Shown: positions 1 to 64,000 of the stretch, piece by piece
How positions within the stretch are numbered: the stretch's first letter is position 1
How the letters are laid out: the number at the start of each line of letters is the position of its first letter
DNA from: Chlorokybus atmophyticus
Lineage: Eukaryota > Plantae > Mesostigma and Chlorokybus algae
Direction of reading: 5' to 3'
Assembly (NCBI GenBank): GCA_009103225.1
Contig: RHPI01003124.1
Coordinates: forward strand, 62,001 to 126,000
Length of the DNA stretch: 64,000 bases
The notes under the pieces: generated by a model
Database searches by the model: none
What the model was told of the DNA's origin: nothing
The model's input: only the letters and a program-made list of their open reading frames with translations
Position numbers and translations under genes: made by a program

Positions 1-1333
1 CCCGCAACGAGGTCCATCAATCTGCTTACTTCAGTTCAACACAACCTGGATTGGATCAGCCGGTCTGACAACAACCAGTTACCGTCGATACGGATCACAT
101 TTACGCAACTTCTGAAGCGTTTGCTTGATCGGCGGCGGTGTTGGTGGGGACATGCTTGGCGGGGCGTGGCGGCAGCTGCCGCGGTTGAGGCGGGGCTTAA
201 ATGGAGTGTTGCCACGTGTAGTAAGGAGTAGTGGTAAACCGCAACCGTTAACGACAGCCTTGCGGACAGCCGCAGCTGCAGCTCACTGGTCCCTCATGCC
301 AGCTACTGTTGCGCCGCAGCTCCCTACAAGACCTCTCCAGGCCCGGCCCTGGCAGCTATTACTTTACGCCACAAAAGGTAGTAGTAACTGTTTCGTGCTC
401 AAGCGAGCACATGCATACAGTTGCTGAGGTCTGTTAGCAGAAGCCCAATTGGGGACACTTGGGTGCTGCATGCTCCATGCAGACGTGACCAAATTGCCCG
501 GACATTAGCTTGTAAGGTAGCTATCAAGTAGGCCCGATTACAGTGAGTTTGCATGTTGACTTCTGCTTTAGCATACGGTTCACAAGTGCATCAGTTAAGC
601 AGAAACAATTGTGCACCAATGTCGCCTGCGTCTTCGGTTTGTCAGCTGCATTTCTTTGTTGCATTTCACAGATGACGATGGAACATGACGGAACATACTC
701 CGCGTGCGAGGTTAGATGACGATGGCACGTAACATCGATCAAAGAAGCGAGCAGCCAACAAGCAGGCGAGGATGGAGAAACTGGTTGCGTGATTGCATTG
801 TTGTCGCGAGGAACAGAGGAAGTGTTGCAGCTAGGTTGTACAGCAAACCTGTGTAATCAGGGTTGTATGAAAGCGATGCAGTGCCTTGCTGATCGCTACA
901 CATACTGCATTTCCATGTCTATGCGCAAAGCGTGCTCAACGCAACAATCATGGTGTTGCAGTTGCTGGCTTGATTACTAGGATTAGGGATACACTGTCAC
1001 CACGCAATGTCGCGGAGTGCCTGCTGTCCGCCATTGATGCACTGAGTCAATCAGCAGGGCAACAAGCTACCAATGAGCTCCAGGCTTGAGCATGTTTCTT
1101 ATGGAATGTCATGATTATCAGCAAGGCCTACGCTTATGTGCAGCAAAGAGATCCAGACGCCACAACAGCCCTGACTTGGAGGGGTGTTTATTGCACAGGT
1201 GAGTTGCCACTGCTTGCTATCAGGAAAATTGCAAGTTGCAAACAACAGACCACTACACCTACTGTACCCTAGCAGCCAAACACTATGTAGTGCGCGCTGT
1301 GTAATGCTCATGTCAGTGGAGGCCATACCGCAT

Positions 1334-2756
1334 TCAAGGCAAGTAGAGGCCCCTGCCTTTGCGGTCTTCACCATCGTCATCGCCAAGCCCTGTCATGCGT
1401 CGCAGCACTGCCTCCAGCTCATTGCGCCTGTCGCCTTCTTCCACCCACACCTGCGCCACATATGCGAGCACGCACATAGGCCAGTGCTCCGGAGGCCCTG
1501 GCCAAGACCAACAACAGAGTCGTAAGTCAATCATGCTAGCCTGCTGTGAAGCTGCCTATGGCGCACTTGCGCGGGTTGCAAGCATTCTTCGCACCTGTCA
1601 GCAGTCCTGTTTGCGAGTCCCCTTCCCTCTCCAACTTTTTCCACAGGTTTTCTAGCGTGTCTTCCACTGGCAACTCGTGCACGTCCAGCGATACATCAAT
1701 GTTACGATATTTTCCGGCAGGAAAGCTTACTGCGCGCGCCAGTGCAAACATACTGTTGTACTGTGATTCGGATTCAAAGCCCTGCAAAATGCAACACGTA
1801 TAAGACATGTACAGTAACTAAAATGCAATGTACATGTGTACATACATGTTGGCGCCTGGCCGTGTCAGTTGCAATCACTGATTCATGAACATGACATAGC
1901 TTCGCTTTTGGTGCAAAAGTGTAAACAACCTCATGAGCTGTTTGCGCGCAAAAATGCACAGCGCAAGTATCTACAACACGGAGCACGCCAGTAACCACGC
2001 TCGCGACAAGCGTACTTGCGGATGAAGCAGCGTCTAACCTCAAAGTCTGCGTGACGATGGCTGCCGTCAAGTAACAACAAGACCGGCTTCTGAACAACAA
2101 CGACTCCTTGGCGCACCACGGTGTCCCCTTTGCACACCTCTGACTCACTCAGAAGAATGTACGGCAACTTGGTTTCTGTGGTCTCCAGCAAACTCGCTCT
2201 GTACGCAAACAATCAAGCATTGCTTCTTGTTATCACTGGTTAATGCAGTGACTGTTGTACAGCAGATAAAACCTTGCAATTGATGTAATCGCAACGTCGA
2301 AACTACCAATCGCAAGTAAGCACAAGGCAACTTGTCGATGCTGCATGCATACGCTATCTGTTGGTAGCATGCAACCTGTGCAGGACACTGTCAAACCTAC
2401 CGGACAGCAATCGTGAACAGTCAAAGGCCATTACTGCATGCAGTTACTAGTTATTGAGAACGGTCTCAGCTGCAGCGAGGAGCGGCATTGAAGCTTGCAA
2501 ACAGCATTGCACCGCGTTTCACTTACTTCCGCTGCCTGTGAATTTTTGTCTCAAGGAAGGATCGTGCGATGGAGTCTTCAAGCTGCCCCATGCGGACCAC
2601 TAGCCTCGCTCCCCTGGACGCCCCATGACCACCACTACTGCCACCAGCAGGCCGTCGCCGAAGTCGCTGACCTCGCCTGTGCGACCTCAGCAGCCGTCCA
2701 CCCTCGCTCACGTCCGCTAGCTGCGACACCCTTGGCGACACCCCCGCCGCCTCCAT
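1334..2756 (-). CDS. Hypothetical multi-exon protein, no recognised family; 5' exon structure uncertain
   Basis: Phase-consistent 3' exons: ...TARRQH|GFESESQYNSMFALARAVSFPAGKYRNIDVSLDVHELPVEDTLENLWKKLEREGDSQTGLLT|GPPEHWPMCVLAYVAQVWVEEGDRRNELEAVLRRMTGLGDDDGEDRKGRGLYLP*, with GTATGT/GTGCGA donors and CAG acceptors. A GTAAGT donor lies near 2526 and a candidate ATG at 2756. Confidence 0.45.
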
Positions 2757-3534
2757 CGTTGCTGCGACCAGTGCCGCCTTCAAGCGCCGCACCACAACGC
2801 CAGACCAGGCCACCACGGCACAGCTTTCATTCAGGCAGTGAGCGCATGCGAGCTGAGCTTCAAGGCATTGACAGCTGAGGTGGCGGCGAGGGTTTCAATT
2901 GTTTGTTGCTTTGCCTGTTGTTGCGGCGGTGGGTGGGCCGCCGTCGTCGGCAGCGTCATGTGGTGACCGCTTCTGCTGAACGTGCGACAAGTTTCTGACT
3001 TTCTGCTGGCGCTGCATTGGGGTTGGTGAGGGATAAGCAATACGCATTTGCGTTGAGTCGTTTGGGATGCTGCCCAGCAGCTGTGCTCACAAACGAGGTG
3101 GCAAGCATTGCTGGGTTCCGCCATGCTGCTGTGCACTCGCTGTTGCTGTGGAATGAATGTCATGCTGTGCGCTTGCGCGGCTTTGCAGCATCGCGCATAG
3201 TCGTTCGTTCTGTGGTCAGTGGCAGCATTAGCTCAGTAGGTTCGGATGCAGCCAGCTGAACAACTGTACATGTCATGCTTGAATTTGGCTGGTGCACTGA
3301 CTGACAAACACACCATCTGGCTCTGTGTTGCACTCTACTCAGCAAGCCACAAGGCCATGAGAGTGAACACAGCATGCTTCTCAGCGGGTTGTGCTTACTT
3401 GTTAAACGAGCCCAGTGCTGTATGCATTGTCGCAAGCGTGACCTGTCATTTGCATGCACTTGCCATAGTTGTCATACCTGTGTTTCTCTTCCTAATCGCA
3501 GTCTGACTTGCTAGTACAATTGTCAACAAGCGCG

Positions 3535-6500
3535 ATGGCTGAAGATGCAGCAAAAGCAGCAGAAACCACAGTTGAGGAAGAGGTACCGAATGGTGAAGTG
3601 CTTGCAACCGGCTGCACTGATTGGGCAAACGTCAACAAGCCGACAGTGGATACAGCAAAGTACCCGAACCTGGCAACACCTCATCGCCTAGCGGGCCTGA
3701 CTGGTGTTCAGATAACCAACATATCAGCTGGCTGCAGTAAGTCAAAGGCATTGCATTGCAAAGCCATGCGTTGAGGCATGGCCTTATGTCCAGGGCTGGA
3801 TCTTGTTTGAACAGCTGTGCGCAGATGCCACTCACTGCATTGCCACGGATGTCGACGGCAACTGCTACACATGGGGAAGAAACAGTGTACGTTGTACAAC
3901 TTGTGGTTTGCATGCAGCTAGCTGCATGCAAACCAAAGGCAGTTATGTCAAGCCCACGGCTCCATTGGCAGTCTCACAGTCAGCAACTCTGGCTCGCAGA
4001 ATGGGCAGCTTGGACATGGCGACACAAAACACCATAATGTGCCCTCGGTAGTTGAGGCACTTAGAGGGTAAGTGTTGATCAACTGTCCAGGACACAGGCT
4101 TGCTTACTCACACAGACTTGTTGACCGCAGGAAGAGAATAGTGGGTGCTGCAGGTGGCAAAGCTTTCACAGTGGTCATAACGGACACTGGCGATTCGTAC
4201 TCATTTGGCAACAACAAGCATGGGCAGCTGGGGCTCGGGGACACAAGAAAAGGTCAGCGCATGTTTGTTAGAGCTGAGTTGGTTAGCTGTCACCATCGTG
4301 TCCCCTGTGCTGTTTGCCCTGCAGACTTTGTAGACCTGAGTCATTGTGCATGAGACGCTGTCTGGTCAAGAGCACTACCTCAGTTGTGTGTATCTCCCTC
4401 TTCTGCGCTGCAGAAGTTGTCACGACACCTACAAAGAACCTGGTGACAAACGCCACCTTTGTTGCTTGCGGTGCGGAGTTTGCCACGTGGTTGAGTTCAT
4501 CAGGGGCGTGCATGTAAGTCGAGCAGGCAGGCAGTGTAGGGTTCCCTCCTGATACCTAGATTACACTATTGGTCCCTCAATAATCAGCATGTAGGCACTG
4601 CTGGCATGAACTGGCTATGACACAATGGCATCAACCTTACCAACCAGCTTGGCGCTTTTGCTCCATGCTTGTCAAAACTCACATGGCATATGTGTTGTGC
4701 AGAACTGCAGGGCTTCCACAGTATGGACAGCTCGGGCATGGCTCAGACCATGAGGTAAATACCATGCACTTTTACTGGTCTTACCTTCTACACGCTCGAT
4801 GGTGGCTTGCGATGTGTCCGCTCAGGTGAACACCAGTGCATCAAGTGTGAAGTTGATCTACGAGCCGCAACCAAAACCGAAGGCCATCGCTGCGTTCAAG
4901 GACAAGACTATCACAAAAGTGGCTTGCGGCTCGAATCACTCGGTCGCTGTGGATAGCAACGGGCATGTGTATAGGTTAGGCACTGGTACAACGGTTGCCA
5001 CCATATTATTGCATCTTGCTGTTGGCAACTTTGTCCCTGCTTTTGCTCTATCACCATGGCTTGTAGCACACTGCTGAAAATGCTCTTGCTGGCAGTTGGG
5101 GTGCGGGCGGGTTTGGCAGGTCCGTTGACTTTGATGTAGCTACTGTCACAGCCTGCTTGTCAAGTGACCCATAAAGCAGGTGTGATATGCGTGCTCTCAC
5201 CTGCACATTAACCACTGCACCAGGTTAGGGCATAAAGACCAGAAAGACATACTCAGCCCTCGGCAGCTGGAAACCTTTACCAATCGCATGGTATGCGATC
5301 CGGAAAAGGCGGTTGTTGCCTGTGGTACCACATTCAGCGGCGTTACCACTCGTAAGTCCCTCCCGCCGAGCCATGGTCATCTCATGCATTGTGTCAAGCT
5401 CATGCTTGCCGACCCAGCCGTTGTTCAAGCAAGCCTTTCGCTTTAGGTGCTGCGGGTTTATTCATGTGGGGGCTTTGGAAAGCAGGTGATGCCAGGTAAT
5501 GCATGCTGTACATTGCCGTCACTGATCACAGTAGGAGCACCATGGATTCCCACGACCACTTACCTCTCTTTATGATTTTCAACAGTATGTACCCCAAGCT
5601 TCCATTTATGGACCTTAGCGGGTGGAACTTGCGCTCCATGAGTTGTTCCAAAGCGCTGTATGTTTCCGCGGAGAAGTCGACTATCAGCTGGGGTCAGGGT
5701 GTCGTATACGGCGAGCTAGGCTTTGGAGAAGGCGGCAAAAAGTGAGAGTACTACAGTACTGTTGACCTTGCAATTGTGCGCAGTGTTCCTGCACTCGCCT
5801 GTCGTCTCATAGTCTCAGTGCAGGACTACGAGTTGTCTTCCTGACAATGGCATAGTGTGCGCCAATGCAGTGACATGCTTGGTGCGTTTTCTTCAGGTCT
5901 TCTGCCAGGCCGGAAAAGATTACCGCTCTGGAAGGGATGCTGACATTGAAGTAAGCCTTCAAGTACACAACCACTGCATCCATGGAGCATCTGCTGGTTG
6001 CTTGCGACTTCACGACATCATGTATCTCTTGCAATGTGATCAGGGTGGCAGCGGGAGCTGGGCATGCGCTCTTTCTTGTTGACCGCACAGACAACCCTGA
6101 CCTTAATAAGGTCGTGCTGTTGTTGGCTTGCGCATGTGTTGAAAGTGACTTGTTACTGAAACTCGCTCTGTGACAGATGCCTCTATATGAGCCTGCAGAA
6201 GCTATAGGTAAGCATTTTGGCAGTCATGCTGCCTTAATGTCGATGCTATAGCAGTTGCTGTTGTTATACCGATAAGCTGATTGGGTGTGCACATGCGGAC
6301 ATAGTGGAAGAAAATGTCAGTATTGAGGATGGCCATGATGGAGAGGCCACTGCCGGAAAGAAGAGGAAGGCAGATGAAGCCCCTGGCCGAGGCCGAGGAC
6401 GCGGAAGGGGCCGGGGTGGCAAAGCCGGCAGGTTTGCATGTTGCGTACATGCGTGTTGAACTTGCAGCGCTTGCATGGGCTCTTAACTTTGCGATGCACC

Positions 6501-6582
6501 TGGCAGAGGCAATGGTGCATCTGCAGAGCCTGCACCTTCTGCGCGAGGAAGGGGACGTGGACGAGGAAGGGGCAAGAAGTGA
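3535..6582 (+). CDS. RCC2: RCC1-repeat protein, RCC2/TD-60-like (multi-exon)
   Basis: Spliced exons give MAEDAAK...ISAGC, ATHCIATDVDGNCYTWGRN, SYSFGNNKHGQLGLGD, AGLPQYGQLGHGSDHE, KVACGSNHSVAVDSNG, RLGHKDQKD, ISWGQGVVYGELGFG and VAAGAGHALFL. The C-terminal KKRK and RGRGRG repeats end at TGA 6580-6582. The AGLPQYGQLGHG motif is typical of RCC2. Confidence 0.9.
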
Positions 6583-8103
6583 TAAGCTGCCAGCAAAAGC
6601 ATGCAGAACGCTTTTGCTGGCAGCGTATCACTTCTTGCATTTGATCACTCAATTCACACATCTGGTCCGCGTAACATTGCACATGCAGTGTCACGAGGGG
6701 CACAGCTTGCATAGAGCATGTCCTTGTGCAACTAGTTGTGCGGCTTGCATGCGCCCAATAGCGCGGCTGTATTGGGAAATGTGGGTCCCACAAGCAGCAC
6801 ATAAGCTTGGAAGCCAAGTGTCTATCAATTATGCAGCAAGTGCCCTCAACTACAGAACAGCATTTGAGTTTTGAAGCAGGCAAACCCTGCCGAAAGAATT
6901 GTCACCAGCCTAGTTCTTTAACGCGGATGCTTTTGCTGGATACCCTTACTTGTATACAACATGCTTCATTTGTTGTGGGAATGTTGTACAGGATATGCGC
7001 ATGGTAGTTGTAGACACGCGTAACACAGCTTGCCCGTGCCACAGACATGCGGTACTACTACTACGAACCCCACCACCCAACTCCACCAGCAGCACCTAAG
7101 TGCCAACTGCACGGTAAGGGTGACATAACGGGGAGGGGCAGGCCAGAGGGGCGGGGCAGAGGGGCCCTGGCGGATGAAGAATGACAAGGGTTACAGCGAT
7201 TGCAAGAGTAGGGGTGGGATGAGAGAGGAGGCGTGGGAGAGGGACAGGGAGGGTGGGGAGGAGAAGGGGTGCATTCGCAAGCTGCATATTGACACAATCA
7301 CCGCTGTGAAGTTGATACCGTTGCTGACGCTGCTACTATGCTTGATACACGTAAAAACCACTCCATGTGCATAACCAACAGGGTGGGGTAGCTAATAGTG
7401 GATAGCTGTAAGTAGTTGGCTGTGCCCGGTGGTGTAGGTTGGCAAATGAAGGTATGTGGTGGAAGAATGGCGTATCCTGCCAGTTATTGAGTGCCACTGC
7501 ACATGTTCAACAAATACGAGGCATTTAGAGCATGCCTAGAATGATTCTTGAGAATTATGTACTCACAACAGCATACACACCAGCATAGGGTATATATAGC
7601 AAGGGGCCAACAAGCAACCACAGCAGCCAATAGCAACGCAACCACAATAAAATCAACAAACACCACAACAAACACAAAGCAATACATAGCTAGCTAGCTA
7701 CACTAAGGGGGCTGCTACTTATGTGCAATGTGTAGGCCGTGGAGCAGGCAGTGGCAGTTAGGACAGATCTGCCCAACTGTCTGCACAAGGTAGGGGGTAG
7801 GCAAAGGCGAATTATAGGTAGTGCTAATAGGCAGGGGAGTGGATAGCAACAACGACCATGCCAACAATGCTGATGACAACGACCAGCCCCCGCCGTCAGC
7901 AGCCTCATGACTTGTATTGACTGGTCGCAACTCACAACGGTTGCAGACTAACAGCCGTTAGAGTTAGGGTGAGACAGGCAAATTCTGCATCATATAGTGT
8001 GCAAGCAGATGTGCCAGCAGATGTGCCAGCAGATGTGAGACTCCAAGCATACTGTGGGCATGTGAAATAATGCTCCCCATTGGTGGTGACAATTGCTCAC
8101 CCG

Positions 8104-8560
8104 TCATTGCCAGTGGCCGCAGCAGCCGCAATCACATGAATCATATGTGGAATCATACACAAAACCTAGTCGTGTCCACAACACTGCCCGGAGCCTGGAC
8201 AGCAGGGTGCGCTTGTTGTACCCCATAGATTGCATATCATCCAGCAGCCTAGCCACCTTCTCCAGAAAGTGTACCTTGTATATAGAGGTACGCATGAACT
8301 TGAAAGTCTGTGAGACCACAACATAGAGCTTGGTAGCTCGTGCAATGGTTGAGGCAGGATGTGGGGTCCTCATCACAGGCACAGTGCTATATGTTGGCTC
8401 ACGCAGCTTGCTGTACAGCCTGGTGCACACTCCTTTGTCTCGTTCGTCTGAAACATTAACATGTTCAAGTATGGGACTACAGCACATGCATATCGCATGC
8501 AAGCACGTTTGTATACACCACTACTGGTGTCATACCATAGTATGGGACATGGTTAAATGG
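8104..8560 (-). mobile_element. Degenerate Penelope-like retroelement fragment (RT C-terminal/thumb region), frameshifted
   Basis: Minus strand reads GVY...VVPYLNMLMFQ, then after a frameshift TRLYSKLREPTY...PHPASTI...VVSQTFKFMR...FLEKVARLLDDMQSMGY. This matches the PLE order GIYP-PYLD-LYDK-PH.S-SQ..RF.R-GY. No intact YxDD is visible. Confidence 0.65.
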
Positions 8561-10119
8561 CATGTGGCTCCTCTTATGGCAGCAACTTTTGCTGCCGTAG
8601 CCTAGTGGTGAAGGCGCCGATGTTACAACTAAGCTACACCACTGTTCATTCACACTTAACATGTCTTTTTATCATAAGTAGGTGCCTGATACGCAAGGTG
8701 GTTGATAGCTTGTCGTATTGAGCACGGATGCATGTTATCAATGCTGCAAATTGCATGTTTTATCGAGTAAACCTAAGTAGAGGTTTGTAGATGCAAGTTT
8801 GGGGTATAGTAAACTAGCATTGCTTACAAACTAGAAAAACTATGTACCACCTCGCCTTACCTTTAACTCTACCATAGTTGCGAGATTTGCCTTCAATTCA
8901 ACCACCTCCATCAATTCCTTATTTAATTTATAGCAATAGATTTGACCCATGGCATTGCAATGTTATGATAATCATTTATAATGCATGATACTCATCATTA
9001 ATAAAACATAGTAAAGTAACTTTGATATGCATTTACAATTTGTCAAAGCGCTTGTTTTAAGCTATAGCGTTTTTTAGCTCATCAAGTTCAACAATTCATC
9101 ATGTTAACGTGTTGATAACACAAGATCATCATGATGTTTATTAATTTGTTGTACATTGGTACACGCAAGCTTTGCATATATTTGAAATTGTAAAGTGGTC
9201 TGAGCTTATCCGTAGCCCAAACGCAAAGCAGTAGCAAAAGGACAACAAGGTCACACGGCACAAGCATACGCACAAGCACGGTAAGGACTTTATTATAGTA
9301 AGGGCAATGCAAGACGACAATTATGTGCTTCGCCTAAGTGCGTGCAAATGGGGTGAAGGGGAGTGAGGCATCAGTAGGTTGCAACAACCAACCAACCTGT
9401 AGTAAGCAGTGCGGTTCGATATAACGCAGCTGAAGATGTGAATGTGATGTTCGAAACCATTATTACTTTATTATTATAATGTGCGCATATTTGCTTCGGT
9501 TTATGTACGAATGATACGTACACATTTATCGCACATTTGTCAAAAACTTCGTAACTGCGTACAAAACATTATGAAGTGAGTAATCGTATTCAAGTGCCCC
9601 CCCCCGCTGGTTGTTAATAGAGTAATACTAGTGGTGATGTAAGGCCTACATATCGCTTATGCAATTCAGTAATAGTATATGATATACCAATGTCACATGA
9701 TCAACGGTGGATCAAAAACTCTTGATTGTTTATGCTAACTTCAAGTTGTACAATCATAGGAAGATGACCCTTATGATACTAGGATCACCAAGTCAGTCAT
9801 TATACATGAAATCTATGTTAAGTACAGGTATGCATTAGGCCCCAAGCTAAGCCCTCTCGTGAATAAAGCTTTGAATGGGTGGGTGGGTGGCTGTGCGTGT
9901 GGGACTGCAGTGGATTGTCATGTGTGCTTTTGCATTTGTGGCATAGCGTGCAGCGCATGAGTAAAGCACTTACTGGATATATGCATGTCACATAACATTG
10001 TGAGACACTTGTTGTCATTATGCAAGTTCACATGCAGGCCTAACAATAGGGGTCAAATTGCGTGTGCCATGCGCATGCGAACCACCGATGCAGAATACTT
10101 AAGTCTAGCCCCTGCGTGG

Positions 10120-10600
10120 GCAGCTTGCGGCCTGCCGGCGCCATGCAGGACCTTCGGGTGGCCAAGAACAATTCCCCGCGTTTTTCAACAGGGCTTGCAA
10201 ATTCCTGTTTGTGGGCGGTTACACTGGACTGGGGAAACTTCCCTGACGGGAAGCCAAACAAAGCGCAACTTTCATTCCCAAATCCCGCAAACTTTGGGCA
10301 ATATCCTCGTTGTGGATAACCACGGGACATTCAACTTGCTGTCAGCATCGAGGAAACTCTGAAATTAAAGTAGTTGCGGCGGTTCCTAGCCGCGGAAGTG
10401 GCTCAGCCACGGTGGCTGCAAGCCACAGACGGCGGTCAATTGCGAGCCGTTCACCACTTGACCGTGAGGGAGCTTGTCGGTGACCCCCTGTGCATGGGGT
10501 AGAAATCCGCATGTATGGGCATCTTGCCCGCGGTGAGACCGGCTGGTTTCGAGAGAGCGCCGGAAGGGAGCAGTTACAAACTGATTGCTCTAACCGGCTC
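10120..10600. other. Hairpin-dense segment; candidate structured ncRNA or element terminus
   Basis: About ten consecutive short stems: accTTCGggt, cttccc-tgac-gggaag, cccaaa..tttggg, gcggc..gccgc, gtggc-tca-gccac, gtggct-gca-agccac, acggc..gccgt, acccc..ggggt, gggca-tct-tgccc, and gccgg..ccggc enclosing gagca..tgctc. Confidence 0.4.
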
Positions 10601-10880
10601 TGTCACATATCCATGATTGAGGCTTACATCAATAAAGGTAAGCGATATCGCTGCCAACGCTAATACTTGATGACCTGGTTAAAACATCGCGTTACCTAAA
10701 CAGCGTAGAGTCGATATCGTTAGCATTACTGCTGAAAGATTGAGATATCAGCACATTGGTTGGCTAGTGGCAGGGAATAAGTTTAACCGTAGCTGTGGAA
10801 AACTGTCTCAAAGGGCATGTGCCAGTTATAGCAACCATAAAATTAACGCTCAGCAAGGCAGAGCATTGCGTGAGTGTACA

Positions 10881-13800
10881 ATGCGTAATGCCTTGAAGGA
10901 CAGTTACGTGGGCGGCGTCATGGAGGCGCCGGCGGCGGCGGAGGAGCAGGACTGGGAGTTGTGGGGTATGGAGGACGAGGAGGAGGAGGAGGGTGGTATG
11001 TCGGAAGCTGAGCATACAGACTGGGACATGCAGCAGGAGGAGGAACCAGCTGGGCCACCTCCTGCTGCGTTGCCTCAAGGCACCTTGCCTCATTGGCCTA
11101 ACGGAATGCTGGGCCGTGACGACCAGCAGAAGGTGCAGGCGGCGCAAAGGGCACGTAGGGACGGCATGGGGATGACTGTACTTGAGATGCAGAGCCTGTT
11201 GCGAGCCAATGGCTTGCCTTGCGCTAGCAAGAACAAGCACAGCTTGCTGCGCAAGTTGCAAGCATTGGACTCGTGCTTGCCAGGGATGAAGCAAAGCACC
11301 TCTCGCCGGCGCAACGTTAACCCTGCGCTATCCACCGCCGGTACCGAGGACACGCAGGTGGACGCCATTACGAGGCCAGTGGTCGCGCCACGTGGTAGAG
11401 GACGGCCTGCAGGCAGTAAGCAGCAGTCAAAGCTGCTGTCACCGCCTCCTCCTCCTCCTTCAGCTGTCGCAAGTCCACCACCACCTCCTCCACAGCTGCC
11501 CCTTCAACCACAATTGCCGCCTGTAGTGGCGGAGGCTGCCGCTTGCGCTCATGCAAGAGAGCAGCAAAGCAGACAGGACGTGCAGGCAGTTGAGCACAGC
11601 CACATGCATGTCTATGAGGGAGCTGAGCAGCATCAACAGCAGCAACAGATGGCGCCAGCTTGCAATGCACCTAGCCAATCTGACATGATTGCCGCAATGC
11701 CTTCCACACTGCCCCAACCAGCGTCAAACACAGTCCCTGAGAAGGCACTTGACAGCATGCAGCAGCCTCAGCAGCACAGTAGTAGCCATGTGCAGCCCAC
11801 GCGAGCTCCGTCCAGTAGGGCAATCAGAGGGCATTCTGCTAGGCTTCAGTCCAGGGCCAAAAGTGAGGACGAGGCTAACCCAGCTGGTTGGTTGAGCGAC
11901 TTTGAGACCGAGGACTTTCTCATTGCGCCTCGAGGTGGTGTGAAGCGCGGCCCGGGACGGCCTCCCAAACAGCAGCATGCAGCTTCAGAACCAGCAGCCG
12001 ACAGGTGCATGCTGTTGTTGTGGCGCTTGCTACAGGACTTTGTGTTGCGAGGTAGTGGTGCATGCAAGTCATTCCTAATGCAGTGTGCATGAGTCTGTCT
12101 CATTTGCTTCACCAATCACTGGTCATGCGCGAATGCTGTAAATACGTACGTCACACCATACTAATTGGTCAGCGAAAAGCTATCACTGCCTAGCTTGTAG
12201 AGTGTGCACTTTCGTGGAACATGTGCTACATGCAATGGTCAACCAGGGTTGTGGTTATTGCAAATGGCCTCCATACCGCACTTACATGCAATGTGCATGA
12301 CAGCAAGCTGCCTGTGCAGCAAATTGGGTGCAGGCAACACTACTCACATGCATTTGCGCAAGATAGCTTTCAGCTTGTGTGCCTATTGACATGCGCATGT
12401 GCAAACTTTGAATTGTCTTTGCGCCCAGCCTGGCTGTGGAGGTGAGCGTCAGAGCTGTTCATTATGATGAACACTACAGCATAGACGTCGACAAAGTTAC
12501 ACATAGTGACAAACTATCTGGCGACTTTGAGAAGGTAAGGTGGCTGTGTGTTATGCATGTTTGCAGTTGTGCCTGCTTGGACATCAACAGTGGCTAACAC
12601 TGGCGCTTACTGACTTCACAGCCTAAGAAACGCCGAGGGCGGCCGCCAGGCAAGAGGCTTGAGAGTGCAGATCTGCTTCCCAAAAGGCGGGTTGGCAGGC
12701 CAAGCAATGCTGAGCTGGCCGCATTAGCTGCAGCAGAAATGCAAAAGCAGGCTCTTCAGCGCCGCGCGGACAGAGACAAAGTTGCCACGGCCCTGAGCAA
12801 CCTGCAGCAGGAGCTATGCAACCTTGATGTCAATGGAATTTTCACTCGTCCAGTCTGCTCATCTGTTTCACCAGGACAACTTGATGACCAAGGCCGGCCT
12901 TGGGACTACAGGTACACCGCTCAACTATTACACAAGACTGACTGTATGCGTCTTTGATTGCTGTCCATGTGCGCAAAGTCACATGCTTGTGCATGCAAAG
13001 TGGCTAACCGCCCTTATACAAGAAACCCCCAGTGTTGCTGCATCTCATGCATGTTACTGTGCAGTGGGCTGCGGTGGAAGACGGACCATACAGACTACTC
13101 CATTGATGAGTTTGCCTCCGACTTCCGCGGAATGTGCGTTCACTATATGGCCAAGTGCCCAGCCTATGAAGACAACTGCCATGCATCGGGCCTGCTCGAG
13201 CACCTGAATCAAGCTGTTGACAAGCTCAGGCAGTGCTACCCTTCCAATTACGATGCGTACATCACATCTATCACCCTCTGCGCCGGTGCACCATACCAAA
13301 CGGGTTTTTTGCCTGCGGCCAAAAGAGCCAGGTTGGATAATTTCTCAGACTTGCCAAGCAGGGCACGCTTTCGCGAGCGAGTGGTTGGTGTGACGTCGTC
13401 TCACACATGGACTTCTGCTCACAATGCTTCTTTCACCCACGAGTGCGCATCAGATGCTTGGCCCTTTGGCACTGACTTATCTCCGGCTTCATGCCTGCGG
13501 CATGGTCCGTGCGACAATGAGGTGCCAAGTGAACGCGATCGCAGAGTGACTGTCTGGCAGCCGTCACTAATGCGCAAGATTGCCGGTCAGGCTGCCCCAA
13601 AGCTGCGCAATCTAGATACATGGCTGGCCAACAACCCTGGCTGGGAGGTTTGTCCCACGCCCAATACGCCAGTCCTCGCCGCCAGCAAAACATTTATCCC
13701 GTTGTCGGATGGTGTTCAGACAGCGCTTGGCCACATGCTTGACAGCTGGTCACCAGCAGAGTGGGACTCCAGCTCTGTTAGGCAGAAGCTTGCAAGTTCG

Positions 13801-16800
13801 CAGTACTACCATGCACGAGATATCAAGGCAGACTTGCAAGGCGTTGCGTCAAGGTTCCTTAGCGGCTTTGATCCTCAAGCGTCAAGTCAGTACATGCAAG
13901 AGCTGCGCACAACCGTCCAGAGCGTCACTGAACGCCTAGTTGCTGCAATGGAAGCACTGATATCAGAGCGGGCTCTTCCCCAGTGGCTGTCACAGAACAC
14001 AGAGCCTGCTGTCAAGGTATGCAGCATTGCTGCTTTGCCTGCACACTGACCGTTGCTTTAGTTACACTGTGTTCATTGTTGCTTTTGCCCCAAGCTTAGT
14101 GCATATAACTCACGCAGGGCGATTGGGACAAATCTCCTCTTTCACCCATGCACATCCAAGATATCGAGTGCTACGTGCCTGCAGGCACATCCGCAGATGA
14201 TGCGGCTGTCGTTCAGCTTAAGTTGCACACAAGGAAACAGGGTGCATGCAGCGGCGCCAGCTGTTGTGCTGGATCTGTACAACATCAGCGGCTTGCAACA
14301 TTCTCTTCCTGCATGGAACGCAGTACTGAGTGTGGCAGCCGGTGCACTTGCGAGCCGAATGCTTGTGGCAATCGAGCCATTGCACAGAGAAGACAGCAGG
14401 TGTGTGAAGTGCAGTGTTGAATTGGTTCGCAAGCAACCGCATACGGCTGTGTGCTTCTATTGCTTCTTCTCACACTGTGTGCCATGCAGGTTGTTGGTCG
14501 CGACGTGCAAGTGCAAAACGTATGGGGCATTGATCGCTACACCAGGCATAACCTCTTGAACGCGCTGCCTAGCGATGTGGGCCACCCGTCAACCAGTGGC
14601 ACGGATGAGCGCGATGCATTTCTAGAGAGCCAGCTAATGCCAGCATTGAATGCTCGAGGGGAGCATGGCTGGGATGTGGCTGCTGCAATGCGCGGTATAC
14701 GCCATCGAGCTCGGAAAACTTGTGATGAGGTACGCAGAATAGTGTGCAACATGCGGACTGTCAGCACATGTGGATGCAGACCATCAATCCCTCACTTCCT
14801 CCCCTGGTGCCACCTCAGGCTTCTGTCGCTGCTATGGACCATGCACTGTCGCATGTTGCCCATCTTGGTCAAGACCAGTTTCGCGTTCATTCCAAAGGCC
14901 TTGGGGTTGTCTGCATCAGTGCAGAGGGCTTGCCAAAGGACACGTTTGTTGCACAGTACGTTGGAGAGGTGTATCCCGCTTATCACTGGTGAGCACTCAT
15001 CTATTATTCCGACTTGTTAACTGCCTACCTTACCGCATTGACACGAGAACGGAGTTACTAGCAACCAACGCGTTACCTATCCTTCGCATGCAGGGCAGAA
15101 AAGATGGACGCTGTAACCAAATGCCGCAACGTTGGCGGTGCAGACCACCATGTGTCAATGCCGGCCTTCATGGTTCTTGAACGTCCCGTGGATGATCCTG
15201 CAGGCTACGATGTCCTTGTTATAGAAGCTGCACACAGAGCCAACTGGACAGCGCATATCAAGCATTCATGCAACCCAAATTGTCGTACGTCAGTTACAGC
15301 TGTTCGGGCAAAGCTCTGCATGGCCATATACACAACACGCGAGGTACGTGCCGCTGATCATTCTGATGTGTACAGGGCTGCTATTACCTCGTCAAGAAGC
15401 TAACTGTGAACTCTGCAAAGCAGATCGCCTGCGGTGAAGAGTTGACCCTTGATTATCATGGCATGACTGCCTCAGAGACGGAAGCCAAGTTGGCTGTCTG
15501 CCTCTGTGGTGCCAAGCATTGCAGGGGCAGCTTCCTCGATTTTTCTGAAAGTCGCTCACGCCAAGCGTACCTTCTGCAAAACCATACACTGCTGCAGCGA
15601 TGTGCAAACTTACTGCTTGCGGTACGTGCTACAAGGGCAATATTTCACTTGTGATTGTGAGGCTACATACATCAATACCTACTGGCTTGCAGGGGTCTTC
15701 ACCCCCAAATGCTGAGGAGGAGGCATTACTCGCTGCGCATGGGTTTTCCGACTCAGTGTTTGGCTCTGTAGATGCCGCAGTTAACCCTCGCTGCCCAGCA
15801 TGGCTGATCAAGTGGGCAGCGACAGCTCTGCAATTTGCTGTGCAGGTGCTTGTGATGTGATGTTGCTGCTTGATCATGCCCAGGTATGCATCTGCCCAGC
15901 TGACCTTATCATGTTCTCAGGAGCAAAACGTGCACCCCAACAAGCCAAAGGCAGGCAATCAGTTGCTGGCTGCTGCAGAGGACACCGCGCAAAACCTGTT
16001 CCGCAGCAGGCTGCAACAGATTGCCTTCACGCTAGACCGCGTGAAGCATTGCTTGCGGCAACCGCGGCAGGTGTGCGAAGCGCCGCTGAACAGGCTTCGT
16101 GCCGAGGAAGTGGTTGATTACCTGTGGTCAGCTGACCGGTCAGTGGCAAAACGCATGGTTGCTGCTGCTGCTGTTGAGCTCTGCTCCCAGTGTGGCAAAG
16201 CAGTGCAGCCTGAGAGCCTCCCAGTAGGCTTCCACCATCTGCTCAATAGCAACCAGACACACTCGGAGAAATGCAGGTACGTGGCGCTCATACTCTTTCC
16301 ATACGTTTCTATTCCTGGGTATCTGCTTAGCTCAAGCGATGCTTACAGGGCTCTTCAAAGGTTGGCGAAGCTTGTGCTGCAGCAGAGAAGCAGTGTCTCC
16401 TCTGCGCAGGAAGGTCTCATGGCCCTTGCTGCAGTGATCCGTGCCATTGCTGGGCCTATGTTCTGTGCGGCTGCGGATATCTTGGTGCTGTATGCCAGCA
16501 CTGAGACATTCTTCTCACCGGCTGCATATGTGGCCTTCACCTCCAGTCCTGTTGTCCTCCGCGACCGCGACACTGCCCCTGTGAATCTTGGCAATCAAAC
16601 AATACACGCTGGTAACCATTGCAACCATGCATGTGGTGCCAGTTGGCTTTATCAGCTACGATCTGACATTGCTTGCGGATTGCCTTGACAGAAGAGTTCT
16701 TTGGAGGTGGACCACAGCGCAAAAATCCGGCAATGTCTGTATCCAGCAAGTGTGACACTGCGCAGGAGCAGCTGATAGGCAAGCTGAAGTCCCTTGCCAC

Positions 16801-18500
16801 TGCTATCACCAATGCTGGTCGTGAAGCCTCTAGAGAGGAAGTCACGCCTGAAAACAGCAAGGACAGCAAGGGCCAAGGCCGCTGCCTACATTGTGGAACA
16901 CCTGAACGGGCCACGCCGCTGATGCGGTGTGGACCGCTTGGCCGGAACACCCTGTGCAATGCCTGCGGGATTCAATGGAAGAAAAAGGGAGTTTTACCGG
17001 TGTTATCAGCAGAGCGTCTGCAACGCCTGCAGGTGTCTTCGCAGGATAGGAAGACAACGTCGTCAAGTTCTTCCAAAGGATCCGTACACAGGACAGGCGT
17101 GAAAGCTGAGAAGGACTTGCCGTCTGCACCTCGCGCTCCACGCACACATCGCCTATCTGTGAACACGGTGTCGCCTCTTGACTGTCCGGGTTTAGAGGAT
17201 ACTGCGGTTTCCTGCAAGCAAGAAGAGGTCCCTGCCAGACAAGCACCGGTGTCACAACCCATGCGTCTGGTAGTGCCACCTTCACCCAAGCTGTTCATGG
17301 ATTTCAACGGGCCTCTTCTATCGCCATCCTTGCTTCATGGATTGCCATTGCAGTCGCCCTCGGTCATCACAGGCAGCACACCAACATCCCTTGGTGAAAG
17401 AGCTGCGCTTTTTAGAGACAACCAAGGTGGCTCCATAAACTCGCCGGAGCTTCTGCTCCGCGAAAGCTGTGACCTCGCGCTGCGGTCACCAACATTCATA
17501 CCGAGCCTTTCGGCGTTGCAGTCTCCAACACTGGGCTTGCTGCCAGTAAAGCAGTCTCCCTACCACTCAGGTGGCTCGTCACCAAGACCTCAGCCACCTT
17601 CCCCACCAACTCCTCCAATGACCCCTTTAAGAAGCCTTCCAGATGACCCCATGGACTTTTCTACTAACATTGCACCCGAGCAGCCAGCGACTGCATTTCC
17701 TTTGATTAAAGTTAAGCAAGAACTTGTCGAGGAGGCAGCGGTGGCGGTCAAAGTGCCGAGTATTGCTGCAGTATCAGAGCGCAGCTCCCCTCCGTTGGAA
17801 GGCCCCAATTCTCCAGATGGAGGAGCAGAGTCGATCCATGCACAGCATATGGCTCACAGTCTATGTGAAATAGCCGCTGGCGACGAGCCCATCGCAGACA
17901 TGATGCGGGAACTGCTACAGGAGCTTCCAGAGCCCAGCACAAATCCGGTCCAGCACTCGGTACAACACATGGCTGAGGATGCACCATTGGAAGAAGGGAT
18001 GACGACCATCCGTACACGATATGGGGATATATTCATATGGTGCCAGTTGCTGTTCTGGTTCAAGTATGTTGGCCAGGACCCTATTGCCATTTTCAACAAC
18101 ATGCGCCAAGGCACCGTATCTTTACCGGATCCGGAGTCTTGCTTCGACCCCGCAAGAAACTTCATGAACTACATCAGTCGCGAGCGTGTTGCATTGTTGG
18201 ACAGCCTTGAGCGTGGGGAGGATAAGCCATGGCCAGCGTCGTGGCAATGGTCATTCAAGGGCACTGACAGGGTAAGGAGTAATTTGCACGACGCTTCCTG
18301 CAAGCAATCTGCTGACATAAATGAGCTCGACCTTGGAGGCACTACAGCTGAAACGGCTTGTGGCATGGCAGGTATATGGCAGTCCAACACTTGACGTCAT
18401 TTTGAGAGGGAACACGCCTTCCACAGACACCACCTTGCAGCAAATGCTGCAGCATTTGCGAAGCAAGGGCAGTAGCCAACTGTTGTCTGCGCACAGTTGA
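10881..18500 (+). CDS. ATXR3: ATXR3/SDG2-like histone H3K4 methyltransferase with SAP-like, AT-hook, bromodomain-like, CXC, SET, post-SET and an internal GATA finger
   Basis: ATXR3-type motifs in order: VWGIDRYTRHNLL, KGLGVVC...YVGEVYP..W.EK.D, LERP.DD..GYDVLV, HSCNPNC, GEELTLDY, CLCGAKHCRGSFL, RLQQIAFTLDRVK, FTSSPV, RYGDIFIWCQLLFW, RQGTVSLPD, KPWP...W.FK, and a last exon (18372-18500) VYGSPTLD. Splice phases were checked at 12004, about 16612/16694 and 18271/18372. Start is ATG 10881 or 10920. Confidence 0.85.
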
Positions 18501-21500
18501 TTTGCACTGCTACATTGGTGCACATTGCTGGTAAGCCCCTATCTTGACCATGACAATATCTACTGTCCGCGTGTTTACTATCGTTCGGCTGTTTCGCTGC
18601 TGACATATTGTTGGTCCTGCAGACACATGCGAGTCTGTGATGCAGCGCACAATGGCTGCTGCATTGTACAAATAGGCCTGGGGCCTTTTATCCACCACAA
18701 ATAAAGCACTGGCAGCCTGCAGACAGGTGCAGTGGTTAGTGTAACATAACAAGTTGCGGGTGTTGTTTTGCAGCGGGTTGACTGCTGCAAGTAGGATTTG
18801 TACTGCTTACATGTGTAGGTAAACTGTGTTGTAATTAGATTCGGGACCATGGTTTGGACCAAAGCGCTCCCCAGTGTGACACTAGGTCAAAGATTCTTGC
18901 TGCCGTTGCAGCCAATGTTCTGTACTCAAGTGAGCCTGTGCTGTGAGGATCTTCTTATTGCAATCTGACTATTGACGTTGTTGTTTAGTCGGCAGCCCTG
19001 TTCCTTGTTGCTGATCTAAGCTGATCTCACGCAAGTGCAATGCGGTGGTGTCAATTGTCATTTAGTGTTGGATGTCTCCCTGATAGCTGCAATTGAAATG
19101 ACGCTCCTATTGAAGGGGAAACATACAAATGGCGCAGCCGGGTCCAAGCTTGCAACATCATGCACATTTGTTGCGCATTTCCTGTACAAATATATATATG
19201 CACATGTACGCATGTCAAGGGGGTGCTGATAAACAGGTGGTGTACATGAATTGCAAGGTACGTATGCGCATGCATCGGTTATGCATGTGCTAGTGACAGA
19301 TGAAGTGTAACTTGACCTGGTGGTGCTGTATAATTGTGTACTGAGTAGGCAGGTACGCATGCTAGCTTGTGTGTGTGATTGGCAATGGCGTGCCTGGTAT
19401 ACCACATCAGCATTGTCATGCACATGCACAACAGCACCGCACTCATCCTGTACACCCTCTCAAAACATCACTCACAATCACCAACCAATCAATATGTCAT
19501 GCATCGGCAAGGCCACATCCCCAACAAGGTCAGAGCAGACACGCCGGCTAGACTTGCAAAGCGCATGCAGCTCGCATCCGGTGCTACCACTGCGGCCTGT
19601 GCGCATTGAATTGCATTAAATATGCGCTTAACGGTAAATTGCATCAAGATTGTAAAGAGTTGATGCAATCAGTAGCCATTATGGGTATTTCACCAAAGTG
19701 CACAGAAGTCCAACAAGATAATTGTGCATGTGGGTGCCGAGAATGGACATGATGTCGTTTCTAAGGTTTGCGCTGCTATCACATAGGTTTCTAATGAATC
19801 AAGGCAACAATTGCAAGCTCGAAGCGCAGCACACGTACTTACAACACATATGGATTGTTAAGTGCGAGTGGCAACATTGTGAAAGATTTCCACCAGAAAA
19901 AAGCAATTGTGATGTTGAACATATGTATCGGATATGTTTGTCTATGCGCCATACAAACACTCGACAACAACGCCAAGCCTACTCCCATTAAGAACTCTAC
20001 AATTATAGGCAGCCATGAACTTGTACACCATGTACAATTATGTAATCTGGTCAACAAACACCCACGCTACAAACAATATCAGCTGCACAAGCAATGTAAC
20101 AAGCACAAATGGCCTCATGAGATGGTAGCGCACGCACAACGTTTGCATTAGATATCATTGACATGAGCAAAGCCATAGCTGAGCATGTCGCAACGTGATG
20201 GGCCCCTTTTACTATCAAAACCTCATGCGGCAATGTGTGTGCTCTTAGATATGCCTTGCCCTTTATCACAGAATGTGCATGCATGTGAATGTAATTAGCC
20301 GTATCATAATGCACGTTTAGCGCATGTAGTGATAGTGAGAGGGCCATTATACTTGCACAACGATATGCACCATGTGTATCGTCATCTCGGTGCTACGCGA
20401 GGTGAGAATTCATTATCAATCATGGCTGACTATCATTTGGTTTATCATGATGTTGTTGCTGAAAGGTACATGATACTTAGACTTGACATCTTGGAGCGTA
20501 TTGTGCTTTGATCCATCAACGCGTATGCGCTCGTCATACCACAACAGTGCGAGGGACGGAGCAGCAGCGCTTATAAAGGTCGTACGCCTCTGCTGTAAGC
20601 GAGTAGCCTGCACCCGACAGCGCATGTAAACAATGGCGATCACAGAGCAGCGGCGGTGGCGGCGATGGCAGGCTTGGTACTAATGGCTCATGCATATGCC
20701 ATCAGTAAAGCCCCTACCACGGACGCAGCACTCGCATATGTACATGGCGATTGTGCGCAAGCTAACTCGTGATGTATTATGTGTGTGCTAAATGTGGGTG
20801 GTGTTGAAAGTAGTAAGCACGGACATCACGTATACATGCGTACTATATATACCATGCACAGTAAAAGAAGAGTTTTACAAACGCTATATATGGATCAACA
20901 ATAGAGGTGGACGCCACCCTGAAGATGCTGAAGTAGGCATCCGTGTGCGTTGGGCGTTCATCATCGTAATTATCGGTGTGGGTGTGCATGTCACAGTACG
21001 TGGGTCATGTGCTTGTGTGTTGCGTTGTGCTAGTGAGCAGGATATTGCAGTGTAGTAGCAAAATGTGTGTATTTTTTTATATACATGACATAAGAAATGT
21101 TTTTTACTATGATGGCCATGGACCTCACAGCACCTCACGTGCTTCTTTGTAGTGTGCTGGCACACGCGCATCAGAGCAAGCTGAGAGACGCAGCATGCTC
21201 ATTATCACTTAGATGCTGACTTGACGCGTCTATGATGGAAACCTGCGGCGGGTTGGGACAGCCCTTTGCAAATGCTTGGGTTTAAACATGGCTACAGACA
21301 AACAAATTGCAATCGCAAACAAGCAGGCTAAAAGGGTAGCATGAACAACAAGGGGCACTAGCGTACGGCGAACTGCTAGCAGGCTACTAGACTCTCTACT
21401 ATCTATTAATACATGATACACATAAAGTTTTCAGCTTCCAATCTACCACCATGCCCAACACAATGTACATCCCGCACGCACATACACCTACAAGTCCACA

Positions 21501-22356
21501 AGCCACATGCAATCACAACCATGTGGCGCTCACACCACCCCCGCCAGCGCCATTTGACTGCTAGCCACGCGTGTGTAAGAATGGGAAGAGGGCAGGGGAA
21601 GCGTGGGCAACAAGGCAGAGTCAACCAGCCTGCGGCGCCCTGAACAGATCGGCAAAAACGTAACTGCCATCCATGATATGAATGCTTGGAGATACACATG
21701 CATAGGGTATGAATTATATTGCACACATGCAGTCTGTGCACACATTGCCGTTTCGAAGGTATGTACACACTAACGACAACAGTAGCACTCAAGCGAACCA
21801 GCAAGGCAACACACTTGCAGTACACTCGGGGCCATCACACTACTCTATGCTAAGTGACCTATGTGCAATGCCGTTGGTGAAGCAGGCGGTAGCAAACACC
21901 AACCAACCCAAGTATACACAGGTAGCCGTGGTTAGCCGCAGAGTCGGCAGGTACATGAACATTAAGCAGCTGACAGGCGTGATGTGGTATGCTGTGCTAT
22001 GCTCTATGCCGCCCGCCCCGTTCCCCGCCACGCTCCCGGCCGCATCGCATTCTGGCGGCGGTGGTTAGGGTTTGATGTTGCGCGCTGAGCAAATCGCCTC
22101 GCGGCAGTAGTGAGTCAATCGGCCATCAGCAATGGATACATTAGTCCCAAGCACCGCGCAGTGCAGCATGCGACACGTTAGTTTAGTAAAAACATAGAAC
22201 GATTGACGAACTCAATCAGACTGCATGCATGTGTGACTGCAGCATGTAACAGAGTGCACATACAACGATTTGCTGTGCGGAGCTGCCTACCCAGAACACA
22301 ATGGCAAAGAGAGACACAAGCAGCATGCCAACGGGTGATGCTTCACTGCTTTGGCC

Positions 22357-25300
22357 TCATTTAAGGAACGGTTCTAGGTTTTTGAGCTCCAGGATGCCAT
22401 CAACCAGCTTGTTGTCTCTCAAAAAGTTATCATACAGGTCTTTGATGATCGCGCTGCAACCGTTAGCCACATCCGATTCGACATTAAGCGGCAACAAGGG
22501 ATCATGCAAGGATTGCCGCAGCAACACCCACCCTTCCTTGCCATCGCCTTCATCCACGCGCACCCGCCAACCCTCATAGTTCTCGTCTTCTAAATGCCAG
22601 TGTGGCAACTTCCCTGATTATGTGACAGATGCAGGTGTCAGTCAAATGTTGTGCCATAAAAGTACAAATGGCAGCCTGCAACATGTACCTGACGCAGCAA
22701 AATCACGGAAGGCAGCCACAATGGCACCGCCAGGGGACTGGAAATCAGGTCTCGGGATCATGTTCAGCCGCACTTCGGTTTCATCTGCTGGGGACTGCAT
22801 TGTGGCTATGGCTTCACCTGAACACGCAAGCAATAAACACAAACTATCAGGCAACGCAACAGGCATAACCCGTTTTGTGCCAGTAGATACACATGTGCTT
22901 ACCTATGCGTCCCTGGCCCGCCAGCGATCTCCGCACCATCTCAACAACTAACTTGAGGGCCAAGTAGGCCCCGTCGTCGAGGAAATAGTTTTCCCTCATG
23001 GCGCCGTGGCCGGACGTTTCAACCATCAGCGGCACGTCAACGCCCTGCTTGTTCAACTCAATGCCCTGCCAACCAAACCCTGTGCTTAGGCGTGCAGTAT
23101 ACTGTTGCACATGCGATGGCGGGACAAACATCCTCGTAAAAACATGCCACTGAAACACCACGCGGGGAAACAAAGTGTGTACACATGGATACAATACAAT
23201 CTGCATGCACTCAGCCCTCGCACCTTGTCGATGATGTTCTTATAGCCCTTGCGGTACCGCAAGAGCGTGCCGCCTTGTTCAGCGACAAACTTGATGAGAC
23301 CGTTGCTGACGACCGAATCAGATACAATTGTGGCTCCCGGGTTTTCTCTGCAGCCAACTGTGGGTGAGGCTGATTTGTGTTTGCTTCTGATGAAGGAACA
23401 TAACAAGAAAGCCAAACAGTGAGCTTCGACCAGGCTGACTTTAGCACGATCGTGGCGAGGACGCCAATCAGGTAGTTGCGGTTGAGCTCAGACCCGTCAA
23501 AGTCCACGCAACCGCTTCGGTCCACATCGGTGTCCAACACTATGCCCAGATCCGCCTTGTGCTTGAGTACTGCTTCCTTCTGCAATAATAGGCTGTGCTT
23601 AGGGTAGCACACCAGTTGTGTTCAAGCTGGGTTCTAATAATTGCTAGAAGCAATAACTTGTTGTGAACACACGTGCTGCAACATGGAGTGTTATCTTAAC
23701 AGTTTATGTGTGTGTGCCGCCCAAATGGCAAGCCGCCTTGACTTTTAGCCCATGGAGTTGTCCAGATACATGTTGGGGCACGTAACAACAAGCCCGTCAG
23801 CATCAAGCGGCTCACCGTCATCTCAATAGCCTTCTTGTCTTCCGGGTTGGGCACATGGTTGGGAAAGCTGCCATCCTGAAAAGGCAGACATGATTGGTGT
23901 CAACAGTGACCACCAGATGAAACACGCCCACCAAGTAATGCAGAGTCTTCCTACTTACCGGGTCAAGGAACTGCGAGCCGGTTGTGTCTGCGCCCAAAGG
24001 CTGAAGCACGGCGTCTGCGATGAACCCGCCGGAGCCGTTGCCGGCATCCACGAGGATGTGGAAGCCCTCGAGCGGCCGGTCGTAGTTGGTTGGATGGTTG
24101 ATGCCCTTCTTGATCACATCCTGCAGCTGCAGGCACAAACAACTATCAGCACAGGCATATGACACAAATGTTGGACACCGTCAAATCTGGTCACCACAAA
24201 ATATGAAGTATAAGTGTGTCAGAAATAACATAACAAGATTTTTCAACCACCACATGACCCCAAGCAAGTAGCTTAAAGCACAAGTGAAACTGCCTAGGCA
24301 ATGCAACATATGGCAACATATGGCAGTTACCTGCTTGGCATAGACAGGCAGGAAGTCTCTTTCATCCACCAAACTAGATGGAGGCTGTTTCTCAAGTAAC
24401 GACGGGAGCTCGACTGACGAAGCAGCTGCGCGCTTGAGGATGTCCGATATGTCTCCTTTGTTGGTGCCACCCTGAAAGAGTGAAGTGGTAACTAAAACTT
24501 CTTTGTTTATGCATATATAACGCACGACATCATGCGTTAGCTCGCGGCACATCGCCAAACCTTACCTCAGGGGTGAAGAACTTGAGGCCATTGCGATTGT
24601 AAGGCAGATGTGAAGCTGTCAGCATGATTGCACCATCGTAGTTCCAGGCCTCCGTCACTGTGCATGCAAACACGTTGTCTAGTTACGAGCTATTGTAATC
24701 CAAGCCAGATAATCGCCTCTTTCAGACTCGTGACAGAAGCAGCACCGTTCGCACGCACGTGACCGCACATGTGCGCGCACCATGCCTGCACGCATGCCTG
24801 CATGTCGATGCGAGTACATGTAATTGTGCAGGCTTGCGCGCTGTGCCAGCACATGACTCACACAAGCGCATGTGCGCATACACCCACATGCATGTACACC
24901 CGCACGCACAAACACACACCACGCTTGGGTGTGCACACATGGGCACACTGCCGTACCTGTAGACATGAACATGGCAGGTGTTGTGCATAGCGCAAAGTCC
25001 GTAACGTGCACGCCCAAGCTGGTGAGGCCTTTTACCACAGCATCCTGCATCACAACAACACCAGAACACATATGCCCTCAATCCCACCCGACCAACCTGT
25101 TGCAAACATTGACAACACCCTGCCTTGAACAAAATATATAATATACCTTGAGTGCAGGACCGGATATGCGCGGGTCGTTGCCAACGGAGACCTTCAGCTG
25201 CTGTTCTGAAGCCTTTCCACTCTGAGCCCGCCTCTTCTCACGAAGCCACCCGATATATCCACGTGCAATGTGGCCCGCTGACTCGGGAGTCAGGTTCACC

Positions 25301-26546
25301 GGCTGGTTTGGGACACCCTCCACGGCCACTCCGCGCACATCGGACCTGTACAACAGATAAGTTGGGTTGTACGCACGGCAACTGCGGTTGAGTACGCAGT
25401 GGTTGCAAAGAACTGGATGGTAAACACACACTTGCATACGCACACATGTGTGCATGCACGTGTGTTTTCTTGGTTCATCACTGATGTTGAAATTGTACCC
25501 TCAAGTGTAATGCAACCAACCTATGCATGTCTAGCAAGCGGGCAACTGCTTGCATGAGCAGTGAATACTGAAGTGAGGTATTGACGATATCAAGTTGTTT
25601 GTGCTCTTGTCGCCACTCACCCATTTTGCAAGTGTTTGTAAGCTTCTGCAACATCCTTTGGCACGTCAACTTCTTTGACAGCGGATCCTGCTGCTGCCTG
25701 CGCCCGCGGCGCTGATGCTCGCAACCCACCTGCGCACATTCGGTGGGGTTAAGACATGCATGCTTCTGCTTTCTGTGCTGCGTTGTCGTGTGCATGAATG
25801 TAATGATGTTGCACAAAGCTGTTGAGCACCAACTGGTGCATGCGCAATGCACGCCATGAAGCAGAGCAGTCCACTGAATCATGGCATTGGCTCTGTGATT
25901 GGATGCACTGCATAACAGGCATCGGAGGGATAGCTGAGCTAGGGTGAGCTGGGCTGGGCTGGGCTGAGCTGAGCTGAGCTGAGCTGAGCTGCCTGCGTAC
26001 GACAGTCACAGAGCATGCAGCAGCTTGACAGTCCTGTGTACTTTAGCTTTGTAAGCATGTAATAACCCATGTAATAACCCAACCATGCTTGATGTGCAAG
26101 CCTGCTAGCTGCGTGCAACAGCATTCCCAGAGCAAGCTCGCCTTGACCATTATGTAGTACAGTGCAGCGCGCGGCCCCATGCTTAATGTGTGAAATGGCG
26201 TGTTGTTCAAACTCTTTCGTTTCAGATCGTTGCCATAGTGTGTCGGTGAGATTGTGGTAATGTGTCAGATGGTGAGTGTACGCTTTGCACGTCCGTGCAT
26301 GGATGATGATGATGCCCATTGCGTGGTTGTGCACCACGCATGCTCACCCGTGCTGCTTCTCAGCTGTGGCCTGGTGCTTGCTCGCAGCGGTACAAGCCTG
26401 GCGGCGTTAGAGCTGGTCAAGCCAGATCGGCGTTGCCCGTCGGTATGTGGCTGCGCAGCGCCTGCGGCGGCGGCAGCAGCAGAGGGTAGGCGCCAAGCGG
26501 CGGAGGAACCGGCCTGAAGCACCAACGCGCTCGCAGCCATCACCAT
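22357..26546 (-). CDS. Alpha-D-phosphohexomutase (phosphoglucomutase/phosphomannomutase-like), probable plastid transit peptide
   Basis: Exons give an Ala/Ser/Arg-rich N-terminus, LQNGSDVRGVAVEG, VSVGNDPRISG, TTPAMFMST, ASHLPYNRNGLKFFT, VDAGNGSGGF, GSQFLDPDGSFPNHVPNPED, DLGIVLDTDVDRSG (metal-binding DxDxDR), IVSDSVVSNGL, ETSGHGA, and GWVLLRQSLHDP. Stop at 22357. Confidence 0.92.
25932..25991. repeat. Pentamer tandem repeat (GAGCT/GGGCT)n in PGM-like intron 1
   Basis: agctgagctagggtgagctgggctgggctgggctgagctgagctgagctgagctgagctg, about 12 units. Confidence 0.9.
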
Positions 26547-26941
26547 CGCCTCTCAGTGAGCCACTCCGCCCTGCTCCCTCTCGTCCCCCCCCTCCCCCTC
26601 CACAGTCACCGCCCCCGCCGCCCCTGCCTAACAAGCAAGCACACGGCCACCGCGCCTGCATGCAGCTAACGCAGCTGCCCGTGTACCGGTTCATGACCGT
26701 GAGAACCGGCCGCCGTTTGACCGACCCATTCACAACTGCGGCCACCACCACAGCACAAGTTCGCCCCCAAACCGGTTCGCGTTAGGTTAGGCCTATTGCT
26801 TGGCCGTTTGCACTGTGGCATGCATGCAAGAGTCCGCATGGCTGCGGGTGTAGCCGTGGGTAGGCGTGGACAACGACGGTGTGGGCGTTGGTGGGGTCAA
26901 AGACGTCGTAGGAGGTACCCAGGTCTGGTTCAGCAGCTGCG

Positions 26942-27349
26942 ATGGTGACGGCGGTTTGGCCTGTGCTGCGGTACGCCGACGCCCCTGCGGCTATCCGCTT
27001 CCTGGTGGAGGCGTTCGGCTTCCAGAAGGCGGCTGTGTTCGCCAGCAGCGCCAAGGAGGAGGGCGGCAGCGGTGAGGACTTCATCGACCACGCCCAGCTC
27101 AACTGGCCCAAGGGCGGCGGGATTATGCTGGGCAGCGGGCGCCCCGGGGGCGTCCTGGCTAATTATCCCACCGGCGTCGGTGCCGTCTACCTAGTCACGG
27201 ACCAGCCGGATGAGCTCTACGCACGCGCCACCGCCGCCGGCGCACTAGTCGTTACAGCACCCAAAGACCAGCACTTTGGGTCACGGGACTTCACCGTCAA
27301 GGACCCTGAGGGAGTCATCTGGACCTTTGGCACCTATGCAGGCGAATGA
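26942..27349 (+). CDS. VOC (glyoxalase/bleomycin-resistance) family protein, single coding exon, bacterial-type
   Basis: 135 aa ORF: VWPVLRYADAPAAIRFLVEAFGF...HAQL.W..GGGIMLG...VYLVTDQPDELYARATAAGA.V...P.DQ.FGSRDFTVKDPEGVIWTFGTY. This is a complete paired beta-alpha-beta-beta-beta VOC signature. Confidence 0.9.
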   Translation: MVTAVWPVLRYADAPAAIRFLVEAFGFQKAAVFASSAKEEGGSGEDFIDHAQLNWPKGGGIMLGSGRPGGVLANYPTGVGAVYLVTDQPDELYARATAAGALVVTAPKDQHFGSRDFTVKDPEGVIWTFGTYAGE

Positions 27350-28409
27350 CATCCTTCAAGAGGTAAGCAATACATTGCATGCATGCACTATCTTTCAGAC
27401 GTACATCAGACGTACATTAAGCTCGTCGTTGCTATGCATGCAGACTGGCTTGTAGTCTCGTGACAGCATGAGGGGGCTTTGCTTTCTTATATCTGCCACT
27501 CGTGCACGCACCTAATCATCATCAGCGTTTCTGTCAGCTCAAATATGGTGTTTTGTCACTTCGCGCATAACACTTTTTGCGTGCGTGTGTTCAGATATCA
27601 ATTTCGTTGAGAGTGTCATCCATACGTGGTGCCGTGGTGCACCTGACTTCGCCCTTTATGTACAGCTCGTCTTCCTTCGACATTGTCTCAGTATACAAAT
27701 ATACACGCGCACTTTGTATCCATTCCATAGCATGGAACAGGGTTAGACTTTATGCTGTCGGCCTGCCAACAGTCGTTGGCCAGAGCAGTAGTAATACTTT
27801 TATGAATGTGCTTTTTCTTGCACAAGATACTGTGCAGATAGTCACAACTGGATTTGCCGCTTGGCAGACATGTTAGCATAGCATATGAAGCTTAAATCCA
27901 AGTTGTGCTAAACTCACACAACGCCAGCAGCCAGGCACAAGCAAGCAGAGCAGAGCAAACATGTTGATCCAGCGTTGTGTTGCTATTAACAAAGTCAGTC
28001 TGCACACTTTTGCTATAATGCCATCCATGTTCCTCATGCACACCCGACCACAGTCTATGTGTTTGCTGCGAGCTATACTGCGCACCACAACTATTCTAGG
28101 TCACTGTTTGGATCACTCGCCACAAGTCACGGTGACTGCAACAATGTGGGCTGGCGAATTGCTGCCTTCAGGCACGAGGTTCAAGGTTTTGTTTGGATGC
28201 AACAAAATAAGTGCCAACATTAGCATGCGCGCGCTCAGTGGTGTGCGCAGCTTGCATCTCTCCGGACCGTAAGCTGCAACACTAAGTTGTTTAGGAATCA
28301 GCATTCTACCTGTCTAACCCGCCTCGGAGTCAACATTGAACGTACGCAACAAACACACCGTTACTCCACAACTGCACCAAACCAAGGAAATGCTCCCAAA
28401 AGCTCCTGG

Positions 28410-31400
28410 CTAGCACAACTCACTGACAGCCATCTCGGTTTCCTCGCGTGTTGCCAACACCTTCACCTTGACCACACCCTTCTCCCACTCGTCTTTGCCT
28501 ACCATAATTAACCTTGATGCGCCACACCTGTCTGCATACTTGAACACCCTGTGATAAACGACGCACTCGCGTCGGTCAGCTGTTTGTCTTCCATTTGAGC
28601 GAGATTCAACATCATCAGCATGCGTTAGTTATACCATTTCAGGCGTTTGTCTTCCAGGACAAAATCCACAGTGCGGCCTGCAGCTCTCAACCTCGAGGCA
28701 ATGCCGGCCGCCTCCTTGCGCAGAGTGGAATCCAACGTGACAAGCAAGTCGTCCACGGCGGGAGGCAGCATGGGGAGCAGACCCTTGTCCTTGAGCAACT
28801 GCGCACACACAAAAAACTGGGTAAGACACTGTCACCAACAGACAGATGCAATGCTCAAAATGGCCAGAGGCGCTAGTATGACTACATTACCTCTACAATC
28901 ACGGCGTCTCCAAAGCCAAAGCCGCACGCTGGCGTGTCTCCGCCGCCATATGTGGCGAGCAATTTGTCGTATCGGCCTCCGCCGCATATCGCACGCAGCT
29001 CTGCTTTGCGGTCGAATGCCTGAGCAGCAACCCTTGTGTCACAACCAAAACAACAACTGACACACAGCTGATAAGAGAGTATGACACTGCACACGCACCT
29101 CAAACACAGTGCCGGTGTAGTAAGCCAACCCGCGCACAACAGATGCGTCAAACTGAAGCCAGTCCCTGAAGCCATAGCCTTCAGCGAGGGCAAACAGCTG
29201 CTTCAACTCAGCCACAGCAAGACTTTCTGCCCCCAAAAGCCCTGCGGTGCAAACACCGTTCAGCTGCTTCTACCGTCCACCATGACATGCGCCCAAGGGT
29301 CTGTTGCAAGCAACACCCACCCACCTTCAAGGTCTTCTAGTGTCCGCAATGACATGGCGTTCAGAATGCCATCAATCGCATCCGCCGGCACTGCGAGCTG
29401 TGCGAGCTCGGCCTGCACTTGCTCGCGAGGGAGTTTCTCAATCTGCAAAGCAACACTGCTGCATTGACTCACAGCAACAGGCAGCAGCTTGCTAATGCAT
29501 AATGTGCTGCAAAAGCATGCACTGTCGTACCTTGTCTACAATGACGCAGACCGCAGCAAAAGACTCCGGAGGTATGTTGAAGTTGTCAAGCACGGCTTGA
29601 AGGACCTGAGGAAAGGAGCACATGCTGAGAGTAAAGTGGCAGCGAATAACAGGGTGTTACACAAGCTACCTACCCACCTTTCTGTTGGAAACACGGATGC
29701 CAATGTCTTGTGAACTCAATCCCACTCTTGTGAAAAATGTAGTGATGGCTGCTAGCAGCTCCGCCTCAGCCTGCTCTGCAAGTAATAGGTAGTGTTGCTA
29801 CAGCATGTGCGTATGACTGCGCTCAGTGCATGTGCATGCTAGTTGAACTTTGTTACCACTGGGTGTGTATGTCAACGTGTGTGTATGCGAGCATGGGCGT
29901 GTGTGCATGTGCATGCGCGTGCGTGGTGTGTGTGCTTGCATGGGTGCGTGGGTGGGTGCATGCACGCGTGTGTACAAACGCGCACAGCATGGGGGTGTGT
30001 GCATGCAACCATCAGTGTCCATTGGACTTGCATCCCACGATTGGCGGCCTTTATGCGTGTACAGATGGTAGCAAGCACTGTGCATGTACCTCAACACCCG
30101 GCACCCCAATAACATCCATGTTCCACTGGTAGTGCTCCCGTCTTCGCCCGCGAGTCATGCGCTCATACCGCCAGCATTGCCCGATGGCAAACCATTTGAC
30201 CGGCGGTGGCAAACCCTGACTGTACACACGATTGTTGAGAAAAGCACTGCGGTGATGAGAACAGGAGACTGCAAAGAGCCAAAGTGTTACCCTTTCTGCA
30301 ACACTATGCGCGCAAGTGAAGGAGTCAGCTCCGGCCGCAAAGCCATGCGACGACCGCCCTTATCTTCAAAGTTGTAAAGCTGCCATGCGCACAACACGAA
30401 CGAGTTGTTGGATGCCAGTCGTCGTTGGGCTGTGAGAAGTTTAAAAGCATGAGTACACTTACCTGTGTGACAATCTCCTCACCGGCCTTACGCGTGAAGA
30501 GCTCCTCTGATTCCAATACAGGAGAGTCATATTCCTCAAAACCGAACAGACGGGAAACCTGTATGCAAAGTGGTGTTTGAGGACATGCGTGTGCGAATGC
30601 GGGGTTGCATGTTGCCAAATGCACAGTTACGTGTGCATGCACGTGAATATGTACCCTTGAATCACCTCACGGAAATGGCCAAACAGCCACATGCGCAGAC
30701 GCATGTCCTCGGGTGGGAAGTCCCGCGTGCCTCTCGGTGGGTTCACATCGAATGGCGCGGCTTTGGGTTGCGACGGTGGTCCCGCCTCACTCGGCTTGCG
30801 ATCTGCCTGTGTCATTGGATTTAACAACATCAATATCTGGCAATGTACTCTACTATGAATTAAAGCTCAGTCCTTGAGTCGCGCAGGTCACAATGCAGAT
30901 GTTTACTGCTGCGGTTTAGCGCAGGCATGCACAGCCTAGCCAAACTGCGTGCATGACATTTTCAGCGAATGTGCACAGCAATGCACCAAGGCCTTGGTCT
31001 TTAAATAGTATAAAATAATATGACTAGTACAGCATAATATGATTTGTATTATGCTGTTACGAAGGTGGCATTGCAGCTGCAATACCTACATGCATGACAG
31101 CGGCAATGCTACAGGCATTGCATGTTCGCAGGTCATTAAATGCCAACAACATTGTAGTACTATCGCTTCGCCGCATGCTGAGTAGTCAGTGCACCAACAA
31201 AGCACCAGAATACCGCATTTGCAATACCAAGCAGAATTGCATACTCATGCAGCTGCGTCATCACATGGCATGAATGCAACGGTGATGGTGAGAGGACTCA
31301 TCAATCAAACCCGCAATGGAAGCTTCGTACAATGGTAAACAGGAATGGTTTGCAGTGGTAACAATCAACGGCACTGTTAGCTACCAACCTGCACTCCAGC

Positions 31401-31580
31401 ACTTGCGCTAGCTGCGGCTTTCAAGCGCCTGGACGTCGTCGAGCTCCGCAGCGACAAAGAAGGTAGCGCATTGAGCCTGAAACTCCCGTGCAGCAACAGG
31501 TGCGTCGCCGTAGAGGAGGAGGAGGCAGACAACGCCCGCCACGTGGCCGGAGACGCCGCCACCACCGCCGCCGCCGCCAT
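28410..31580 (-). CDS. hisS: Histidyl-tRNA synthetase, organellar (chloroplast/mitochondrial), multi-exon
   Basis: Transit-peptide-like exon 1, then [77 protein letters not shown], and [26 protein letters not shown]...SELC* (TAG 28410-28412). Confidence 0.95.
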
Positions 31581-31964
31581 GCGCGCTCACTTGCTCAACA
31601 CGTGGCAGCAGATGAAGCCCTAATGCTTGTGCGAGCTTGTGTGGAGCGCTTGTGCGCAGTGCTTGTGCGGCTTGTGTGCAAGGGCGTCACGTGACGTCGC
31701 CCGGGCCACGAAGCCAGGCCGCTGCGGACCAGACCAGGCCACAGACCAGACCAGACTAGGCCAGGCCAGAAAAGGAGGCCGAAACGCTAAGACGAACTGC
31801 CCACAAGTCGCAGACTAGTGCAACCTGCTCTGGCTTGGAGGCTGGTCAGGTCTGACTTGGTCTGATCTGCCGACTTGATCTAGTCTGGCCTGGTCTGTGT
31901 TGGATGGTATGGCTTAGTGATCAAGGAACGTATTATTCATATATACATAGGCTACTAGTCAGTG

Positions 31965-33736
31965 ATGGAGGATGAGAGTGGCTTTGAAGATCAGGAATAC
32001 CAGCAAGAGGATATCGTTGGGAACGCGAGTCAAAGGGTTGAGGTAGAGGTTGAGGAGCGTGGGAGTGTAGGAAGAGAAGAGGAGAAGCCAAGTCCAAGCG
32101 GGAGATCAGTCTACCTGCAGGAGTATGAGGCGCAGAAGTCTAACCCTCGACACACTCCCAGATCTGCTAGAACGTAAGTCACCGAATGCGACTGAACGTG
32201 TGCATACGCTGTACTCAGGACATACACGTGTCCAGACTCCTTTCTAAGGTTGGATCGGGCTTCTACTTTTCCTACGTCGTGATGGTTGCTCGAGTATGTT
32301 GACTACACGAATGCAAGTTCATGACAGCAGAGACATTGTCTTGTGTATCAACTGAACATAAGACATGGCGAGTGTCTGGAGTACTCGTATATACATTGCA
32401 GAAGTACACGGGTACTGTATAGAGGGACTGTCTGACTGTGGGTCTCACATGAGCAAACACTAGTGTTAAAAACGCGTAGTGATTGTAACTCTACCTGGCC
32501 TGTAGACATGCTATCTCACCAAGTCAACAACTGGCACTCTCATGCGGAGCAAATTTGGTTGACAACCTTGCTGCCTTCACTGTAGCACCACACACACAGT
32601 GAGTCTACACGTCTCTGTTGGTGTGGAATCGCAGGGTGGTCCATGTCTTCCAATCAAGCGTTATCAGTTCACCACTTTGTGGACTGCGGTTTCGGTTGCA
32701 ATGGGAGCTTGATTGAATGTGCCAACATTTCGTGTGTTGTTGCAGGCGTTTCAGCGAGTCTGACGCATACAGGTCGGGAGATGGTGTTCATGGGACGAGG
32801 GGTGGAGGAGGGTGGGATGATGTTGGTGGAGGAGGCCAGGAATTGCTGTTTCTCGAGGACGATAGCACGCCTTTGGGAGGGTGGGGAGAAGATGAGAGGC
32901 TCACAGCTGCAGCCGCTGCTGCGCTCAACAGCCACAAACCAACAATGAGGAGAGCAATGTCGAGGCAGGAATTAGCTTCCAATGGTGACACAACCATCTC
33001 TCTGAAGCAGCGGCCGGCTTCTGCTGCAGCTGAGGTGGTGGCGAGGTTGAGCCGGCGGGTGTCATGTCCAGCAAATGTTCCTTGTCCCACCACCAGCAAC
33101 ATGAGCAGTCTCGCTGGTAACGCGAGGACTCTGACACTCACAGGTCCACATACGCCGCCCTCGCCAAAGACGTCTCCCCACGTACAGCTTTTCTCCCCGA
33201 ACCCAACATCTACGCCACCCGTTGGCATGCCGTTGGTGTTGGCTCGTGGCATCGGGCGGCCGAAAGTAGCAGACAGCACCTCGTCCTGCTTGCCACCAAT
33301 GCCGCCCACTTCGCCAAGGACAAGGCCAATAAGCAGCAGCAGCCCGCCAGCCTCTCCGAGGCGTCTTTACGAGGCACTCCTAACAACAACAAAGTCACCG
33401 CACCCAACGTACACGCACAACAACATCGACCCAACCAGTTTTATAGGCGTACCTGTCGGCCGCATCCGCCCGCTGAGGAAGAGGGGCGCAGGGCCACACA
33501 TGGTTCCTAAGGCAAGCCCGCCGGTGCTTGGAGTTGTTGGTGTGGGCGTGGGCGTGCCAAGCCCGGCCAGCTCATACGGGAGCTCTAGCCTCGGGCTCGG
33601 GGAGGAGTCAGAAGGGAGCTTGGACACGTACACGCCTCCGTGGCAACGGTGGCAGATGCAGCCGCAGGCATTGGCGCTCAAGGATGATGACAACGAGTTG
33701 GGCATAGCCAGTTGGGGGAGACTAAGGCAGGCATGA
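31965..33736 (+). CDS. Hypothetical low-complexity (acidic N-terminus, Ser/Pro-rich) protein, two exons
   Basis: Exon 31965-32173 (MEDESGFEDQEYQQ...) ends in a phase-2 GTAAGT donor. It matches the phase-2 TGCAG acceptor at 32745, which opens a 330-codon exon ending at TGA 33736. Confidence 0.55.
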
Positions 33737-33937
33737 TGCACTGTTGTGCCACTTGAGTTGTGTGTTATACATAGAGTTACATAGGTATGTCATGGGACAC
33801 AAGTCAATCACACGCACAGTACTGTACCAAAATAGAGCCACATAATCTGGTCAACTGCAAGATCCGAATGGCTGTTGGTGCTTATTCTGTTACAGACAAC
33901 ATACAGTAGTAGTGTACAAGCAATGTGCCACCAGCTG

Positions 33938-36615
33938 CTACAACTCCATGCCTACATCAGCATTTGGGGGAGGTACGATGACGGCAGGCAATGCCGAACT
34001 GGCCTCCATAGCGTGGCCGTGCGGCTCATCAAGCTCCGAGGGCGACCCTGCAGGCGCACCCGTGGACATACCACTGCCTGCTCCTCGCATCCTGTCAAGC
34101 GGGGGCCCTGCAGTGATGAAAATAGTGTAAGCATGCAGCATGGTGTGCTACCAACCAATGTGTGTCTGCATGTGCATGTGTGTGCGCATGATATTAGCAG
34201 TGCAGCAATGCGTGCCTTGTTGCATCCGGGCCTTCTTGTTGGCTCGGTAGCGTTGTGCGCGCTTGGCCGCCGAAGCACGCTTCTCTTCCAGCGAGACCCG
34301 CTTCCTCCTTTCCTGCCTGGCAGCATGGCGGGCAGAGATCTGGGCATTACGTATGGAATGCGTCGACATGCCCCCATGATTCAATCGTTGTTGTTGTGGT
34401 TGTTGCTGATGCTGATGAGACAACGGCTCCACCCCGCTAGGGCCGGCGCCACCCAACGGGTGCACGCCGCCTTCGGGGTGTTGATGATGATGAGGACTGT
34501 GCAGATGCTGACTAGCAGCAGCCGCCGCAGCAGCAGCGGCAGCAGCAACCGCAGATGTTGTTATGCCCGGCAAGGCGGCCTCCACCAGCTTTGAACAGCT
34601 GGCGGTCAGTGCTCTTATGTGGTCCAACACGACATAAATGTGCTGAGGAGTAACCTGACTATTCGTGTTGGACATTGACACGGGCCCCGGCCCAGCACTG
34701 GCCCCAACAAGCATGGAAGCTGTGTCAGTACCAGCACTGGCTGGCAAGCCCAGCTTCTGCTTGGCTGCATTCGTCAAACCCCCCGGGTGGCTTGCTGATA
34801 TCAACGCCGCCAGCGCCGATGTGATGCTGGCATTGCCGCCGTTCTCCACCCTGCTCGAATCGACCATGGCCAGCTTCGAAGAATCAGGAAGATCCATGCG
34901 ATCCACGCCAGTTGAGGATGGCATGTCCACCGGTGACTTGGCCTGTGACAATCAACAATGTCACATTCTGGAGTGTTGCATTTGTAGAACTTGGCGACTA
35001 ATATGCAACTAATGTCAATTCCCTTGTTACTTGAGTAACAACGACAGAAGTGACAAAGCAAGCAGCTGATCGTAGCATCACGCATGTATCAAAGTCGATG
35101 GCAATATGGCAAGTTACCTCAGCACCACTTGGTAGGCGTGGGACCACTGTGCTCTCCCTGACAGCTTCTCTGGTGATTGCCTCCCTGCACACGCATTTTG
35201 ATTGTTGTCACTTGAGTGTGAGTTGAGATACGCAACACGAAACGGTTGACAACGCACCTTCTATTTACAAGCACGACGGAGCGCATCTCGCAGTTATCAA
35301 AGCTGCAAAAGGCCACTGTCAGTGGCACAGCAAGTAACAAGCGTTTGATGTCTGCGCAACAGCCAACTGCTGGCTTACTGTCGCTGCAACCCTCCAGTGG
35401 CATCATCGCCTACTGTCGCCATCAACGTGGACAGGAAACCGCTATGCGTGACCACAGCAATTCGAGTCTCTGGCCTTGACTGCAACCTGCATTTTGTTGT
35501 CAGCGCAATATGGCCTGGAGCGTGCAATGCCAGCAGATGCTGGCTAGGATAGTTAGTTTTGCAAGCATACCAGTTGATAAACTCCCGTGCCCGCAAAGCA
35601 AGCGCTTCGGGCGGCTCACGCTCCTCAGTCCACCAAGTATCTTCGTCAGTTTGGACCTGACAGCACGCAGCAACAGTTTGGCTAATTGTACACGATGCTC
35701 ATGTTCCAGCATGCAGGCATGAGTGTGCATACCTCAGAAAAGTCAACACCAGGAAAACAGGTCCTGTAAAAGCTGATGGGCTGCCGTTTGTCACATGGAT
35801 GCAAGCCCTGCAGGGAGTGTCGATGGTCAAGAAGCTAGTTGCACATGCACAAGATGTTGTTGGTGACAAAACAACAATGCTGCAGCTTACCAGGTGCTCC
35901 CGGCATAATTCTGCCGCCATGATGTGAAAATTGCCATTCGCATACAGTGCAGGAGACACCGTGCCATCTGGCCGAGCCATTGGAGTCATCAGAAGGTGGC
36001 CTGTGCCATCCGCTTGCCGCTGGCCGAACACACAAGCGGCTGTCTGCAATGTCCTGTGCAAACACGTGTCCCCCATCAGTATAGTTGCTGACCACTGACT
36101 TCAACACCTCAATTGAACAGCAGTGTGTACCTCAGCATGGGTGACACCACCACTAACTGTACGTTGAGAGGCTCCGCCAGAGAAGCCATCTCCTGGCGCA
36201 ATGCGTCTGCCTGCAAGTGTAACGCACCGAACTGAACTATGGCATGCAAAAGTGTCTCCTTGAGGTGTTGTGTTCACAGGTACAAATGCAGTTTCACGTT
36301 GACCTGTGCAGCACTGCAGCTCACCTGCTGCCAGCCAAAGGGCGTGAGTTTGGCGTCCTCGAACTCCCATGACAGAAAAGCTGCGCTGTTGCTGGCCCCG
36401 GCAATATTGTGCTCAGCCTGACCATGCCGGATCTGCGTGCATTGTCAACAAAACCGCAAGCGTTAATGCCAGGATACAATATGCGCAGCAGCAATCTGCA
36501 TGCAAAGCAGCATGTTGGGAAAGCTAGCGCACAAGCCAAGCCTGCTACTGACCAGATGGACAGTCTTGCAGGCGTGTAGAGAGTACAACGCAGGCCCATA
36601 CTTGTCTTCTGCCAT
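33938..36615 (-). CDS. Histidine phosphatase / phosphoglycerate-mutase-like protein with long C-terminal extension
   Basis: LYSLHACKTVHL|IRHGQAEHN (RHG motif), DAKLTPFGWQQ, VVVSPMLR|TLQTA, GVHPCDKR, IAVVTHSGFL, FDNCEMRSVVL. This is the plant PGAM-like family layout. Phase-consistent downstream exons add more than 330 aa. Confidence 0.85.
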
Positions 36616-37235
36616 GCCTGCATCGCGCAACAAACCAACCATTGCAATACTCAACATCCAAAAAATGTTGTGACCAGTTGTCATGCTGTACACACCATCT
36701 ACATTGTCAAGTCAAATCAGCATGCCACCTGACGGACATACGAGCACCGTGATGCCTCACTGACGCTATACACAGATGTCAACCGAATAGTGGTAGAAGC
36801 GATGGAGAGCATCTCGAATCACGACTATGTGGCCTGATCAGGCCACGGTGTTACCACAACCAGGCTGACAGGCAGGGCAGGATTGCTAAGCAGGGGTCAG
36901 ATGCTGCATGCAAAGACTGGGCATTACCGCTCACACCGGCGACGCGCTCAGGCGACAAAGCTAGGAGAGCGCATGCACACAGCCGGACAAACGGAGGTCG
37001 TGGACCACCACCTTGGCGACGACGTCGGCGACGTGGGCGGCGACGACGCTGCGGGCGTCGCCGGCGTGACGTCACGCGTGACGACAGTTGTGACGAAACC
37101 CTAGAGTGGACATGACGTTAGCCGAAAGCGATTCTGCTTCCTGCGATCCAGCCTTACTCTACGGCTGCGTTGAGTCGACGCCTTTTGCGCAAATACCGAT
37201 CTTTGTTCATCCAACGGAGAAAGCGCAATCAACTT

Positions 37236-38156
37236 GCATACACACACACATGCACACACGTATATATACATATATGTGCATATATATATGCATACATATA
37301 TACGCATACGCATACGCATACATGCATATATATGCATATGTGTATGTATATATATGTATATATATACATATATCTGTGTATACATATGTATATATGTATA
37401 CACACACATATATATATGCATATATATTATGTATGTAGTATATACATATACATGCATATATATATGTGTGTGTGTGTGCGTATGCAAGTTGACCACCATA
37501 TGTACACACACACACGCACACCCAAAAAATACCATATATGTACATATGTTATGTACATATACATATACATATATACATATTCGTATATGTTCGTGCATAT
37601 ATATATATATATGGATGTCATATGTACGTGTATATGTGTTTATATATATACACATACATATATATGTATATTTGTATGTACACATACATACAAATATACA
37701 TATATATGTATGTGTGTGTATATCATCATAAACGTACGTAAGTATGTGTGTATATATATATAGAGAGAGAGAGAGAGATGCATAGATAGATAGATACATA
37801 GATAGATAGATACACTGTATCTATCCATATATATGATTTATGTATATGTATGTACATATATACATACATACATGTACATATATGTACAAATATACAGGTA
37901 TATATATGTCCATATATGTACATGTATACATGTATATACAGGTATATATATGTACATATATGTACATGTATATATGTATATATATACATACATAAATATA
38001 TATATGCTTATATATATTTATATATATACATATATATATGTATATGTGCATATTTAAACATTAACATACAATCACGCATATGACACACACGCACACATGC
38101 GCACACACACAGACATATACACATATATGTATACAAATAATCAGTATAGGTATACA
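37236..38156. repeat. Long compound (TA/TG/CA) microsatellite
   Basis: About 0.9 kb of near-continuous alternating purine-pyrimidine dinucleotides with a short (GA)n/GATA insert. All ORFs called here are repeat artefacts. Confidence 0.97.
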
Positions 38157-39544
38157 TATTGATTTGAACAATTAATTGCGTATTCCTGGGATGGGCAGAA
38201 ACCACCCACAACCAACCTTGTGCTCTTTGCACGCCCATCCAGCGCCATGGCAAACAATCAGTATCGCGGCCGCCACCCCTCACGCCGTAACAAGCTTGGC
38301 CGACCATCATGGTCAATGATTGTGCGCAACATATCGGTTTGTCATCGGCGTCATCGGCGGAAGCCGTATATATTATAGGCAACGGCGGCGTTTGAGCGAT
38401 TCCGCCCAACTAGTGCAGCGACAATTTAAGCAAACATTTTGGGCCTCGGCGGCCCCACGCCCGCTCTGCCAACCATAAGGAGCCAGTTGTCGCGGCAGCA
38501 CACGATGTGAGCACGGGTGACAACCCCAAAACCAAGCCTAAGCTGCGTCACAGCATCCGGTTGAAGAGACCCTCGCCCACTATCATACCCCCGTCAATAG
38601 CGTCATCGCAATTGTAGCATAACTCGATATCAACTTCTTAACCATCAGCGCCTTGGCTGATGTGACCTAGTGGAACACCCTCATGTTATAACGGTCACGA
38701 GCATATTGACGTTAGGGTTAGGCTGCGGCATTGGCCTCGCAGCGTCCAAGTGAGGAGTCGTGTTGGCCTTGAACATGTTTGGAATTGGCCTTGCTACCAT
38801 GCACACCTTTTTAAACGCGCCGACGACGCCTACGCCATTCGTCTTAGATTCTGCCAGAAAGGTGCAGACTCCCCCTCATTGACGCATCCGATGGAATAGG
38901 CTTATCCGTCGGCGAGACTTTAGCTTTGGCTAAAATCTCGTCGATGTTAGGCCTTATGGCTGGGGCCTTGCTATAAGGTTAAAATCTTAGAAGCTCAATG
39001 CCCACCGTGTTAAACAGCTACAGGTGTACGAATAATCGAAGCCGCATAGGGAATGTAAACATATATGTCAATTTTCACTCTATAATGCCAACGACAAAAG
39101 GAAACAAACGAATACACATTAATACATATTAATACACACGCACACACACGCACACACACACATGTGTGTGGGTGTATCACACAGTGTCTACAAGTTTTTC
39201 AGTGGTCTGCCGTTTTTGCAAAATTGTAACTGAGTTATGGCGGCGCAAATTTGCCGCGCGTCTCTACGAGAAGTTGTTAATCACCATGTATGTGATCTTT
39301 GTATGTATGCCTTTTTTAGCAGTAAATGCAAATGCACTTGACTTGTTGTTGACAACTTCAACAACAACTCACACAATTGTAAGTTTTACACTATAGTGTA
39401 AGACTATGATATGAAGAAAGAATTTATCTGCAAAAATTGAGTTAATCTTATCGTCATCATCATACATACTTGTAAGGATTTTGTCATTGCAAACAACTTA
39501 TACTTTTACATTATATATTTTTCAATGCGAATGTGTTATACTAA

Positions 39545-39876
39545 ATCCTCAAAGATTCTGTTGACTCCAAACTGCAAGAATTCTAGCATTTTGAAGGCTG
39601 CAAACAATCTGATGGTGTGCACGCAAAAAGAGTGGCATTCATTTTGTTCAACACTTATGCCGCCGTAGAGTGAGGTGCTGCTCTGCTGCGCAAGCAAGGC
39701 TTTGACATGGTGCCTTGGCAATGGAAACAGTACCAGAAGGATCCTCTTGCCATCAACCTGCCTAAGGTCCGCGCCAAGGCCAAGGCAGAGGAGAGTGTGG
39801 CTGAGCTTTAGACGTTGATGCGCGTGGAGGATGTACATGCAGCAGTACGTCAGCAACGGAGGTGCGCATATGTATG
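39545..39876 (+). pseudogene. Decayed coding fragment, possibly RRM-like (LINE ORF1 or captured gene)
   Basis: One frame reads ILKDSVDSKLQEF*HFEG...VAFILFNTYAAVE*GAALLRKQGFDMVPWQW...AEL*TLMRVED. Each of the three internal stops is one C>T change from CAG or CGA. Confidence 0.35.
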
Positions 39877-41099
39877 AGCGTGCACCTGCGCAGGGTGCAT
39901 CGTTTAGGCAGCATCTCACGGTTCTGACAAACTCTTGCGTACACTTGCCAACCACCTCAAAAACAACATTTAACAAACTCACCCTCCCCATGGCATGAGA
40001 ATGTACACATAAGTTGGAATTCCAGTTTCACCAATAAGATAGTGCAGTCTTGTTTATCACTGTGGTTCATTCTCCTTTTGCTATATTATGGGCATTATAA
40101 CCGACGAGTGTGCCGCTTTACCGCGGCACACTCGTCGCTTATAGTGCTCACAATGGGTAGGGATCAGGACTTTATGGTGATCTTCATGCACTCTCACACA
40201 CCCCACGACGCGCGTCCATTGTTATAGGCTGGTGCTTACGTGAATTGCACACTATACAATTTCATGACGACTTTGAATTTTAATTTAGTGTCCTCAACAA
40301 TGAAAGTCAATGATGCTGATAGTTGCTTTAAAACCCACCCAGCATCATCACGAATATGCGTGCACAATGCTTCAATTCTTGCTTGTTACGAAGACTATTC
40401 ATGATCAAATTTCACAATTGTGAGTGACACTGCAGTGGTGTGTGTGGCACAGACTTACACCGCAAAGGGGAGCTGGCGCGTGGGGTTTTGCATCGTCAAT
40501 CTGATATGTAGATTGGTTTCCACATACTCTGCCAAGCTTGCCTAGCTGTAAGGTTTTGGTGTTGAGTTGTATGGCGCCTATGACATTTATAGCCAATGTT
40601 GATAATGTCATAATTGTTTGCGGTGGCTAAGTTGAGTCTCATACGCACATACATGTGTGACTGGTTGTGTTTGTTGCTGACTTTGTGTGGGGATGTAGTT
40701 ACATCCCCACACAAAATCAGCTAGTGCAAATCCTGACTCCACATGATTTGCCAATAGGTTGCGTTTTATGGAATGGAAGGTGCATGGCCTATTGAAAAAA
40801 CAGTTGACTGCACCTACTATTGCTACACATACTGTAGCTACACTTGCTGCATACAAGCGGTATACATGTCGCTATCCGATCTGAACTCAATTCACCCACC
40901 GCGCACAACGCTACGCACAGAATTGGCCAAAACACACTGTATTTCATGCATCAAGTTGGTGCATGCTTTCATGGATACCTCCGCTGCATCCGCACATGTG
41001 CACACTAACTACAATTTACATAACACAAAATTTTGCGCCGACCCAAGACTATCATTGCGCACATGTACCTTACAACGTCGCAAAATTTACACGGTGACT

Positions 41100-42119
41100 A
41101 ACGAGAGACTGAGGGACTGTTGGATGCCTGACCCTATCTGACCCCAACGGACCTAACGACTTGGGCCACAAAGGGACTGAATAAACTGCCGGTGCGTATT
41201 GTGGACAATAATCAATTGCCGACCGCCGATCGTACAGTACAGTGGACTGTTGCCTATCTGTGATGACGTGACATGAACATATTTTGACGGCCGACCGCCG
41301 GTCATACTGCTTCCGTAACGGCGACCTACCTATAATGGCAATTAAGTGTATATTCAGGCCCCTAATGGCGGCGGTCGGTACCGGTGAGTCGGAGTTGACC
41401 CGCGGCCGGCCGTCGGCCGTACATAAGCCGTGGCGGCGACTAACCTACATTGGCAAGCAAGTGACCACTCAATCTCAACTAAGTCTGCTAAGAGGGACGA
41501 GCGATGGCGGCGAGTACCTGTCAGTCTGGTTATTTATACTCGGCACACTTAATGGAACAATAGCATCATTGCGATGGTACAACAGTCCCATTAAAGTACC
41601 CTATACGGTACTCATCATTCAATGGTACAACGGTGCTGTCGTACCATTCCTGTGGTACGACTGTACCATTGAACTTGAAAACGTTGAGCGTTTAAAACGC
41701 AGTTGCATTTCAAACGCTGAACGGCTTCATTTATCAGGACAATTGTGCGGCGGCGACGGCGACGACGATGGCGGTTCGGCGGCGGTGGCGGCGGCGGCAC
41801 GGTTGGTGAGTTTGTGTATATGTGTGTACACAGAGTAGTTGAGTTGCATGTGCATGATGGCGTTATGTTAAGTGCAACCCGCCCTTCTTACAGGCCAGGC
41901 CAGGTGGCGGTGGCGGCGTCCAGGTAGGTGAGTTTCTTTGTATGTGTGTGTATGATGCCGTTGTGTTGACGCCCTTCTTGCCGACCAGGCCAAGCGGAGG
42001 AGGAGCGGCGAGGGCGGCGGAGGAGCGGCGGCGCAGGCACGGAGGAGCGGAGAGTGGAGGAGCGGCAGCTGAGTATAAGGGTAGAGTATATAGGGTAGTA
42101 GTAGTAATAGCTCAATGTT

Positions 42120-42153
<34 letters not shown>

Positions 42154-42600
42154 CTCAATGTAGTTTACATTGTAGCATAGCAACATGTTACAATGTTTAT
42201 TGTCATAATATTATATTACATATTTGTGACTCGCCGTCTCTCACAGTTGACGACAATCATATGCGATACCTGCTCGTGACTGAATGGTACCGATAAGCAT
42301 TGGGGACAGTGACGTCAGGTACCTTAAAGGTACCACAAAGTACCCCAAAGGTACCTGATAGTTGGGTACCTTCGAGGTACAGTCGCCGGTACCTAACTGT
42401 TGGGTACCGGTTAGTTAGGTCAAGTCCCCTTTGCTTGACTGATGGGTATTTGACAGGTACCTGTCAGAATAGGTCAGTCCCTTAATTGAAACGGCCGCCG
42501 ACTAATGGTGATGGCCGTTATACTCAGGTCTCTCTATCGAGATTACAGGTGGACTGAGGTACGACAGTCTAAGTGAGTCCTCAGGTGCACGGCCGTTGCC
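41100..42600. mobile_element. Putative non-autonomous DNA element with two GTAC-rich subterminal arrays around a GC-rich spliced core
   Basis: 12 GTAC in 41232-41667 and 12 GTAC in 42287-42657 (hand counts). Shared motifs aagggactga / tcagtccctt (inverted) and gtacctgtcag (direct). No clear TIR or TSD identified. Confidence 0.45.
42096..42153. repeat. (TAG)n/(GTA)n microsatellite
   Basis: gtagtagtagta...tagtagtagtagtagtagtagtagtagtag. Confidence 0.95.
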
Positions 42601-42609
42601 CATATTTCA

Positions 42610-43010
42610 TCGGCCGGCAGGGGAAACAATTTGCGACGAGGTCAAGCTATCTTGTACCGATGATGATCTCTTCAAGGTTGGCATACACGCAATGTATGCC
42701 CCGCGAGAGGTATAGAGTTTCTAATACCAAGGCTTGAATATGCTAGCGGAACATTTGGAAGACCACGCTGCCCCCTTGCTGGTGGTGGGGAACTTGAATG
42801 CCGTATACTACATAGCCACTGCTTGTAAATATTGGACCACAGAAGCTGACATTACCACCGCACACCCGTGCCACATTCTCTCTTAGAGAGTGTCGTACGT
42901 GAAAATCTCTTTTAACGTACAACACCCTCTCAGATTGACAAAATATCGAATAATAATTTTACATAAGGCAAATTGACACCGTTATAGTCATTGTCACACT
43001 TTAGATAAGG
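42610..43010 (+). mobile_element. Degenerate LINE ORF2 apurinic-type (APE) endonuclease fragment
   Basis: One frame reads LFKVGIHAMYAP-x~26-PLLVVGNLNA...DITTAHP; a shifted frame gives TTPSQIDKI. These match the APE motifs (N)VYAP, GDxNA, D.W...HP and SRIDYI with plausible spacing. Contains premature TAG/TAA. Confidence 0.6.
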
Positions 43011-43475
43011 ACAATCGCTGCTAGTTAAGAGTATTACTATAACAAGAAAATATGTATATGATTAACATGTATTTAATTGTGACTGTTATACCTTGCTATG
43101 GTGAGCGCTTGTCCTTACATGGAGTGATATGAATTTTGATGTATTGATCGCTTGTCATTGCATTGAGTTGCCCGACTCTTTGTCTGGATGGATCACATGT
43201 ATGTTATAAGAACAATGCCGGTATTGGTTTTGATGCTAATACCTCGGTACAACGACAGAGTTCAAATAGCATTCATGCGTTGTAGTGACTATTGGCCCAT
43301 TGAGTCATGACATTGGAGGAACGACACCTCCGTGTAGTGATAAAATGTCCACACATTCGAAGCCACTATATCGAGGGTAGAGTGTCTACTAGGCTGCGGT
43401 GTAGTGCGTGCCGCACAAGATCTCTGCACGTGAGCCCAAAATAGCACAGCAGAGAGTCTCTCCTAAGCTGCCCGT

Positions 43476-43531
43476 TACCCTATCGTACCCTAACGGATTA
43501 GGGTTGGGATTAGGTTAGGGCTAAGGGTTTT
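43476..43531. promoter_or_regulatory. Cluster of telomere-like (telo-box-type) motifs about 200 bp upstream of the dynein ATG
   Basis: accctatcgtaccctaa-cgga-ttagggttgggattaggttagggctaagggtttt. Function as a promoter element is inferred only. Confidence 0.35.
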
Positions 43532-43728
43532 TCTCCCCCCCTGGCAGGGTGGGCAGGCGGCGGCGGAGGCAGCGGAGAATGCCACGTGGCTCGATGGGAT
43601 CAGAGGTTGTGAATAAGCAGGAAGCAAGTGCTTAGCCCCTGCTAGCTCGCTTGATAAGGTTGTGCTAGAGACGGTGATTCAAGGAGCAGATCCATGAGGG
43701 TATAGAGGTAGTTGGTTGGGGGAAGGAC

Positions 43729-46700
43729 ATGCCGGAGGAGGCCGCTGCCGCCGCCTTGCGGCTGGCGGCCAAACCTTCAAGACCTGTGCAGCATCTACCC
43801 AGAGGTACGTGCAACAGTAGTCTGATCTTGTCGAGCATGTGTAAAAGATCTGATTCAGAAAGCATAGCGTAGACCGTGTAGGACACGCAATGCGAGTCAC
43901 TGAGCAGCAATCATGCTCTATCTGCATGCATCGGATTGTGTACCAAGTCACCTAGTCGGCAAGCGTATCAACTGGCAATCTTGACAGTGGAACAGGATAG
44001 GTCTTGTCAGTCATGCACGTGCGAGTGCGTGCCTGTGGATGCGCATGCGCATGTATCCGTGTGTGTGTGTGGAGGAATGTGTGTGGTTGTGTGTGTGTGT
44101 GGAGGTGGGGAGGAGGCGTGCGTGTATGTGTGTGGGCGTGCGCATGCGCGTGTTTAGGTGTGTGTGCGCGCGCATGTGCGCGCATGTGTTGCTTCAATCT
44201 CTCCAGGCAATGCTTCAAGCTACTCTTGTCTTGCATGCAAAGCAGTTCTGCTTTCCTTGTTGCCATGAGGCATGAATGAGTACCGCCTCTGTACGCAGTA
44301 CCACTGTTCTCCAGCGACAATGAAGACGTCTTGTTCACCCACAATGCCACCAGCAATTCAATTCAAGAGGTATACTTAGACGTGCACAATGCATGCACGT
44401 GCGCCACAATGTGTGTCACACAGCATGGAGTGATCATGGTCGTCTTGGCCGGTGCATGCAGGCCAACATGCGGTCGGCGCCCCTCGAACCGAAAGTCATG
44501 GTTCCGTACGATGTCCGCATCGGGGAAACACCCCGCAAAGTCCAGATTGAAAGGTGAGAGACAACATTTGCAGTTGTCATCATGTCCACGCGCACACGCA
44601 CACACAGGCGGGTAAGTACACATGCACGCGCACGTACACGTATGTACGTACATGCGCATGTGCTCCACACTTGCACGCCTACACGCACGAACAAGCACGT
44701 GCGCACGCGCGCATGCACGCGCAAGCTTGCACGTATGCCTGCACGCATACACAGGCACATGCACACATGCACCCACCCACCCACCCACCCACACGTACGC
44801 GCGCACACGCATTTAACCCCTCCCCCCCTCCTTCCCTCCCCTCAGGCGCAAGCGCCAGTTCGCCTCCCACGACCTCCTCGCCCTCCTCTCTTCCGCCGGC
44901 GTCGGTCGCCTCTCCTCCGGCTCCTCCGCCCTGACCGTCCCGCCCTCCCCTCTCGACCTCTGCATCTTCGACGACGACGACGCGTGGGAGACGCGCGCGG
45001 CATCGGAGTGGGGAGGGGAGGGGAGGAACCCGGCCAAAGGAGTGAAGAGGTAGGGTGGGTGGTGGGGGTGGGGTTGTTGTTGTTGTTGTTGGTGGTGGTG
45101 CTCAGTCGAGGAATGGTGTGTTGTCATGGATGTGCAGGTTTGCTAGTGGCAACCTGTTTTGTGAATGGAAGCATGGTCGTAGATGCACAACGCTGCGTCT
45201 GCGTCTGTCGTGTTGGTGATATTGTTGGTTGGGGTGGGGGTGGGGGGGGTGATGTGTGTGTTTGCGTGTAGGGATGGTACTGGAGTGGTTAGGTATGTGG
45301 ATTGCCATGTTGTGGGGGCGGACGTGCAGAAGAACACTTTTGAGGTGGAGTGGGACGCGACGGGGGAGCGACAGTGGCTACCGAGGTGAGTTGGTTTTTG
45401 TTGTGGTGGTTGTGGGTGTAGTGGTGTAAGGCTTATCTATGACGTCCCACATACAGGATTGACATCTGCTTTCAAGCTGAAGATCCTGTGCTGTATGTCA
45501 AGCGCGTGGCAGCAGCCTACGCCCTTCGCGCTCGCACGGAGTCGCTATTGGTATGCTTTGTCCGAGCGCATGAGAGGGCTCGTGAGGGGAAGGTGTGGTG
45601 TGTTGAACTGATGGACTGTGTATCAACTGCAGCGCTACAATCTGTATCTGGATTGCATGCCAACGGAGGATGTGAACATGCTGACGCCGGAGCAAGTGAA
45701 TCGACTTTTGGCATACACTCTGAACACAAAGGTTGTTTGTCATATGAAAATCCAAGCCTATGCTTGCACTTGCACACACGCATGTACACACAATCATTTT
45801 CACAAATGTACGCACGCACACATGCACGCACGCACACACCAACATCGACAACTGTCACAGTCACTGAAGGACAAGCAAGCGGATACGGCGCCTTTGCTGG
45901 CGGAGGTGAGGTTGGACTATGCGCGCACGATGAACAAGATCGCCTTCGATGGCACCATTGGCGTGGGCTCGCGCAACGGCAACAACAGCAAGCGCCGCCG
46001 TGTGATCGACCCGGAGATGCTTGTCGACCTCGGCAACGATGTGTTCCCGGAGGAGCCAATACGCCCCACACCAGAGTATGATACCTGTTGTAACACATGA
46101 CTGCGTGTGCAGACAAGAGTGTGTGAACACGTGACTGGCTCACACACGTGCGTGCGTACAGATGCGCTACAGTGAAGATGCCTGCTTATGACTTCACCGA
46201 GCAGCTCAGCGAGTTCTCTTTCCGCACCTTCCTGACCAAAAGCGAGGTGTTGGTAGCCCTGAACAAGGTGAACCTGTTGTCCTGTCGTGTTGTTGTTGTT
46301 GTTGTTGTGTCGTTGGCGCGCTCGCACGTGTGTATGTTGGAGTGCCGACACGTGGGTACATGTCTCAAGGTGCGGGTGGAGTGCCTCAAGGTCAGCAAGC
46401 AGTCCCTCCTCTCCACCTACCACACCAAGAGTCTCCGTCTCGAGGAGTTCGAGCAGACCCAGGCCCAGACCCAGGAGCAGGCCGCCAGCCACCTCAAGGA
46501 CAGCTGGGTCGTCATGCTGAAAAACAGCATACGCAACGCCTTCAAGGATGTCGGAAAGGGGTGGTTCAACCTGCATGAGAAGAACCTGGAGACGTACCAG
46601 GGGAGCAAAATGAAACGGTTCCTTACCATGGTGAGAAACAGAGACTTGACACGTGTGGGTGCGCGTGCGCGTGCGTGTGCGTGGGTGCGTGTGCATGCAT

Positions 46701-49700
46701 ATTCCTCGTGCATGCCGAAGAGGTTGACGACAATGCGTGACTGCACTCGACTATTGATATTTTCATACATCAAACCCAATGCGGTGATGCGTCAGGTCCG
46801 CTTCATGATGGAGGACGCCGTGCGCTACCTGCTCGAGGACAACCTGGCGCGGTACTGCGAGTTCCTCGAGCGGCAGTGCGGGCCCCCTCTGACCGTTGTC
46901 AGCACGAACGAGGTGGTGACCGCCACGGACGCCACCTCGTTCAAGGTTGGTGACGTGAAGTTCAAGTTCATGGGTAGTTTGAGTGCCAGCTTGTGTCTGA
47001 CTGAGAGTGGGAGGTGATACAAGCAGGTGAACAAGAAACCGCCGCTCTTTGCGCTTGAGCTTGTGGCGAAAGATGGCACGGGGTTCGCGTACAACACGCC
47101 GTTGAGCGCATTCGAACCCGCAGCGATCAAGGTGCGCTTGCAGTCTGGGATGCTGTTTGCCCAACTGTTTGAAGTGTGTGTGTGTGTCTCTCTGTGCGTT
47201 TGCGTGTGTGTGTGTGTCAAAATGGCAAGACTGATTGGTGACGTTGTAGGTGTATGACGCCGCCATCACCTCCTTGGGTGCCATCCCTCAGCTCGAGCCC
47301 CACGTCATGGAGGGCATATTCTTCTCCCTCGTACCCACCCTCAACGCCATGCACCTCCAAGAGGTACTATTGTAATAACACACACTTCCTCCACCTCCCC
47401 TGCACACACACACACACACACACTCGCACCCAACCCCAACCCCAACGCACACACGCAGCCGGAGGTGTGCACGCTGCGCGAGCGTCTCAGCGGCGCACTC
47501 CGCCGCTCCGTCGCGGACGCAGCGAGCTATCTGACCTGCTGGACTCCGCATGAGGAGCTGCTGAGGCTGGACCCGCAGGCGTACTTGCAGGTAGGTGTGT
47601 GTGTTGGGTGGATGAATGTGGGCTTTGGGGTGAGGGGTACAATGATGTTGTGTGGATAGGATGTTGAGGAGAGGATGCAGACGCTTGCGGAGAAGAAAGC
47701 TGAGATTGACAGGCTTAAGGGCGAATGGGCTACCCTGGACAAGAAGTAAGTGGTTTGTGGATGATGTTTGTATGTGTGTGAATGGAACAAGTGTGTTTGA
47801 TAGCTCGTTGATGGATGTGACATTGATGGCTGGCTTGTCTGTCTGTCCCCTCTCAGCTTGCCCGTGTCCATCGCCATCGGCCCTTTCCTCGTAAGCTGCA
47901 AGAAGGTCCGCGACACCCTCCTCCTGAAAAAGTCCAAGCTCGTCGAACTCGGTACGCGTGGTAATCACTCTCGCACCCGTTGGACACATACCCCAACACC
48001 ACCGCCCCACCCACGCAGTCATCGAGTCCCTCGCGCGCGCCCCCCGCCGCCTCTCCGCGGAGGTCCACAAGCGCGCGGACGACATGTCGCGCGCGCTGGG
48101 GGCGCGCACCAACACGCCCGAGGACGTCGCGGAACGGAGGAGGTACATCGACGGGATGGGGGGGAAGGTCGGGGAGATCGTGGAGCTGATCAATGAGGCG
48201 CAGGTGAGGGAGGGGGGGGAGTGTGTGTGTGTGTGCGTGCGTGCGTGCGTGTGGGTGAGATGACGTGGGTGTGCGGTGGTGAAAAGTGCAGTGTTTGCTG
48301 TGCACGTAGGGTATTCAGTGACTGGTTCACTCATGTGTACAACGATTTATGTGTGTGTACGTGCGCAGAATAACTTGTACGTACACGTGTTTGAGCATGC
48401 GTGCACATGTGTGCGCGAGCTGACACACACATGTGTACACACACGCGCGCACACCTACTCATGCACACGTTGATAGACGTGCGCACATCCACACTCATCC
48501 GCACGAGGGCAGAGAGTTATATGCGCATCATCCTAATCAAGCCTCTCCTCTCCTCTCCTCTCCCTCCAGGTCTACTACGACGCCCTCGACACCCTCTCCT
48601 ACCTCCTCCCCGAGGCGGACCTCCTGGCCCGTTGGGGCGCGCGCGCCTGGCCGGGCAAGCTCGAGAGAGCGGCTCGGCGGGCAACTCAGACCCTGGACGG
48701 GGATCAGGAGAGGTACACACACATACACACACACACACATGCGCACACGCACACGCACGCGCACGCACACGCACACGCACGCGCACGCACACGCACAGGC
48801 GCACGCGCACGCACGCATACACATACACACACAGGTACCGGACGGAGATGAGCGCGGCGCAGGAAGGGTTCGCGGCCGTCGTGGCGGGGATAGAAGGGGT
48901 CGTCAGCGGGTTCGGACAGTATGGAGATTTGGCGCAGGTAACGGGGAGGGATATGTGTGCGACTGTGAATGTCCGCGTGCATGTGCATATCCATACGCAT
49001 TTGACACATGAAACATGGGACGCACATGTGTGCTTGTATGTGATGACCCGCCTGTATGTTTGCATGCGCGTGTACATACACATACACATACACATACACA
49101 TACACGTACATGTACACGTACACATACGCGTACGCGTACACGTACACGTACACGTACGCGTACACGTAACCTTGCTTGCGTGTGCTGACCTGCATGTACG
49201 TGTACGTGCGTGCGCAGGTGGACTTCGTGGCGTCGCAGGTCACGACTATATCCGAGCAGCTGGCGAAGGCCGAAGAGGACTCGCGTCTGTTCAACTCGCG
49301 CGAGGCGCTGTTTGGACTCCCGCCCACAGACTACTCGAACGTGCGCCGACTTATCGAACAGTTCGACCCCTTCGCACAGGTAGAGAACACAATCGCAACA
49401 GGAAAAACAACCACAACTCACCCAGCTGGTGTTGTAGTCGATGACATGTTGGGTTCAACAAGCAACACGCACACACGCATCGCTTGCCGTTCGACTGATT
49501 TGTCGGCTGTGTGTGTAGTTGTGGCAAACAGCGGCGAGCTGGGCCAAGTGGCAGACTTCCTGGTTCAAAGACCCGTTCTCTAGCCTCAATCCCGACGCCA
49601 TCGAGAAGAGCGTGGCGGCCTCGTGGAAGGCCATGTACAAGGTGGGTGAAGAAACGTGTGTTTGGTTGTGTTGTGTGTGGTGCGTGCGTGGAGTGTCAAT

Positions 49701-52700
49701 GTCAGTGCGGTGGTGGGGATGGAGAGGTGAGTTGAATGGGTGGTGTTGGTGTGTGCGGCAGGTGTCGAAGATATTTGCGCAGAAGGAGTTGGAAGCCTGC
49801 GCGAAGAACTGCGAGACCGTCCGGCTGCAGGTTGGTAGATGAGTTGACAAAGTGATCTGCCCGAGCGCTCGGTTCATATTCGTGTCAGCACTGATGGACA
49901 CGTGACTGTTGAGCAACATATGATGAGCAACACTTGTTGTTGCGATGACAGCTGGAACAGTTCAAGCCGAACGTGCCGCTGATCCTCGCGCTGCGCAACC
50001 CTGGCATGCGCGACCGCCACTGGAAGGTATCAATGTGCATGTGTGTGTGCATGCGCGCGTGCGTGCGTGCGTGTGTGTTGCCTTTGCCATTCTTACCTAA
50101 GTGGCAAAGGTTTCAACTCTGAGACCGTGTACGAGTGTGCCTTGCTACAAATCTCGTCTTCCTCAGGTCCTTAGCGAGCAGTTGGGTATCGATCTCCAGC
50201 CCGACGACAAATCCTTCACTCTCTCCAAGGCGCTGGAGATGGGCCTGCTGAGTCACCTGGACACCATCACGCGTGTCTGCGACAACGCCGGCAAGGAGTA
50301 CGCCATCGAGCAGGCGCTGGACAAGATGGAGAACGAGTGGAAGAGCGTGGAGATCACGGTGATGGACTACCGCGAGTCGGGAACATACGTGATCAAGGTG
50401 AGTCGATGAGTTGCTCTGCGTGGTGTACGTGTGCTCGCGTGTGCAATTGTTTGCCGACGCGCATGTGCGTTGTGTGTGTGCGTGCGTGCGTGCGTGCATA
50501 TGAGAGCGTGTGTACGCATCTGTGCGTGCGCTTGTGTGAGCTTTCACGTGCACATGCGTGTGTGTGTGCTACTCGACTAATGCAACTCGATCAAGATCTC
50601 AGAGGGACAGTAGCAAAATGTTACTCTCATGCAGGTTGACGAGGCCGTGGCCCAGCAGCTCGACGACCACCTCGTCCTCACCCAGTCCCTCGGTTTCTCC
50701 CCCTACAAGAAGCCTTTCGCGGAGCGCATCGAGAAGTGGGAGTCGACGCTGGCGCTGTGCTCGGAGATATTGGAGCAGTGGCTCGCGCTCCAGAGGGCGT
50801 GGATGTACCTGGAGCCGATATTCGGCAGCCCGGACATACAGCACCAGCTGCCGGTGGAGGGAAAGAGGTTCGCGACGGTGGATAGGATATGGAGAAAAGC
50901 ACTGGCACAGGTAAGCAACTGCACGCACGTTTGTGCACACGTACGTAGTGCAGGCGCACAGGGTCAAGCGCGCGCACACGTCCCAGCACGCGCACGCACA
51001 CATGCGCGCGCATGCATTGCATCACGGAGACCCATCACATACGCACATGCCCACCGGACACACAACACACGTGCATGCAACTTCGTGTGTGACCCTTTCT
51101 TCCCATTGACTCTACTTCTCATCACCCCCAGGCCAAGAGCCAGCCCCACCTCCTGACGGCCTGCGGCTCCCGCAAGCTGCTCGACTCCTTCTCCGAGTGC
51201 AACCGTTCCCTCGAGACCGTCCAGAAGGGTCTGGCGGACTACCTGGAGACCAAGCGCGTCGCGTTCTCCCGCTTCTTCTTCCTGTCCAACGACGAGCTGC
51301 TGCAGATACTGTCACAGACCAAGAACCCGATGGCCGTGCAGCCGCATCTACGAAAGTGCTTCGAGGCGATCGCGGATCTGGACTTTAATCAACCGGACTT
51401 GCTTATCACGGCGATGAACTCTGCCGAACGAGAAAAGGTGTGCGCATGTGCGTGTGCACGTGTAGGCATGCCTTTGCACGCGGACACATGTGCGTGCGTT
51501 CTTGCGTATGCGCGCGCGCGCGCGCGTGCATGAGCGTGTGTGTGTGCATGCGTGTGTGCGTGTTGTGCAAGACGCAAACTTACCCCCATGCACTGTGCGC
51601 AGGTGCCCTTCGACAAGCCTATGTACCCGAAAGGCAGCGTGGAGTGTTGGCTCGGCGAGGTCGAAACAACAATGCGCCACAGCGTGCGCGCACAGATCGA
51701 GCTGGTAACCACACCTTACGCCTCAACACAGCACCCATCTAAACGACCTGTGTTTCATCCCTCTCTCCTCTCTCTCTCAGGCTCTCAAGGACTACGTGGT
51801 CAAGGAGCGCCCCGCCTGGGTCCAGTCCTGGCCCGCGATGGCGGTGCTGGCGGTGGGCCAGACCTACTGGACGCGCGAGGTCGAGGGGGCCATACGGGCG
51901 GGGGAGCTGAGGAAGTATTTGGAGGAGACGCTCGCGAAACAACTGTACGACCTCACGGACCTGGTAAGTGTATGTGTGTGTCTCTGCATGTGTTTCGCTC
52001 TGTCTCTCATCTTCCTCTGCTCTCTTAGGTCAGAGGCAATTTGACCACCTTGGCGCGGTTGACCCTCGGCGCGTTGATCGTCATCGACGTCCACGCCCGG
52101 GACGTGGTGGCCAAGATGGTCGACGAGGGGGTGAAGGCGGTGACGGACTTCGAGTGGGTCAGCCAGCTCCGCTACTACTGGGAGGACGACGAGGTCGCAG
52201 TCAAGATGGTGCAGGCGTCACTCGCATACGGCTACGAGTACCTTGGGAACACTGCTCGGTGAGAGAGAGTACGCGTGTGTGTTTGCGTGCATGCACGTGT
52301 GCGTGTGCGTGTCACAGTCCTCCGACAGGGTCTGCCTGCTGTTATCTGATTGAAGACCGAAGACCAACCTCACATTGATATGCACCAGGCTGGTTATCAC
52401 GCCGCTAACGGACCGCTGCTACATGACTCTGATGGGAGCTTTGCATCTGAACCTCGGTGGCGCACCCGCTGGCCCCGCAGGAACGGGCAAAACAGAGGTG
52501 GGTGTGTCGGTTATTGCGGTATCGAGTTGAGTTACAGCAAGACTGACTGTGTATGTCTTTGTGAAACACAGACCACAAAGGATCTGGCCAAGGCCATGGC
52601 AAAGCAGTGCGTGGTGTTCAACTGCTCGGACGGGCTGGACTACCTCGCGATGGGCAAGTTCTTCAAGGGATTGGCTTCGAGCGGAGCGTGGGCGTGCTTT

Positions 52701-55700
52701 GATGAGTTCAACCGAATAGACCTGGAGGTAACTGCTGTCAAGTGGCCAAGGTCGAGTCTGATCCTGGTCACAAACACCCACGCACCCGCGCGCACGCACG
52801 CACGCGTGTGCACATGCACTCTGGCACACACGTGCGCGCGCGCGTGCACACGCATTCACCCTCCCTCCCTCCCTCTCTTCCTCCTCCAGGTCCTCTCCGT
52901 GGTCGCCCAGCAGATCCTCACGATCCAGCTCGCCATCCAGTCCAAGCTCAAGCGTTTCCTCTTCGAGGACAGCGAGATCGCGCTCGACCCCTCCTGCAGC
53001 GTCTACATCACGATGAACCCCGGGTACGCCGGACGCAGCGAGCTGCCGGATAACCTCAAGGCGCTGTTCAGACCGTGCGCCATGATGGTGCCGGACTATG
53101 CGCTGATTGGGGAGATATCGCTGTACTCGTTCGGGTTCAAGGTGAGGGGATGGGGGGGAGTGCTGGCGTTGGGAGATGCGTTTACACATAACACAACACG
53201 CATATGCATGCATGCGCGTGCGCACGCCCGCGCACACACACGCAACCAACTTTGCTCTACCACAGGATGCCAAGAACCTCGCGCGCAAGATGGTTGCCAC
53301 CTTCAAGCTGTGCTCAGAGCAGCTCTCGTCTCAGGTGCATGTCACTGACTGCTTTTATCCTTGAACCTGTCCTTGCACACGCGCACACATACACACTTGC
53401 CAAAGCTTATCAACATACACATACACTTGCGCACACACAGGACCACTACGACTATGGCATGCGCGCTGTCAAGTCCGTCATCACCGCCGCAGGCAACCTC
53501 AAGAGGGACTTCCCAGGTAGGTTTTCGCAGTCGCCAGCAAGCAGCTGACTACTCTACAAAAGGCGAACCTGCCCACATGTTGATGGCATCATCCTGAGTG
53601 ACGTGGTTGTTACTGCAGAGGAGAACGAGGACGTGCTGCTTCTCCGCGGCCTCCGCGACATCAACGTCCCCAAGTTCCTGTCGCACGACCTCCCACTCTT
53701 CAGCGGCATCATATCAGACCTGTTCCCCGGTAAGTGCACCACGACAGATTGTGTTGTGTTGTATCTGAGAGTGTTGGCACACACTCTCAGATACAAAAGC
53801 ATGCGCACACATGCGCATGGACGCTTGCGCACGCACGCACGCACGCATACATACGTAATGTGTGAATGCGCACCCCACGTATATGAGCAAGAGGGTGCGT
53901 GCACTTACGCGCACGCTTTCTCGCACGTAAACGTGGGTGGGCATGCACACACGCATGTGTGTGTGTGTGTGCATGTATATGTGCGAGACAGTGCGCGCAC
54001 GCACGCACTCACTCTCGCACACGTGGACGCACGTGCTCGTGCGCATGCATACACATCCTCACCAAATACAACGGCTTAGGCGTGGCTCCCCCCACCGTCG
54101 ACTACGCCGACCTCCTCCGGTGCCTCTCCGACTCCTGTTCCGAGCTCGGCATCCAGCCCGTGGACGCGTTCGTCACGAAAGTCATCCAGCTCTACGAGAC
54201 GACGCTCGTGAGGCACGGACTCATGCTCGTGGGACCCACGGGGGGAGGGAAGACGATGTGTTACAGGAGCCTGGCCAAGACCATGAACAAGTGAGGGGGG
54301 GGGGGGGGGNNNNNNNNNNNNNNNNNNNNNNNNNNNNNNNNNNNNNNNNNNNNNNNNNNNNNNNNNNNNNNNNNNNNNNNNNNNNNNNNNNNNNNNNNNN
54401 NNNNNNNNNNNNNNNNNNNNNNNNNNNNNNNNNNNNNNNNNNNNNNNNNNNNNNNNNNNNNNNNNNNNNNNNNNNNNNNNNNNNNNNNNNGGGGGGGGGG
54501 GGGGGGGGGGGGGGAAGGGATAGGTTGGAGTATGGGGTTGAACTGTTTGGAGATTCACCCTTGCTGATGTTGTTTGTTATGTTGTGCGATGAAAAGCTCG
54601 ACCCGTGCGATCATCTAGTCAACTCTGTGTTTAACATGTGCTTTCCGTGCGTGCAGGTTGAAGGGTACGAAGGCTTTTCAGCGTGCGCGGATAGTGTGTC
54701 TCAACCCAAAGTCCATCACAATGGGCCAGGTTGGTCAGTGCGGATTGTGCACACATGTACACTGACGCACACGCACGCGTATATATGCACACACACGCAC
54801 GCGCACATGCGCGCAGGCACCAACACACACGCCCGCGCGCACGCATGCGCAAACTAACACAGTCAAACCCCATCTTCATGAACTCACGCGTACATGCTGC
54901 AGTTGTACGGCGAGTTTGACGAGAGCACCCACGAGTGGACGGACGGCGTCCTTGCCTGCCACATGCGCGAGTGCGCCGAGGATGACAAGCCCGACAAGAA
55001 GTGGATCATGTTCGACGGGCCCGTGGACGCCATCTGGATCGAGAACATGAACACCGTCCTCGATGACAACAAGAAGCTGTGCCTCGTCAGTGGAGAGATC
55101 ATACAGCTGTCGAACACGATGACGATGATGTTTGAAGTGGAGGACCTGGCGGGTATGTACGCTAACACACACGTGTACACGCACACACATGCGCATGTAC
55201 GCGCACATGTGTGTTTACGGGCATGTGCAGATGGGTGCATATGCGCGCACGCATGCATGTGTGTGTGTGGTGGGGCGCACACACACACACACACACACAC
55301 ACTTATGCCTCCGTGTGTATCCTTCCAACCACATCTCTTTGCCTCTCTCAGTTGCTTCCCCCGCCACCGTCTCGCGCTGCGGCATGGTGTACATGGAGCC
55401 CGGCGCCCTCGGCACCAAGTCCCTGCTGGACTCGTGGCTCCAACGCCTGCCGGCAGCCATCAAACCACACGTAAGACACTCCACAAGTCATGCACACGCA
55501 TGTGCGCGTGCGCGTGCGCATACACATCATCAAGTCGTGTCACATGTGTGCAGGGGGAGTTGTTGTCCCAACTCTTCACGTCGCTAGTCCCCGACTCCCT
55601 ATACTACATCCGCCGCTCCCTCCGCGAGACCGTCGCCACCACCGACAACAACCTCATCCTCTCCCTCTTCAACGTGATGGACTCCCTCCTTTCCTCCCCC

Positions 55701-58700
55701 AACAACAACAACAACAACGCCGACAACAACAACGAGGACCGCACGGCCAACCTCCCACTCCTCCTCCCTCCCCTGTTCCTCTTCGCCCTCGCGTGGTCGC
55801 TGGGAGCCGCGTTGGATAGGAACAGCAGGACCAAGTTTGATGCGTTCGTGAGGGAGAGGTGCCGCATGGCGGATGGAGTGGTCAACATTGGGCTGCCGGC
55901 TATTGAGAAGACGGTGTATGAGTGGTGCTACGATGCGGACAAGATGGAGGTGAGTGGTAGTTGTATCAGTTATGTTGGTAACGATGGTGATACGCAGTGT
56001 TGTCGCTGATACATGTGTGTACGTGCGTGTGCAGTGGGTGGAGTGGATGCAGACTGTGCCCGAGTTCCGCGTCAACCCGGACAAGCCCTTCGCCGAGATC
56101 ATCGTCCCTACCGCCGACACCGTCCGCTACACTTACATCATCGACAAGCTCCTCCGCAGCGGCAAACACGTCCTGTGCGTCGGCGAGACCGGTACGAGTG
56201 TTGGGTCCGATACAACATACCCACATTGACACAACAACCCAACGTGTGATGTTTCACACAGGTACCGGCAAGACCCTGAACATCTCCGACAAGTTGATGA
56301 ACCACATGGACGACGACTACGTGCCTCTTTTCCTCACGTTCTCGGCGCGCACGTCGGCGAACCAGACGCAGGACTTGATCGACAGCAAGATGGAGAAGAG
56401 GAGGAAGGGCGTGTATGGGCCGCCGTCGGGGAAGAGATTCGTTATATTGGTGGATGATATGAACATGCCGCAGAGAGAGAAGTACTTTGCGCAGCCGCCA
56501 ATTGAGATACTGAGACAGTGGATGGATCACCAGGTGAGCGCATCTGCATGGATGATAGAGTCACGATTGCGTGGATGCGTGCGTGCGTGCGTGCGTGCGT
56601 CAGTGTGTGCGTGAGAGCATCAGTGCATGCGCTTGTGCGCGCGCACGTACATGTGTGCGTGCGTGCATGCATGTACGTGTGTGTTTATTATGCATGCATG
56701 CGCGTACGCGTGGGCGTGGGCGCACGCGGTTGCAATTGGGTTTGCCCAACTTCCTATGTGTCTAACTCCACTCTCCACTCTCCAGGGCTGGTATGAGCGG
56801 AAGCCTCCCTGCGCGTTCCGCCAGATCGTTGACGTGCAGTTCATCGGTTGCATGGGCCCCCCCGGAGGCGGCCGCAACCCCGTCACGAACAGGTTCCTGA
56901 GGCACTTCAACTTCCTGTCCTTCACGGAGATGTCGGACGAGAGCGTGCTGCGTATCTTCTCGACGATCTTGGGGGCCACTCTGTCGCAGAAGTTCTCACC
57001 GGACATGCAGGCAAGAGAGGCCTGAAGTGGACCATGCATGCATAGGCATGCACACACGTACAACTGCACACGCACATGCATGTGTATCGTGTGAGTGTCG
57101 GACTCGTTTCAACCTTTGTCTTTTACACAGGATCTGAGGGACCCCATTGTTGCCGGCACCATCATGGTGTACAACGCCATCCGGGCCGAGCTGCTGCCCA
57201 CGCCCTCGCGCTCGCACTACACGTTCAACCTGCGCGACCTGGCAAAGGTGACCTCGCCTTGATTTGCAGCTCCGATTGTCGTTGATTCAATATTGATACA
57301 TTTATAATAGCTCCCTCGCCCATACAGGTAGTTCAAGGCGTTCTGCGCGCGGACCCCCAACGTGTGCAGGGACCGAAAGACATGCTCTGCCTTTGGCTTC
57401 ACGAAGCTACACGCGTGTTCCAGGTTAGTTTGCTGCAAATTACGCAATGCAGACATAGATAGCTTTGGCACCTGGTCATCATGCATGTGTCGCATGAGCA
57501 GGATCGTCTGGTGAACGAGGAGGACCGCGACTGGTTCAAACGGTGCCTGACAGAGCAGCTCAGCCGGCAGTGCGGGCTCGAGTGGGACGAGGTCGTCACC
57601 ACGGAACGACTGCTGTACGGAGACTTCCTCCAGCCTGGAGCCGACCCAAGAATTTACCAACAGGTCAGTGATGCACAAGCGCACACCTGCAAGCACACAC
57701 AGACACACAAATGCGCACGCACACATGCATGCACATGCGCGTGCGCACCCACACCTATGCCTACGCCTACGCGCACGCGCACACGCATGCATACACGCAC
57801 TGACTTACACCGACACACGTACACATCCATGGCGCACGCACGCGCACATGCACCCACCCATTCCCCCTCTGTAGGTCACTGACATGGACTCCCTCGTCCG
57901 CACCGTCCAAGAGTACCTCGACGACTACAACTCCGTCTCCAACGCTCCCATGCGTCTCGTCCTCTTCCTGGACGCCATCGAGCACGTCGCCCGCGTCTGC
58001 CGGGTCATCCGTCTCCCCCTCGGCAACGCCCTCCTCCTCGGCGTGGGCGGCAGCGGGAGACAATCGCTCACCAAACTGGCCACCTATATGGAAGAGTTCG
58101 AGCTGTTCCAGATAGAGATAGCCAAAGGGTATGGAGCCAGCGAGTGGAGGGAAGATCTGAAGAGGGTGCTGAAGATGGCCGGGGTGGAAGGGAAGAGCGC
58201 GGTGTTCCTGTTCTCGGATACGCAGATTGTGAGGGAGAGCTTCTTGGAAGACATGAACAACATACTCAACTCCGGAGAGGTGAGAAGGGATGAGCTAGTA
58301 ATCAGGAATGGACTCGGTCAGAAATGAAACGCATCCACGCAAATGCACACGCACACGCACACACTCACACGCACCCGGGTGTGTTACCGTTGAAAGCACG
58401 TGTTAAGGGGTGGCAATGTGGTCATGTGGTATTGTGGTAATGTGCATACAATGTGCATCACTTTGGGTTGTAACACATATCTCTTGCAGGTCCCCAACCT
58501 CTGGGGTTCCGACGACCTCGAATCCATCACTTCCGCCATGCGTCCCATCCTCGCCTCCTCCGGTTACACGGGTCCAATCACCAAGATGTCCCTGTACGCC
58601 GCGTTCGTGGCGCGCGTCCGCTCCAACCTCCACGTCGTCCTCTGCATGTCGCCCGTCGGGGACGCCTTCAGGACGAGGTTGAGGATGTTCCCTGCGCTGG

Positions 58701-61700
58701 TGAACTGCTGCACGATCGACTGGTTCTCGGAGTGGCCGCAGGAGGCACTGAGGAGCGTGGCGAGGAGGTGAGGGGGGTGGGAGGTGTGGGGTGTGTGTTT
58801 GTGTTTGTGTCACGTGCAGACAGGCACAGTATGCATGCATGCACGTGTTACATACATGTGCGCGGTGTTACGCTGGCACGTGTGCGTGTGTGTGTGAGCC
58901 TGAGAGAGTGCATGCATGCTCAACGATGCGCACGCACACGTATGCACGTACGTGCATGCCCGCGTACACACGTCCACAGGCACACTGTGAGTGGATGTGA
59001 CATGCACACATGCACACATGCGCACGCACATACGCACAAACACACAGTAGTACGCGCACTCGCACTCGCATTTGCTCTCGCACGCGCACGCACACACGAA
59101 TGTCCGCGTATCCCAACACGTGTCCATCCTCAGTTTCCTCGCGGACGTCGAGCTCGCCCCCGCCTCCTCCTCCTCCCCCGCCTCCGACTCCGTGGCCTCC
59201 GGCGTCGTCGAGGCCTGCGTCGGCATGCACCAGTCCGTCGAGCGGGCCTCCAAGGCCTTCTACGACGAGCTGCGGCGCTACAACTACGTCACGCCGACGT
59301 CGTACCTGGAGTTGCTGACCACGTTTATCAAGTTGGTGGGGGAGAAGAGGGACGAACTCACGCAAACGAGAAGAAGACTGGAAATAGGTAGGTGTCCAAT
59401 TATGCATCCATAGTACTGCACGATTACATAGTAGGCCGTACACGAGCAATGTCCTCAAGAGCTACACACAGACACCCACCCACCCGCCCACACACACGAA
59501 CACGCACAGGCACACACACACACACACGCACTACTCTGTATACACACCCATGCTGTCTACACAGGTCTCGACAAGCTGCTGTCGACAGCTGCAGCAGTTG
59601 AGGACATGCAGCGCGAGTTGACGAACCTCCAGCCGGTGCTGGCCCAGACGGGCAAGGACGTCGAGGACATGATGGTGGTGATCGAACGAGACAAGGGGGA
59701 GGCGGGCAAGACCAAGGAGGTGGTGGCGAACCAGGAGGCGGAGGCAAACAGGCAGGCGGCGGAAGCGCAGGTGAGTGGGGGTGGGTGGGTGGGTGGGTGG
59801 GTGGTTGTGCGCGGCTCCCTATGATGTCACATTGTTGATTGGGGCTATTAGGCGATAGCGGATTCGGCGCAAAGGGATTTGGATGCGGCGCTGCCGGCGT
59901 TGGATGCGGCTGTCGCGTCGCTGAAGAACCTCTCGCGTAACGACATCGTCGAGGTGTGTGTGTGTGTACGTGTGTGTGTTTGTGAACAACGTGGTACTGT
60001 TGTACCGTTCAACAGCAGCTGATCAAGTACATACTGTGTGCTTACAGGTCAAGTCCCTGCGAAACCCTCCAGAGGGAGTGAAGCTCGTGATGGAAGCCAC
60101 CTGCATCATGTTCCAGATACCACCTAAGATGGTCAACGACCCCGCAAAGGTAAGGGAGTCAGGGGCTTGGTTTCACTCGCTGACTCATTTACTAACCTCA
60201 TCACTAACCCGTGTTAATGCGCGCGCACCAAACACACACAGGTTGGCAAGAAGGTCCCCGACTACTGGGAGGCCTCCTCGAAGCTCCTGAACGACCCCAA
60301 CAAGTTCCTGGACTCCCTGATGCAATACGACAAGGACAACATCTCCGACTCGATCATCGTCAAGATCGAGCCCTACATCTCGATGGAGTCCTTCACCGTC
60401 GACCAGGTCGCTCGGGTCTCCAAGGCCTGCACCTCCATATGCATGTGGGCGAGAGCCATGTACACGTACCACGGCATCGCCAAGGCGGTGGCGCCCAAGA
60501 GAGCGCAGCTGGCGCAAGCGCAGGCGCAACTGGATGTGACCTTGGCGACGTTGGCGGAAGCGCAGGGGAGGTTGAGAGAAGTGGAGGAGAAACTGGCGGG
60601 ACTGGAAGCCAAGTTCCAGGAAGCGCTGAGGAAAAAAGCCGACCTCGCGAAACAGGTGAGAAGGGGCTTGACAACGACGGACGGTTTACCGTAGGTGGAC
60701 ACGCATGCTCACATGCATACACACGTGGGCACGCACGCATGCATACACACGTGCTCACGTCTGCACACGCATGCACGCGCGTGTGCATGCGTGTGCAGAT
60801 GCGAGCAGGTGTTTACATACAAGGGTTGAGTAGCGTAGTGCAGAGACACCCACCTAAGACATAGCCACGAGTAGTATCAACACACGCCCGTGTCTTCTCC
60901 ATGTAGGTCTCCGACTGCGAGGTCAAGTTGGAGCGCGCCGGCAAGCTGATCGGCGGTCTTGGCGGCGAGCGTCTCCGCTGGACGGATTCCGTGGCGTCCC
61001 TCTCGAACGACCTGGTCAACGTCGTCGGGGACGTCACGATCGCGGCCGCCGCCGTCGCGTACGCGGGACCGTTCACGCCGGGGTTCAGGACGAGGTTGGA
61101 GAAGGAGTGGCAGCAACTGCTGGTGGATCTCGGGGTGAGGGAGACATGGACATTGATAGACGCATACATGTGCACACGCGCATACGTGCTTATGTGCACA
61201 TGTTGGCGTTGGCGTGCCCGCGTGTGTGTGTGCATGCGTGCACGCGTTTGCGCGGAGACGTGTGCTTGAGTGTGTGTGTGCGCACGTGCGTGCTTGCGTG
61301 CGTATGTGCGACACTTTGGCATAGATGGTAAGCACCAGCATTGTGTCATACGTTGGTGGTGTCTTGCAGATACCCCACACAAAGGACACCAACCTCAGGA
61401 TGACGCTACAAAACCCCGTCAAGATACGCGCGTGGACCATCGCTGGTAGGCTGCTGTACATTTGTGTCATGTGGACTTGTTCGCTTCTGCACCCTAACTT
61501 ACTGTCATCATCTTCTCAGGCTTGCCCTCGGACGCCGTCTCGATCGAGAACGGCATCATCGTCTCCAAGGCTCGCCGCTGGCCGTTGATGATCGACCCTC
61601 AGGGCCAGGCCAACAAGTGGGTGAAGAACATGGAGCGTGGCGGTAGCTCCAGCGGCGGCGACAATGCGAACACGTCGGGGGGACTCGACGTCATCAAGCT

Positions 61701-64000
61701 GTCGGATAAGGACTTCCTGAGGACGCTGGAGAACGGAGTGAGACTGGGGAGAGCGGTGCTACTGGAGAATATATTGGAGACGCTGGATCCGGCACTGGAA
61801 CCGCTGCTGCTGAAACAAACGTTCAAGCAGGTACGGAGTGAAGGTGGTTGTTGCCTTTGTGTTGGGAAGGATACTGTGGCAACAAGTTTGTTTGCATGGA
61901 TCGTTTGCGAGTGGGTTGGCACACAACCAACACGCATGCGCACACCTACGTATGTGTGCATGCACGTGTGTGTGCGCGCTTACACACACACGTACACACA
62001 TGCGTGCCAATACTCACGCTCGTGCCAATACTGGCACACGCACGTGCGCACACATACACTCATGCATGAGCATGCATGCGCACGTACAAACCACCACCGC
62101 AAATCCCTATTGAAACCGACCTGTGTCATTGTCTCTGTCTCTCTCTGTCTGTCAGGGCGGCGGCGAGGTGATCAAGATCGGCGACAACATCATCCCCTAC
62201 CACTCCGACTTCCGTTTCTACATGACTACAAAACTCCGCAACCCCCACTACCCCCCCGAGGTCTCCGTCAAGGTCTCTCTCCTCAACTTCTTCGTGACGC
62301 CCGAGGGCCTGGAGGACCAGTTGCTGGGGCAGGTGGTGGAGCAGGAGAGACCGGACCTCGCGGAGCAGAAGAGCCAGCTGGTGGTGAGTAACGCCAAGAT
62401 GAAGAAGGAGCTGAAGGAGATTGAAGACAGGATACTGGAGCTGCTGAGCAATAGTAAGGGGGATATATTGGAAGATGAGACGCTGATCAATACGCTGGCG
62501 CAGAGTAAACTCACGTCCAACGAGATCGCGGTCAAGGTATGGGAACAGATGTAGAGCTTTGCTTGCTGTGCAATGTGTGTGTGTGTGTGCGTGTATGCGC
62601 ATGTGTGTGCGCGTGCCTGTGTGCCAGTCTCAACATTCATATGCCAGGTTGCGGAGGCAGAGAGGACTGAGGTTGCCATCGACACTACTCGCGAGTCGTA
62701 CCGTCCTGTGGCCGCCCGCGCATCACTACTCTTCTTCTGCATCGCCGACCTCACCCTCGTCGACCCGATGTACCAGTACTCCCTTACATGGTTCATCGCC
62801 CTTTTCGTTAGAGGTAGGTAAACTCTTTTCTGCTCTTTGTTGTACAGACACACGCGCGCACACATCATCATCCTCTGTGTGCGGTGTGCGCAGGTATCAA
62901 CGAGGCGGAGAAATCATCCAACCTGGAGGAATGCGTGGTGAAGATCAACGACCACATAACGTACCTACTGTACGTCAACGTTTGCCGGAGCCTGTTCGAA
63001 CAGCACAAGCTCATGTTTTCCTTCCTGCTATGCATCAAGATACTACAGGTACGAGTGTATGATTGTCTCTCACTCATAGCAATTGCGCTGTGTATGTTGA
63101 GAAACGTGCTCACGCGTGTGATGCGACACACACACAGCACAAGGGCCAGATTGACCCCTTCGAATGGCGCTTCCTGCTTGCGGGCGCGACATCGACAGAA
63201 GTGATGCTGCCCAACCCGGCACCCGAATGGCTCATAGACAAGGTACATATTGAACATATTAACCTTTATATGTGAGCAGCATACACACAGAAACACACAT
63301 CCCATGTCAGGCTTGGATAGAGATCCTCAACCTGTCGCGGTTGCCCGCCTTCGCCGGTTTCGACACGCACGTGGCCGAGAACGCGTCGCACTATCGTCGC
63401 GTGTTCGACTCCGCGGACGCGCACAGGGAGCCCCTCGCGAGCCCGTGGGAGGAGAGACTCAACCAGTTCCAGAAGATGCTCGTGCTGCGGTGCCTGCGCG
63501 TCGACAAGGTATCCAAGAATGTGTCACCGCCTTTCAGTGCACGCGCAGGCACACATGTGCACAACCACATGCGTACACATGCACAAACGTGTGCACACGT
63601 CTACGTACACAGGCACGCACGCATACAGTTGTGTCGGTGTGTGGGTTTATGTAGGTGTGCACGTGTGTGCATGCGCAAGCGCACGTGTTCCTACATACAC
63701 CCACAGCACACTCACATACACACACATGGACACGCGCACACGTACACACACGCACACACGCACATACGCGTGTGACTGCAGTAGAAGCATGCGCACCTGC
63801 GCTTGCATGCGTGCATAGGCTCATCGTTCACTGACAGAACCGACACTCCGCAAGTACGCGTCAAACATGCATCCCAACGCAACCACATGCCATAGCCCAC
63901 ACAACAACTCACACCCACCCATCTCCAGGTCCAGCTGGCCCTCTCCGACTTCGTCTCCTCCCACCTCCTCCCCCGTTTCGTCGACCCTCCTCCCTTCGAC
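43729..64000 (+). CDS. DNAH1: Axonemal inner-arm dynein heavy chain, DNAH1 / Chlamydomonas DHC2 (dynein d) type; dozens of introns; 3' end beyond window
   Basis: N-terminal PKVMVPYD...[14 protein letters not shown] and [22 protein letters not shown] (DNAH1-clade motifs); linker [23 protein letters not shown]; AAA1 GPAGTGKT and [10 protein letters not shown]; AAA2 GPTGGGKT; AAA3 GETGTGKT; AAA4 GVGGSGRQS; stalk/MTBD; [12 protein letters not shown]. Exons 1-3 are phase-consistent from ATG 43729. Confidence 0.95.
54310..54490. other. Assembly gap (181 N) flanked by poly-G, intronic
   Basis: N run between G homopolymers. The flanking exons join in frame (AKTMNK|[24 protein letters not shown]), so no exon appears to be missing. 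Confidence 0.95.

Follow-up and report, generated by a model that had tools for sequence, protein, structure and literature searches.

A GATA zinc finger in an expanded SDG2_C loop of a putative H3K4 methyltransferase from Chlorokybus atmophyticus

The locus and its transcripts

The window, i.e., the whole stretch of 64,000 nucleotides from contig RHPI01003124.1 of Chlorokybus atmophyticus that was analysed here, contains on its forward strand a gene for a SET-domain protein of the SDG2_C family. It matches the public gene model Chlat1/5445 of the same species, a protein of 1923 amino acids (aa) that is called P0001 below and is 100% identical to the window over the GATA-bearing exon. The features are listed with residue numbers of P0001.

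10920..18500, + strand: complete coding region of the SET/SDG2_C gene (P0001 placed by tblastn and by exact mapping of its exons)
11391..12720, + strand: N-terminal region with four GRP/AT-hook-like motifs (motif scan; residues 161-430)
13537..13656, + strand: BRK domain (Pfam PF07533, 34-38 bits, cutoff 23; residues 652-691)
14118..14399, + strand: Cys-rich exon preceding SET (X1 and X2 RNA contigs show the joints 14017-14117 and 14400-14489)
14912..15456, + strand: SET catalytic domain, spanning introns (Pfam SET, 51.9 bits; residues 923-1042)
15493..16589, + strand: proximal SDG2_C (Pfam profile 2-282 of 420; residues 1055-1347)
16590..17971, + strand: expanded loop between the SDG2_C halves, ~434-460 aa (residues ~1348-1781)
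16612..16691, + strand: phase-1 intron directly upstream of the insert (GT..AG joint in X1 and X2 contigs)
16692-18271, + strand: exon with finger, linker and distal SDG2_C (single open frame, 1580 nt)
16883..16990, + strand: GATA zinc finger CX2CX20CX2C, CLHC-x20-CNAC (Pfam GATA; residues 1419-1454)
16994..17971, + strand: Ser/Pro/Leu-rich linker of ~330 aa (P 14%, S 13%, L 11%), predicted to be disordered
17972..18401, + strand: distal SDG2_C (Pfam profile 286-381; residues 1782-1891)
18272-18371, + strand: intron interrupting distal SDG2_C (RNA contig joints)
18498-18500, + strand: stop codon TGA (sequence and RNA contigs)
18531-18622, + strand: 3'UTR intron after the stop codon

Two studies, on two strains, provide RNA contigs of the gene; one set is identical to the window, and the other is ~1% diverged. 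Run X2 provides a spliced contig of 6318 nt that covers 13400-18843 and whose upstream length is consistent with a start near 10920. It extends from near the start codon into the 3'UTR, includes the whole GATA exon and shows no internal joint between 16692 and 18270. The X1 contigs cover both junctions of this exon and have a gap of ~100 nt at roughly 16928-17023. No contig with a likeness of at least 95% to the gene was present in runs X3 and X4, which probably represent more divergent strains. In the RNA-supported form, the protein is 94 aa longer than in the public model, from which the Cys-rich exon is absent; the spliced frame is open across that exon.

An earlier, sequence-only reading of this DNA had proposed an in-frame splice from a phase-1 GTAACC donor into the GATA exon, and this joint is indeed present in the contigs. 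The preceding exon, which ends in proximal SDG2_C (...FTSSPVVLRD...NQTIHA, phase 1), stops at 16611, the donor starts at 16612, and the message continues at 16692 (GACAG/AAGAG). The second junction, which that reading had placed at FK/VYGSPTLD, exists as well, but its actual position is a few residues further downstream, after ...FKGTDR (18271/18372, phase 0). Both junctions, 16611/16692 and 18271/18372, are used exactly in contigs from both studies. These contigs span the junctions and retain the GATA segment, i.e., they neither skip it nor end before it; as the runs are represented as contigs only, rare isoforms drop out, and minor isoforms that skip the insert are possible. The genome assembly, a transcriptome of 2013 and a transcriptome of 2021 are concordant on the fusion gene. 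The Chlorokybus fusion gene and its mRNA are real.

The catalytic core and the N-terminal modules

The SET region is modelled by AlphaFold with a pLDDT of ~90 and is matched by Foldseek to the SET domains of SETD2 and MLL1. SDG2_C (PF19633) is recognized in two stretches with a total of 148 bits. The proximal stretch is also recovered by a custom HMM and has pLDDT values of 90-98; the distal stretch corresponds to states 282-391 of the custom HMM, with pLDDT values of 84-97. Immediately on both sides of the loop that separates them, pLDDT exceeds 90, and short strands flank the loop. All 17 family-invariant columns of SET and SDG2_C in an alignment of 63 sequences are present, including the W, P, W and D of the distal half. 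The split has left both halves of SDG2_C intact. The return to ATXR3 motifs after the insert, which had been noticed from the sequence, is hence the resumption of SDG2_C at profile position 286, and AlphaFold, which had been suggested as a check of the split domain, predicts both parts with high confidence. When the large AlphaFold model was compared with the PDB by Foldseek, only SET domains and no solved relative of SDG2_C were retrieved.

Two of the four N-terminal AT-hook-like motifs are canonical (RGRP), and none of 115 family members contains at least two RGRP motifs. The GYF_ATXR3 domain (PF25531), which is found in Spirogloea and land-plant proteins, is absent from P0001 in a Pfam scan. 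An N-terminal SAP-like match remained under the Pfam cutoff and is not claimed.

In a maximum-likelihood tree, for which Mesostigma and Klebsormidium were not sampled, the Chlorokybus protein falls among chlorophyte-type proteins, with a long branch. By an AU test, a grouping with streptophyte ATXR3, i.e., with the proteins of Chara, Zygnematophyceae and embryophytes, was not rejected (p 0.24); strict orthology to land-plant ATXR3 is possible. The domain content identifies an SDG2_C-family (ATXR3/SDG2-type) SET-domain protein, a putative H3K4 methyltransferase, and in the tree it appears as a divergent, long-branch member of the family.

The expanded loop

Loop lengths were determined by local domain mapping in 142 homologues and then in 108 further ones. 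The loop measures 18-24 aa in ~120 streptophyte ATXR3 proteins, in agreement with the ~20 aa that the earlier reading had given for land plants, vs. 460 aa in Chlorokybus; in other lineages, it measures 5-276 aa. A 411-aa 'loop' in P0258 contains an SDG2_C fragment and was discarded as a mapping error. No other site of the domain varies as much in length as this loop (5-460 aa), and most long loops contain no recognizable domain. Judged by these lengths, it is a hypervariable insertion hot spot and not a uniformly conserved core. The proposal that a finger was inserted inside the conserved C-terminal domain is correct, the domain being SDG2_C, with the qualification that the site is this variable loop.

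Outside the finger, the Chlorokybus loop is modelled with pLDDT values below 50, and no relatives of it were found in a protein search; the linker gave no Pfam match. Between the strains, the insert shows 6 nonsynonymous and 10 synonymous differences (pN/pS 0.20; binomial p 0.0017), and the rest of the gene has the same level (pN/pS 0.17). The linker, compared with X2, has a pN/pS of 0.14, significantly below neutrality, and the finger shows no differences at all between the two strains. These values show that purifying selection acts on the insert.

The GATA finger

The finger, reported earlier as CLHC-x20-CNAC, lies in one open frame and matches Pfam GATA with 38.9 bits (cutoff 26.8; E 6.6e-10). 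Its X20 loop was counted directly from the sequence, and X20 loops are present in 30/30 of its best single-finger matches. Among the top matches that were scanned, CCT accompanies GATA in 10/10 and tify is found as well in 9/10; the relatives include Hevea GATA28 and proteins from Closterium, Ginkgo and ferns. All 14 columns that are invariant in 63 ZML-type fingers are kept, and 3 of 8 nearly invariant ZML positions differ (GPR to GRN, L to I). Furthermore, the finger reads MRCGP where ZML-type fingers usually have MRRGP, and the basic tail on its C-terminal side is short (KKK). No match to tify or CCT was obtained with Pfam in the insert or the rest of the protein. With its X20 spacing and with tify/CCT/GATA proteins as its nearest relatives, the finger is assigned to the ZML-type (type IVc, X20) GATA class, as had been suggested; type IVc is defined in PMC8367991.

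When the finger was modelled separately by AlphaFold as a segment of 78 residues, the mean pLDDT was 71.3 and that of the core 83-93. The top 19 PDB matches of this model are all GATA fingers, DNA-bound ones included, and the best one is AtGATA18 (8j48_D; TM 0.88, 1.0 Å rmsd). In the AlphaFold model of 1024 aa, the finger is left unfolded, because the depth of the alignment is absent there. Thus, the finger is predicted to take the GATA-finger fold. As a caution on a DNA role, GATA-type fingers are also known as protein-binding surfaces.

Distribution of the architecture

A GATA finger together with SDG2_C was found in no other protein among the best 150 matches in a search of 1.84 billion proteins, nor among ~240 listed family members. 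Within this sampling, the combination is restricted to one genus. It had been put forward as undescribed, and no paper on a GATA-bearing SDG2_C gene was found in the literature; however, the stored Pfam list of Chlat1/5445 already contains BRK, SET, SDG2_C and GATA.

Other binding modules occur in the family. In two proteins of an uncultured eukaryote, P0205 and P0206, a Myb/SANT-like domain is present in the same SDG2_C loop. Marine green-algal members have an HMG box N-terminal of SET, and homeoboxes (in diatom forms) and zf-CW are found C-terminal of SDG2_C. None of the members with an HMG box, a homeobox or a Myb/SANT-like domain contains a GATA finger. Because relatives carry Myb/SANT-like, HMG-box or homeobox domains, fusion of the SDG2_C family to such binding modules is, as far as domain matches tell, a recurring theme. 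These relatives and the insertion hot spot temper the novelty of the GATA fusion.

Proposed function and alternatives

The reading that we favour, and consider somewhat better than even, is that Chlorokybus expresses an ATXR3/SDG2-type enzyme whose loop has grown from ~20 to ~460 aa and contains a ZML-type GATA finger that would anchor the enzyme at GATA-type sites. The two SDG2_C halves would fold together as in relatives, and the finger would hang on flexible tethers of ~70 aa on its N-terminal and ~330 aa on its C-terminal side. Together with the four N-terminal AT-hook-like motifs, it may hold the enzyme on DNA at such sites, and anchoring there would lead to methylation of nearby nucleosomes in cis. 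The fusion may, in this way, constitute a built-in counterpart of transcription-factor recruitment, whereas for Arabidopsis ATXR3 a co-transcriptional mode of recruitment has been proposed. That the finger might steer the enzyme, and H3K4me3, to GATA sites is something we only infer. A broader proposal is possible, if doubtful: the variable SDG2_C loop of ATXR3-type H3K4 methyltransferases would be a general slot for targeting modules, filled with a Myb/SANT-like domain in the uncultured eukaryote, which is unrelated; in Chlorokybus, the finger and the AT hooks would direct H3K4 methylation to GATA-containing promoters whether or not these are being transcribed, in what would be a plant-lineage analogue of the cis-targeting known from PRDM9.

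Perhaps the finger is functional but does not serve DNA targeting. Its ligand could be a partner protein or a histone tail, or it could control the catalytic module in cis, e.g., as an autoinhibitory or partner-docking loop. We consider this unlikely, but by no means far-fetched. Protein recognition is represented among the top structural matches by 8j48 (SAP05/AtGATA18), 1y0j (GATA-1/FOG) and 2vus (NmrA/AreA), and in the closest of these, 8j48, the finger is in complex with a protein effector. The departures from the ZML consensus (GPR to GRN, RR to RC) are in line with such a use, and a loop in the domain adjoining SET would suit a regulatory role. However, every invariant position of the DNA-binding ZML-type fingers is kept, AT-hook-like motifs are present in the same protein, and in relatives, domains of the Myb/SANT-like, HMG-box and homeobox types were acquired independently.

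Alternatively, the insert could be a tolerated passenger, a GATA-finger fragment captured by a variable loop with little or no effect on the enzyme. The extreme length variation of this site, the mostly domain-free long loops in other members, the restriction to one genus within the sampling and a linker without relatives in the protein search would all fit this explanation, but pN/pS values significantly below neutrality in insert and linker, and a finger that is identical in two strains with all invariant residues kept, make it quite improbable. That the fusion arose artefactually in assembly or annotation, or that the main transcript lacks the GATA segment by skipping it or by ending upstream of it, is largely refuted and deemed highly improbable: whilst the use of contigs only, with loss of rare isoforms, and the gap in the X1 contigs leave some room for it, a single X2 contig passes through the whole exon of 1580 nt of open frame, the X1 contigs cover both junctions, and the assembly and two transcriptomes agree.

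Comparison with known systems

The way in which the principal H3K4me3 writer of plants is guided to its targets is still under debate. For Arabidopsis ATXR3, a major H3K4me3 methyltransferase, co-transcriptional, COMPASS-independent recruitment has been reported; this work favours co-transcriptional recruitment and still allows recruitment by transcription factors (PMC13084085). Chlorokybus represents the earliest-branching streptophyte lineage, and there a predicted DNA-binding finger is built into the catalytic C-terminal module. Its enzyme would offer a simple system to ask whether direct DNA tethering suffices to place the mark. Modules appear to have been added repeatedly at the SDG2_C loop during evolution, and the fact that the loop tolerates a 460-aa insertion may help in the engineering of ATXR3 with tags or new targets. 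Also, the ZML-type X20 finger appears to have been a movable module already near the streptophyte base.

Like land-plant ATXR3/SDG2, the Chlorokybus protein has SET followed by SDG2_C with the same invariant residues, and the same β-strand-flanked loop lies between the ...SSPV... and ...Y..D...GQL.WFK motifs. The two differ in the loop itself, which is short in streptophyte ATXR3 and carries the GATA finger in Chlorokybus, and at the N terminus, where land-plant ATXR3 has GYF_ATXR3, whereas BRK and AT-hook-like motifs are present in the Chlorokybus protein in its stead. With the class C/subfamily III GATA factors (ZIM/ZML, e.g., GATA28), the finger shares CX2CX20CX2C, TP.MR.GP...LCNACG.W..KG and, after it, part of the KGVL..LS motif, with up to 69% identity over 42 aa. 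In contrast to the ZML factors, which are small transcription factors with tify and CCT, it is embedded in an enzyme that lacks both, and it has GRN instead of GPR.

In PRDM9, a metazoan PR/SET H3K4 trimethylase, a DNA-reading zinc-finger array sets where the mark is written (PMC4928815). The likeness is a functional analogy only, i.e., an H3K4 methyltransferase and a zinc finger in one polypeptide, with activity and binding in Chlorokybus being predicted. PRDM9 belongs to another SET subfamily and has a C-terminal C2H2 array and no homology beyond SET, whereas the Chlorokybus protein has a single GATA finger within the loop of a domain. The H3K4 methyltransferases of the KMT2A/MLL1 type act in COMPASS-like complexes and contain AT hooks and a CXXC domain, which in MLL1 reads unmethylated CpG. 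They resemble the Chlorokybus protein in combining AT-hook-type and zinc-finger contacts in cis, but their SET subfamily and architecture are unrelated. A parallel in position is offered by P0205 and P0206, which share the SET and SDG2_C core and the site of the loop with the Chlorokybus protein, with a Myb/SANT-like module where Chlorokybus has GATA.

Architecture of the gene

The sequence-only reading placed a GATA zinc finger inside the SDG2_C domain of an ATXR3/SDG2-type SET methyltransferase. The gene maps to 10920-18500 (+ strand), and the observation is confirmed by Pfam, by the open frame and by spliced RNA contigs. The frame ending ...FTSSPVVLRD...TIHA, upstream of the insert exon, represents the proximal SDG2_C, and a SET and a BRK domain are found farther upstream. 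The insert exon lies in a single open frame of 573 codons (16673-18394, + strand), in which the finger is followed by a long Ser/Pro/Leu-rich linker and then by the motifs RYGDIFIWCQLLFWFKY, RQGTVSLPD and KPWPASWQWSFK. This exon matches GATA (38.9 bits vs. a cutoff of 26.8) and also SDG2_C, at profile positions 286-381 of 420.

Modules of the Chlorokybus gene
11391-12720, + strand: four GRP/AT-hook-like motifs, 2/4 canonical RGRP (motif scan)
13537-13656, + strand: BRK domain (Pfam, 34-38 bits)
16883-16990, + strand: finger, CLHC + 20 residues + CNAC (translation)

The BRK domain is most familiar from remodellers of metazoans (CHD and Brahma); among ~240 listed SDG2_C-family proteins, the Chlorokybus protein is the only one that contains it. 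The four N-terminal GRP/AT-hook-like motifs were found together in none of 115 relatives, and at least two RGRP motifs in no other listed family member. A SAP-like stretch at residues 84-115 of P0001, the public Chlorokybus atmophyticus protein matching the gene, scored under the Pfam cutoff.

P0001 (1923 aa; model jgi/Chlat1/5445/Chrsp36S05416) is the sole full match in a search run exhaustively over 1.84 billion representative proteins, and its residues 1356-1881 are 100% identical to the insert exon. The Pfam list stored for it includes BRK, SET, SDG2_C and GATA; thus, the architecture is already in public data. A literature search revealed no description of a BRK/SET/SDG2_C/GATA protein of Chlorokybus. 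The public model skips a Cys-rich exon just before SET (14118-14399, + strand; 282 nt in frame, 94 aa) that is retained in both RNA data sets, and the actual protein probably has 2017 aa.

Class and fold of the finger

A 20-residue loop is found in all of the 30 best single-finger matches, with identity up to 69% over 42 aa; matches come from Hevea GATA28, Closterium, Ginkgo, a fern, a lycophyte and the prasinophyte Prasinococcus, among others. Since CCT accompanies GATA in 10/10 single-finger matches scanned, and tify as well in 9/10, these relatives are assigned by sequence to the ZML or subfamily III class (for the definition of the type IVc finger, see PMC8367991). Neither tify nor CCT was found in the Chlorokybus protein. 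Folded with a 63-finger alignment, the finger core reached a pLDDT of 83-93, and the 19 best PDB matches of the model were all GATA fingers, with AtGATA18 on top (1.0 Å rmsd over 36 residues).

The insertion slot and the family

An HMM built from 26 uninterrupted SDG2_C domains served to delimit the loop, which was taken to lie between the state that follows ...SSPVVLRD and the RYGD tyrosine and was measured in 142 homologues and 108 further streptophyte ATXR3 proteins.

Length of the SDG2_C loop
Land plants, Chara and Spirogloea: 18-24 aa
Closterium: ~37-39 aa
The majority of chlorophytes and stramenopiles: 27-120 aa
A few others: up to 276 aa
Chlorokybus: 460 aa, the longest measured

Outside the streptophyte ATXR3 clade, these lengths mark the loop as a length-change hot spot. 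Pfam domains occur in just two kinds of long loop, i.e., that of Chlorokybus with its GATA finger and that of P0205 and P0206, single-ORF proteins of an uncultured eukaryote that also contain PHD, SET, SDG2_C and zf-CW. Their Myb/SANT-like domain occupies the same loop and seems to have entered this slot independently:

P0205, residues 1544-1819: Myb/SANT-like domain
P0206, residues 1584-1845: Myb/SANT-like domain

Each of the best 150 matches of the exhaustive search aligned to the finger alone or to the distal SDG2_C alone, and no other protein among them combined the two; PF00320 was found in no listed family member but P0001 (2 x 120 listed). Elsewhere in the family, prasinophyte-like marine green-algal metagenome proteins (P0027, P0016, P0153) contain an HMG box N-terminal of SET, with PHD, and diatom members (P0260, P0249) contain up to three homeobox domains plus zf-CW, C-terminal of SDG2_C. 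Outside land plants, the SDG2_C family has repeatedly acquired DNA- or chromatin-binding modules.

The Chlorokybus protein is a member of this family in the broad sense. In a maximum-likelihood tree, which also contains a bromodomain-bearing clade that includes Spirogloea, its long branch falls among proteins of the chlorophyte type and not with ATXR3 of Chara, Zygnematophyceae and embryophytes, the latter placement not being rejected (AU test, p 0.24).

Transcription and maintenance of the insert

The fusion is very unlikely to be an isoform artefact. The runs containing the gene stretch are stored as contigs, a form of data that rare isoforms may escape. Eleven GT..AG joints were found in the contigs aligned to 13400-19300, which shows that they come from spliced RNA. 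They include the junctions predicted by the sequence-only reading on either side of the GATA exon, 16611|16692 (phase 1) and 18271|18372 (phase 0). In a 6318-nt contig of X2, a run from a 2021 study that is ~1% diverged from the window, 16691-18270 forms one block with no internal joint. This contig runs past the stop codon into the 3'UTR, and the length of its 1831 nt upstream of 13400 agrees with the exons annotated from the start codon, an ATG at 10920, onward. The contigs of run X1, which stems from a 2013 study and has the same sequence as the window, span both junctions as well as 17024-18918. When the exons are joined, the frame is uninterrupted to the TGA at 18498-18500. A 92-nt GT..AG intron in the 3'UTR (18531-18622, + strand), beginning 30 nt past the stop codon, is removed in both RNA data sets.

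Readings less probable than DNA targeting are a protein-binding or regulatory role of the finger and, lower still, an insert that is a tolerated passenger. Comparison of the window with the X2 strain gives 6 nonsynonymous and 10 synonymous differences in the insert (pN/pS 0.20; binomial p 0.0017 against neutrality), similar to the 0.17 found elsewhere in the gene; the linker by itself gives 0.14, and the finger has zero differences. In an alignment of 63 SET + SDG2_C sequences, all 17 invariant columns are kept in the Chlorokybus protein, and AlphaFold, run with this alignment, modeled P0001 at a pLDDT of at least 90 over residues 920-1344 and 1784-1909. The insert is modeled with low confidence in a loop bordered by short strands, which would pair with each other. 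Compared with 63 ZML-type fingers, the finger keeps 14/14 invariant columns and differs at three of eight nearly invariant positions (GPR to GRN, L to I); MRRGP reads MRCGP.

In the linker (17500-17960, + strand; pS 0.039), the two strains diverge at synonymous sites ~2.6x more than they do in the exons farther upstream (pS 0.015), a ratio that is based on small counts.

A proposed DNA-anchored writer

The findings agree with a catalytic SET/SDG2_C module that has a GATA finger tethered in one of its surface loops. Structurally, the sequence-only interpretation is supported; its functional part, i.e., DNA targeting by the finger, is a plausible prediction. The enzyme would be anchored directly on DNA by the finger, with the AT-hook-like motifs of the N-terminus as additional contacts, and would then methylate neighbouring nucleosomes. 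The Chlorokybus protein is a histone writer fused to a predicted DNA-binding module, in a family that has repeatedly made such fusions. Such direct anchoring would contrast with Arabidopsis ATXR3, whose recruitment is described as co-transcriptional and COMPASS-independent (PMC13084085). A DNA-anchored methyltransferase of this kind would have a functional analogue in PRDM9 (PMC4928815).
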